DNA of 34,784 bases from positions 1 through 34,784 of the IMG/VR virus record IMGVR_UViG_3300012667_000745. One strand, given 5' to 3'. Below the pieces are notes generated by a model. That model saw nothing but the letters and a program-made list of their open reading frames with translations, was not told the origin of the DNA and did not search any database. This document shows, in pieces, positions 1 to 34,784 of the stretch (positions are counted from its first letter, which is position 1; the number at the start of each line of letters is the position of its first letter). A program made the position numbers and the translations under genes. The DNA comes from a virus. Its lineage: Duplodnaviria; Caudoviricetes.

Positions 1-55
1 TCACAGGGGTGTGACAAGCAACGCAAAGCCGCTTGTCACAGGGGTGTGACAAGCG
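1..55. repeat. Tandem copies (35-bp period) of the palindrome GCTTGTCACA-GGGG-TGTGACAAGC; first copy cut by the window edge
   Basis: TCACAGGGGTGTGACAAGC at 1-19 and 36-54. The full copy at 30-55 forms an 11-bp perfect stem with a GGGG loop. Confidence 0.85.
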
Positions 56-76
56 ACTAATGCAACTAACTTGCAA

Positions 77-877
77 TCATTCCGCTTCCGCTTCCGCTTC
101 CGCTTCCGCCGCAATCTTGCCAGCTAGGGCCGCAGAGATTGCGGCGGCTTCGTCCGCCGTGAAGGTAGAATCATCCTTAGCTAGAATGGCTAAGATACGC
201 TCAGCGGCAGTCTTAGGAGCGGCTTGTGATTGCGGCTTGTCGTCTTCAGCGAATGCCGCAATGACGGCGCGTGAGACGCTTTGGCGGGAAACAAGATCGG
301 TACCATTGGCAAAATCTTGGCACGATTTACGGGTGAGACCCGCGAGCTTAGCCGCTTTCACGAATTCAGCGATGGGAACGGCGGCGGCTTTCCGAACGTC
401 CGCTTCCACCTTTGCCGCGTCACTTTCTGGCGATTCAAGCAAAGCCGTTTCTACCTTTGCGTCGACAATCCGCCGCCGCTCACGCCCCACAATAGCGGCA
501 GCGCGTGAAATATTCCCGTTGCAAGCGCTTAGGATGGTTTGAATCTGCTTTGCCATACGCAAGCCGCCGCTATTGATTGCGTCGAATTCACGGGAAAGAG
601 CTTCCCCCGTCGCTGCCGCGATTGCGTCCGCCGCTGCCGCTGCCGCTTTATCCGCCGCCGCTTTATCCGCCGCCGCCGCTTTGATTGTTTCCGCTGCCGC
701 TGCCGCTTCCGCCGCTTTATCCGCTGCCGCTGCCGCCGCTTTACTGGCAACTTCCGCCGCTTTGATCGAAGCCGCTTTATCCGCTGCCGCCTTCGCTTCG
801 CTCATGGCTTGTAACCTTTCGGCATTCGCTGCCGCTCCGATTGTCTTGCTTGTCTTGCTTGTAGTCTCGTTTTTCAT
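77..877 (-). CDS. Ala/Lys-rich low-complexity protein with KAAAD repeats and an (AE)n tail
   Basis: 266-aa ORF with ATG start and an A-rich upstream region. DNA repeats GCCGCTTTATCC and (TTCCGC)n. Confidence 0.75.
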   Translation of the reverse strand: MKNETTSKTSKTIGAAANAERLQAMSEAKAAADKAASIKAAEVASKAAAAAADKAAEAAAAAETIKAAAADKAAADKAAAAAADAIAAATGEALSREFDAINSGGLRMAKQIQTILSACNGNISRAAAIVGRERRRIVDAKVETALLESPESDAAKVEADVRKAAAVPIAEFVKAAKLAGLTRKSCQDFANGTDLVSRQSVSRAVIAAFAEDDKPQSQAAPKTAAERILAILAKDDSTFTADEAAAISAALAGKIAAEAEAEAEAE

Positions 878-1236
878 GTTCTTGCTTTCTCTTTAGTTGG
901 TTTACTTTCGGCGTCATTGCCTTGCTCCTTATAGTGGGGAACACACCCCCCTTGCTTAAAGCCTAGCAAGTTGAAACCCCCTCAACTGGTCTGAAAACCC
1001 AACCAGTATCCGGAATCCGGAAGCCGGATACAGGCTACGGGTGGGGTGTTGGTTTTTGTGGTGCGCGTATATTCATATATACACCTGTAGAAAAAAATAA
1101 TTGGAATTGACGGGTGTTGCAAAAAGTGACATAGTTGCATTATTCGTGTAAGCAAATAGGCGAAAGTGTTACATTTTGGACCAAAGTGTGACATTTGGTC
1201 ACGGTTTTTAACACATTGGCAGCAAACTTTTGAATT

Positions 1237-1473
1237 ATGGATGAGCAACAGTCATACTATGAGCGCAACAAGCAGGCGCGTAGGGAATATCAGCGCGACT
1301 ATTACCTGAGAAACAGGAAGTCCATCCTGCGAAAGGCCCAATTGCGCAGTGAATTGGAGCCGGAAAAAGCGGAAAAGGCAAAAAAGTATCAGCGCAAATA
1401 CTATTTTGAGAACCGCGAAGCCATCCTTGCAGAGAAAAAGCAAAAGTATTTGAAGAAAAAGGCAGTGCCTTAG
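1237..1473 (+). CDS. Small basic protein with YY-x-x-N-[KR] repeats, like the helical DNA-binding arms of phage HNH proteins; no nuclease domain
   Basis: YYERNK, YYLRNR and YYFENR repeats; very K/R-rich. Confidence 0.65.
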   Translation: MDEQQSYYERNKQARREYQRDYYLRNRKSILRKAQLRSELEPEKAEKAKKYQRKYYFENREAILAEKKQKYLKKKAVP

Positions 1474-1780
1474 CCGCAAATAGCAAGCATTTTTCCCGTC
1501 GAACTACCCCGTAGAGGCCCATCCTTTACGGGGTTTCCTTTACCCTTTACACGTGTTCAAGCGAACGCTTCGGACACCGGATTCAGGAACCAAAACACGC
1601 GTGCCGGAAACAGGGTAAAGGTTCCAATCTAGCGGATAGACTAACAAGTGTAGGGCAATTTGCGTCATCTACAGACCCCCCGCCAGCGGAGCCCATTGAG
1701 GTAAAAGGATACCGGAATCAGGATGAAATTGACTAATCCGTTTGTAAATATGTTCCGTTATATGACGTTTTATACATCCC

Positions 1781-1880
1781 TGAAAAGTTTGAAAAGTTTC
1801 TGGAAGGGTAGTAATTCAATATAATTCAAATAATTCGAAATGTAAAAAAGTTAATGAATTAACTGAATTAAATTGAATTA
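1781..1880. repeat. AT-rich repeat array: GAAAAGTTT x2, then TAATTC[A/G] x3 facing TGAATTA x3
   Basis: TAATTCR at 1812, 1822 and 1831; TGAATTA at 1855, 1864 and 1874. Confidence 0.7.
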
Positions 1881-1974
1881 CTAAAGTATAGAAAAGTTTA
1901 TAGAGAGTGTATGGTAATTCTTTATTTTCAAAATTGATTGGACAAAACCGTTCAGGACCGTTTAGGGTCCCTGC

Positions 1975-2241
1975 ATGCCCGAAATTAAAACGACACTGCC
2001 GGACGACTTGCACGCGATTGAAAATTTTTCTGCTTACGGAATGTGCCCCGATGGGAACGTCTATCGTGTTAGGCCGCCTTCGCGTGGGGCCTATGCCGGA
2101 AAGGTCGGAGTTGTCCGTCCGGTTTGCCACCCTCGCGGCCATCGTTGGTATGTCCAACTGACCGACGACGACGGCAAGCGTCACCGTTTGCCCTTAGCCG
2201 ATTTACAACTTGACGTTCGCGGTCTTAAAACAATTTCTTGA
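1975..2241 (+). CDS. Stand-alone NUMOD4-like DNA-binding domain protein
   Basis: IENFSAYGMCPDGNVYR...WYVQLTDDDGKRH resembles the NUMOD4 pattern (I..F..Y..S..G.V...Y.V.L..DGK). No HNH follows. Confidence 0.6.
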   Translation: MPEIKTTLPDDLHAIENFSAYGMCPDGNVYRVRPPSRGAYAGKVGVVRPVCHPRGHRWYVQLTDDDGKRHRLPLADLQLDVRGLKTIS

Positions 2242-2266
2242 CCAATCCTGTATCCTGCATCAGAAT
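2238..2266 (+). promoter_or_regulatory. Sigma70-like promoter giving a probable leaderless portal mRNA
   Basis: TTGACC-17nt-CAGAAT, then 6 nt to an in-frame GTG at 2273. Confidence 0.55.
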
Positions 2267-2272
2267 CGCTTT

Positions 2273-4516
2273 GTGACGCAAAATCCGCCTGTAGTTCCAT
2301 CCGGTCTGAACGAGTTCGACCTGTTGAACCTTGATCCCAAAACGCAAACGGCCCCTGAATCCCGTTTGCGTGACGTTCGCGCTGCGAATTCGATCTACGA
2401 CACTTTGCGAAAAGCCGATGAGCGTTCTGCCAGCAACCGTGCTCGCTTCGACGCCATGTTCGACGGGGCCCCGCCATACGACCAAAAAGTTCTGTCGTCA
2501 ACGGGCCAAGGCACGCGCACCAACCTCAACTTCGGTGAGGCCCAGCGTTATCTCGACATCGCAATGTCTGCGTTCGTTGACCTCTACACGAGCCTTGAAA
2601 AGCTCATGATGGTGAAGGTCCGCATCGGGGAACCTGCCGAAAGACAGGATGCCCAAGACATCATTGCCGAAGAGCTGACGCACATGCTGCGCGACTGGCC
2701 TGAATTCCACAGCCACTTCCTGCGGCTCTGCACAGAGTTCACGAAGCACGGCGTTGCTGCGACCTACTTCGACGATCCTCGGAGCTGGCGCTTTCGCGTT
2801 TGTGGCCTATCCGATTTCCTGATTCCTCGGCAGACTGTCGCTTCGGAGGAGGCGATCGAAGTGGCTTGTTGCCGCCGCCAATACCTCTTGCACGAGCTCT
2901 ACGGCTTCATCAAGAATCCTGAAGCCGCTGCCAAATTGGGCTGGGATGTCGAGGAAGTGAAGCGCGTCATCATGCGCAATGCCCGCACGACTGGCCAGAA
3001 CGGCAACACGACCTATGCGGATTGGGAAGCTACCCAACGCGAGATGAAGGGCAACGACCTGTATACGGGCATTCAGAATACAACCGCGTCGGTTATCCAC
3101 ATGTGGATTCGTGAATTCGACGGCACGGTTTCGTTCGTCATGTTCGGAGAAGAGACGCCGAAAACCTTCATGTTCCGAAGCGATTCGATGTTCAAGAAAC
3201 CTGAACAGGCTTACATCTTGTTCAACTTCGGCGTCGGAACCAACGGCACTTACCACTCAGTGCGCGGCCTAGGCCATCGCATTTTCAACCATGTCCAGCT
3301 CAGCAATCGTTTGCGTTCGCAGATGGTTGACTCGGCCATGCTGGGCGGTGCTGTGATGATCCAGCCCGAATCACAACGGGCGCTTGAGGACATGTCCTTC
3401 ACGATGTATGGCCCGTATTCGGTGCTGTCGCCCAACGTGCGTATCGTCGAAAAGGCCAGCCCGAATTTGTCGAACACGATGCAGCCTGCCCTCAACGACA
3501 TGCAGTCGCAGCTTGCAATGAACGTGGATTTGGTCAGCACCTACGGCAATCAGAGTTCCCCTTACCGGAACAACTTGCAGACCGAACACGACCTTGCCGT
3601 GAGCAGCCGCCTGACTGGCTCCACGATCAACTTGTTCTACGCAAGCTGGAGTCGTTTGCTGCGTGAGGTCGTTCGCCGTGTGGTCAACAACATTGGCCGT
3701 GACCCCTTCGTCGCTGAGCTTGTTGCCCGTTGTGCTGAGCGCGGCGTGCCTGTCGAAATGATTAAGGCCATCGACGTGACCAAAACCGTTGCCGTGCGTG
3801 CGATCGGTGCTGGCAGTGCCGCCAACCGTTTGCTTGCCTTGCGTGAGCTCAACCAGATTTCCGGTGGCTTTGACGATACGGGCAGACGCAATTTGCTGCG
3901 TGACATCACCACTGAGCGTGTCGGACGTGATCTCGTTGACCGCTACGCTCCTGCCGCTCCGGAGCCTCGGCTCACCGTTGACGCGAAGATCGCAATGCTT
4001 GAGAACCAGTCGATGCAGTCCGGCGTTCCCGTTGCAGTGCTCGACTCCGAACTGCACGGCATGCACCTTCGGGCTCACACGCCTTTGCTGCAACAACTCC
4101 TTTCCGGCGTGCAAGAAGGCACTGTCGATCCTGTGCAAGCCCTGCCGATTACCACGATCGTTTACGAACACTTCATGGCCCACATGCAGCTCTACGCGAA
4201 CGACCCGATGGCGAAGGCTGAGGTCGCAGGCTATAAACAGCTCACACAGGTCGCTGAGGAGGTCATCACCAACACAGGCAGACAAGTCCAAGCAATGCAG
4301 CGCAAAGCCGCTACAGAGGCATCACAGGCCCAAGGCGGGCCTACTGACGGACCGACAGCCGCTGAACTCAAAATGCAGGAGCACGAGCTCAAGAGGCAGC
4401 TTGCCCAGCAGAAGGCCGAAATCGACATGCAGATCAAGCAGCGCAAGGCTGATCAGGATCTGGCCTTGAAGGACGCAGAGCGGGCGATGAAACTTTCCGG
4501 TAACGCAACAACTTAA
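2273..4516 (+). CDS. Probable portal protein
   Basis: About 750 aa, first large gene ahead of scaffold and capsid, with a Q/A-rich coiled-coil C-terminus as in podovirus portals. Start moved from TTG 2210 (inside the upstream gene) to GTG 2273. Confidence 0.7.
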   Translation: MTQNPPVVPSGLNEFDLLNLDPKTQTAPESRLRDVRAANSIYDTLRKADERSASNRARFDAMFDGAPPYDQKVLSSTGQGTRTNLNFGEAQRYLDIAMSAFVDLYTSLEKLMMVKVRIGEPAERQDAQDIIAEELTHMLRDWPEFHSHFLRLCTEFTKHGVAATYFDDPRSWRFRVCGLSDFLIPRQTVASEEAIEVACCRRQYLLHELYGFIKNPEAAAKLGWDVEEVKRVIMRNARTTGQNGNTTYADWEATQREMKGNDLYTGIQNTTASVIHMWIREFDGTVSFVMFGEETPKTFMFRSDSMFKKPEQAYILFNFGVGTNGTYHSVRGLGHRIFNHVQLSNRLRSQMVDSAMLGGAVMIQPESQRALEDMSFTMYGPYSVLSPNVRIVEKASPNLSNTMQPALNDMQSQLAMNVDLVSTYGNQSSPYRNNLQTEHDLAVSSRLTGSTINLFYASWSRLLREVVRRVVNNIGRDPFVAELVARCAERGVPVEMIKAIDVTKTVAVRAIGAGSAANRLLALRELNQISGGFDDTGRRNLLRDITTERVGRDLVDRYAPAAPEPRLTVDAKIAMLENQSMQSGVPVAVLDSELHGMHLRAHTPLLQQLLSGVQEGTVDPVQALPITTIVYEHFMAHMQLYANDPMAKAEVAGYKQLTQVAEEVITNTGRQVQAMQRKAATEASQAQGGPTDGPTAAELKMQEHELKRQLAQQKAEIDMQIKQRKADQDLALKDAERAMKLSGNATT

Positions 4517-5490
4517 TGGCTGAAGATCTTAGACCCAAAGAAGTTAAGGCGCTCCTAATTGCTGCGCGTCGTGTCCGCACCCCCGAAGAGGAACAGGAGT
4601 TTTTAGGTAAGCTGAAGGCCCAAGGCCGTAACCTTGCCCCTGAAACCAAACGCACTTCGCTTGAAGAGCTTGCGGATACCTCCGTCAAGACCGGAGCGAT
4701 GACTCCTGCTGAGGCCATTGAGCCCTACTATGGCGCGAAGCTGGCAAGGGAAATCATCCGTGCTGGCAACTACAATGAAGCAAAGCCCGTAATCGAACGG
4801 GAGGCCTACGCCAAAATGTTTGACGTAGTTAAAGCTGAACGCAGTCCCGATGAAGGCGCTTTCTACATGGAAGAGGGCCCCTTAGTCGGCTTGAAGAGCA
4901 AACGATCCGATGAAATCAGCGCGATCAACCAAGCCACCTACAACAAGTGGTTGGAGAGTGATGATCCAGAACTCCAAGCACGGGCCAAAGACTATTTCAA
5001 CACCAATGCCATTGATCCTAAACGTCCTGCATCGGGGCAGAAAGATGTGATCGAGCATGAATTTGGTCATCACGCCACTAAATCCGATCCTGAATCCAGT
5101 ATCCTGAGGACCGCAAACCGTGAGGGGTATGTGGCATCCGGAGAATTCGAGGAGTTCGGCGGCCATACGGGCTTGAAAGATGAGACGACCCAAGCCCTAT
5201 CTCGCTTGCAACGCGAAGTCTTCAAGAATACAGGCAGCCGATTGACTAATCCGAAGCAGTTCATGGCTCTAGTCGAAGCGGATGAAGTGCCTGCATATCT
5301 CAGTCAAGAAGGGCAGCGGGCTTTGAATTACGCCAAAAAGCTGCGCGGAGTCTCTATGGATTCCACGGACAAAAGTCGAAAGAAAGCAGCGGACGCAGCC
5401 CTGAAAGCATTGTCCGAAGCGGTCCCCGCCTTAGTTGTCCGCGACAAGCCCGAATCCTTTGCTGATGCAGTGAACAGAAGACTGTCTTGA
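4516..5490 (+). CDS. Hypothetical protein with an HExxH zinc-metallopeptidase motif
   Basis: VIEHEFGHH motif with a downstream acidic residue (DETTQALSR). TAATG overlap with the portal stop. Confidence 0.6.
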   Translation: MAEDLRPKEVKALLIAARRVRTPEEEQEFLGKLKAQGRNLAPETKRTSLEELADTSVKTGAMTPAEAIEPYYGAKLAREIIRAGNYNEAKPVIEREAYAKMFDVVKAERSPDEGAFYMEEGPLVGLKSKRSDEISAINQATYNKWLESDDPELQARAKDYFNTNAIDPKRPASGQKDVIEHEFGHHATKSDPESSILRTANREGYVASGEFEEFGGHTGLKDETTQALSRLQREVFKNTGSRLTNPKQFMALVEADEVPAYLSQEGQRALNYAKKLRGVSMDSTDKSRKKAADAALKALSEAVPALVVRDKPESFADAVNRRLS

Positions 5491-5504
5491 TCTTATTAAA
5501 TTGT

Positions 5505-5533
5505 TTGACAAAACAGTTTGCCCGTATTTTACT
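5505..5533 (+). promoter_or_regulatory. Sigma70-like promoter, probably leaderless
   Basis: TTGACA-17nt-TTTACT, then 5 nt to ATG 5539. Confidence 0.55.
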
Positions 5534-5538
5534 TTCCC

Positions 5539-5838
5539 ATGTTTTTTGGTAAGCCTGTCGTCCCGAAGTCTTTGGAGCATTGGTATAACGATCCTTCCGC
5601 CGTCGAACGGCTACGTGAAATCTTAAGCGACCCTATCCTGCAACAAGCATCCGCTACGCTCTTGCAGGCAGCCTTGCCCTCGCATGTGAACGTGGGTTCG
5701 GGCCCAACGAACAACGAGCGCCTTTGCTGGTTGGGCGGGTATTCCGACTTCATGCGCGACCTGCAACGGCTCACGAAGATGCCAGCTACCCGTTCAGATG
5801 TCTCTGAGTGGGAACACATTGACAACGAACTAAACTAA
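5539..5838 (+). CDS. Small head-module protein of unknown function
   Basis: 99-aa ORF (MFFGKPVV...) directly upstream of the scaffold gene. Confidence 0.65.
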   Translation: MFFGKPVVPKSLEHWYNDPSAVERLREILSDPILQQASATLLQAALPSHVNVGSGPTNNERLCWLGGYSDFMRDLQRLTKMPATRSDVSEWEHIDNELN

Positions 5839-5850
5839 ACCTTTTGCCCT

Positions 5851-6966
5851 ATGGATACCAACACACCTGCCGCTGATGCGCCAACGCCTGATACGAACGA
5901 AGGAGGCTTCATTGACAGCCTCGACTCCTATTTCAACAACCCAAATGGGCCTGATCTTACTCCTGCCGCTGATCCTGTCCCTGACCCTAAGCCTGTCGCG
6001 CCGGAAGCGGAACCGAAGGTAGCCCCAACGGAACCTGCTGACGATCTGGACTCCATCGGAGAGCCAAAGGACTGGACCCCGCAAGCTGCACGGCGCTTCA
6101 AAGAACTGAAGGCCGAACTGAAAACCTACCGCACAAAGGCAGAGGAGCTTGAATCCACTGTGACCCAACGCGAAGCTCGTTTGAAGGAACTCGAAGCTGT
6201 TGCGGACAATCCTGAATTCAAGACCCTACAGGACCGTGTAGCCGAATACGAGCAGCAAATGCTCGTCACGAAGCTCGAACAGAGCCAAGCATACCGCTCG
6301 CTTGTCGATGAGCCCTTAGGCGTTCTCGTTGGCGAAGCCGATGCCCTTGCCACCAAATACAATATCGAATCCGGTAGCCTGCTCGATGCCATTGCGGAGT
6401 CAGACGAGGCTACACAAGAAGAAGCCCTGTCCGAATTGCTCGCTTCTGCCACCGATCGGGACAAGTTTCGGGTCTACAAGATCATCGAAGAGATCAAGCC
6501 CATCCTCGAACAGCGTCGTGTGCTGCAAGAGAACGCACAGGAGGCCCTTCTGGAGGCCGAAGAGCTCGACCGCACACGAACACAGCAGCAACTCGCTGAA
6601 CGGGCCACACAGCGCCTGCAAGCGGCCACTGCGGTAGCGGACAAATTGCAGTCGAAGCTCACCTTCCTGTCCGGTATGGACGGAGTTGACCTCAAAGCGA
6701 TGGCCAAAGACGCCGCAGCCTCCGATCCTGCGTCCTTAGACGCGATTACGGGCACGTATCAGGCTATGGCAGCCAAACTTTTGCCTAAAATGGCCAACGA
6801 ATACCTGTCTTTGCAGCGGGAAATCGAGTCATTGACCGAAAGACTTGCCGAATACGACAAGGCTACCCCTCGGACCGGAGGAGGTTCCGGTAATTACGGC
6901 AGTCCCTCGGCTGCTGACGGCAGCAAATCCTTCCTTGACGCCGTATCGGCGGCCTTCGGCGGGTAA
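5851..6966 (+). CDS. Probable capsid scaffolding protein
   Basis: Acidic Pro-rich N-terminus, long coiled coil, short C-terminal helix (SFLDAVSAAFGG), immediately before the capsid gene. Confidence 0.7.
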   Translation: MDTNTPAADAPTPDTNEGGFIDSLDSYFNNPNGPDLTPAADPVPDPKPVAPEAEPKVAPTEPADDLDSIGEPKDWTPQAARRFKELKAELKTYRTKAEELESTVTQREARLKELEAVADNPEFKTLQDRVAEYEQQMLVTKLEQSQAYRSLVDEPLGVLVGEADALATKYNIESGSLLDAIAESDEATQEEALSELLASATDRDKFRVYKIIEEIKPILEQRRVLQENAQEALLEAEELDRTRTQQQLAERATQRLQAATAVADKLQSKLTFLSGMDGVDLKAMAKDAAASDPASLDAITGTYQAMAAKLLPKMANEYLSLQREIESLTERLAEYDKATPRTGGGSGNYGSPSAADGSKSFLDAVSAAFGG

Positions 6967-7001
6967 ACGCAAAAAAGTTACAAGTATCTGGCTTATTTAA
7001 T

Positions 7002-7030
7002 TTGACAGTATTGCCAATAGGCCAGATACT
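7002..7030 (+). promoter_or_regulatory. Sigma70-like promoter for the capsid gene, inside an inverted repeat
   Basis: TTGACA(7002)-17nt-GATACT(7025). AAGTATCTGGC at 6982-6992 is the reverse complement of GCCAGATACTT at 7021-7031. Confidence 0.65.
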
Positions 7031-7219
7031 TTCGGCGTCCTAGGAAGTTTCCGACGCCACGGCCCGCTTCGAGCCAGCTTTTACGAGCGAATACGATTCT
7101 ACCGGTAGAGAAAACTGACAAGGGTATTTGAAGCCAAGGCCTTTGCGCCTGTCGCCCGCTTCTGCGACACCTGCATTCCGCTTTTTATAACCTTTTCAAC
7201 CACTTAACTACCTAATTTT

Positions 7220-8581
7220 ATGGCCATTAACGCCGGACAAGCATTCAACGATCCCACCAACGATACCGCTAATACCAGTATCGACACCATCCTCACCCAA
7301 GAGGCAAACCGTATCGGTTCCGATATCCATCGCCGCACTATGCACGTGTCGCCTTGGATGGACCTTATCAAGCAAACCTCTTTCCCTGACGGCATGGGCT
7401 ACCAGCTCGGCACGATGATCTATGATCGTGCGCTTCCTGTTACCACCGCCAACGGCACTACGCTTGCTGGTTCAAGCTCGTGGATTGACGTCGGTGGTTC
7501 TGTTGCGGCTGACCCTATTGTCACCGCAAGCACTGTTGACCAGATCATCCCCGGCGCACGCGACACGATGATTGGCGCAGGCAGCAACTTGGCGAACGGT
7601 AAGTCGTTCATCCACTTTGCTCGTCAACTCAAGCAATACGCTCTGAAGCGTTCGACCGTTGAATCCCCTAAGATCAACGTGGAAGATCTTCGCTTTGCCG
7701 CTTACCGCACGGAGCAACTCCGCGCTGTGATGGATGCCCTTACCGACAGCACTCGTTGGACTTGGGAAGAGCGTTATCGTGACGAATATGACCGTCTTTG
7801 CGGTAACATCACATTCTGCCTTGCTAGTGGATCTCCTACCGTTTCTGTTGTCGATGTCTCCGCAGCTACGAAGAAGGAAGGTGTAAATACCGTCGATATT
7901 GATCTCACCAATGACTTCGTTGTTTCCGGAACCAATATCGACTACACCCCAACGGCGAATATCTCGAACAAGATTCTTGATTCGATCTACTTCCGTTTGG
8001 TTCGTTCCGGTGCGGGAACCAATGCCTACGGTCGTGAAAACGCCCGTCCTGTGTTCGGTTTGATCTGCTCTTCGGAAGCCTCCTACGCGCTGCAAACTGA
8101 AGCCGGATTCCGTGACGACGTTCGTTACAACCAGTCGAAGGTCAGCGATCTGATTGCTCCGTTGGGTGTTGAGAAGTCCTTCCGTGGCTTCTACCACTTG
8201 GTTGATGATCTTGCTCCTCGCTTTACAGTCTCGTCCGGCACGCTCACCCGCGTATACCCATACGCTGTTGACAGCACGACTAAGGCCGTTATCGTCAACC
8301 CAGCTTACGACATTGCTACCCTTGAGGCAGCTTATGTCTTGCACCAAGACGTGATGGAAAGCCAAATCCCTGAGCCTATTACTGGCTCCAACGGACTGAC
8401 CTTCGATCCCGTCAACTATCGCGGTAAGTTCTCTTGGAAGAACATCCCATCCGTAGACATCAACCCTGATGGCACGATTGGTTTCTTCCGTGGTGTTCTT
8501 GCTTCCGCCTCGAAGCCGATCAAAACCGAATTCGGTTTCGTGATCCTCTTCCAGCGGACCTCCCTCAGCCCCGCTGCCTAA
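7220..8581 (+). CDS. Major capsid protein
   Basis: 453 aa, follows the scaffold, has its own promoter, strong codon bias and a downstream 14-bp hairpin. Confidence 0.8.
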   Translation: MAINAGQAFNDPTNDTANTSIDTILTQEANRIGSDIHRRTMHVSPWMDLIKQTSFPDGMGYQLGTMIYDRALPVTTANGTTLAGSSSWIDVGGSVAADPIVTASTVDQIIPGARDTMIGAGSNLANGKSFIHFARQLKQYALKRSTVESPKINVEDLRFAAYRTEQLRAVMDALTDSTRWTWEERYRDEYDRLCGNITFCLASGSPTVSVVDVSAATKKEGVNTVDIDLTNDFVVSGTNIDYTPTANISNKILDSIYFRLVRSGAGTNAYGRENARPVFGLICSSEASYALQTEAGFRDDVRYNQSKVSDLIAPLGVEKSFRGFYHLVDDLAPRFTVSSGTLTRVYPYAVDSTTKAVIVNPAYDIATLEAAYVLHQDVMESQIPEPITGSNGLTFDPVNYRGKFSWKNIPSVDINPDGTIGFFRGVLASASKPIKTEFGFVILFQRTSLSPAA

Positions 8582-8589
8582 ACCCTAAC

Positions 8590-8623
8590 GCTAATGGGCT
8601 CCTTGTTACAGGAGCCCATTAGC
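8590..8623 (+). terminator. Stem-loop after the capsid gene (terminator or stabiliser)
   Basis: GCTAATGGGCTCCT-tgttac-AGGAGCCCATTAGC, a 14-bp perfect stem with only a weak U tail. Confidence 0.6.
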
Positions 8624-8648
8624 TTCATCCTGTAACCCTACTACTACG

Positions 8649-9044
8649 ATGCCCTCTCTGGACGATTTGCCCACTCTTGCACCTGTTTCAACTTCCGGTG
8701 ACGACCTCATTCCAGTTTACGACCTTACGGCCACTGGCTCGTCTAAGGTCCGTAAGCTCTCGCTGAACGCTGTTATGGGTATTGCCCCTACCGGTGAAAT
8801 TGCTACGGATACCGATGGCGGTTCTATTACTATCACCACTCGCGTCCAAGTCATTTCAGGATCGAATACCAGCACCCTCACACTTCCTGCCGCTAGCGGC
8901 GTGTTGCGTGAAGTCATCGTTATCAACGATGCGACAGGTCCCGCTACGATCTCGCCTAACCTTGCTGCTGGCACAGAAGCTATCGTGTCCGGTGCTTCTG
9001 CCCGCCTGCTCAGCAACGGAACTGGCTGGTATCGCGTTGGCTAA
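8649..9044 (+). CDS. Putative minor capsid or decoration protein
   Basis: 131 aa, T/G/S-rich, ending TLTLPAA...SNGTGWY, directly after the capsid gene. Confidence 0.55.
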   Translation: MPSLDDLPTLAPVSTSGDDLIPVYDLTATGSSKVRKLSLNAVMGIAPTGEIATDTDGGSITITTRVQVISGSNTSTLTLPAASGVLREVIVINDATGPATISPNLAAGTEAIVSGASARLLSNGTGWYRVG

Positions 9045-9057
9045 TCCTAAACCCTAT

Positions 9058-9084
9058 ACGGCATCCGGTATCCGGATGCCGTAA
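9058..9084. terminator. Perfect palindrome or hairpin
   Basis: TACGGCATCCGG-tat-CCGGATGCCGTA followed by a T-rich tract. Confidence 0.6.
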
Positions 9085-9105
9085 TCCCTTTTCTTAAATA
9101 CGCTT

Positions 9106-9333
9106 ATGCCCGCTTACTTGCCACTACCTGAAGGTCTTGAAGTTCCGCCTAAAGGCCAATTCGAATTGCCTGTCCTTGCTGAAATGCGTGAAGGTCAGAT
9201 CTACGTGCTCGAAATCGGCGGCATGCCTTTGCCAGATGTTGAGGACGAAATGGAAGAAGAACTTGACAACGAGGGCATGAAGGAAGAAGATTTCATGGCT
9301 GCTGTCGAACGGCAGATGGGCCCTAAACGATAA
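9106..9333 (+). CDS. Small acidic hypothetical protein
   Basis: 75-aa ORF with an E/D/M-rich C-terminus. Confidence 0.65.
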   Translation: MPAYLPLPEGLEVPPKGQFELPVLAEMREGQIYVLEIGGMPLPDVEDEMEEELDNEGMKEEDFMAAVERQMGPKR

Positions 9334-9337
9334 CATC

Positions 9338-9487
9338 ATGAAAACTACTGCCTTAGGTATTCTCACCATTATTGTCGCTGTCGCCGGAACCGGTATCAAG
9401 TTGCTCGGTGGTGAAGCCGTTGACTTTGCCACCGTCGTTACCGCTGTCACAGCCGGAATCGGATTGCTTAAAGCCAAAGACGCATGA
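9338..9487 (+). CDS. Holin-like two-TM peptide (49 aa, not in ORF track)
   Basis: MKTTALGILTIIVAVAGTGIKLLGGEAVDFATVVTAVTAGIGLLKAKDA, ATGA-coupled to the next gene. Confidence 0.65.
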   Translation: MKTTALGILTIIVAVAGTGIKLLGGEAVDFATVVTAVTAGIGLLKAKDA

Positions 9488-9630
9488 AGTATCTACTCTT
9501 CAGCGCCTTCGCTTTGCTAACTAGCTGCGCCGGAACCTCGAATCCTGAGCAGCTTAGCAAGCAACTCAGCGCCATCAACGAGGCGCTCATCGCTTACACT
9601 AAGCACAACACCCCTGTAGCGGACAAATGA
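9484..9630 (+). CDS. Small lipoprotein, possibly o-spanin-like (48 aa, not in ORF track)
   Basis: MKYLLFSAFALLTS-C lipobox; ATGA overlaps on both sides. Confidence 0.65.
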   Translation: MKYLLFSAFALLTSCAGTSNPEQLSKQLSAINEALIAYTKHNTPVADK

Positions 9631-9800
9631 CAGACCCATCGCCCGTAGGCAAAATGTTTGACAGCATCATCGGAATCACGGCCCCTGCGTTGGGCCTGAT
9701 TACGAGCATGCAGGAGCAGCTTGAATACGGGCTCAGAGTCGCGTCGTTAATCGTAGGCCTCATCGTAGGCTTGCTCGCCGTTTGGCGTCATTTCAAATGA
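9627..9800 (+). CDS. Small membrane protein, holin- or spanin-like (57 aa, not in ORF track)
   Basis: MTDPSPVGKMFDSIIGITAPALGLITSMQEQLEYGLRVASLIVGLIVGLLAVWRHFK, ATGA-coupled to the amidase. Confidence 0.6.
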   Translation: MTDPSPVGKMFDSIIGITAPALGLITSMQEQLEYGLRVASLIVGLIVGLLAVWRHFK

Positions 9801-10357
9801 AAACCGTAGCCGTATGCGTTGGCCATTCCCGTAAGGGGGACAAAGGCGCGGTAAATACGAGCGGTGTTACCGAACACCAGTTCAACCGCAAGGTTGGCCA
9901 GATTGTATGTGCGGTGCTCAATGAGCGCAGCTACAATGCTATTCTACTTGATGCGTATACCGGTAACGGATACGCGTCATCAATGAGCTGGGTAGGTCAA
10001 CAATGCAAGCAGCACAAGGCCGTATGCGCCGTGGAGCTGCACTTCAACAGTGCCGGACCCTTTGCCAATGGCCATGAGTGGCTTTACTGGCAGCGCAGCG
10101 CGAAGAGTAAGCTACTTGCGGAGTGCTTTGCCACTGAGTTCAGCAAATCGTTCCCGTCTGCACGCGCACGAGGAGCTAAGCCTTTAGGTCTTGACGATCG
10201 GGGCAGCTTGTTCTTGCGCCTTACCCCTTGCCCTGCCGTGATTCTTGAACCCTTTTTCGGTTCGAACATCGACGAGACGGTCTTCTACACGAAGAACCAA
10301 ACGGCGTTGGCTCATTGCTACGCTGACGCCATTGCAACTTACTTGCAAATGGCTTAG
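9797..10357 (+). CDS. Endolysin, N-acetylmuramoyl-L-alanine amidase (Amidase_3)
   Basis: VGH, TE, ELHFNS and AVILEPFF zinc-amidase motifs. Start at ATG 9797. Confidence 0.9.
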   Translation: MKTVAVCVGHSRKGDKGAVNTSGVTEHQFNRKVGQIVCAVLNERSYNAILLDAYTGNGYASSMSWVGQQCKQHKAVCAVELHFNSAGPFANGHEWLYWQRSAKSKLLAECFATEFSKSFPSARARGAKPLGLDDRGSLFLRLTPCPAVILEPFFGSNIDETVFYTKNQTALAHCYADAIATYLQMA

Positions 10358-10372
10358 CCACAAAAATCAAAG

Positions 10373-10401
10373 TTGACAAAAGCAATACGGAACCCTACGT
10401 T
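10373..10401 (+). promoter_or_regulatory. Sigma70-like promoter, probably leaderless
   Basis: TTGACA-17nt-TACGTT, then 6 nt to GTG 10408. Confidence 0.6.
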
Positions 10402-10407
10402 TGCTGC

Positions 10408-10764
10408 GTGGCTGCTGCTCGGTATAATCTTGAAATTGAAAGGGGCGGTGCGCTCGATTTTTCGTTGCGCATCCTAGACTCGCTTGACGAGCCCGTCGCA
10501 CTTTCAGGCGGCAGCACAGCATTCAAAGCCCAAATCCGTGCCCAACACCGTAAACCGCTCATCGCAGCCATTACGGTTGCGCCCTACCCTACTGAAGCAC
10601 CTGACGGAACTGTTCGTTTTACTCTCAGTGCTGCTCAAACGCTACTGCTTGACCCCAGCCAGAAATACGTGTGGGACTTCTTCTGGACCGACTCAGCCGG
10701 AACCCGCCGTAGGCTACTATTCGGTGACGTCACCGTTGCTGCGAATGTCACTCACCTTTCCTGA
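10408..10764 (+). CDS. Virion fibre-adaptor-like protein, paralog 1
   Basis: AARYNLEIERG...DGTVRFTLSAAQT...YVWD...RLLFGDVTV; clear paralog of 13119..13469. Confidence 0.7.
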   Translation: MAAARYNLEIERGGALDFSLRILDSLDEPVALSGGSTAFKAQIRAQHRKPLIAAITVAPYPTEAPDGTVRFTLSAAQTLLLDPSQKYVWDFFWTDSAGTRRRLLFGDVTVAANVTHLS

Positions 10765-10768
10765 ACCC

Positions 10769-11248
10769 ATGTCCTACTCCTTATCTGTAACTGAAAGCGG
10801 TGGCCTTACCTTAGGTCTTACTGGGCCTGCTGGACCAGCAGGCCCAGCAGGCGGCGTAACTTCTGTGGCCGGAAGAACTGGCGCGATCACACTTGTGAGC
10901 GCCGATATTACCAATGCTACGTCATTCGCTACGCCGGACACTTTGGTGAAACGAGATGCGAGCGGTAATTTCTCTGGTGAGTTCTGTGGGTTTACTGAGG
11001 TCAATGCAGGAGGTGAGACATACGGTGTTACTATTGGCCCAAACGGTGTTTATTTCTATGTCCTCGACGCGCAGGCCCTGCTCCGATCTACGGCCACACA
11101 GTCTCAAGTCTATACCCTCCCTGACTCCACAGGCACTCTACCTACAGTGCCCGCATACGCGAACCTTACCGCAGCAAACGCTGCACTTCCTGCTGACGAA
11201 TTCTATTGGGACACCACCGATAAAAAACTCCGCAAAACAACCGCATAA
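10769..11248 (+). CDS. Short tail or head fibre protein
   Basis: Collagen-like GPAGPAGPAG and the fibre motif VTSVAGRTGAITL. Start at ATG 10769. Confidence 0.7.
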   Translation: MSYSLSVTESGGLTLGLTGPAGPAGPAGGVTSVAGRTGAITLVSADITNATSFATPDTLVKRDASGNFSGEFCGFTEVNAGGETYGVTIGPNGVYFYVLDAQALLRSTATQSQVYTLPDSTGTLPTVPAYANLTAANAALPADEFYWDTTDKKLRKTTA

Positions 11249-11252
11249 TTCT

Positions 11253-11531
11253 ATGACCAACAATATCGACAAACAATCTTTCGGTGAAGGTGGCGTGACG
11301 CTCGTAGCCGCCAACACCGCTATTCCAGAAGGCCAATACTGCGCCCTTAGCTTCGTAGGCGGTGGCGGTGCTATTACCACAGCATTCAGTTCTGCTGAAG
11401 CACCGCTACTCAGCGGCACTCAAACAAGCATCACGTTCCCTGACGGCTACACGATCTACACTCCACTAATTATTGGTGCAGGTTCCCTTGCCCGTATCGC
11501 TTGCCCTGTAATTCTCTACAAATCACTCTAA
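11253..11531 (+). CDS. Small virion-associated protein
   Basis: MTNNIDKQSFGEGG..., 92 aa, packed among fibre genes. Confidence 0.6.
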   Translation: MTNNIDKQSFGEGGVTLVAANTAIPEGQYCALSFVGGGGAITTAFSSAEAPLLSGTQTSITFPDGYTIYTPLIIGAGSLARIACPVILYKSL

Positions 11532-11534
11532 ACA

Positions 11535-11684
11535 ATGCGCTTAGGCTTAGGTAATAATCTTGTGAAGCAGGGACTCTCGTTTACGAGATTCCCTACAATG
11601 CTGACGCTTAATCTCGCAGGCACAATTACCGCGCTCACGCTTGACATTGAAGGTGTTCAAACCGCTCTAATCCTTTACCTATAA
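11535..11684 (+). CDS. 49-aa peptide with an MRLGLG N-terminus (not in ORF track)
   Basis: MRLGLGNNLVKQGLSFTRFPTMLTLNLAGTITALTLDIEGVQTALILYL fills the intergenic gap exactly. Confidence 0.55.
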   Translation: MRLGLGNNLVKQGLSFTRFPTMLTLNLAGTITALTLDIEGVQTALILYL

Positions 11685-11688
11685 ACCT

Positions 11689-12636
11689 ATGGCTGAATTC
11701 GCCGATACACCCATCCCCTACGTCCCGATTGCCGACAAAGCCACAGAAGTGCGGACGGCGATTGACGTTTATTCTACAGGGCAGACCTATTCCCAGTCGC
11801 AGGTTGCGGCGATCATGAACTATCAGGGATTATATATCCCCGACGCAGATGCGATGCTTTATGTCGCGGCTGTAGAATCAGCATTGGCGACAACCATCGA
11901 AACCGCGCTGCCATCTGCTACAAATCCCAAGCGCATCATCTCCGATTTCTTCAAGGCGGAAAAATCTGCTAGTCGATGGGGTTTATTCAAACAATTTCAC
12001 CTTCCGATTTACAACAACGCTGCCGCAAACGCGATTGATTTGGTGGCTCGATATGTTGGCGAGTTTTCGCTATCAGGAGTAACGACCGCTGCCGGATACG
12101 TGCAAAGCAACGGCACTAGCGGATATTTTGATTTCAAAAATACTCCCGCAGAGCTTGGTTTGAGCATGTCGGACGCCTATGAATTTGCTCTAGCAAAAAC
12201 CGCGTTTGCTCCTACTGGGGGACGGGTAATCGGCTCGCGCAATGCTGGAGGTCAGGATTTCAACCTTAGCGCAAATGACGCATCAACATTTCGTGCAGCT
12301 ATCATGAGCAACACGACGGGATTGATTACATCTAGCTCAAACGCGATGACGGGCATTTTGACTGCCTCGCGCAAATCAGGGACTAGGTTTGTGGCGCGCC
12401 GATCATCCACTGGATATGATGCGCTCGGATCTATCACTGACGCAGATGTGGGCCTAACACCAACGCTTGATATTTACGCCATAGCAGGAAATGCCGCTGG
12501 AGTTGCTGGAGCATTTACCACTAACCAATGGGGAGCTTATGGAGTTGGGCTTGGCCTAACAACTACGCAAAACGAGGGATTTACGCTCAACCTGAAAAAT
12601 CTTTACGAATCACTAACCGGACTCACACTACCATGA
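11689..12636 (+). CDS. Putative receptor-binding or fibre protein with a lectin-like beta-sandwich
   Basis: 315 aa, A/T/G/S-rich, SNGTSGYFD motif, codon usage differs from core genes. Confidence 0.55.
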   Translation: MAEFADTPIPYVPIADKATEVRTAIDVYSTGQTYSQSQVAAIMNYQGLYIPDADAMLYVAAVESALATTIETALPSATNPKRIISDFFKAEKSASRWGLFKQFHLPIYNNAAANAIDLVARYVGEFSLSGVTTAAGYVQSNGTSGYFDFKNTPAELGLSMSDAYEFALAKTAFAPTGGRVIGSRNAGGQDFNLSANDASTFRAAIMSNTTGLITSSSNAMTGILTASRKSGTRFVARRSSTGYDALGSITDADVGLTPTLDIYAIAGNAAGVAGAFTTNQWGAYGVGLGLTTTQNEGFTLNLKNLYESLTGLTLP

Positions 12637-12932
12637 TCGGATTTGTTACCTCCCCCGAAACATCCGCTGCTATCACCGCAGCCGTAGAGCTAGCGCAAAT
12701 CTCGCGTGGACTCTCGCCATACATCGGCATCCGTGGCATGGAAATTCTGTCCGGTTCCAACGCTGGGCAGCATTTCCTCCCGTTTGATGATTCCGCACTA
12801 ACCACTCCGCTTCACGGAGGAACGCACGTTTCCGACTATCCTGAATTTGCCTCGCTCCTCGCAATGCTTGGCGGGCTAGAGTCTCGTGTGGATATTGATC
12901 CAGAGCTAGTCACCCCACCACCCATAGAGTAA
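12633..12932 (+). CDS. Small protein coupled to the fibre gene, possibly a chaperone
   Basis: ATGA overlap; MIGFVTSPET..., 99 aa. Confidence 0.6.
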   Translation: MIGFVTSPETSAAITAAVELAQISRGLSPYIGIRGMEILSGSNAGQHFLPFDDSALTTPLHGGTHVSDYPEFASLLAMLGGLESRVDIDPELVTPPPIE

Positions 12933-12966
12933 TCCCCAAAACCCTTCTGCCTTACCCCCCAACAGA

Positions 12967-13113
12967 ATGTTCTACGCAATAATCCTCGCCATGTCATCCT
13001 TCCCACGCCCTTGCAACCCCAACTCACACGCTCCGAGGTGCATCCCCGAAGTGCAGGCATCGGCATTGGGTCTGATCGGCGCAACACTGCTTCTCATCCG
13101 ACGTAAACGATAA
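12967..13113 (+). CDS. 48-aa mini-protein ending in a PEP-CTERM-like sorting signal (not in ORF track)
   Basis: MFYAIILAMSSFPRPCNPNSHAPRC-IPEV-QASALGLIGATLLLI-RRKR-stop. Confidence 0.65.
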   Translation: MFYAIILAMSSFPRPCNPNSHAPRCIPEVQASALGLIGATLLLIRRKR

Positions 13114-13118
13114 CCTTA

Positions 13119-13469
13119 ATGCTAGCCGCAAACTACAACATCACCTTAGACCGCGCAGCGGATTACTCCTTCGTGCTCGTTATCAACGACGCTAATGGTG
13201 TTGCCGTAGATCTTGACGGCGATGACTTTGTCAGTGACATCCGTTTAATCAGCAGCAAGAAGCAGGCATTGGAGTTCACTACCGCATTCGTTACCGATGG
13301 TTCCGATGGGAAGGTGCTGCTTACTTTAACGCCCTTACAGACGAAGACACTGCAAGCCGGAACCCTTTACGAGTATGATGTATTCGTTATCCGTTCCGTA
13401 AGCGGGCAGACCATACGCCTAATCGAAGGCACGGTTACCGTGCGAGCACAAAGAACCAACGACGTTTAA
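13119..13469 (+). CDS. Virion fibre-adaptor-like protein, paralog 2
   Basis: AANYNITLDR...DGKVLLTLTPLQT...YEYD...RLIEGTVTV. Confidence 0.7.
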   Translation: MLAANYNITLDRAADYSFVLVINDANGVAVDLDGDDFVSDIRLISSKKQALEFTTAFVTDGSDGKVLLTLTPLQTKTLQAGTLYEYDVFVIRSVSGQTIRLIEGTVTVRAQRTNDV

Positions 13470-13472
13470 CTT

Positions 13473-14801
13473 ATGCCAAGCGACACTTTCACCCTACAGA
13501 TCTTTGATACCGGTATCAGTATTCCGGCAGACCATGCTTCGACCCATTTAACGGGAGGCACGGATGCTATTCCTATTGCTACGGCTTCAACGTCAGGCTT
13601 GATGTCTGCGGCCCAAGCCGCAGCCGTTATTGCGAATACGGCCAAAGCCACTAACGCCACGCACACAGGCGAAGTTACAGGCTCTACGGCGCTGACCATT
13701 GCGAATGATGCTGTCACTACTGCGAAGATCAACAACGGAGCTGTAACTACAGACAAGATTGCCGCCGCTGCGGTGACTACCACTAAGATTGCTGATGGTA
13801 ACGTGACGCTTGCTAAGTTGGCTAACGTCGATGGTCCTGTAGTCTTAGGCCGCAGCGATAGCGACATCGGTGGCGTAACTGCTATTTCCTGCACCACTGC
13901 GGGATTCGCCCTTATCGGTCAAGCCAATGTTTCTGGTATGCGGACTTACTTAGAGTTAGGCCCATTCGCCACCGCTACCACGATTACCGTGGACTTAACC
14001 GCTGCGTCAGTGACTGGTGTATTGCCTGTATCTAAAGGCGGAACTGGGCGCGGTGGAGCTACTACATTGAACGCCAATTCATTAGTTGTTACTGGGGATA
14101 GCCCAGACGCAAATTTTTCTACTGTCGCTGTTGGGGCTACGACTCAGATTTTGGTTGGTGGTGGTCCTAGCTCCTATCCTGTATGGGCAACGGCTACCGG
14201 AAGCGGTGCTCCTGTCCGTGCGGTAAGTCCATCACTCACTACCCCAGCTTTAGGGACTCCAACAGCAGGTGTTCTTACAAGCTGCACAGGCTTACCTTTG
14301 ACGACAGGTGTTACTGGCGTATTACCAATTGCGAATGGTGGCACTGGCAAAACGTCAGCGGTAAGGGGTCAGATCTCCAAGATGTCCTCTTTCACTCTTG
14401 TTGATGTAGCAACCGCGAATGTCTACGTCCCCCTCACAAACGCAGGCACATTAGACGCAAACGTCAATATGACTGTGGGGGCTAATAGCACTTTTTCAAT
14501 AAAGAATACGTCCAACACAACTAGACTTTTTAGGGTTTATGCTAGTGTGGATGCTACTTCGGCGAATAACGAAATCTTAGGCATTAAGTTATATTTTGGT
14601 GTAGCAGGATCTCTCGGAGCTATTGATGAAACAGAGTGCAGGGGATTCACCAGCGGATCAAATTCCGCCGCTAAGCTAGTTACATCATGGATGATCGAAC
14701 TTGACCACAACGAAGAGATTGCCGTTTATGTCGCCAACCATAGCGGAACAAATGACATTACTATCCAAAGAGCGAGGCTAATCGCAGAAGCAATTATTTA
14801 A
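13473..14801 (+). CDS. Tail fibre protein
   Basis: AVTTAKI, AVTTDKI and AVTTTKI repeats plus GVLPVSKGGTG and GVLPIANGGTG fibre motifs. Confidence 0.8.
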   Translation: MPSDTFTLQIFDTGISIPADHASTHLTGGTDAIPIATASTSGLMSAAQAAAVIANTAKATNATHTGEVTGSTALTIANDAVTTAKINNGAVTTDKIAAAAVTTTKIADGNVTLAKLANVDGPVVLGRSDSDIGGVTAISCTTAGFALIGQANVSGMRTYLELGPFATATTITVDLTAASVTGVLPVSKGGTGRGGATTLNANSLVVTGDSPDANFSTVAVGATTQILVGGGPSSYPVWATATGSGAPVRAVSPSLTTPALGTPTAGVLTSCTGLPLTTGVTGVLPIANGGTGKTSAVRGQISKMSSFTLVDVATANVYVPLTNAGTLDANVNMTVGANSTFSIKNTSNTTRLFRVYASVDATSANNEILGIKLYFGVAGSLGAIDETECRGFTSGSNSAAKLVTSWMIELDHNEEIAVYVANHSGTNDITIQRARLIAEAII

Positions 14802-14802
14802 T

Positions 14803-16674
14803 ATGGCCGTATCCCCAATCCCACAAGCCCCTTTCCGGCAGGACCGTAAGGTATTCCTTACGCCCATCATTGGGGATGTCCTGTTCAGCGAAGTCCGCGA
14901 TTGCTCCCGCATCTCGATTCCTGAATACGGAACCCCGCATCCTGATTCGAAGAAGTGGCCTTCGCACAAACTCGTGTTCGTCAAGACCGTTGACATCGAG
15001 CGCGACGGCTTGTTCGAGTTCTTCTACGCGGCTGCACGTGAGGATCAGGATCTATACAACTTTGCTTTCGGCACGCGTAATGTTGCTGGCCGTGAGTTCC
15101 GAGTAGTGTCAAGAAGCTACGTCACGCCTCGGGCTGACTTCACGCCATTGCTGCCTGTTTTTAACGCGGCTATGCCCAACGTGCCGGAAGGCAAGTTCGA
15201 CGGCGTTGATTATGTCTTCTACGACAAAGTGCAACAACGTATCGAGCAACAAGAGCTTGATGCCCTGTTCATCGCTGAGGTTTACACCTACATCGAAACG
15301 GACTTTCTTGACGACAAGCTGAGCGTTTCAATCGAACGCCCAGTCCTGATTCCTGAAAAGTTTCGCGCTCTGCTTCCGACCAACACAACGGAAGAACTCG
15401 TTGCTGGAACTGTTGCCACGCCTGCATTAGGCGCGGATGACATTGCCGCCACTGAGGAACAGGTCAACACGGATGTGAAACGCGTGCGCACGGTTAGTCG
15501 TGCGCCGCAGACAGAACCCGTAACCTTAACCGGAACACGGGCATACGTCGAAGGCACGGAAGGCATTGTAGAGGAAAGCTATTCGCCTACTGAACTCTCG
15601 GCGGATACTGGCCTGCTTGTCGCACAGTCCGTTGCCACCCCTTTAGGCGACGGCTCCTTCGTGAAGGAAACGGTGCGCGTTGAGGAATGGCCGCAACTCA
15701 AAAGTGCTGAATGGGATTACGAGCTGAACGCTGCGGTCACCCGCACGGAGCAGTTCGTTGCACCGCCTACGAACCTCAACCAGCCAAACACCTCTTTCCG
15801 TGCCGTCAATAAAGACCGCACGTTGCAGATCACGGAGACTCCTCCGGTATCCGCTTTGCTGAGTTATCTTGCAGCGTTCCCGACTGAAGTGAATTTGAAC
15901 TTGCCCAACGTGCTGCGCAAAGTGCAAGTAGTTTGGTCTTCGGATACCGCCCAAGGCAGTTCTGATTCTGAATGGCAGGGCGTTGTCGTAGGTGAATCCG
16001 GTTCCCTGAGTGGCAGCGAAGACGGCGATGCCGCTAGCTCTGTGTCCTTGCGGCCAGAACTTCTCATCGACATCGAACAACCTTCCGGCAGCAATCTCCA
16101 AGGAACGGCCTACTTCTTCTACATCGAAACGGTCAACAATGTCGTCACTCCTGCTGCGTTCTTAGATCGCCTTAATACTCTCTGCGGTGCGCCCGTCAGT
16201 CGTTGGCCCATCTTTCGTCCGGTATCCCATACCCTTTTAGCCCAAGGCGCGAAGGCTACCGTTCGTGCGGATGCACGCGGCGCAGCCTCTGTTTCGTTCT
16301 CCAGCAGCAGCCAATCGCTTACCCGTTCCACGGCTCAAGGCGATTCGTATGATGTCAGTTTAGCACTGAACTCTGTTGTCATTCCTCCTACAATTCATCC
16401 AGCCATTGTGCTGGTGGATGCCGGTATGCGTGCGTTGACTGTATCGGCTACCGCAAGCGCAGGCTGGACTGGCACGAACTTCCCTACGGTCAACGTAGAG
16501 TCGAGTGCGCAGCATACGGTTCGTGCGGTTGTTACGCCTACGGCTTTGCCTGCTACTTACCCTTCTGCTATTCCAAAGTCAGGTTTGTATGTAGTGCAAT
16601 CACGAGTCGAACCCTACAAGTGGGGCTGGGCAAAGTGCTCTGCGATTGTCATCGACGCCAATCAACTCGCTTAA
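14803..16674 (+). CDS. Putative tail structural protein
   Basis: 623 aa, beta-rich, in the tail module. Confidence 0.55.
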   Translation: MAVSPIPQAPFRQDRKVFLTPIIGDVLFSEVRDCSRISIPEYGTPHPDSKKWPSHKLVFVKTVDIERDGLFEFFYAAAREDQDLYNFAFGTRNVAGREFRVVSRSYVTPRADFTPLLPVFNAAMPNVPEGKFDGVDYVFYDKVQQRIEQQELDALFIAEVYTYIETDFLDDKLSVSIERPVLIPEKFRALLPTNTTEELVAGTVATPALGADDIAATEEQVNTDVKRVRTVSRAPQTEPVTLTGTRAYVEGTEGIVEESYSPTELSADTGLLVAQSVATPLGDGSFVKETVRVEEWPQLKSAEWDYELNAAVTRTEQFVAPPTNLNQPNTSFRAVNKDRTLQITETPPVSALLSYLAAFPTEVNLNLPNVLRKVQVVWSSDTAQGSSDSEWQGVVVGESGSLSGSEDGDAASSVSLRPELLIDIEQPSGSNLQGTAYFFYIETVNNVVTPAAFLDRLNTLCGAPVSRWPIFRPVSHTLLAQGAKATVRADARGAASVSFSSSSQSLTRSTAQGDSYDVSLALNSVVIPPTIHPAIVLVDAGMRALTVSATASAGWTGTNFPTVNVESSAQHTVRAVVTPTALPATYPSAIPKSGLYVVQSRVEPYKWGWAKCSAIVIDANQLA

Positions 16675-16677
16675 CCT

Positions 16678-17052
16678 ATGGCTGAAAAATCCACTTCGAC
16701 CAAACGAGGCTCTGCCTTAGCTGAAGCGCAGAGCCTAGGCATTGACACGTCAGGCATGAGCACACGCGAAGCCATGGGCGCTATCAAAGAAACCCGTGCC
16801 GCGCAGAGCGACATGGCTGACTTTATCAATAAGGTTCTCGACTCACGTCCGGCTGCTGTGCCTGCGGGCGATGTCGTGCCTGCCGTTGCGACCACACGAA
16901 CCACTGAAGATCCTGCTAGCACGGTAATGCGTGGCGGTGGCGGCGGTGGCGGCACTAATGGCGGCGGTGTGCCAACTGAATTCTACACTTGGGTTGAAGG
17001 CAAAGTCGGTAAGGTAATCGTGCTTTGTCAGTCCGGCCCAAGCCCACTTTGA
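16678..17052 (+). CDS. Hypothetical protein with a poly-Gly linker
   Basis: 124-aa ORF tightly packed in the operon. Confidence 0.6.
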   Translation: MAEKSTSTKRGSALAEAQSLGIDTSGMSTREAMGAIKETRAAQSDMADFINKVLDSRPAAVPAGDVVPAVATTRTTEDPASTVMRGGGGGGGTNGGGVPTEFYTWVEGKVGKVIVLCQSGPSPL

Positions 17053-17055
17053 GTT

Positions 17056-17697
17056 ATGGTCACGTTCCCTACAGGTTCCGGTATCTTGCTTTGCCCTACA
17101 GGTCAGGGGTTTAGCACTATTTCTGATGATTTGTATGCAGAACTTGAAACGGCTGTAGATTCTGGCGAGGCGAATATCGAAGATATCGACCCTGCGGTGT
17201 ATCAGGAGTGGTTGTCGAACGCAAAGGAGATAACCTTAACTGACGAAATTGAATACAGCCCACTCAAGGAGGGTTACGAGAATTCCATTGCTGTCGCTAA
17301 GTATAAGCAAGGATTGTTCGGTGATGGTGGGATGCAGTTCAACAATTCAGGTCATCCGTTCCCAATGATGACTTTCGATCAAGTCTTAACTTTCCAGCCC
17401 TCAATCAACCAAGGACAAGTTGGGCTTACCGAAATTGACGGGTATGGCTTCGGTTACTATAAAACCGAAGAGGGCGACTTCGCATTGTTGACGTTCCTCC
17501 CTTTCTTGTTCATCCGCAACGACAAGTTTTATTGGTATAGCGCGTCTATCCCAAACTACACCATCACCCTAGATGATACGGATTTGAAAGTGGTGGACTC
17601 CTTTACTTTCGATTACTACGACCCCGAAACGGAAGAAACCGTAGTGATTACTTCAACCCGAACTGTCACGGCCAGCATCACAGAGCGGTTCTACTGA
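17056..17697 (+). CDS. Acidic hypothetical protein, probably structural
   Basis: 213-aa ORF in the operon. Confidence 0.6.
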   Translation: MVTFPTGSGILLCPTGQGFSTISDDLYAELETAVDSGEANIEDIDPAVYQEWLSNAKEITLTDEIEYSPLKEGYENSIAVAKYKQGLFGDGGMQFNNSGHPFPMMTFDQVLTFQPSINQGQVGLTEIDGYGFGYYKTEEGDFALLTFLPFLFIRNDKFYWYSASIPNYTITLDDTDLKVVDSFTFDYYDPETEETVVITSTRTVTASITERFY

Positions 17698-17701
17698 ACC
17701 C

Positions 17702-17730
17702 TTGACCGTATCCTGTTTCCTGTGTATTCT
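17702..17730 (+). promoter_or_regulatory. Sigma70-like promoter
   Basis: TTGACC-17nt-TATTCT, ATG 10 nt later. The spacer (tatcctg tttcctg) resembles the portal promoter spacer. Confidence 0.6.
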
Positions 17731-17740
17731 ATTTCAAGCC

Positions 17741-17863
17741 ATGAAGACTAAGACCAAACAACAAGTCGCATACCTGCTCTCCAAAGTGAGCCCCCTAAAG
17801 GGCAAGCAGCAAGAGAAGCTGAAAGCTGAACTGCATTCCGGCGCTGTCAAAATCAAGAAGTAA
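17741..17863 (+). CDS. 40-aa Lys-rich peptide (not in ORF track)
   Basis: MKTKTKQQVAYLLSKVSPLKGKQQEKLKAELHSGAVKIKK between the promoter and the next gene. Confidence 0.6.
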   Translation: MKTKTKQQVAYLLSKVSPLKGKQQEKLKAELHSGAVKIKK

Positions 17864-17864
17864 T

Positions 17865-18797
17865 ATGCCCTCACTCACCCTCAACCATCTGACCTCCATG
17901 CTCGGCACGTATATCGAGCCGAACGGAGACTTCAAGGCCAGCCTGAATCAGGTCTTGGCCCGCATTTACAACATAGGCACTTACCGTGATCTGACTGTGC
18001 AATACAGTCTTCCGGTCGTCAACGGGTGTATTACGCTGCCCGATGACGCGGACGCCGTGCTGCGCACAATGGTTGATGGGCATCCTGCCCCAGTCCGTTC
18101 GATGTGGCACGACTTCAAAGCGATCGGTTTCGGGTTCGGCGCTGACCTCACATGGGGCCTGATTGATTCGGGCTTCTCACCAACCCTGCAATCCTTACCG
18201 GAAGCCGGAATCACCGAGCTTACAGTCGTGCCCTTCGGCCCTTACGCAAATACAAGAGATTTTGATAGTGCTGACGGCGAAGAGATTGTCGTGCGTGCGT
18301 CAAATTTGGATGGGGTTTTTGAAGCCGCCGCCGATAACACGCTGAAGATCACCTTCGCTACGCCTGTAACCAACATCCAGTCCATTCGCTTCGAGGGCTT
18401 GCTTATTTCCTACGCGCTCGTAACTGACGCAGAGGATCTCGGAACGGCCTACGCTGTTGTCGGTCCGGAAAGCGGCGTGACTCGTTATAGACGCTTCCGT
18501 TTGAATCGTTCTACCGATGGCGTCACTACGGTGCATGTCCTTTGCAAGCGAGCATTCCAACCGCTGTCCGGTGACAATGACATCGTCTATGTTGGCAATA
18601 TCGGCGCACTCAAACACGGCTTGCTTGCTCGTATCGCTGAAGACAGCGCGGACATCGAGCGTGCCGAATACCATTGGCAGCGTTGCACTTTGCTACTCGA
18701 AGAAGAAGCCAACAGCACACGCGGTGCTGCTTTGCCTAGACTGAACATCGACCCGTTCGGAACAGGCATGCAGAACAAACTCTACCAGAACTACTGA
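17865..18797 (+). CDS. Probable head-tail adaptor (tail tubular A-like) protein
   Basis: N-terminal helices, ITLPDD motif and C-terminal ALKHGLLA...AEYHW helices, as in podovirus adaptors. Confidence 0.55.
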   Translation: MPSLTLNHLTSMLGTYIEPNGDFKASLNQVLARIYNIGTYRDLTVQYSLPVVNGCITLPDDADAVLRTMVDGHPAPVRSMWHDFKAIGFGFGADLTWGLIDSGFSPTLQSLPEAGITELTVVPFGPYANTRDFDSADGEEIVVRASNLDGVFEAAADNTLKITFATPVTNIQSIRFEGLLISYALVTDAEDLGTAYAVVGPESGVTRYRRFRLNRSTDGVTTVHVLCKRAFQPLSGDNDIVYVGNIGALKHGLLARIAEDSADIERAEYHWQRCTLLLEEEANSTRGAALPRLNIDPFGTGMQNKLYQNY

Positions 18798-18798
18798 T

Positions 18799-19359
18799 TT
18801 GATTATTCTACAGACCACACCTGAACAACGCAGTGAAGCCCGTGCCAATTCATCCAAGATGGGTGTCTTACACAATTCCTTTTCCAAGGGCAAGGGTAAC
18901 GACCCCGGCAACATGGGAGAGATCGTTGTTCTGAAACACTTAGGCGGTTTGCGCGTTGGGGCTACAAAGTTCTCACACGATATCGAGCTGCCTTCAGGCA
19001 TTCGCGTTGACGTGAAAACGACGATCGCTGCCGCACCGCCTGAACCCCATTACTCGGCTCGGGTCTATGGATCGGTTGAGGACAAGGAAAAGCTGTGCAC
19101 GAAGTGCGACGTGTATTACTTCGCCCGTTGCAATACGCAGCTCACGCTCGTTACGATCGTCGGCTGGCTTCCTGCTCGGGAATTTATTGAGCGTGCGATC
19201 TTTTCCCCTAAGGGGCACGTCAATCCGGATGATGGTAAACTATCCTATTCGGATGAATACACGATGCTTATCTCGGATCTGATGCCGCCTGAAGTTAAGA
19301 TCACAAAAAAGAGGCTCGGCCTTACTGGTAAACGAACCAGAAAAACCAAGCCTGTTTGA
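18799..19359 (+). CDS. PD-(D/E)XK restriction-endonuclease-like protein
   Basis: MGE...HDIEL...RVDVKT catalytic pattern. TTG start uncertain. Confidence 0.65.
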   Translation: MIILQTTPEQRSEARANSSKMGVLHNSFSKGKGNDPGNMGEIVVLKHLGGLRVGATKFSHDIELPSGIRVDVKTTIAAAPPEPHYSARVYGSVEDKEKLCTKCDVYYFARCNTQLTLVTIVGWLPAREFIERAIFSPKGHVNPDDGKLSYSDEYTMLISDLMPPEVKITKKRLGLTGKRTRKTKPV

Positions 19360-19384
19360 CTTGAACTTACTTAAATAGTAAACT
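19356..19384 (+). promoter_or_regulatory. Sigma70-like promoter facing a non-coding gap
   Basis: TTGACT-17nt-TAAACT. Confidence 0.45.
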
Positions 19385-19620
19385 TTTAAGTTTACCCCAA
19401 AGAGTTCTATGTGGGGTAATTGGGTTTAACATAAAGCTGCTGCTGAGAGGGACATGGCGGCATCTATAATAGATTTCCCGCCCTACTAAACGCTGCCTTA
19501 TGCGTAACTTTCGGGTATCCCCTAAGCCTTCGGAAGCGTCTTGCTCTATTAGAAGTTCTAAATCTTCTAGTGACCCGAATACTATTGTGTGCTCTTTCAT
19601 TGGTCCCATATTATTTGGAG

Positions 19621-21786
19621 TTAAAAAATCTCGCCCTTGTCGATGTCGAAGTTCTCTCCGATGTCGATCTCCCAAATCTTACCTCCACCGTTACCTCTAC
19701 TGCGCACAGTGCGCACGTTCGGGTTGTGTCGGCTGACTTCCTCAAGGACGGTCATGCCCCTACGCACGAACTCCAGATTGTTTGAGTTCCCAACGCTACG
19801 GCCCCCGTTCACCTCGTGCAATACGACGGTGAACTCGGTGAGCGTGCCGCGCCATTTCGGAGTCTCGATCTGCGACCGAACCTTTTTGGCGAAGAACTCG
19901 ACCATTTCCGCGATCGCAGAACGGCTCGAATTATCGTAGGCAGCGGCTTCGATGAACGAGTCGATATACGTTTTGACGCCAAACCGATTTGAGTCGCTGA
20001 CTTCAACAGGAGCTTGCCAGTCCAACAACCAACGCAAGAAGAACGGGAGCTCAGCAGCAATGGTTCCTTCGACCCATTGGTTCGAGCCGAACTTCATCTT
20101 GTGTCCGCTATTGATACGCAGCGCGATGATCTTGTCTCGGTTACTGGAATCCAAAGTAGGCAATGCCGCCAATGAGTTGGCATCCAAGTTGAGTGACATC
20201 ATCACCCGACCCGCCCACGGCAGCGGAACAGCGTCCGCATACTTGGCATGATATTCGAGCCTAGGATTTGCCACGCACCGCTTCGTGAGCTCAACAAACT
20301 TGCGTTGGTCTGCGTAGGTGGCAGCCGCAACTTGGTCGTCAATGACCCAAGCGGCAGAACCGCAGAGGTCTTTGTTGAAGCTAGTCGTGCCGGACAAGTA
20401 GCCGCTGGCATCACTGAACCCGCCCACTGAGCCACCGACAATCTGGTTGGTGAGCAGAGTCTTGCCGTGCCCAGTTGGGCCCAGCAAAATGAGCAAGTGT
20501 CCTTGATCCATACGACTTTCAAGCACCGCCTTATAGAGCCTTTGATACCATGCGAGGAAGTAAGGCAGAGTGCTGTTGCCCTTGTCGTCGTTCGTGAAGA
20601 ACGGCATCAAGAACTGATGAATCCACGGCCAGTTCTTCGGGTCCCCATCTTCCGCAGGTTTCACCGCTGAGGTGTAGCAGTTGTTCAGGATGCGTCTGCC
20701 GTTGAACTTCACGACGCGCTCTTTCGAGAACACGACAGGGGCAACTTCGTCCACCCGACAATCATTCGAGATCGTGAGCAACGCTTGCTCCACTTCTGAA
20801 ATCGGCTGGTTCTTGTTCTGCTTCGTGGAGAAACCGCTCTTACGTAATTCGAGCACGAGTTGCTTTTCCGGCACAGTTACCGGTGAATTGTGAAGCATCT
20901 TGTAGAATGCCTTGCCGTTGAACCAGTAGTTGTCTAGCAAAGTTCCGAGCTTCTTTTGCTCGAACTTCTCCATGAACTTCTTACCTAAGATTTCACGCCA
21001 GCTCTTGAATCCCGTTCCTGCACGATCCGAGTAGCACACGATTCCGTCCTCCCGAATCTGGCATCCGTCACGGTCAATGCCGTCGTCGATCCAGAACAGC
21101 GGGCCACGGGCCCCCACGATGAACTCGCCAGTCCACCTATTCGGGAAACGGGCCATGACCTCTTGGGCCACTTCGTCGATCGGGATATTGGTGTCCTCCG
21201 TCTTAATCACTACGTCGTTTGCCGCCTTAAGCAATAGCGTCCTAACGAACAAAGAGGGCAACGGGTCACCCATTTTGGTCCAGTCCTCACCGATTGCGTA
21301 ATACTGTGTCGGTTTCAGGCTGCAACTGTCGAACTTCGCACTTAGGGTTGGCGCTCGTAAAGCATCGGACAGACGCTTGTAGAATGCCACGGCGAGTTCT
21401 GGCGCTACGAGAATAGGCTCCTCGAATTCCCACACCAGACGCATGCCCTCGGATTGGGTTTTAGAGCGCCACGTTGGTAGTGATCCACCGTCGCATCGGT
21501 CAGTGAGGATCTGGTCAATGCGGCCCCACTCAGGCGGGCAGTCGTAATCGGCTACCCATCCATAGAGTTTGTTGATCGGATTGTCCGTAGAGATCCGTTG
21601 GTTCTTGTTGTCGCCCTCGGCCATCGTGAAGAAGCAATGGTCTGTATTGGCAGATGCGCACCACGCCCGATAATTGGCCTTGCGATCAATAGCGAAGTTT
21701 GGCCTAGGATAGGGTTTAGCGAGAGGGTCAGTAAAGGTCCCGTTGATTCCCACTTGCGTGAGATTTGAAATGTAGAGGTAACTCAT
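19621..21786 (-). CDS. Primase-helicase (prim-pol-like N-terminus plus P-loop NTPase)
   Basis: ADYD and SKTQSEGMRLVW motifs, Walker A LLGPTGHGKT, Walker B WVIDD; coupled to polA. Confidence 0.75.
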   Translation of the reverse strand: MSYLYISNLTQVGINGTFTDPLAKPYPRPNFAIDRKANYRAWCASANTDHCFFTMAEGDNKNQRISTDNPINKLYGWVADYDCPPEWGRIDQILTDRCDGGSLPTWRSKTQSEGMRLVWEFEEPILVAPELAVAFYKRLSDALRAPTLSAKFDSCSLKPTQYYAIGEDWTKMGDPLPSLFVRTLLLKAANDVVIKTEDTNIPIDEVAQEVMARFPNRWTGEFIVGARGPLFWIDDGIDRDGCQIREDGIVCYSDRAGTGFKSWREILGKKFMEKFEQKKLGTLLDNYWFNGKAFYKMLHNSPVTVPEKQLVLELRKSGFSTKQNKNQPISEVEQALLTISNDCRVDEVAPVVFSKERVVKFNGRRILNNCYTSAVKPAEDGDPKNWPWIHQFLMPFFTNDDKGNSTLPYFLAWYQRLYKAVLESRMDQGHLLILLGPTGHGKTLLTNQIVGGSVGGFSDASGYLSGTTSFNKDLCGSAAWVIDDQVAAATYADQRKFVELTKRCVANPRLEYHAKYADAVPLPWAGRVMMSLNLDANSLAALPTLDSSNRDKIIALRINSGHKMKFGSNQWVEGTIAAELPFFLRWLLDWQAPVEVSDSNRFGVKTYIDSFIEAAAYDNSSRSAIAEMVEFFAKKVRSQIETPKWRGTLTEFTVVLHEVNGGRSVGNSNNLEFVRRGMTVLEEVSRHNPNVRTVRSRGNGGGKIWEIDIGENFDIDKGEIF

Positions 21787-24404
21787 TTTGCGTAGAGGTC
21801 GAGGATGTGTCCTTCAGCAGCAACGGGAATGTCTGGAATCCAATCCGGTGGCGTTGACATGATGTTCAAGATGTTGCTAAGGGCTTCATCGGCAATCGCT
21901 TCAGGCACTTCGCAAACAACTTCGTCATGGACGTGCAGGATAATCGGGTATCCAGCGGCGTCAATACGCAGCATCATGTCAGAGAAGATATCTCTAGCAA
22001 GCCCCTGACTAGCATTTTCAGCGAGTGTGCCCCCGTATAGCTTGATGTCACGCATTCCGCCCATGCGATACATCTTGCCGATGATGGCAAAGCGATCGCC
22101 TAGGGCTTTCATTTTGCGCAGCTTGCCGTAGCGTAAAATACGGGCCGATGGTAGCTCCAACTCGAACGGAACGCCCAAAGCGCAGGCGGTAACCAGTTCC
22201 TGATTCAGCTTAGCCCAGTAATTCACTACCGACTTCATCCGTAAGCGGTAAGTGCGCACAGCTTGCTCAGCTTCCTCAAGGCTCATGCCGCTGAATTCAG
22301 CGAACCGAGCGGCCCCGATTCCGTAGCCACAATTGTGGACCACCATAGGGCCCGCGTCCGTAAGTATCGTGAACCTATTCCGTGGTCCCGCGAAGCTGAC
22401 ATCGTAGACTACTGACCTCCTTTTCGAGTTCGGTAATTCTTGTCTGCATACCATAAACGGTCCTGCGGTTTTGCATATTGTCAGATCTGGAGACAAATCG
22501 TAGGTTTTCTGGCTGGTAACCTCGATCATTGTCGATCCTGTCGAGTTGTAGTTCAGCGTCATCCCACCCTTTGAGGGTAGTGAGATAGGCGAGGAACTCC
22601 TGCCTTCGCCCCCTCCACGGTGGGAATACGTGTATTCCACGCCCCCCATAATGCCTGTAAGCTGCGTCATTTGGGTTGTGGCATCGGTTGATGCAGGCCG
22701 AAATACGGTCAAGAAGTCGCTGTCTAGCGTCGTGGTCGGGGACGAAATTTTCGTATCCGCTGTTCCTCCGATTGGTTTCCGCTGATTTCTGTTTGGCGCA
22801 CGTGTTGCACCTAGTTGTCCTTCCCGTTTTGACGTTGTTTCTGTCCACAACACCAATCCATCCGCATTCACACCGCATTCGCGGATGCCATGCCCTATTT
22901 TTGTTAACCCATTCGAGCACGGTAAAGTTACCGACCTTACTGCCGACTCCGTAAGGGAAGGGTTTGTAGCCACCTCGCACCACTCCAGCCACCCATCTTC
23001 CGTTAGAATCTCGTGGTCCTCTGTTACACCCACCCCGTGTTGTCTGATTGTCTCCTGTTCCCCTTGACATATAATTCCATTATGGTTAACCCACTCAACC
23101 CCATCCCATACTCGGTCTTGGGTTTCTAGATATAGAATAGGTTTCCAACCGTATTCAGTCAAGACCAAAGTATCGGGCTCAAAGCATCCCAAAACCATTG
23201 CCTTGACCCGTTGCCTGAGTCCTTTGTCGTAGTCCTTGAGCTCGCCGTTGGCTGGATCGTGCAGGCCCAACAACACACCGAACGCATGGTAGATGTCCTT
23301 AGCGTTGCGGATCATGTCCAAGGCCCGCTTGTCCCCCGCCAGATAACTGAGCGTGCGAACCTCAATCTGGGAAAGGTCAGCTACAATGAGCTTGTTGCCT
23401 GCCTTAGGCTTAATCATGTGCCGGAAATTGACTCCGAACATTTCTTCCCGAGGCAGGTTCTGCAAGTTGAGGTTGCCGCCGCTGCCGCTGAAACGTGCAG
23501 TTGGGTTCGCCCCGCAATACATGAGTCCCCCATAATAGCGATCGTCAGGCATCGTGCCGTAATCGAACGCCTGTAGTTTCTTCTGGAACATGTTAATGCG
23601 GCGGTAGTCCTGCACCGATCGTGCCCACGGGCAATCTTGTTGGTGTGCAGCAAACCACTTGTCCGCATCCTCGTTGCCTGCGGCCAAAGACTTCGGCGGG
23701 TCAATGCCTTGCTTGCGGCATTGTGCGTTGAATGCCTTGCGGCTCAACGGGGTTGCGTCACCGATCCAAGGGATTGACCGTTCGGCGTCAAACAAGGTGT
23801 TGCCAATCTTAACGATGTTCTCACGTAATGCTTTAACGTCGATCGGCAAACCGCGCTGGCAGATCTTGCGGTTCATCCGGCTGATGTCTCGCTCAACTTG
23901 CGGCCATTGCTCGTGTAATGTTTTCCAGATACGCAAGCAAAGCTGAGAGTCAACGATCGCGTATTGGGTGACCTCCTTGCGGAACTCCTCGGACATCGAA
24001 GACCATTGCAAGCCTTTCATGTTATCCCGAGTTGTCTTATCGACTTTGATGTCGAATAGGGTAGCACTCGCGTTTTTGAGCGAGCGGGGCAGACCTAAGT
24101 AGGCGACCATATCAGCGGTGCAGTGCCATTCGGCGGGAGTGCAAGGCTTGAACCAGCCGCAGTTTACCCCGTGCAGGTAGAGCGACTCATCGAAGGAGGC
24201 GTTGTGGCTCAAGACAGTATGGCCGTTAAGCATGGACCAGTCGAATTCCCGAGGGCAGCCTGCGTATACATAACCATCATCCCCGACGACGGTTACCATA
24301 TAGGCTTCAAAAGAAGGGTGCGAGAAATACCCAGCAGGTCCTAGTGTGGTGATAGAGCATTCGGAGTCGTAGAAACTCTCGAAATCCAAGGCGTATGTAA
24401 TCAT
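21783..24404 (-). CDS. polA: Family A DNA polymerase precursor containing an intein (588 aa after splicing)
   Basis: Exonuclease motifs LDFES and HNASFD; TARFSG, NLQNLP, motif A DLSQIEVR, motif B RQRVKAMVLG|CGYG, motif C HVHDE. Confidence 0.95.
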   Translation of the reverse strand: MITYALDFESFYDSECSITTLGPAGYFSHPSFEAYMVTVVGDDGYVYAGCPREFDWSMLNGHTVLSHNASFDESLYLHGVNCGWFKPCTPAEWHCTADMVAYLGLPRSLKNASATLFDIKVDKTTRDNMKGLQWSSMSEEFRKEVTQYAIVDSQLCLRIWKTLHEQWPQVERDISRMNRKICQRGLPIDVKALRENIVKIGNTLFDAERSIPWIGDATPLSRKAFNAQCRKQGIDPPKSLAAGNEDADKWFAAHQQDCPWARSVQDYRRINMFQKKLQAFDYGTMPDDRYYGGLMYCGANPTARFSGSGGNLNLQNLPREEMFGVNFRHMIKPKAGNKLIVADLSQIEVRTLSYLAGDKRALDMIRNAKDIYHAFGVLLGLHDPANGELKDYDKGLRQRVKAMVLGCFEPDTLVLTEYGWKPILYLETQDRVWDGVEWVNHNGIICQGEQETIRQHGVGVTEDHEILTEDGWLEWCEVATNPSLTESAVRSVTLPCSNGLTKIGHGIRECGVNADGLVLWTETTSKREGQLGATRAPNRNQRKPIGGTADTKISSPTTTLDSDFLTVFRPASTDATTQMTQLTGIMGGVEYTYSHRGGGEGRSSSPISLPSKGGMTLNYNSTGSTMIEVTSQKTYDLSPDLTICKTAGPFMVCRQELPNSKRRSVVYDVSFAGPRNRFTILTDAGPMVVHNCGYGIGAARFAEFSGMSLEEAEQAVRTYRLRMKSVVNYWAKLNQELVTACALGVPFELELPSARILRYGKLRKMKALGDRFAIIGKMYRMGGMRDIKLYGGTLAENASQGLARDIFSDMMLRIDAAGYPIILHVHDEVVCEVPEAIADEALSNILNIMSTPPDWIPDIPVAAEGHILDLYAK
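22332..23186 (-). mobile_element. Intein (285 aa, precursor residues 407-691) in PolA motif B
   Basis: Block A CFEPDTLVLT, block B VTEDHEILT, block F VYDV...NRFTI, block G VVHN followed by Cys+1. Confidence 0.95.
22375..23070 (-). CDS. HNH homing endonuclease nested inside the intein in the -1 frame
   Basis: RCECG...RCNTC, RCHNPNDAAYRHYGGRGI and LDRIDNDRGYQPENLRFVSRSDNMQNRR motifs; own ATG and TAG. Confidence 0.9.
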   Translation of the reverse strand: MSRGTGDNQTTRGGCNRGPRDSNGRWVAGVVRGGYKPFPYGVGSKVGNFTVLEWVNKNRAWHPRMRCECGWIGVVDRNNVKTGRTTRCNTCAKQKSAETNRRNSGYENFVPDHDARQRLLDRISACINRCHNPNDAAYRHYGGRGIHVFPPWRGRRQEFLAYLTTLKGWDDAELQLDRIDNDRGYQPENLRFVSRSDNMQNRRTVYGMQTRITELEKEVSSLRCQLRGTTE

Positions 24405-24438
24405 TGTTTGTAAGTTTTCTGTTTAGGATTTAAGGCGT

Positions 24439-24479
24439 AAAAATACCCACGCCCGCTGCATAACACAGGCAGGCGTGGG
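24439..24479 (-). terminator. Rho-independent terminator-like hairpin
   Basis: CCCACGCC...GGCGTGGG followed by TATTTTT on the - strand. Confidence 0.55.
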
Positions 24480-24492
24480 CTTTGGGTTTGGT

Positions 24493-24723
24493 TTAGTTAA
24501 GTTCCGGAACGAAAGCGAACTCCAGTTGTTCGTTTGCTTCGGACTCCAGTCGCTTAACCTCATTGTCGAATGCCGCTGCCATTACAAGCAGGCGGCCCTT
24601 CTGAATGGAGGCGGTAGCGATTTGACCACTTAGCTCTTCGGCTGCACGACGCATCGCATCGGCTTCTGATCTAAGTGTGTGAATAGGATTCAATAGTCCC
24701 ACATCAATTACGTTAGTCTCCAT
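24493..24723 (-). CDS. Small coiled-coil protein
   Basis: 76-aa ORF in the replication operon. Confidence 0.6.
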   Translation of the reverse strand: METNVIDVGLLNPIHTLRSEADAMRRAAEELSGQIATASIQKGRLLVMAAAFDNEVKRLESEANEQLEFAFVPELN

Positions 24724-24728
24724 TTGGA

Positions 24729-25340
24729 TTATGCGTTAGGGCGTGATGCGAACTCTTGGGCTTCCTTAGGTGACTCCTCTTTCGTTACGGAAAGAGTTGG
24801 CACATACCAGCTATACTTACCCTTCGACATCAGCTCCGTGCCGAAAGTCCACAAACGAGTGAAGGCCGGAACGGTTGGGTTGAATGTTTGGAAGGTGAAT
24901 AGGCGCTTGAAGGTCAAGCGGTATGCGTCCTTCTGAACGGTAAGGCGACCCAATTGGTAGTTGTTATCCCCGATTGGGTATGGGAAGTTCGTGTCGTCAT
25001 CACCGATCTGTGGGATCAGCAAGATGATTTCGGCAAACTCCACAATTGGGTAGCTGCTTTCTTGGGCCAGAGCCCGTGCGTCCAACTCATTGCTGGCCAT
25101 CTTAGGGATCTGGTCGTCGTCGTAAGGGACATCTTCCTTCCAACGTTTAACAGCGCCTACGATGATTACAGGGGTTTTCTGCTCGGCTTCCAGTAGGACG
25201 AACTCTTTGTCCAATACGACGGAACCGACAGGCCCTTCGATCTGTGACATCTTCTGGATGACGTTCAAACGCGGGATTTCAATATCCTGTGAGAGTGCCA
25301 TGCCTTGATTCGCTACTACGCTTAGTGTTTCGGTGCTCAT
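24729..25340 (-). CDS. Putative ssDNA-binding or replication accessory protein
   Basis: DIEIPRLNVIQKMS N-terminal motif and KGKYSWYVP; lies between the exonuclease and polA. Confidence 0.5.
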   Translation of the reverse strand: MSTETLSVVANQGMALSQDIEIPRLNVIQKMSQIEGPVGSVVLDKEFVLLEAEQKTPVIIVGAVKRWKEDVPYDDDQIPKMASNELDARALAQESSYPIVEFAEIILLIPQIGDDDTNFPYPIGDNNYQLGRLTVQKDAYRLTFKRLFTFQTFNPTVPAFTRLWTFGTELMSKGKYSWYVPTLSVTKEESPKEAQEFASRPNA

Positions 25341-25588
25341 GATTATGATATAGGATTACAGATTCAGTGCTTTGTTTGCTGGTCCTGACTGGTCGGACTT
25401 AGGTGGTAAAAAGTAAAAAGGGGCGCAAGGTTCTTGGCGTTTAAGTCAGGCTGCATACAGCAACTGACCCCTGAAAGTGGTAGAAATTGACGGCCCGTTG
25501 ATTACCTTTGGATTTGGAATCCTCTGGTTCCGCCTATTAACCGACTACGGGCCAACGTCGGAATCACTTAGGTTAGGGAAAGTTGCGG

Positions 25589-25807
25589 TTACTCGGCGTG
25601 CGCGAATTGCGTTCCCGCACGTTCAAGCCGCTTCCCGAGGATTTGGACGTATTCACTCATCACCCGTTGCTGGGAGTAGAGCAGATCCTTGTCTTCGCGT
25701 GGCAGCTTCGGGAATGCCGGATCGGCCATGAACGTATTGAGTTTGTTCAGGCGTGTGGCGGTTTCTTGCGTCTCAATGAGGAGACGTGCTCTTTGTTCTT
25801 GGTCCAT
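25589..25807 (-). CDS. crAss001_48-like small helical protein
   Basis: RL..E..E...RLNKL..F......L...D..LL..Q..VM.EY..IL..RL pattern. Confidence 0.7.
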   Translation of the reverse strand: MDQEQRARLLIETQETATRLNKLNTFMADPAFPKLPREDKDLLYSQQRVMSEYVQILGKRLERAGTQFAHAE

Positions 25808-25898
25808 AATGTTGTTTTATGTGTGAGAAAGTGTCACCGCATGGGGTCTTTCACCCCTCCAGTTTAGACGACTGGCGCATTAACATGCGGTGCGGTAT

Positions 25899-25973
25899 TG
25901 GTTGCGCAGTCGGGATTTGAACCCGAAACCCTTGCTTATGAGACAAGTGAGATACCGTTTCTACCACCGCGCT
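25899..25973 (-). tRNA. tRNA-Met(CAT), initiator-like, with encoded CCA
   Basis: AGCGCGG TG GTAGAAACGGTATCTC A CTTGT-CTCATAA-GCAAG GGTT TCGGG-TTCAAAT-CCCGA CTGCGCA ACCA. Confidence 0.9.
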
Positions 25974-26015
25974 GAAGGGAAGTTGGCTTGTTCCGTTTAT
26001 TTTGCAAGAACTATT

Positions 26016-26597
26016 TTAGTCAAAAAACGCTTCGAACTTTTCGATCCTAATCTTTAGTTCTTCGTTTTCAGTGAACAGTTTATCAATGAGTGCATTTTTA
26101 GCACAATGGGCTTCTTCCCACTTTTCTATTTCGCTTTTGAGAACGCCCAGTTCTTTACACACGTTTTCGAGATCAGCTCGCTTACAGTGATTTTCTGTTT
26201 GTAGTTCCCCAACTAAACGCTGGAACGCGTCTCGTTCGTTGCCCAGCGCTAGAATTCGTTGGAGGGCTGAACTTACTGTGACCAGTAACCTGCCTTCAAG
26301 AGTAAGGTTCTTCGCCCGCGCATCGTCGATGATTTTGGATGCCTCGAAAATCGTTTTGGTTTTAGCGTTTGACTCGTCCCGTTCGTTTTGGAGCATAAGC
26401 TCGCGACGTAGCACCGCTATGCGATGCACGCACACAAGGTCTTCATGCATCATCTTCCAAGTATCACGGTCTTGGGTCGCCTGTTTTACGGTGCTTTCGG
26501 ATTCCAACCCTTTCAGGGCTAGCTTTAGAATATCTCTATGTGCGTCCCCTAGGATTGGGTTCTTTAGTTTCTCTAGGATGTCTTCTTTAGTAATCAT
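26016..26597 (-). CDS. Coiled-coil hypothetical protein
   Basis: 193 aa with an L/E/K-rich heptad pattern. Confidence 0.65.
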   Translation of the reverse strand: MITKEDILEKLKNPILGDAHRDILKLALKGLESESTVKQATQDRDTWKMMHEDLVCVHRIAVLRRELMLQNERDESNAKTKTIFEASKIIDDARAKNLTLEGRLLVTVSSALQRILALGNERDAFQRLVGELQTENHCKRADLENVCKELGVLKSEIEKWEEAHCAKNALIDKLFTENEELKIRIEKFEAFFD

Positions 26598-26686
26598 GGT
26601 ATGTGTTTATGGGAAAGTGGTCAGGAGGTTTTTACACCCAGCTAGCAGAGGCGATCAACCCTCCGCAGTCTGTTTTATCCCGAAAG

Positions 26687-26960
26687 TGGTAGCCGCTTAC
26701 GGCGGCAAGTCGTGTGGGCCGTTATTATTTCTTGCGCTTGTGCTCCCTGAACGGCTGGGAATTGACCTCGCAGGTATTGACCACATCTCAACCACCGTAG
26801 AGGTCGCTCACGCCTCGGTAGATGGAACTCGACGATGCATCGGCGGAACTCATAAACTTTGATCGTGCCCACGTCTGACGGTGGCTGAGATGTAGTGACC
26901 GATTACGTCGGTCAGGCGTATCGCATTAACGCTGCGATAGGTGTCGTAGTTTTAGAATGG
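26687..26960 (-). ncRNA. Candidate structured non-coding RNA of unknown class
   Basis: 18-bp helix with G-U pairs only on the - strand, several hairpins with GNRA-type loops, possible pseudoknots, ACCA 3' end. Confidence 0.6.
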
Positions 26961-26977
26961 CGGAGTTTTCCTAGGTC

Positions 26978-28117
26978 TTACTTACTGGTAAGGCTGTATC
27001 TGGTTGGTCCGATCTCAACGATGCCTAGATCAATAGCTTCAGATTCGAACTGGTCAACAATAAAAGATTTTTTTCCTTTATCCGTTTTGTTGTGTAGGGC
27101 AGTTGAAACCTGATTGAGTGTTAGGTCAGCGGCTTCGATGATGTCCTCCATCTCAAGACCATACTGGATTCCGAGTTTGGCTAAGTAGTTTTTCTCAAGG
27201 GTCTTCTTAAGGCCGCCCATAGAGCGCAGCTTGTGGTGCTCGAACTCGTGCCCGTTTAATGCCAATCCGGTAGCCTTGTGCTTAATCGACTTTGCCCAGT
27301 TTTCTACAATCTTTGCCACGATGAACAGGCGCTCCAGAACTTCAGGATCTTCAACTTCTGACGGGCTTATAGGTCCCGTAGGCAGTAGGTCTGGCCGGAT
27401 CTTTTTGGCGATCGTGACACAGACTGCACCTAATGCGGGGCAGTTCTCCTCGTGCCTACAGAAGCGGCAGTTCACTGAAGGAGTAACATCGTCGATGTCG
27501 ATATCGCCTGTAGCCCACTTCGGTCTTACTGTTTCGGCCTTGCCGATTACGTCGGAGATCTCCTTGCGTAGGGTGGGCATTTCGTCACGCACGAATACGC
27601 CGCTGAGGATGCCCCCGTTGAGTGGCACGATGAAGGCGAACTTGATCGTGTGCAGGTGCGGGAACATTTGGAACGCCGCCAATGCGTAGGCTTTGGATTG
27701 CCAGTTATTCTTTGGGTCGTCAATCTTGCTGATGCCTGTCTTGTAGTCGATCATCACGGCTACGCCATCCGGAGAATGCACCAATAAGTCGCATGTGCCG
27801 AAGGTTGGGGTAGCCGCATCAAGCTCAAGCACTAGACGGATCTCCCGTTGGGTTGTTTTCGGTAGGTCACCGAACACGCCGTTTAGGATCTCGTCTTCAT
27901 CCTTAATGATGCCATCATAGATTTGCAGCTCTTCTTCATCGTGCAAAGCGGATGGGTCGCGTATCTCAAGGGCTTCATGTATCCTTGTTCCTTTTTCGGC
28001 AGCCGCAGAGGTCCCATCCTTGCCGTGGTATCCGGCACAGGTTGCGACATACTTGAGTGAGGAAGGGCCGAACTCAGCGTGTGCTCGTTCGGAGTGGTTT
28101 ACGGTTTCTGTATTCAT
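26978..28117 (-). CDS. Cas4-like PD-(D/E)XK exonuclease (DUF2800-like)
   Basis: HAEFGPSS..C, GTRIHE, FGTCD, IDYKTG, Q..AYA and CRFC....CP motifs. Likely start MNTET at 28117. Confidence 0.85.
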   Translation of the reverse strand: MNTETVNHSERAHAEFGPSSLKYVATCAGYHGKDGTSAAAEKGTRIHEALEIRDPSALHDEEELQIYDGIIKDEDEILNGVFGDLPKTTQREIRLVLELDAATPTFGTCDLLVHSPDGVAVMIDYKTGISKIDDPKNNWQSKAYALAAFQMFPHLHTIKFAFIVPLNGGILSGVFVRDEMPTLRKEISDVIGKAETVRPKWATGDIDIDDVTPSVNCRFCRHEENCPALGAVCVTIAKKIRPDLLPTGPISPSEVEDPEVLERLFIVAKIVENWAKSIKHKATGLALNGHEFEHHKLRSMGGLKKTLEKNYLAKLGIQYGLEMEDIIEAADLTLNQVSTALHNKTDKGKKSFIVDQFESEAIDLGIVEIGPTRYSLTSK

Positions 28118-28133
28118 TTGTGTAGGGTAAAAG

Positions 28134-28421
28134 TTACGGGTTATCGGAGTCGTTGCGTTGTCGGGCGTAATAGTGGCTGCGTTCATTCGGTGTGAGTTTA
28201 TCCACGCCGTGCTCTTTCACTTTGGCCTCAATCTCCTCCCCAATGCGGTCGAACTCCTGATGCTTCAACCACCATTTATTCACTTCCTCCAAATTAGGTA
28301 GGTAATTAGGGCTGTGTTTATTTACTGAGGTGCATAAGGTGCATAAAAGTTCGGTGAGATAATGTATCTTTTTTGCGAGTCTGATTGGTCTATCGTGGGT
28401 GTCTGGATCGTAGCAGGGCAT
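28134..28421 (-). CDS. Hypothetical protein
   Basis: 95 aa, MPCYD...LLC..C...WW..H phage-type pattern. Confidence 0.65.
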   Translation of the reverse strand: MPCYDPDTHDRPIRLAKKIHYLTELLCTLCTSVNKHSPNYLPNLEEVNKWWLKHQEFDRIGEEIEAKVKEHGVDKLTPNERSHYYARQRNDSDNP

Positions 28422-28439
28422 ATTTGTGTATGGTAAAAG

Positions 28440-28586
28440 TTAATGTCTAAGGCCGCAGTTCGGGCAGATCCCTACGCCATAGCGCGTGTAGTTCAAGCGG
28501 TTACGGCATTGGTAGCAGCAGCCGATAAACTTAAACACGAGTTTTACATAATAACGGATGCGTAGTTTAAGTCTTAGAAGTTTCAT
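28440..28586 (-). CDS. 48-aa zinc-ribbon peptide (not in ORF track)
   Basis: MKLLRLKLRIRYYVKLVFKFIGCCYQCRNRLNYTRYGVGICPNCGLRH, ATGA-coupled to the helicase. Confidence 0.6.
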   Translation of the reverse strand: MKLLRLKLRIRYYVKLVFKFIGCCYQCRNRLNYTRYGVGICPNCGLRH

Positions 28587-29875
28587 GCGGTGTGTAATGT
28601 CTCCCTAAAGAGCCTTTTATGTTCGAGCTTTACAAGTATTTTTTCTTCAATTGTTCCGGACGCCACCAATACCCGTTGCACGCAAGGGGACTTTGCCCCT
28701 GCTCTGTGGATACGGCCTAAGGTTTGAACGTAGGCTTTCTCGTCGAACGTGGGCGAGATCAAACTCATCCGAGGATGGCCGCCTACCGTATCGTGCAAGG
28801 ATACCCCCGTTCCGCCTGCTGCGATATTGCAGACGATCACTCGTGACTCGTTGCGTTGGAACGATTGGATATTCTCTTCGCGCTCCGTATCCTTCTGGCC
28901 GCCGACTACAACAGCGCATTTCGCGCCAAAGGATTCCTGCAAGGCTTTGACGGTATCGACAAAGTTTACAAACACAGCAACGCTGAATCCTTCCGCACGG
29001 GCTTCCCACACCATGTCGATGATGTCTGGGACCTTAGCCGCTTCGGCCAACTGTCTCGCCCGAAGCATTTCCACTAAGACGTGCGGGGATGCCCCACCGT
29101 TTTCAAGGAACTGCTCCACGATTTCCGGCGTGATTCCGTGTTCGGCGTAGAACTTGGCAATGTCCTTGAGGGAGGCAAACGCAAGGGGTTCCGTGATGAT
29201 TTGGTTTCCTGCGAATTCACTTGCAAGATCCCCGCAAGTCAAACGCGTGGCGGTTACACCATACATCTTAGCGTTGATCTCCTTGAGCTTAGCGACTGAG
29301 CCAGCATGCCAAGCGTTCCAATGGTCCTTGCGGCAGCCGTGTTCCAGCATCCAAGTGAACCAGCTCTTGAGCTGGCCCTCAGCGCGGTTCAAGGAATGCA
29401 GCCCTAAGGCAAATCCAATACTCCGCATTTCTGTAGGGTCTTGGCAGGCTGTAGCGGACAGCATCAAGTTGTAGTAGCCTGCTTGCTTTGCCGCGATGAG
29501 CATCTGACTGTTCTGGCTGAACGGGGACATGCAGCGGTGAACTTCATCCCAGATGATTAGTGTATTTTCCGGTAGCATCCACCGGAATAGTTTCTTGCCT
29601 ACCTTAGCCAGATGTGGCCCGCCGCGTTTGAGCTTCTCGTAGTTGGTTACAAATACGGGCTCGATGCCTAGCTCCGCGAGCTCGCGCTTCCATTGCGGGA
29701 TAACGATCTTCGGGCATACGATGGCAACGGGCATGCCTAATTCAAGAGCAGCCCTACATGAGATAACCGTCTTGCCTACTCCGGTTCCCGAACTATCCAA
29801 CGCGCCCTTGTGCTGCAAGAGCGCGTCCTTCAGGAAGTCAACGGACGTTCGTTGTTTAGCGTAAAGAGTTTTCAT
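28583..29875 (-). CDS. Superfamily 2 (SNF2-like) helicase
   Basis: GTGVGKT, DEVH, SAT, AGGTGVSL and QTLGRIHRAG motifs. Confidence 0.9.
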   Translation of the reverse strand: MKTLYAKQRTSVDFLKDALLQHKGALDSSGTGVGKTVISCRAALELGMPVAIVCPKIVIPQWKRELAELGIEPVFVTNYEKLKRGGPHLAKVGKKLFRWMLPENTLIIWDEVHRCMSPFSQNSQMLIAAKQAGYYNLMLSATACQDPTEMRSIGFALGLHSLNRAEGQLKSWFTWMLEHGCRKDHWNAWHAGSVAKLKEINAKMYGVTATRLTCGDLASEFAGNQIITEPLAFASLKDIAKFYAEHGITPEIVEQFLENGGASPHVLVEMLRARQLAEAAKVPDIIDMVWEARAEGFSVAVFVNFVDTVKALQESFGAKCAVVVGGQKDTEREENIQSFQRNESRVIVCNIAAGGTGVSLHDTVGGHPRMSLISPTFDEKAYVQTLGRIHRAGAKSPCVQRVLVASGTIEEKILVKLEHKRLFRETLHTA

Positions 29876-29904
29876 GGCTTGCCTTTTGGTTGTTAGTCAT
29901 TTGC

Positions 29905-30483
29905 TTATACAGATTGGGGTAGGTTATCGAATACACAACTTATCACTTCCCGCACTATAGCTTTTCGTGAGCGTGACCGCTCTGTCTCCATACTATCATT
30001 GTATGCTGCCATCATGCCAAGGGGCACATCCACAACACCGGTAACTGTTTCGGGATCATAGCCGTGAGTGTGGTGTAGGACGGCCAGTGTTGCGCCGCCC
30101 ATACCCATTTTCTTAATTAACCGTGGGACATTTACTTTTGCGGTTTCGTAAACCTCGTGCGCTTTCTGCTCTTCGCTTTCGAGCACATCCCCAATTCCGA
30201 TACCCACATTAAATGGTCGCTTCTGGCATTCTGCGGGCAAGTCATCCCACCGGACGTTCTCCCTAGTTCTCCCGCACCAGAAGCATTTACAAGATCGTAA
30301 GGACGAGGGGAAGTTATGAGTGTTTGGGTCTGATCGGAAGTGGGGAGCATGATAGGCGTGATAGGCTTTCATCACGCTATCCTTTTCTTCAGGCGACGCG
30401 TCGAAGAACTGTCGCGCAATTCGGACAATACTAATATCTGGATAGAGTGCAGTCTTCTGTCCGATGTCGGGGGTGGTTTTCAT
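29905..30483 (-). CDS. Protein with a Cys cluster and an alanyl-tRNA synthetase-like helical fragment
   Basis: IGDVLESEE...G..LAVLHHTHGY...YNDSMETERSRSR resembles AlaRS I..VL..EE...G..AF.L.DTYGF...F...M..QR.RSR. Confidence 0.55.
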   Translation of the reverse strand: MKTTPDIGQKTALYPDISIVRIARQFFDASPEEKDSVMKAYHAYHAPHFRSDPNTHNFPSSLRSCKCFWCGRTRENVRWDDLPAECQKRPFNVGIGIGDVLESEEQKAHEVYETAKVNVPRLIKKMGMGGATLAVLHHTHGYDPETVTGVVDVPLGMMAAYNDSMETERSRSRKAIVREVISCVFDNLPQSV

Positions 30484-31181
30484 TGCTCGCCTTTAGGTTG
30501 CGCGTCGTTATGGATTGTCTTCTTGAAACCTACGTTTCCGGCAATGTGATATACGACTACCCCTTCTGGATTCATGTAGTTCGGAGCGGCTTTGCTTCCA
30601 GTTGCCCCAAGCACAGTGAGGGTAGAGTTTACAAATGCAGTGTCAAATGGCCCACGATAAAGGATAGGCACTACTTTACAGCATGCAGGCGCACGTTCTT
30701 GCGGTTTATGGGTCATCTCTTTGGTTTTGTAGTCCCATTCCGTGGATGCAACGCCAATTGGATCGTCTCCAGCAACCCAACGTCCTGCGTTAAACAACGA
30801 GAAGAAGCGTTCGCCGTTCTTGAAGCCGTAGCCGCGTTGGATACCGCTACCCCACCATTCTCCGAAGTGGTGCCCTTCACCCAACTTGAAAAGTTCGCTG
30901 GCATTAGCGACTGCCCAATTGGCGAAGCCGTAGTTGTCATTGGCAGTAGTAATCCAACGGGTTCGGCTTCCGGCCCACATGCCTAAGGCGCTGCCGTCTT
31001 TATTGAAAAGTGTAGCAATCGACTTAAAGTCGGTGTGGTCTGTGGGTCCGATGTAAATGCTGGCATTCGTGCCATCAATTTTCTCACTAATTATCACTTC
31101 CCGAGAGAGCCTTGCCATTTTGGGGAATGGCTTAAATTTATTCTGATTTTGTTGTGTTTCCATTTCCTGTTTTCCTATCAC
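30480..31181 (-). CDS. ATP-dependent RNA ligase (Rnl2-like adenylyltransferase domain)
   Basis: Motif I EKIDGTN, GSRTRWI, FGEWWG, FSLF, PEGVVV and FKK. Start GTG 31181 or ATG 31163. Confidence 0.85.
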   Translation of the reverse strand: MIGKQEMETQQNQNKFKPFPKMARLSREVIISEKIDGTNASIYIGPTDHTDFKSIATLFNKDGSALGMWAGSRTRWITTANDNYGFANWAVANASELFKLGEGHHFGEWWGSGIQRGYGFKNGERFFSLFNAGRWVAGDDPIGVASTEWDYKTKEMTHKPQERAPACCKVVPILYRGPFDTAFVNSTLTVLGATGSKAAPNYMNPEGVVVYHIAGNVGFKKTIHNDAQPKGEQ

Positions 31182-31575
31182 GGGTTCGTATTCTGTGGCA
31201 ATTGGCGCAAACTAATTCGCATTTGTCCAACTCGGTTTGTATAAGCTCTCGGCTGTAATGGTGGGCGAACATGCTGCCGATGTTGTAGGCTTTCTTGCCC
31301 CCCTTGCAGTGATCGAAGTCCATGCAGCACACCGGAAAGCATTCTCCGCAGTCTGTGCATGGCTTTGATTTTAATTCGACCATCCACGCCTTGAGTGCTA
31401 CCGCCTTGGCTCCTTCGTCCCTCCATCGACCTCCTGTCGCATATCTGCGAGCGCGATAAACCCTCACCGATTCGTTGTGCTTTTCCCGGTTCTTGGCTAC
31501 CCAGTTCCGTTGTCGAATTATGGCGGCTTCCTTTTGCTCCTTGGTCAGGACCCTTTTCTTTTTTGTTACACCCAT
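31138..31575 (-). CDS. HNH endonuclease
   Basis: CTDCG...MDFDH...KCELVCANCHRIRT with a basic N-terminal arm. Confidence 0.9.
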   Translation of the reverse strand: MGVTKKKRVLTKEQKEAAIIRQRNWVAKNREKHNESVRVYRARRYATGGRWRDEGAKAVALKAWMVELKSKPCTDCGECFPVCCMDFDHCKGGKKAYNIGSMFAHHYSRELIQTELDKCELVCANCHRIRTRDRKTGNGNTTKSE

Positions 31576-31581
31576 AGCGGA

Positions 31582-31609
31582 AGTATGGACTAAACGTCAA
31601 GGATGTCAA
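31582..31609 (-). promoter_or_regulatory. Promoter for the HNH cassette, probably leaderless
   Basis: TTGACA-16nt-CATACT, then 6 nt to ATG 31575. Confidence 0.55.
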
Positions 31610-31615
31610 TGCTTG

Positions 31616-31681
31616 CTTTTCTGTAATCATGCACTCGCGTGATAGGCGAGCCATCTTTGGGAATGGTTTGAATTCGGTCAT
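31616..31681 (-). pseudogene. Orphaned original 5' end of the RNA ligase gene (22 codons)
   Basis: MTEFKPFPKMARLSRECMITEK matches FKPFPKMARLSREVIISEK in the ligase. The frame stays open to 31178. Confidence 0.8.
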
Positions 31682-31887
31682 TTGTTTAGGTAGTGTGAGT
31701 TAATTGCGTCAAAGCCAGATTTTCGTAATCTGTTTCTAATCAGGCCGATTTTCTTGTCGAGCAAAGACAGTGTGGTTTCCGTGTTGTGTTTGCCGGATAC
31801 CCGACTCAAGCACCAGTCCGATAACGCTTGCAGCTCCTTCTGCAAGCGGCATCGGTATGCGTTGTCTATGATTTGTTTGTCAGTCAT
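31678..31887 (-). CDS. Hypothetical protein
   Basis: MTDKQIID..., overlapping both neighbours. Confidence 0.55.
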   Translation of the reverse strand: MTDKQIIDNAYRCRLQKELQALSDWCLSRVSGKHNTETTLSLLDKKIGLIRNRLRKSGFDAINSHYLNK

Positions 31888-32182
31888 TTTTCCATTTGTT
31901 GATGGTTTTGAGAAATGCTTCTGCGCGTTTGGCAGCGGTAGCCTGCATAACTTCAACTAAATCGCCAGTCAGCAGTTCTGCTACGGTAATCTGCTGGTCG
32001 AATGGTAGTCTCTCTATTGCAGTATGCATCGCGTTGAGGTCTGTAAGGTAGCTCGGAATAATTTTTGATTCGCCCGTTGGGTCAACTCCCCGCAGACCAC
32101 CGTAACTAAATCGGTTGATTCGCTCAATGCATGTCCACCCGCAGGCCTCGGCAATCGTAATCCGTTGTTGTTCCGTGTTCAT
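31880..32182 (-). CDS. Phage ABA-sandwich-like protein, paralog 2
   Basis: QRITIAEACGW...PSYLTDLNAMH...ATAAKRAEAFLKT. Confidence 0.7.
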   Translation of the reverse strand: MNTEQQRITIAEACGWTCIERINRFSYGGLRGVDPTGESKIIPSYLTDLNAMHTAIERLPFDQQITVAELLTGDLVEVMQATAAKRAEAFLKTINKWKND

Positions 32183-32532
32183 GGTTCCCATAAGTCAAGT
32201 GTTCTGAGAAACGCTTCGCAGCGTTGGGCAGCGGTGGCGTGTATAGAGATACGTTCGTTATCGTAGGCACTCCACCCGATGACTTCAGCAATTAGAACGC
32301 TTTGGTATTTTTTACGCAGGGGATCTGTCAGCGTCTTCTCAAACTCATGGCATGCGTTGAGGTCGTTGAGGTAGTCAGGGCAACTCGTAAAACCGCCCCA
32401 GTTCTGATACACCATTCCGTCCGGCGCGAGCCAGTCACTCACGTTTTTTCGCTTTACCCACCCGCAGGCTTCAGCAATAGCGATTCGTTGGGCTTCAGGA
32501 CTCATGGTGTCGTGTGTTTTGATTTCGTTCAT
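32179..32532 (-). CDS. Phage ABA-sandwich-like protein, paralog 1
   Basis: QRIAIAEACGW...PDYLNDLNACH...ATAAQRCEAFLRT. Confidence 0.7.
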   Translation of the reverse strand: MNEIKTHDTMSPEAQRIAIAEACGWVKRKNVSDWLAPDGMVYQNWGGFTSCPDYLNDLNACHEFEKTLTDPLRKKYQSVLIAEVIGWSAYDNERISIHATAAQRCEAFLRTLDLWEP

Positions 32533-32571
32533 GGTTTTATAAATCTGACTTTGGTTTGTTTATTTGGCTGT

Positions 32572-32865
32572 TCATCCAATATAAATCCATGCCAGTTCGC
32601 GGCGTTCGTGGGTAGCTTGGCAGCGTTTGCATTCCGCGTTGCCGTTCCGTAGCAAGTGGAAGCTCACGCTCCCGCATGCGCATTTCAGGCATTCGTCGCG
32701 GCCATCTTCCGGCTTCATCGCGTAGTCTGGGCAGTTTCTTTTCTTCCACCCGTATTCCGAATCAAGTTCGTTTTTGGGCATATACCAACGGGGATTGCGA
32801 CCAGCAAGGCAGGTTACTTTTTTGTCGTGATAGACGAGGTTGGTGCATTTATCGCAGGGACTCAT
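32572..32865 (-). CDS. Cys-rich zinc-binding protein
   Basis: CDKC, CACG and CKRC motifs. Confidence 0.6.
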   Translation of the reverse strand: MSPCDKCTNLVYHDKKVTCLAGRNPRWYMPKNELDSEYGWKKRNCPDYAMKPEDGRDECLKCACGSVSFHLLRNGNAECKRCQATHERRELAWIYIG

Positions 32866-32889
32866 AAGAGGATGAACAAGTCGTGAGAC

Positions 32890-33237
32890 CTAACCGGATA
32901 CAGCCGGATTGTTTGATTTTGAAGCGGAGTCCTGCGCGGCTGTATCCGGCAGGTCCACATGGGCGTTAGCCAGAGAAAGGTTGGTGTATCCGTAGAAGGC
33001 GATGTTGGCCGCGTTCCCCTGGATGCCGGGATGGTCTAGTGTCAGCACCTCTTTTACATCGTTCAGTTTATCGTCGCGAAGCACCTCGCGCCCTTCTCTT
33101 AGCGCGAGGAATAACGGGTAGTGCGGGCTTTCCTTGGAAGGGGGTCTTGCGTTTCTCGGATACCAGAGATCAATGTGCATTTCGTCGCCATACTGGCGAG
33201 CCTGACTTAGAATCGTATCATCTTCTTCGGTGTTCAT
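32890..33237 (-). CDS. Hypothetical protein
   Basis: 115-aa ORF with an A/C-rich leader typical of this arm. Confidence 0.55.
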   Translation of the reverse strand: MNTEEDDTILSQARQYGDEMHIDLWYPRNARPPSKESPHYPLFLALREGREVLRDDKLNDVKEVLTLDHPGIQGNAANIAFYGYTNLSLANAHVDLPDTAAQDSASKSNNPAVSG

Positions 33238-33277
33238 TTGAGTTATCGGTGTTGGTTTTTGGATTTTGGAATTACCA

Positions 33278-33949
33278 TTAGTCGTTCAGCACATACTTCA
33301 TTTGTCCAGCATCCGCGATTGACGCGCACAGCGGGAAGTGCTCTGCGAACTGAGTGAAGATGCTGTTGGCTAGATCACGATGCTCCTTCTGAGCATGTGC
33401 CGAACGACGTTGCCAGAAGTAGGTGATCCAGCTACGGACGCTGCCCTTCATGTAGGCACGAGTGGGTGTGCATAGCGGCAGCACCATACGGGCGGATTCA
33501 GGTGCGGCTCCGCAGTCCAACAACCATTCGTATTCTGCTGCGGCTCTACCTGCTTCAAAGATAGTATGTTCTGACAGCAAACTGCTTACCTCACCTGACC
33601 CCTGTCTGTTCCCACCTTCGTGTTTCAGACGGATTTCCAAATCGCTGAAATCGAATTCCTTAACTTCCGCATAGCGTTGCGAGAACTCTTGAAACTTAAA
33701 CGAAGAATGGCGCAGGATCTGAGCCATGATTGCTCTGCTGGTGTGGATCTCGAACGTCACGTCCACCATATCGAAGACAGACCAATGTCCGTTTTGTAGG
33801 CAATATCGTAGGAGTCCTTCTCCGGTTCCGTGGTTGTGCTGGTTGTTCGGTGAGCTGACTCGGGCTTGGTAAACGATGAACTGCTCGGGGGTAAGATCAA
33901 GCAGATCGGCTTGGATGGGTTTGGTGATGCTTACGATTTCTGATTTCAT
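33278..33949 (-). CDS. thyX: Flavin-dependent thymidylate synthase
   Basis: ARVS, HWSVF, SRAIMAQILRHSSFKFQEFSQRY, ESARMVLP and HAQKEH motifs. Confidence 0.95.
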   Translation of the reverse strand: MKSEIVSITKPIQADLLDLTPEQFIVYQARVSSPNNQHNHGTGEGLLRYCLQNGHWSVFDMVDVTFEIHTSRAIMAQILRHSSFKFQEFSQRYAEVKEFDFSDLEIRLKHEGGNRQGSGEVSSLLSEHTIFEAGRAAAEYEWLLDCGAAPESARMVLPLCTPTRAYMKGSVRSWITYFWQRRSAHAQKEHRDLANSIFTQFAEHFPLCASIADAGQMKYVLND

Positions 33950-34012
33950 TTTGTTGTGTTTAGTATTAGGGGTAAGGGGCCCTACATTGAGCAGGGCCCC
34001 TGTTGTGTGGGA

Positions 34013-34465
34013 TTAGAGTTTGATCACAGATGCGGTTTCGAACCACATCCGCGAGATTGGCTTATCCTGAGGCATGTAGCCTTTGGCTGCGTCTACCAGT
34101 AGAGCGCATGTGAGTAGCGCCTTTGCGATATCTTGCTGGCCTAGCTTATTGGCTTTCTCCACTAAAGATAGAACATCCAATTTTGGGTCGGGCAAGCAGA
34201 CATCGGAAGCCATCAACAGGTATACCGGCTTACCTTCTTTCTTCACTAAGCGTTCAGCTTCCTTGCGGGCGTCTTCAATGGTGGCATGCTTGACAGTGGG
34301 TGCTGACCCACCTTCTACGTGTAGCATGTAGAATTCTTGATCTTCGAATCTTTTCGCTGGCTTATCTTTAGGTCCGAAGAGGGCGTCGAGTTGTTTGTTG
34401 AGTAGGTCTGACATATTAGTTTGCTGTTGCGGGTCTTGGTTAATGGGGATTTGTTTTTGCGTCAA
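34013..34465 (-). CDS. Hypothetical protein (start uncertain, possibly MSDLL)
   Basis: PTVKHATIEDARKEAERL phage-type motif. Confidence 0.6.
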   Translation of the reverse strand: MTQKQIPINQDPQQQTNMSDLLNKQLDALFGPKDKPAKRFEDQEFYMLHVEGGSAPTVKHATIEDARKEAERLVKKEGKPVYLLMASDVCLPDPKLDVLSLVEKANKLGQQDIAKALLTCALLVDAAKGYMPQDKPISRMWFETASVIKL

Positions 34466-34474
34466 TAAATTTTT

Positions 34475-34777
34475 TCAATCTTTTACGGCTTCAATGTGGT
34501 GCGGCTCCCCCGAAAAATAAATAGTCTTGTTCCAGCCGTCCCCCTCAATGTCATACAAAATATGGCGATCTTTTGCGACGATTGTGTGGCCTTTGAATGT
34601 CCCGCGATACACCCAACGGTCATAGCCTTCAGGGATAGGTGGTAGATTCCATCCAGACGGTATCGGCAGGACGCGCTGATCCAACGCAACAGACTCGTCT
34701 TTGATGGCTTCTGCTTTTGCCACAGCAGCAGCAGCAAAGGTAACTCGCACAGGCTTCTTGTTCCTGTCATCCTGCAA
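34475..34777 (-). CDS. Hypothetical protein, possibly truncated by the window edge
   Basis: ORF runs to near the right edge on the operon strand. Confidence 0.45.
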   Translation of the reverse strand: MQDDRNKKPVRVTFAAAAVAKAEAIKDESVALDQRVLPIPSGWNLPPIPEGYDRWVYRGTFKGHTIVAKDRHILYDIEGDGWNKTIYFSGEPHHIEAVKD

Positions 34778-34784
34778 CGTGCCG

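What the first reader, a model, noticed from the sequence alone, without database searches (positions are those of the whole stretch)
22332..23186. Dual-coded intein: homing endonuclease overprinted in another frame
Seen: the PolA intein has intact splicing blocks (C1, TxxH, block F, HN/C+1). Its roughly 190-aa middle is T/S/G-rich with no nuclease motif. The same DNA read in the -1 frame (23070-22375) is a complete 231-aa HNH with its own ATG (an in-frame TAA lies 4 codons upstream) and TAG, overlapping blocks B and F. Both frames are stop-free over about 700 nt. Established: canonical inteins carry the endonuclease in frame. Inference: a free-standing HNH invaded a mini-intein out of frame, which decouples nuclease expression from polymerase expression. 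An annotator would call this a nuclease-free intein. I recall similar out-of-frame architectures being noted in some phage inteins, so novelty needs a literature check.
Basis: partly seen in the sequence, partly recalled or inferred. Interest (0 to 1): 0.85.

Follow-up and report, generated by a model that had tools for sequence, protein, structure and literature searches.

The report
Polymerase intein hides out-of-frame nuclease gene
A freshwater phage's DNA polymerase gene carries an insert predicted to splice itself out of the protein (an intein), and the same DNA read two bases out of step encodes a separate, conserved, predicted DNA-cutting enzyme that likely spreads the insert; the overlap is real and shared by many phages, but this kind of layout has already been described for other inteins.

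Summary
Observation confirmed. A 285-aa class 1-type intein (23186-22332) sits in motif B of a phage PolA. A 231-aa beta-beta-alpha-metal nuclease ORF (23070-22375) is nested in the +2 (-1) frame. It is not an assembly error: contigs from four other runs (one study) show no indel. Selection switches frame along the element: dN/dS is 0.13 in the nuclease frame against 1.46 in the host frame in the middle, and 0.15-0.18 in the host frame at the ends. 79 of 80 polymerase relatives lack the insert, including alleles 95-97% identical, and near-identical inteins sit in divergent polymerases, which points to homing. 79 of 87 related intein records have the intact nested layout (+2 or +1), including Salmonella phage SETP3, SO-1 and APSE-1; none has an intact in-frame nuclease. 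The nuclease has Arg where HNH enzymes have the catalytic His, plus an invariant Tyr, so it is likely PacI-like (weak structural support). The layout is published for Endo VII-like (Gosselin 2025) and LAGLIDADG (Phillips 2026) nucleases, and this scan noted it before in at least 20 genomes. Splicing, expression and cutting are untested. New variant of a known kind.

The parts
21783..24404 (-). Family A DNA polymerase precursor, 873 aa (588 aa after predicted splicing)
   Evidence: Pfam DNA_pol_A E 9e-23; PHROG 17 E 2e-64
22332..23186 (-). Intein, 285 aa, inserted in motif B (O-helix) between KAMVLG and CGYG
   Evidence: Precise absence in 79 of 80 relatives; empty allele L056 aligns KAMVLG|CGYG to KAMSYG|LAYG of Pol I 6vdc
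22917..23186 (-). N-terminal splicing region (aa 1-90: C1, W27-D28-G29, T55xxH58)
   Evidence: C1, T55, H58 invariant in 46 of 46; pLDDT 92-98; Foldseek top hits are inteins
22332..22421 (-). C-terminal splicing region (aa 256-285: D262, H284, N285; C+1 follows)
   Evidence: D262, H284, N285 invariant in 46 of 46; host-frame dN/dS 0.15
22422..22916 (-). Host-frame filler loop (aa 91-255), predicted disordered and not conserved as protein
   Evidence: pLDDT below 50 over 92-251; host-frame dN/dS 1.46
22375..23070 (-). Nested nuclease gene in the +2 (-1) frame, 231 aa: unstructured leader, SH3/Tudor-like barrel with CxC/CxxC cysteines, beta-beta-alpha-metal domain, C-terminal long helix
   Evidence: PHROG 374 E 2e-31; model pLDDT 88.5; dN/dS 0.13; 2290 homologues
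22468..22542 (-). Predicted active site D177-R178-x6-Y185-x3-N189...N198-x2-N201 (Arg in place of the HNH general-base His)
   Evidence: R178, Y185, N189, N201 invariant in 115 of 115, D177 and N198 at least 90%; D-R aligns to I-HmuI D-H, weak E 0.4; PacI Z 4.4-4.5
23068..23094 (-). Start region: family-wide RTG at intein codons 31/32 (GTG 23094, blocked here by TAA 23082-23080) and the ATG that follows (23070)
   Evidence: RTG at this place in 36 of 39; window and L034 have a stop after it and an ATG at codon 39

Best explanation
This is a likely homing intein in a phage family A DNA polymerase whose predicted endonuclease is a separate gene nested in the +2 (-1) reading frame of the intein instead of being fused in frame. 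Ribosomes reading the polymerase frame make an 873-aa precursor; the intein's two ends are predicted to fold into a HINT domain and excise the 285-aa insert, filler loop included, giving a 588-aa polymerase (inferred). Ribosomes that start internally at the ATG at 23070 would make the 231-aa nuclease (inferred from a family-wide conserved start, not from expression data). During co-infection it would cut or nick the intein-less motif-B allele, and repair from the intein-bearing copy would copy the element over (inferred from distribution). The nuclease likely uses a PacI-like Tyr in place of the HNH His. It likely arose when a free-standing phage nuclease gene of the PHROG 374 family landed in a mini-intein; selection then kept the polymerase frame free of stops (shown), while amino-acid constraint in the overlap falls on the nuclease (shown).
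For: Frame-switching selection in 11 disjoint pairs (22 of 39 distinct +2 elements): middle dN/dS 0.13 nuclease vs 1.46 host; before the ORF 0.18 host; last 25 codons 0.15 host. Of 9 differences in other runs, 7 fall in the overlap, and 5 of these 7 are silent in the nuclease and change the host frame. No +2 stops in 1404 codons over block B vs 108 in the +1 frame, and RTG at codon 31/32 in 36 of 39. Models: nuclease pLDDT 88.5; intein ends 92-98, middle below 50. 79 of 80 extein relatives empty, including 95-97% nt-identical alleles. Intein and empty alleles in the same run, X1 and X3. Inteins 98% identical in exteins 55% identical (L025/L026). Free-standing homologues exist; a related mini-intein exists (L141).
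Against: No splicing, expression or cleavage data; no RNA run was listed. The general-base His is absent; the PacI likeness is weak (Z 4.4-4.5, below the range the tool treats as specific). The one PacI-like phage nuclease in the Skunavirus exclusion assay is not among the two reported active (passage of PMC12724721). The nuclease leader over block B has dN/dS 1.24, so only its openness is selected. Zero host-frame stops is partly by construction: 4 of 84 nuclease-bearing records with a broken host frame were left out. dS is near saturation in the distant pairs. One close relative (L002) has a nuclease stop.
Confidence: 0.82

Rival explanations
1. The nuclease is made by programmed -1 frameshifting as a PolA-N/intein-N/nuclease fusion rather than by internal initiation.
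For: The +2 frame is open from about codon 31-36 of the intein, so a -1 shift there would enter it.
Against: Slippery heptamers in only 5 of 39 elements, at five different places, none in this window; a start codon is conserved at codon 31/32 in 36 of 39, and 8 of 8 four-fold-degenerate codons there end in A/G. No unusually stable RNA structure around the start in 5 sequences (z -0.7 to +1.3).
Confidence: 0.05
2. The nested protein is kept for a job other than homing (DNA-binding regulator, exclusion of competing phages) or is catalytically dead, and the intein spreads by ordinary recombination.
For: His replaced by Arg; no solved relative by sequence at E below 0.1; a PacI-like Skunavirus nuclease was not among those reported active.
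Against: Metal-ligand positions D177 and N198 and the Tyr are conserved across nested and free-standing members; patchy distribution and near-identical inteins in divergent exteins; PacI is active with Tyr in place of His (PMC5714182, PMC4081073 passages).
Confidence: 0.1
3. Sequencing or assembly indels moved a normal in-frame HNH intein out of frame, or the insert is an RNA intron carrying an HNH gene (as SO-1's annotation says).
For: One public record (SS3e, L135) does show several frame switches; SO-1 gp38/gp39 is annotated 'type I self-splicing intron'.
Against: No indels in contigs of four runs, with X2 covering the whole intein; same phase in 57 records; no Rfam match at E up to 1; protein-level splicing residues invariant and under host-frame purifying selection.
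Confidence: 0.02

Closest known systems
[quoted passage not shown]
   Same: Same-strand nested beta-beta-alpha-metal nuclease in frame 3 (+2) of a phage intein; unstructured in-frame middle; proposed invasion by a free-standing HEN.
   Different: [quoted passage not shown] Their sequences (supplements) could not be seen.
Cyanobacterial DnaX intein with +2 LAGLIDADG ORF (Phillips, DeSimone, Gogarten, bioRxiv 10.64898/2026.09.14.751524; earlier proposal credited there to Gorbalenya 1998)
   Same: +2 same-strand HEN, frame-dependent dN/dS, coexistence of empty, mini and full alleles.
   Different: LAGLIDADG nuclease, bacterial chromosomal gene, different intein family.
PolA inteins of Jerseyvirus SETP3/Ent2, Dhillonvirus SO-1 and APSE-1 (GenBank records)
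   Same: Same intein family and nuclease family; SETP3, Ent2 and SO-1 are +2, APSE-1 is +1.
   Different: Records either miss the nested gene (SETP3, Ent2) or list it without this interpretation (SO-1 gp39 as intron HNH; APSE-1 P46 unnamed). Identity to this window's intein is about 28%.
Fractured genes (Dassa et al. 2009, PMC2677866)
   Same: Free-standing endonuclease gene between intein halves; relatives L012/L013 and L156 (this nuclease) and L047/L161 (GIY-YIG-like) have that layout.
   Different: In this window the host frame is unbroken, so the intein is contiguous.
ShiLan and Pacc40 methylase insertions with hidden out-of-frame HNH (Arsenault et al. 2025, PMC11855218)
   Same: Out-of-frame HNH inside an open host frame; the Pacc40 one was modelled on PacI.
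   Different: No splicing domain there; a methylase host.
PacI restriction endonuclease / His-Me finger group 20 (PMC5714182)
   Same: His absent, Tyr in the omega loop; best nuclease match to model residues 104-206.
   Different: Z only 4.4-4.5, about 20% identity; extra N-terminal barrel and C-terminal long helix here; activity untested.

Membership tests
Class 1 intein | Cys/Ser at position 1 and Cys/Ser/Thr at +1 | tested here: met
   C1 invariant in 46 of 46; C+1 in window
Class 1 intein | Block B TxxH, block F Asp, terminal His-Asn | tested here: met
   T55, H58, D262, H284, N285 invariant in 46 of 46
Class 1 intein | HINT fold | tested here: met
   pLDDT 92-98 at both ends; Foldseek top rows are DnaB/DnaX/DnaE/gp41-1 inteins, best E 1e-3, probability 1.0; Pfam gives only weak Vint/Hint_2 hits in 7 of 46
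Class 1 intein | Precise in-frame insert with empty homologues | tested here: met
   79 of 80 empty; contigs skip exactly 855 nt in X3 and X9
Class 1 intein | Protein splicing activity | not testable with these tools
   Needs a splicing assay
Canonical HNH intein | Endonuclease in frame with the splicing domain | tested here: not met
   Offset 2; 0 of 87 records intact in frame
Canonical H-N-H nuclease (I-HmuI type) | Histidine general base after the Asp (D74-H75 in I-HmuI) | tested here: not met
   Arg invariant at that place in 115 of 115; alignment to I-HmuI is weak, E 0.4
PacI-like His-Me finger (group 20) | His absent and a conserved Tyr in the omega loop | tested here: met
   Y185 invariant in 115 of 115 and in 34 of 34 nested plus free-standing domains (the 33 besides the window's were picked by a motif that required Y or F)
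PacI-like His-Me finger (group 20) | Structural equivalence to PacI | tested here: inconclusive
   3m7k Z 4.4, rmsd 3.5, 82 aligned; 3ldy Z 4.5, rmsd 3.5, 84 aligned; no residue-level superposition available
Frame-3 Endo VII-like intein (Gosselin 2025) | HEN on the same strand in reading frame 3 | tested here: met
Frame-3 Endo VII-like intein (Gosselin 2025) | Endonuclease VII-like nuclease | tested here: inconclusive
Fractured gene / split intein (Dassa 2009) | Host frame broken into two ORFs around the endonuclease | tested here: not met
   Host frame open in the window; broken in L012, L013, L156
Homing endonuclease | Cleaves the empty allele and drives gene conversion | not testable with these tools
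   Only indirect signs:

The most novel reading that the evidence does not exclude
One phage PolA intein family was colonised several times by free-standing nucleases, in both +1 and +2 phase and at several polymerase sites, and survives today as a full series: mini-intein, contiguous dual-coded intein, and split intein with the nuclease between the halves. Its nuclease is a homing enzyme that uses PacI-type tyrosine chemistry, starts from a codon built out of the intein's own block-B-proximal codons, and drives an arms race in which near-identical empty phages change the conserved motif-B glycine next to the site to escape cutting.
Probability: 0.3. Interest if true: 0.62.

Novelty: new variant of a known kind. 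Interest (0 to 1): 0.42.

Why it matters
If right, a large set of phage polymerase inteins long annotated as nuclease-free (145 Salmonella phage records match this intein) are active homing elements whose nuclease gene callers miss. Members in cultured phages of laboratory hosts make a so-far purely computational class testable: does the nested gene get translated, from which start, and does it drive homing. The series from mini to nested to split forms bears on the open question of how inteins acquire endonucleases and how split inteins arise. A Tyr-based homing nuclease would be an unusual enzyme. The general layout itself is no longer a surprise.

Tried and rejected
Internal sigma-70 promoter at CATAAT: not picked by the consensus scan; 3 sites in 3 kb vs 2.3 +/- 1.6 in shuffles; the nearest minus-strand site ends 64 nt upstream at 9 of 12; the hexamer is just codons H35-N36 and differs in L001. 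Shine-Dalgarno initiation in this phage: 0 of 22 ORFs have one; starts are A/U-rich, and the nuclease start is 75% AT. Programmed frameshift: no shared slippery site. RNA intron: no Rfam match. Regulatory hairpin over the start: none in 5 sequences. In-frame fused relatives: a search of longer proteins gave 32 hits among 371 candidates, none with a precomputed polymerase or intein domain; I did not inspect their sequences, and the tool calls this weak evidence. Sequence searches of PDB with the protein, its nuclease part and two profiles gave nothing below E 0.1. Foldseek on the nuclease model gave nothing at E up to 0.001; Endo VII was not among the listed rows, which does not exclude it. No RNA holder was listed, which says nothing on expression. 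The careful nuclease tree did not finish; only quick trees are reported, and no one-clade test was run. The automatic label marked 7 of 80 as possible inserts; by reading the translations 6 are empty alleles with variant residues and 1 (L081, same contig as L027) is an intein. Look-ups of earlier scan notes by sequence and by place returned nothing.
Full report
OBSERVATION. The window is a 34.8-kb virus record, 58% complete by CheckV. PolA runs 24404-21783 on the minus strand (873 aa; Pfam DNA_pol_A E 9e-23). Residues 407-691 (23186-22332) are a 285-aa insert with junctions VLG|CFEP and VVHN|CGYG. A 231-aa ORF (23070-22375) lies inside it at offset +2, with ATG, TAG and an in-frame TAA four codons upstream. 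It matches PHROG 374 'HNH endonuclease' at E 2e-31 and has 2290 homologues among 2541 candidates. The insert site aligns to motif B of Pol I (KAMVLG|CGYG against KAMSYG|LAYG in 6vdc, using the natural empty allele L056).

NOT AN ARTEFACT. Contigs from four runs of one study lie on the intein with no gaps; run X2 covers all of it in two overlapping pieces. They carry 9 substitutions. Seven fall in the overlap: 5 are silent in the nuclease and change the host frame, 1 changes both, and 1 in the block F tail is silent in the host frame. The 2 outside the ORF are silent in the host frame.

THE INTEIN. In 46 aligned relatives C1, T55, H58, D262, H284 and N285 are invariant. The AlphaFold model is confident at residues 1-90 and 256-285 (pLDDT 92-98) and below 50 over 92-251. 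Foldseek's top rows are inteins (best E 1e-3). Pfam does not recognise it, and Rfam finds no intron.

THE NUCLEASE. The model has mean pLDDT 88.5: a poorly predicted leader of about 30 aa, an SH3/Tudor-like barrel with CxC and CxxC cysteines, a beta-beta-alpha domain and a long C-terminal helix. In 115 sequences R178, Y185, N189 and N201 are invariant and D177 and N198 nearly so. A domain profile aligns D177-R178 to D74-H75 of I-HmuI and N198 to N96, though only at E 0.4 (residue roles from a passage of PMC12724721). So the usual general-base His is missing. PacI is the one nuclease among the top 50 structural rows (Z 4.4-4.5, rmsd 3.5, 82-84 residues), and PacI is described as using Tyr in place of His (passages of PMC5714182, PMC4081073, PMC3384342). 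From memory, not from a call, PacI's D92-R93-Y100-N113 spacing equals D177-R178-Y185-N198. The PacI link is plausible but weak.

THE FAMILY. The intein query found 23 viral loci: 6 with the nuclease at +2, 16 with a more distant one at +1, 1 cut off. The nuclease query found 28 viral and 20 metagenome loci. I fetched 10 annotated phage records with the intein. In total 87 intein records, duplicates and the window included, could be delimited (L011, L030, L148 and the first intein of L160 were cut by contig ends and not counted). Of the 87: 56 intact at +2, 23 intact at +1, 1 at +2 with a nuclease stop (L002), 3 split in the host frame (L012, L013, L156), 1 frameshifted record (SS3e), and 3 without this nuclease (mini-intein L141; two copies of a split form with a GIY-YIG-like ORF). 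None is intact and in frame. In cultured phages 193 records match the intein, 145 of them Salmonella phages. SETP3, Ent2, SO-1, MR14 and EBPR siphovirus 2 are +2; APSE-1, Caulobacter RW and Javan255 are +1. Ent2's record calls this intein 'splicing domains' only, SO-1 lists the nested gene but calls it an intron, and APSE-1 lists part of it as P46. Ten other hits fetched were free-standing genes with stops in both other frames. In a quick tree the 39 distinct +2 nucleases form one group (SH-aLRT 99, with split L156 inside) and the +1 ones form two. The splicing-domain tree, built from 23 of the 39 +2 elements, 20 +1, one mini and three split forms, intermixes the phases. That fits several acquisitions, but no one-clade test was run.

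SELECTION. For 11 disjoint equal-length pairs (22 of 39 distinct +2 elements; NG86, pooled): before the ORF dN/dS is 0.18 in the host frame; over block B 0.40 host and 1.24 nuclease; in the middle 1.46 host and 0.13 nuclease; in the last 25 codons 0.15 host. Four +1 pairs give 0.20 nuclease and 1.62 host in the middle. dS is near saturation in distant pairs, but the three closest pairs (90-94% identical) show the same pattern (nuclease pN 0.02-0.04, pS 0.24-0.33). Synonymous resampling predicts 4.1 host-frame stops per +2 element (3.2 here); the third frame holds 431 stops in 7107 codons. Records with host-frame stops were excluded before that count, so the zero is partly by construction.

HOW THE NUCLEASE IS LIKELY MADE. 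The +2 frame has no stops in 1404 codons across intein codons 40-75, against 108 in the +1 frame and 64 in 936 codons at positions 1-24. A start codon formed by codons 31/32 occurs in 36 of 39. Glu, Gln or Lys before Trp gives this automatically in 29, but all 8 four-fold-degenerate codons there also end in A or G. In this window and L034 a stop follows that site and an ATG appears at codon 39. No slippery site is shared (5 of 39, all different). This phage's genes lack Shine-Dalgarno motifs (0 of 22) and the nuclease start is similarly A/U-rich and weakly folded. Internal initiation on the polymerase mRNA is the best reading; it is inferred. The CATAAT promoter idea has no support.

MOBILITY. 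Of the best 80 of 111 N-extein relatives, 79 are empty at the site; L052, L053 and L056 are 95-97% identical in DNA on both sides apart from a 293-nt piece of L053 at 92%. Contigs skip exactly 855 nt in runs X3 and X9, and runs X1 and X3 hold both intein pieces and an empty-type join. L025 and L026 share inteins 98% identical in exteins 55% identical. The window's nearest intein (L001, 74% nt) sits in a 52% identical extein, while 72-73% identical exteins carry more distant ones. This is what homing predicts, but it does not prove that this protein does it.

WHAT IS KNOWN. Gosselin et al. (10.1101/2025.01.02.630785; abstract, passages, discussion section 15) report Endo VII-like HENs in frame 3 of actinophage inteins and propose the same invasion model. 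Phillips et al. (10.64898/2026.09.14.751524; whole text) report a +2 LAGLIDADG in the DnaX intein with the same dN/dS switch and allele coexistence. Arsenault et al. (PMC11855218; abstract, discussion, passages) report hidden HNHs in methylases, one modelled on PacI. Dassa et al. (PMC2677866; passages) describe fractured genes. Eight searches (listings only for most hits) turned up no paper describing a nested nuclease in PolA inteins of the SETP3/SO-1/APSE type. The library lacks most subscription journals, and the bioRxiv supplements (Gosselin Table S1 and structures) were not available and could bear on how close their nuclease is. The scan's own notes hold 21 similar findings in at least 20 genomes; I read them after forming my view, and they agree.

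VERDICT. A real, selected, dual-coded and likely mobile intein. The architecture class is in print. New here are the host site, the nuclease type, the overlap with the splicing blocks, two phases within one family, and cultured members for tests. New variant of a known kind; interest 0.42.

Noticed in passing
L052:2975-3004, L053:2975-3004; run X13 joint at window 22319-23193: Empty alleles closest to the window differ most right after the insertion site (9 of 30 nt vs about 3% overall) and change the motif-B Gly: CGYC, CGYS, and CGFS in X13. This occurs in 2 of the 5 nearest alleles and 1 of the other 74 empties (CGYQ, L093). It may be escape from cutting; numbers are small.
   Followed up: partly
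L053:3293-4258, L061:3296-4267: Close relatives that are empty at this site carry a second intein of the same family further down PolA (LAEN|C) with a +1-frame nuclease.
   Followed up: partly
L038, L039, L042, L160: Polymerases with two dual-coded inteins, one +2 at motif B and one +1 at the YGGK-like site (the first intein of L160 is cut by the contig end).
   Followed up: partly
L047:1256-2497, L161:756-1997: Split intein of this family at TGRF|S with a GIY-YIG-like ORF (motif read by eye, not searched) between the halves, in the same polymerase as a +2 nested intein.
   Followed up: partly
L012/L013:3001-4019, L156:2025-3140: Split forms with this nuclease between and overlapping the intein halves.
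   Followed up: partly
L141:2501-2920 (Ruminococcus phage NatCom_29429): 140-aa mini-intein, sister to the +1 nested intein of Streptococcus phage Javan255 with support 96 in a quick tree.
   Followed up: partly
L002:2646-3500: Intein differing from L001 at 5 of 855 nt, one of which puts a stop in the nuclease; early decay or a sequencing error.
   Followed up: partly
L135 (Salmonella phage SS3e): The record shows several frame switches in the intein, so it is annotated as three genes; probably sequence errors, not checked.
   Followed up: no
window 19621-33949 (-): Replication cluster: DUF5906 primase/helicase-like ORF, PolA, PD-(D/E)XK exonuclease, helicase, RNA ligase, ThyX. No Shine-Dalgarno motif before any of 22 ORFs, which hints at a host that does not use one. 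Best-holding runs are freshwater metagenomes.
   Followed up: no

Follow-up and report, generated by a model that had tools for sequence, protein, structure and literature searches.

Variable units bracketed by conserved repeats are known from CRISPR arrays and integron cassettes, and engineered tRNA and F30 scaffolds rely on a stable stalk that displays an arbitrary RNA domain. Racr repeats and pseudo-ToxI repeats are phage RNA decoys, and we know of no such decoy in which a shared stalk is joined to a shuffled library of domains. The element considered here, a phage unit built from a conserved stalk and two variable inserts, has something in common with each of these. Its repeats likewise bracket variable units, in this genome beside a Cas4-like DUF2800 nuclease; however, its inserts are 17-115 nt long and folded, the nuclease family adjoins only 9 of 54 units (one cluster), and genomes mostly hold a single unit. 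The likeness to phage decoys, as small phage RNAs blunting host defence, lies only in the proposed working principle, and those decoys differ in that each mimics one host RNA. The engineered scaffolds are synthetic, and the phage stalk would be their natural counterpart.

Among natural RNAs, the bacterial and phage Y RNAs YrlA and Yrn1 also consist of a conserved long stem and a separate domain able to mimic tRNA; in the part of PMC4201824 drawn on here, some phages are described as having them, and GNCGAA(N)G is given as the Y RNA motif of YrlA. By analogy, the stalk family may work like a Y RNA, its stem staying constant and its effector domain varying. Unlike YrlA, it has at least 29 unrelated forms of its second domain, most of them not tRNA-like; the motif is absent from the conserved arms (alignment A1, inspected by eye), there is no Rfam match to YrlA, and no Ro60/TROVE gene was found in 26 records, 12 of them near-complete phages (controls matched in 2 of 14), though the host may supply one. 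GOLLD and ROOL are comparable as phage RNAs located near tRNA islands, with function not known, and GOLLD includes a variable linker that sometimes holds tRNAs; going by the portion of bioRxiv 10.1101/2024.12.08.627333 used, both are large conserved cage-forming folds, GOLLD often exceeding 800 nt, whereas about 80 nt are conserved here and the variable part dominates. Assignment to GOLLD or ROOL was rejected, as the cores span only 77-173 nt and give no Rfam match. Phage tRNAs themselves are treated as decoys against retron or anticodon nucleases in part of bioRxiv 10.1101/2023.03.15.532788.

Over the element, Rfam 15 gave no match at gathering score nor down to E 10, and the initial annotation had been unable to place the RNA in tmRNA, RNase P, SRP, group I/II introns or small ribozymes; neither ARAGORN nor Rfam called a tRNA or tmRNA over it. 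At homologous loci (sets of 20, 20 and 10), Rfam matched only flanking tRNA or tmRNA genes. A CRISPR-like guide array was rejected as well, the inserts being of non-uniform length (17-115 nt for V1, 22-112 nt for V2) and their antisense matches to the window's own 58%-complete contig staying at chance level. No reverse transcriptase family was present among 43 ORFs of the window or 103 ORFs downstream of homologs. Literature searches found no description of the stalk family, and its motif was not found in the searched part of Fremin 2023 (PMC10690425), although the stalk may be among the 10,006 candidates there. By the features examined, the element lies outside Y RNAs, GOLLD/ROOL, tRNA and tmRNA, known ribozymes and guide arrays, and it belongs to no Rfam family.

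The window, meaning the whole 34,784-nt stretch of DNA analysed, is a linear virus record that is 58% complete and encodes polymerase A, a helicase, the DUF2800 Cas4-like nuclease, an RNA ligase, ThyX, an endolysin and tail genes. The element lies on the minus strand in the intergenic space separating the nuclease (26978-28186) from a 193-aa ORF (26016-26597), with a tRNA-Met 0.7 kb away. The earlier statement that no credible ORF covers it holds: of the two overlapping ORFs (65 aa on the minus strand and 207 aa on the plus strand), the 65-aa frame, the one scanned, has no Pfam or PHROG match, same-strand ORFs of at least 70 aa span 6/54 cores, and the inserts vary from 17 to 115 nt. The unit (Table 1) opens with hairpin H and the 5' arm, continues with a bulged inner strand that ends in GGGCA, then V1 and UGAGCGACC, and after these has the 3' arm (ending UGUGG), a U, V2 and CCACA(CG), often followed by another hairpin. 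The two pseudoknots predicted in V2 would pair 26769-26774 with 26731-26736 and 26750-26755 with 26718-26723.

Table 1. Features of the stalk unit in the window and of the cassette that follows it
Feature	Coordinates	Strand	Remarks
Leader hairpin	26919-26939	-	Accessory, only in close relatives; a different hairpin takes its place in L008/L114
Hairpin H, 7 bp, CGUAA loop	26896-26914	-	Directly abuts the long helix
5' arm of conserved 17-bp helix	26879-26895	-	
Bulged inner motif, 5' strand, ends GGGCA	26866-26878	-	
Variable insert V1, 55 nt	26811-26865	-	One of 29 types; L001 copy identical; without stable nested fold, z +1.87
Inner motif, 3' strand, UGAGCGACC	26798-26810	-	Two GA bulges; AGCGACC in 50/54 cores
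3' arm of helix, ends UGUGG	26781-26797	-	Followed by U in 51/54 cores
Variable module V2	26718-26780	-	Hairpin 26744-26760 and two predicted pseudoknots
CCACACG linker	26709-26717	-	CCACA can pair instead with the UGUGG that forms the long helix's base
Second CGUAA hairpin and ACCA	26687-26706	-	Such a hairpin opens the second stalk unit in L001 and L007 (tandem array)
Next RNA cassette of cluster	26605-26686	-	Covarying hairpin, CCA-like end; conserved among relatives L112-L119 and exchanged on its own

Viral, metagenome and genome collections were scanned with patterns, yielding 106 raw helix candidates, which were reduced to 54 distinct cores of 77-173 nt by requiring the 5' arm signature and removing antisense duplicates and chance helices; L019 and L160 (truncated) and L151 (5' arm only) stand outside this set, and in one pattern scan only 2 of 55 loci were true family members by eye. 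Taken alone, the sequence folds modestly better than its shuffles on the minus strand, with z -2.17, and shows no such gain on the plus strand, where z is -0.19. In 25 aligned units, 94.7% of stalk cells are paired, compared to 32-44% in slid-structure controls, and 12/28 pairs show compensatory changes, a count inflated by kinship among the sequences and reached by none of 500 shuffles. The long helix alone is 98.8% paired in the 25 sequences, and the inner stem closing V1 has 109/152 cells paired vs 72.1 ± 4.4 in shuffles. Most homologs were gathered with arm patterns and sequence conservation of the arms is therefore partly built in; a check free of 3'-pattern bias was for this reason made on loci chosen by the 5' arm alone, 22/23 of which possess a pairing 3' arm. 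One-sided changes in the stalk are G-U wobbles, fixing its strand as minus. Upstream of the helix, a hairpin of at least 5 bp ends 0-2 nt away in 27 of 30 distinct sequences, the H sequences being very different from one another. The comparison shows a covarying stalk on the minus strand, in which hairpin H is predicted to lie beside a 17-bp helix with a bulged motif.

Several pairings of the initial annotation are borne out: the hairpins at 26919-26939 and 26896-26914, the 18-bp helix 26878-26895/26781-26798 with its two G-U pairs, the TCCC/GGGA hairpin whose loop GCCGTT is complementary to AACGGC, and the terminal GCCGC/GCGGC hairpin with ACCA are all present in the sequence. Three others do not survive in homologs. 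The bases of the proposed GC-GTGA-GC hairpin pair with GGGCA in the family, those 5' of them being variable; ACCT-GCG-AGGT is broken in two of three other copies, where its UGCG bases pair downstream instead; and CGTGGGC, thought to pair with GCCCAC, is limited to a small subgroup of cores, CCACA pairing with UGUGG instead. As these three pairings fail and the leader hairpin occurs only in close relatives, the proposal of a new structured phage ncRNA is supported in part, by minus-strand covariation and no Rfam match, but not as a single RNA of about 270 nt; it consists of modules that are exchanged independently of one another.

The contents of the stalk are diverse. The 54 V1 sequences fall into 29 clusters and the 47 V2 sequences into 28; the commonest V1 is joined to 10 V2 types, and 8 V2 types are found with more than one V1 type, showing that V1 and V2 combine freely. 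Three phages with a 92-96% identical nuclease have the same frame in the same place with different contents. Arms are mosaic in L145, L125 and L178, and in a single DNA run (X9) the same arms enclose different inserts; both observations fit swapping by recombination. In the commonest V1, 8/21 predicted pairs are compensatory in 13 sequences, and the columns of a predicted pseudoknot are invariant. Taken together, V1 types hardly exceed shuffles in nested folding energy (mean z -0.52, n=34); the V1 of the window folds worse than shuffles and has no sequence variant among homologs. The window's V2 type shows one compensatory change in its hairpin across a total of only four copies, and is one of two V2 types that also occur elsewhere without the stalk, with a diverged copy in L146/L104. 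Palindromic kissing loops showed no enrichment. A T-arm is found in 6 of 57 module types vs 0.09 ± 0.31 by chance, and is absent from the window's own V1 and V2.

As a tentative best explanation, the unit is a member of a phage array whose conserved stalk carries exchangeable domains, and it is probably transcribed, the stalk displaying these folded domains as would-be decoys against host RNA-binding or tRNA-cutting defence proteins. A more speculative possibility is that these units make up a natural library of RNA aptamers or decoys, recombining on a shared stalk, each domain neutralising a different host RNA-binding defence or machine. The unit would be co-transcribed with the replication genes in the window, or in certain carriers be driven by a promoter of its own, and hairpin H would stack with the long helix, shielding the RNA from exonucleases. 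The near-identical arms could provide homology for the swapping of inserts between co-infecting phages, and an arms race with host defences would drive insert diversity. UGUGG might switch to the downstream CCACA, perhaps once the stalk has been cut, and so let V2 close as a separate domain. Counting against decoys, just 6/57 module types are recognisably tRNA-like. Known structured RNA classes have a conserved fold, whereas here only the stalk is conserved and the payload is shuffled among more than 50 module types, most never described. If these are decoys, phage counter-defence gains a diversifying RNA arm in which each module points to a host target, and the library, if real, would be an RNA counterpart of anti-defence gene islands; even if they are not, the family offers naturally occurring compact folds by the dozen, along with a display scaffold of natural origin, all directly testable in vitro.

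The base of the stalk bears on the alternatives. CCACA lies within 125 nt downstream in 34/49 units vs 9.2 ± 2.6 in shuffles, and UGUGG therefore has two partners; with G-U pairs allowed, the test for alternative pairing does not discriminate (35 vs 32.4 expected). In L136, L130 and L162, V2 finishes with a T-arm and then 7 nt whose last bases are CCACA, arranged as in an acceptor stem, with U at position 6-8. These features would suit a stalk that serves processing, in which the long helix would signal a host double-strand RNase to cut, releasing V1 and V2 as separate small RNAs with varied jobs; UGUGG/CCACA would turn into an acceptor stem like that of a tRNA, with RNase P trimming it. The helix is of a length that suits RNase III, and L146 has the window's V2 type by itself, closed by a stem of its own. 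However, upstream pairing of UGUGG in the window is favoured by about 8 kcal/mol (-80.1 vs -72.2) and most V2 types are not cloverleaves. Processing is considered unlikely, although it is compatible with a stalk that displays decoys.

The same two partners could be taken for a cis-acting switch, in which V1 or V2 would sense a ligand and the choice of partner for CCACA would control downstream read-through or translation. The mutually exclusive pairing is conserved and the units are intergenic, some of them following a promoter-like site, but the downstream genes vary between units, the element has no terminator-like site, and units occur in tandem and amid tRNA and tmRNA genes, leaving such a switch with a small chance of being correct.

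Slightly more doubtful still is a new small self-cleaving ribozyme, modelled with the bulged inner motif as active site and V1 as a tolerated peripheral insertion, which would cut phage RNA clusters apart. Ribozymes do occur beside phage tRNAs, and the inner motif has a conserved unpaired CA, a G-G and two GA bulges. Against this, the motif is missing or replaced in 4/54 cores while the helix is retained, ribozyme families gave no covariance-model match down to E 5-10, and a ribozyme would not require inserts this elaborate. Least probable of all is a cassette site acting at the DNA level, with arms as folded single-strand recombination substrates like integron attC and inserts as passengers: the inverted repeat is imperfect and its terminal part variable, and units stand in tandem and are evidently shuffled, all of which would agree with it, but one-sided changes give G-U wobbles on a single strand, the inserts bear T-arms and covarying stems typical of RNA, and no integrase is present among 43 window ORFs scanned or 103 downstream ORFs.

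Returning to a stalk that would carry decoys, its carriers are varied. A covariance model matches 19 of 20 records, which were chosen as carriers except for G017, with one sense unit each; G017, the record missed, has a presumed capsid protein 63% identical to that of the window and no stalk. The window's presumed capsid protein (453 aa) matches 9/20 records (8/12 near-complete) at 81% down to about 30% identity, and the near-complete G010, G013, G015 and G016 carry the stalk without such a match, showing that the stalk is patchily spread over phages with unrelated capsids. L001 carries two units in tandem, and L004, a 56% relative, carries none. No neighbour gene family is common to more than 11/54 units. 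RNA ligase was rejected as an obligatory partner, being present in 8/24 records and 4/12 near-complete ones. A promoter-like site precedes 9/46 units vs 2.5 ± 1.7 expected, which hints at promoters for some units, but 6 of the 9 belong to one promoter family.

Cultured phages gave no real match (3 matches, E 0.4). Of nine matches in the genome collection, seven were chance; the two true ones lie on MAG contigs bearing the labels Verrucomicrobiia and Terrimicrobiaceae, and these two labels hint at a verrucomicrobial host, on which tmRNA and ThyX were uninformative; the element in L125 is the same core as that in phage G015. Among 151 genomes sampled from the phylum of G026, covariance model R1 matches only two (the known G026 contig and a weak 58-nt match in G140), and the element is therefore not a housekeeping RNA in the genomes searched, by which a housekeeping RNA of cellular Verrucomicrobiota was rejected.

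The neighbourhood includes a PF21825 protein at 25589-25807 (-) (E 5e-15), 0.9 kb downstream of the window's unit; PF21825 is Sequestin, an anti-Thoeris sponge, in the part of bioRxiv 10.1101/2025.07.12.664507 drawn on. Several units have tRNA or tmRNA genes close by, and together with the Sequestin gene these are suggestive, as context, of an anti-defence role. The Sequestin stretch is skipped in a relative from run X1 and in L002. Among Pfam matches of the 103 ORFs downstream of homologous units, 7 of which matched any family, no anti-defence family was recognised, and the Sequestin neighbour may therefore be incidental. By Rfam, tmRNA genes lie near stalk units at L001:2924-3287 (+), which ARAGORN missed, and L163:478-825 (-).

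Other observations concern the surrounding genes and RNAs. Polymerase A (21783-24404, -) contains an insertion of about 270 aa (residues 428-699) that matches phrog_93 'endonuclease' and, judged by its end residues, looks like an intein. In relatives, a six-codon ORF encoding MKTPP and an aromatic residue precedes the leader hairpin and is a possible leader peptide; the window (about 26950-26972, -) has lost its ATG. The region of the window is a cluster of small RNAs, several of which are followed by ACCACTTT (3 of 4 matches in the window), and the cassette at 26605-26686 (-) recurs in an unrelated context in L115/L116. Further along the minus strand, 25810-25900 forms a conserved multi-way junction directly after tRNA-Met, 25470-25575 forms a long stem around a hairpin with an anticodon-like loop and has a diverged covarying copy in L116, and 25385-25475 is a conserved structured element ahead of a 203-aa gene. 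Two more types of recurrent cassette follow the stalk unit (L008, L015, L019; L076, L092, L103, L145), with no Rfam match in L019, L076, L092 or L103. The first is framed by GCCTGCCAGTGAAAG and has a variable middle of its own, and the second is a compact predicted pseudoknot following CACGAAT.

Follow-up and report, generated by a model that had tools for sequence, protein, structure and literature searches.

The ligase locus and its duplicated 5' end

The stretch of DNA analysed here, called the window, is a 34.8-kb virus record with a replication module (PolA-type polymerase, exonuclease, helicase and Thy1) on the minus strand. On the same strand, the sequence encoding the amino terminus of an RNA ligase is present twice, at 31672-31616 (FKPFPKMARLSRECMITEK) and at 31136-31080 (FKPFPKMARLSREVIISEK). 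We reproduced this duplication, which had been described in the original prediction, together with its composition: the two copies are identical at 38 of 57 nucleotides and at 16 of 19 amino acids, and 12 of the 16 shared residues are encoded by different codons. Copy 1 stands upstream as a stub, and copy 2 belongs to a cassette that also contains a promoter-like site and an HNH gene (Table 1). The cassette sits at EK/IDG of the Rnl2-like ligase (the slash marks the junction), and this position bears out the claim that the insertion lies in ligase motif I, directly after the codon of the predicted catalytic lysine.

Copy 2 runs into the body of the ligase (31079-30480), which is of the host lineage. 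The rebuilt protein has an adenylyltransferase domain with the motif I lysine, and both its sequence and its structure model assign it to the Rnl2-like RNA ligases (PF09414): the family profile points to T4 Rnl2 (E 0.0035), and the model (pLDDT 91.7) has T4 Rnl2 (2hvr, E 4e-5) as its top fold match. Sequence searches of solved structures with the single ligase and the single HNH protein gave nothing useful.

Table 1. Features of the ligase locus; all are on the minus strand (-).
Feature	Positions	Strand	Observation
Upstream host ORF; its stop overlaps the ATG of the stub (ATGA)	31678..31956	-	Also in L001
Stub, stranded original ligase 5' end (MTEFKPFPKMARLSRECMITEK), host lineage	31616..31681	-	49-51/57 nt to empty alleles L001-L003
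Cassette, 536 bp, not a multiple of 3	31080..31615	-	Absent in L001-L003; skipped by contigs X1, X3, X4
Sigma70-type promoter-like site, TTGACA-16-CATACT	31582..31609	-	10/12; top of 6 sites in 30000-34784
HNH endonuclease gene, 145 aa	31138..31575	-	phrog_3106, E 4e-25 (PHROG HNH families)
Read-through ORF, 167 aa; stub frame open across the HNH gene	31178..31681	-	0 stops vs 3.9 expected, P 0.004
Predicted ribosome-binding site (AGGA) and ATG of the rebuilt ligase	31161..31176	-	Written in HNH codons D-R-K-T-G-N-G
Replacement ligase 5' end, METQQNQNK + FKPFPKMARLSREVIISEK, ending AGT GAG AAA	31080..31163	-	37-39/57 nt to L001-L003
Rebuilt motif I junction, S-E-K/I-D-G-T-N	31065..31088	-	Codon signature of linked alleles
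Rebuilt RNA ligase ORF, 227 aa, Rnl2-like adenylyltransferase domain	30480..31163	-	PF09414 (E 2e-11), phrog_548

Three further observations concern the surroundings of the gene, all on the minus strand. Two adjacent paralogous small ORFs (RIxIAEACGW...DLNA.H...QRxEAFLxT) are located upstream of the ligase at 31880-32532, and the many contig joints in this interval mark it as variable. An ORF of 192 residues without known family lies between ligase and helicase (29905-30483). It is missing from the related loci L001 and L002 and is skipped by a contig from a public sequencing run (X2), and is thus a second strain-specific insertion. The DNA polymerase ORF (21783-24404) has an endonuclease-like internal segment (phrog_93, residues 428-699) between its polymerase parts, which from its sequence is likely to be an intein.

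Empty alleles and the foreign origin of copy 2

The cassette-free alleles with copy-1 codons that had been postulated do exist. L001 and L002 are close relatives of the window (95% nucleotide identity in the helicase) with uninterrupted ligases, and L001-L003 run from copy-1-type codons straight into IDG. In a comparison of the loci, the upstream flank of the stub continues into L001; 41 of the 45 nucleotides past the junction also match this allele, and the rebuilt ligase is 82% identical to that of L001 at the amino acid level. As copy 1 and the body match L001-L003 while copy 2 diverges, copy 1 and body represent the host, and copy 2 arrived with the HNH gene. Copy 2 is equally distant from all host-lineage alleles. 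A donor allele was not found among the ligase blocks compared, the best match being 43/57 nucleotides among blocks linked to an HNH gene of this kind and 41/57 among empty ones.

Filled and empty forms were both found as DNA within the same runs. Contigs from three of four public runs (X1, X3 and X4) skip exactly 536 bp at 31080/31617, and a contig from the fourth, X2, skips 536 bp in a register 12 nucleotides away. An independent X1 contig of 1470 nucleotides, which is about 94% identical to the window, spans both cassette junctions. An assembly chimera of two strains might be suspected in a metagenomic virus record when empty strains are abundant in related samples, but this contig, together with recurrence of the layout in 12 other loci, makes such an artefact practically out of the question. 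Within the cassette, the filled X1 allele differs from the window at 18 of 535 positions, compared with about 22 of 184 in the flanks (Fisher P 5e-5; the flank count was obtained by subtraction between two separate comparisons). The same cassette is thus found between different flanks in close strains, and the contrast suggests spread between strains.

Introns and inteins are typically inserted at conserved catalytic motifs, and this position counts in favour of removal of the cassette by RNA or protein splicing, which would restore the original gene. The cassette itself argues against such removal. Apart from 40 non-coding nucleotides before the HNH gene the cassette is coding, comparison of 29500-33300 with Rfam gave no match at E <= 1, stub and body are in different frames at a distance of 536 nucleotides, and a complete second start is present. 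A group I intron with a HEG was rejected because the 40 non-coding nucleotides and the absence of an Rfam match leave no ribozyme core around the ORF; an intein was rejected because the insertion is not in frame. We regard splicing as highly improbable. On the sequence evidence, the element would need none, as had been proposed.

The HNH gene carries the start of the rebuilt ligase

The HNH protein consists of a basic helical amino-terminal part and a Cys-rich HNH domain (clade alignment A1). A Pfam search with the ORF gave no match. The structure model (pLDDT 80.5) revealed weak fold matches, mostly to HNH nucleases such as 4h9d; none of the Foldseek matches reached E <= 0.001, and the best VIA Z was 4.5. 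The sequence CCMDxDH is conserved in 114 of 120 HNH homologues, and its His is presumably the catalytic residue.

The TTGACA-16-CATACT promoter that had been reported to precede the HNH gene could be located, and is promoter-like by sequence. Six such sites were found in 30000-34784 when 4.6 are expected by chance. The HNH ATG stands 6 nucleotides past the site. A site of the type TTGA-16/18-CATA(C/A)T occurs in 10 of 30 loci, with the ATG 6 nucleotides after the -10 box in eight of these, and a leaderless HNH mRNA is predicted from this arrangement. The heptamer TTTAGTC is conserved immediately before the -10 box. Conservation between cassettes of different hosts was also observed for TTTAGTCCATA (31582-31594), which immediately precedes the -10 box and extends into it; this sequence has a single occurrence in the window and is found as an inverted repeat upstream of the HNH gene in L179. 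Judged by its position and conservation, it is a possible operator for autoregulation of the HNH gene.

That the element supplies a new ligase start was confirmed: the ATG at 31163 lies within the C-terminal codons of the HNH gene. The codons of the conserved HNH tail R-R-T-G-(N/S/H)-G contain AGGAG(A/G), and a shift of frame turns up an ATG or GTG. An ATG or GTG in the ligase frame is found at one same position inside the HNH gene in 26 of 32 linked loci, and the best-scoring ligase start falls inside the HNH gene in 31 of the 32. Among 119 database HNH homologues, 103 have G-[NSH] at the place that encodes the start.

An open frame from the stub to the new start

Copy 1 has no stop after EK, and its frame stays open for 167 codons to 31178, ending 14 nucleotides before the new ligase ATG. 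Zero stops in this frame were found in three of 30 loci with DNA; the others contain 2-24. Synonymous shuffling gave uncorrected P values of 0.004 for the window, 0.0005 for L195 and 0.012 for L202, although in L202 the stub is one base out of the read-through frame. A protein search detected seven further ORFs composed of stub and read-through (54-71% identity) with at least four different junctions. Six of them share their end point, and the seventh stops a few residues short of it; all seven could be found only because they are open, so that they are ascertained on openness.

We rejected a function for the read-through peptide as a protein, since 14 of 15 strain variants alter its sequence; the peptide is thus not conserved, and it has no Pfam or PHROG match. 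Through the open frame itself, ribosomes that began at the old, operon-coupled start might reach the new ligase start, an option that on these frame data we consider quite possible but hold at somewhat less than even odds. Other loci appear to solve the coupling by fusion of stub and HNH gene or, in L168, by ending the stub next to where the HNH gene begins.

Related cassettes in other ligases

A search with a clade-specific motif yielded 47 loci, 41 of which are HNH genes. In 37 of the 41, ligase motif I is located just downstream of the HNH gene, and these represent 32 distinct blocks including the window. The expectation of related cassettes in many other ligases is thereby confirmed. On inspection, L180 and L202 proved to be linked too, while L177 has no ligase beside its HNH gene. 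The same HNH clade was also observed at RNA ligases of a second subfamily, whose amino terminus is longer (KIETLYER...WxF[TS]EKIDGT), in L171, L180 and L187, again with stubs; in L187 the HNH gene is apparently broken by a deletion or rearrangement. The database contains 710 related proteins, not all of which need belong to the HNH clade. Among cultured phages no close HNH relative was found (all 169 matches are below 60%), and a scan of genome contigs for the clade motif gave four matches, none of them an HNH gene.

Enough upstream DNA was available for 29 distinct loci, and 12 of these retain a stub (10 identified by profile score, two by eye). In the ligase subfamily of the window, stubs comprise 7-19 codons, mostly ending at codons 17-19, and none extends past the lysine. 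As no stub could be detected in the other 17 loci, it is not an obligatory part of the element. Three of the 12 stubs are fused in frame to the HNH gene; fusions of this kind are seen in L171, L192, L201, P0075 and P0090. L171 has the tandem order HNH-stub-HNH-ligase, the pattern that repeated homing predicts, as one clear case on a short contig.

These stubs can also be explained in another way. A free-standing intronless HEG of the T4 Seg/Mob kind might co-convert the 5' end of its neighbour, with the stubs left as debris of illegitimate left-end repair; the two explanations differ in the role of the stub only. The missing stubs, the variable stub lengths and stub-promoter junctions, and the in-frame fusions would fit with debris. 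Free-standing T4 HEGs that overlap their neighbours are known (PMC2988022), and gene fragments beside HEGs have been noted (PMC10055350), as far as the accessible parts of these two texts go. Debris would, on the other hand, not be expected to cluster at codons 17-19 and never beyond K, nor does it explain the same cassette between different flanks in close strains or a ligase start that is hard-wired in HNH codons. We consider a mere debris role doubtful.

In a FastTree phylogeny of 143 ligase bodies, the 23 linked ones require 16 changes, at least seven of which are forced by starred branches. Shuffling gave a mean of 21.6 changes and a value as low as 16 in one of 500 shuffles, so the linked bodies are still clustered; for 17 of the 23, the closest body is nonetheless an unlinked one. 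On this tree, the cassettes recur in scattered ligase lineages, with lateral spread. This distribution bears on the idea that HNH protein and ligase are a domesticated functional pair (e.g. for nucleic-acid cutting and repair) in which the duplication is incidental. Tight linkage (37/41 loci), overlapping frames and the good conservation of the HNH protein would suit such a pair, but the HNH gene is near none of the 80 closest ligase loci, the viral collection contains only seven clade loci compared with about 920 ligase-motif stretches, linked alleles are scattered on the ligase tree, the host stubs are truncated, and altered residues beside the catalytic lysine are confined to linked alleles. 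A domesticated pair is therefore very unlikely.

Upon analysis of 101 more distant HNH loci, a clear 5' duplicate was found in none of the 22 top-scoring rows inspected. Three of the distant relatives have, at the sequence level, mirror-image (3') duplications: in L349 (190-1833) the HNH gene follows a recA-like gene and repeats the final 30 residues of that gene at its own end; in L088 (1806-2863) a 3' duplicate follows an RNA ligase (ENDEIHKWEVTQ compared with EGDELHKWQQS); and in L356 (58-1996) one follows an unnamed gene of 285 residues. Separately, in L369, L375 and L096, HNH genes with a double domain are enclosed by tandem paralogues, all full-length, of an unknown protein of 170 residues.

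Codon differences and a signature at motif I

The original prediction had explained the different codons of copy 2 as recoding against the displaced copy, which would evade the nuclease and prevent deletion by recombination between the copies. The 12 different codons among 16 shared residues speak for this, as do the low same-codon values of L161 (3/16) and L195 (1/11) and the smaller share of common codons in empty-versus-linked pairs (0.305) than in empty-empty pairs (0.402); linked-linked pairs share 0.49. Over 10 stub/replacement pairs, however, same-codon use was 42/111 = 0.378, compared with 0.373 for stubs and the 5' ends of other cassettes (P = 0.55); this test left out L171 and L180, which belong to the other ligase subfamily, and the truncated L202. 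Furthermore, L163, L165 and L167 share 50-64% of their codons, 20% of 891 random empty-versus-linked pairs match or undercut the window's value of 3/15, and copy 2 is no closer to one host-lineage allele than to another. Strict recoding is thus largely refuted and we consider it very unlikely. Copy 2 is better read as a distant, A-rich foreign allele that was carried with the HNH gene, and not as a rewrite of the stub.

The related proposal of self-immunity has indirect support. Wholesale recoding is not supported, but the sequences contain a narrow and partly non-synonymous signature at codons 17-23 which may confer resistance. In the linked alleles the lysine of motif I is always encoded by AAA (32/32), compared with 29/64 near empties and 22/92 of a motif-drawn sample. 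After matching for GC3, the values are 29/29 linked and 18/50 empty; lysine usage of the genes themselves predicts only 12.9/27, and for the second conserved lysine of this block AAA is used in only 18/29. ACC or ACG before E never occurs in linked alleles, where the residue at this position is T in 15, S in 13, L in three and G in one. The canonical TEK[IL]DGTN is present in five of 32 linked but in 63 of 64 empty alleles. Since the linked blocks are kin by descent and A-rich, P values overstate their independence.

In the window, the stub ends with AAG and the replacement with AGT GAG AAA, which fits expectation if the host was sensitive. We infer from these codons that the rebuilt junction is a resistant version of the nuclease target. 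Counter to this, the stubs of L163 and L167 end with AAA, those of L165 and L167 carry the 'resistant' S-E pattern, and the closest empty alleles, L001-L003, also have AAA. Stubs with S-E or AAA either need re-invasion or weaken the immunity reading.

Proposed mechanism

We propose that the HNH gene and the ligase 5' end carried with it form a splicing-free homing element at motif I, which cuts cassette-free alleles near EK/IDG and is copied in by recombination repair. On the comparative evidence we give this reading a probability of nearly 80%. During co-infection, the HNH protein would cut or nick an empty ligase allele. Homology on the right-hand side would come from the conserved IDGTN side, that on the left from the stub of the donor or from a few bases at the E-K codons, and the first codons of the recipient would be left stranded upstream. 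The gene would nevertheless be rebuilt because the last codons of the HNH gene spell a ribosome-binding site and a start, followed by the carried block of 19 codons. This block may resist the nuclease through the lysine codon AAA, loss of ACC/ACG before it, T>S/L/G, or T/N>S/C after DG, that is, by few positions instead of wholesale recoding. In the sub-lineage of the window, ribosomes from the old start could in addition translate across the cassette and terminate at the new ribosome-binding site, which would keep the ligase coupled to the host operon; this step has perhaps two chances in five.

Comparison with known elements

Splicing-free replacement of a gene end is not unprecedented, as it is known at 3' ends from WHO elements and from fungal mORFs. 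The following comparison relates to the accessible parts of the cited texts. In yeast, WHO elements exchange the 3' end of FBA1 for their own, and the old end persists as a fragment; allele-specific cutting and cluster formation are described for them (Coughlan et al., 2020, PMC7282813). They have been classified as a third, considerably rarer category of homing elements in yeast, and resistant FBA1 alleles show variation next to a residue of the active site (Osborne et al., 2026, preprint, 10.64898/2026.08.13.744650). Like the phage cassette, a WHO element combines an endonuclease gene with an allelic replacement end, requires no splicing and leaves the rebuilt ORF intact, which for the phage element is deduced from sequence. 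In both, the displaced fragment is on the far side and breaks near one position. To the tandem WHO clusters formed by re-invasion may correspond the single case of L171 on its short contig, and to the resistant-allele variation beside an active-site residue the apparent sequence signature at motif I. The two differ in that the phage cassette replaces the 5' end with about 19 conserved codons and the WHO element a 3' half of about 400 bp. HNH, RNA ligase and phage in one case stand against a LAGLIDADG/intein-like protein with zinc finger, FBA1 and the yeast nucleus in the other. Unlike a WHO element, the phage cassette has to bring a start with it, and this start lies within the nuclease codons.

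Fungal mitochondrial mORFs carry a foreign C-terminus, as in atp6 of Allomyces and atp6, atp9, cox2 and nad3 of Glomus (PMC3630166). As in the phage cassette, a hybrid gene results, made up of a native piece that resembles close relatives and an inserted foreign piece; nucleotide identity of the foreign piece is 64-81% in the mORFs and 65-68% in the phage cassette. According to the same partly available text, mORFs are C-terminal, contain LAGLIDADG or GIY-YIG and are located in organelles, whereas the phage cassette is N-terminal and of HNH type.

Free-standing phage HEGs include T4 Seg/Mob, Aeh1 mobE in nrdA and T4 mobA (PMC2988022). They share with the phage cassette the lack of an intron, a position beside or inside conserved phage genes and the overlap with neighbours; mobE and mobA, however, split the host gene into two polypeptides, while the cassette rebuilds the ligase as a whole. 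For HEG-islands, fragments of essential genes beside HEGs were proposed as recombination substrates, and the part of the text consulted makes no mention of gene starts being replaced, of breaks fixed at a catalytic motif or of alleles that resist (PMC10055350). Nothing pertinent was contained in the available parts of PMC5871332, PMC6221350 and PMC12724721. The cassette has a HEG-family nuclease domain outside an intron or intein (PHROG HNH matches), and shows sporadic presence, empty cognate alleles and lateral spread. As it works like WHO elements and mORFs but is a member of neither, we would place it among the free-standing phage HEGs, as a type that replaces 5' ends. A literature search, mostly without subscription journals, found no published 5'-end replacement by a phage HEG.

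Significance

Two cautions for annotation follow from the locus: amino termini of phage ligases can be chimeric, and gene callers list the read-through frame of the stub as a hypothetical protein. The family provides 32 distinct natural nuclease/target pairs and predicts a testable recognition site and a resistance code at the level of single codons. Since the ligase family has cultured members (phages of Caulobacter, Mycobacterium smegmatis and Streptomyces), targets for such assays are available. The logic of gene-end replacement would thus be found in phages, mirrored to the 5' end. We tentatively suggest, as an idea with about one chance in three, that phages hold a widespread counterpart of the WHO 'third category' that replaces gene starts, with the start placed in nuclease codons, an open frame for re-initiation and conserved motif I residues given up for resistance, so that an arms race would take place at the active site of the ligase. 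The proposed element would show how a selfish gene can occupy the active-site codon of an enzyme without splicing.
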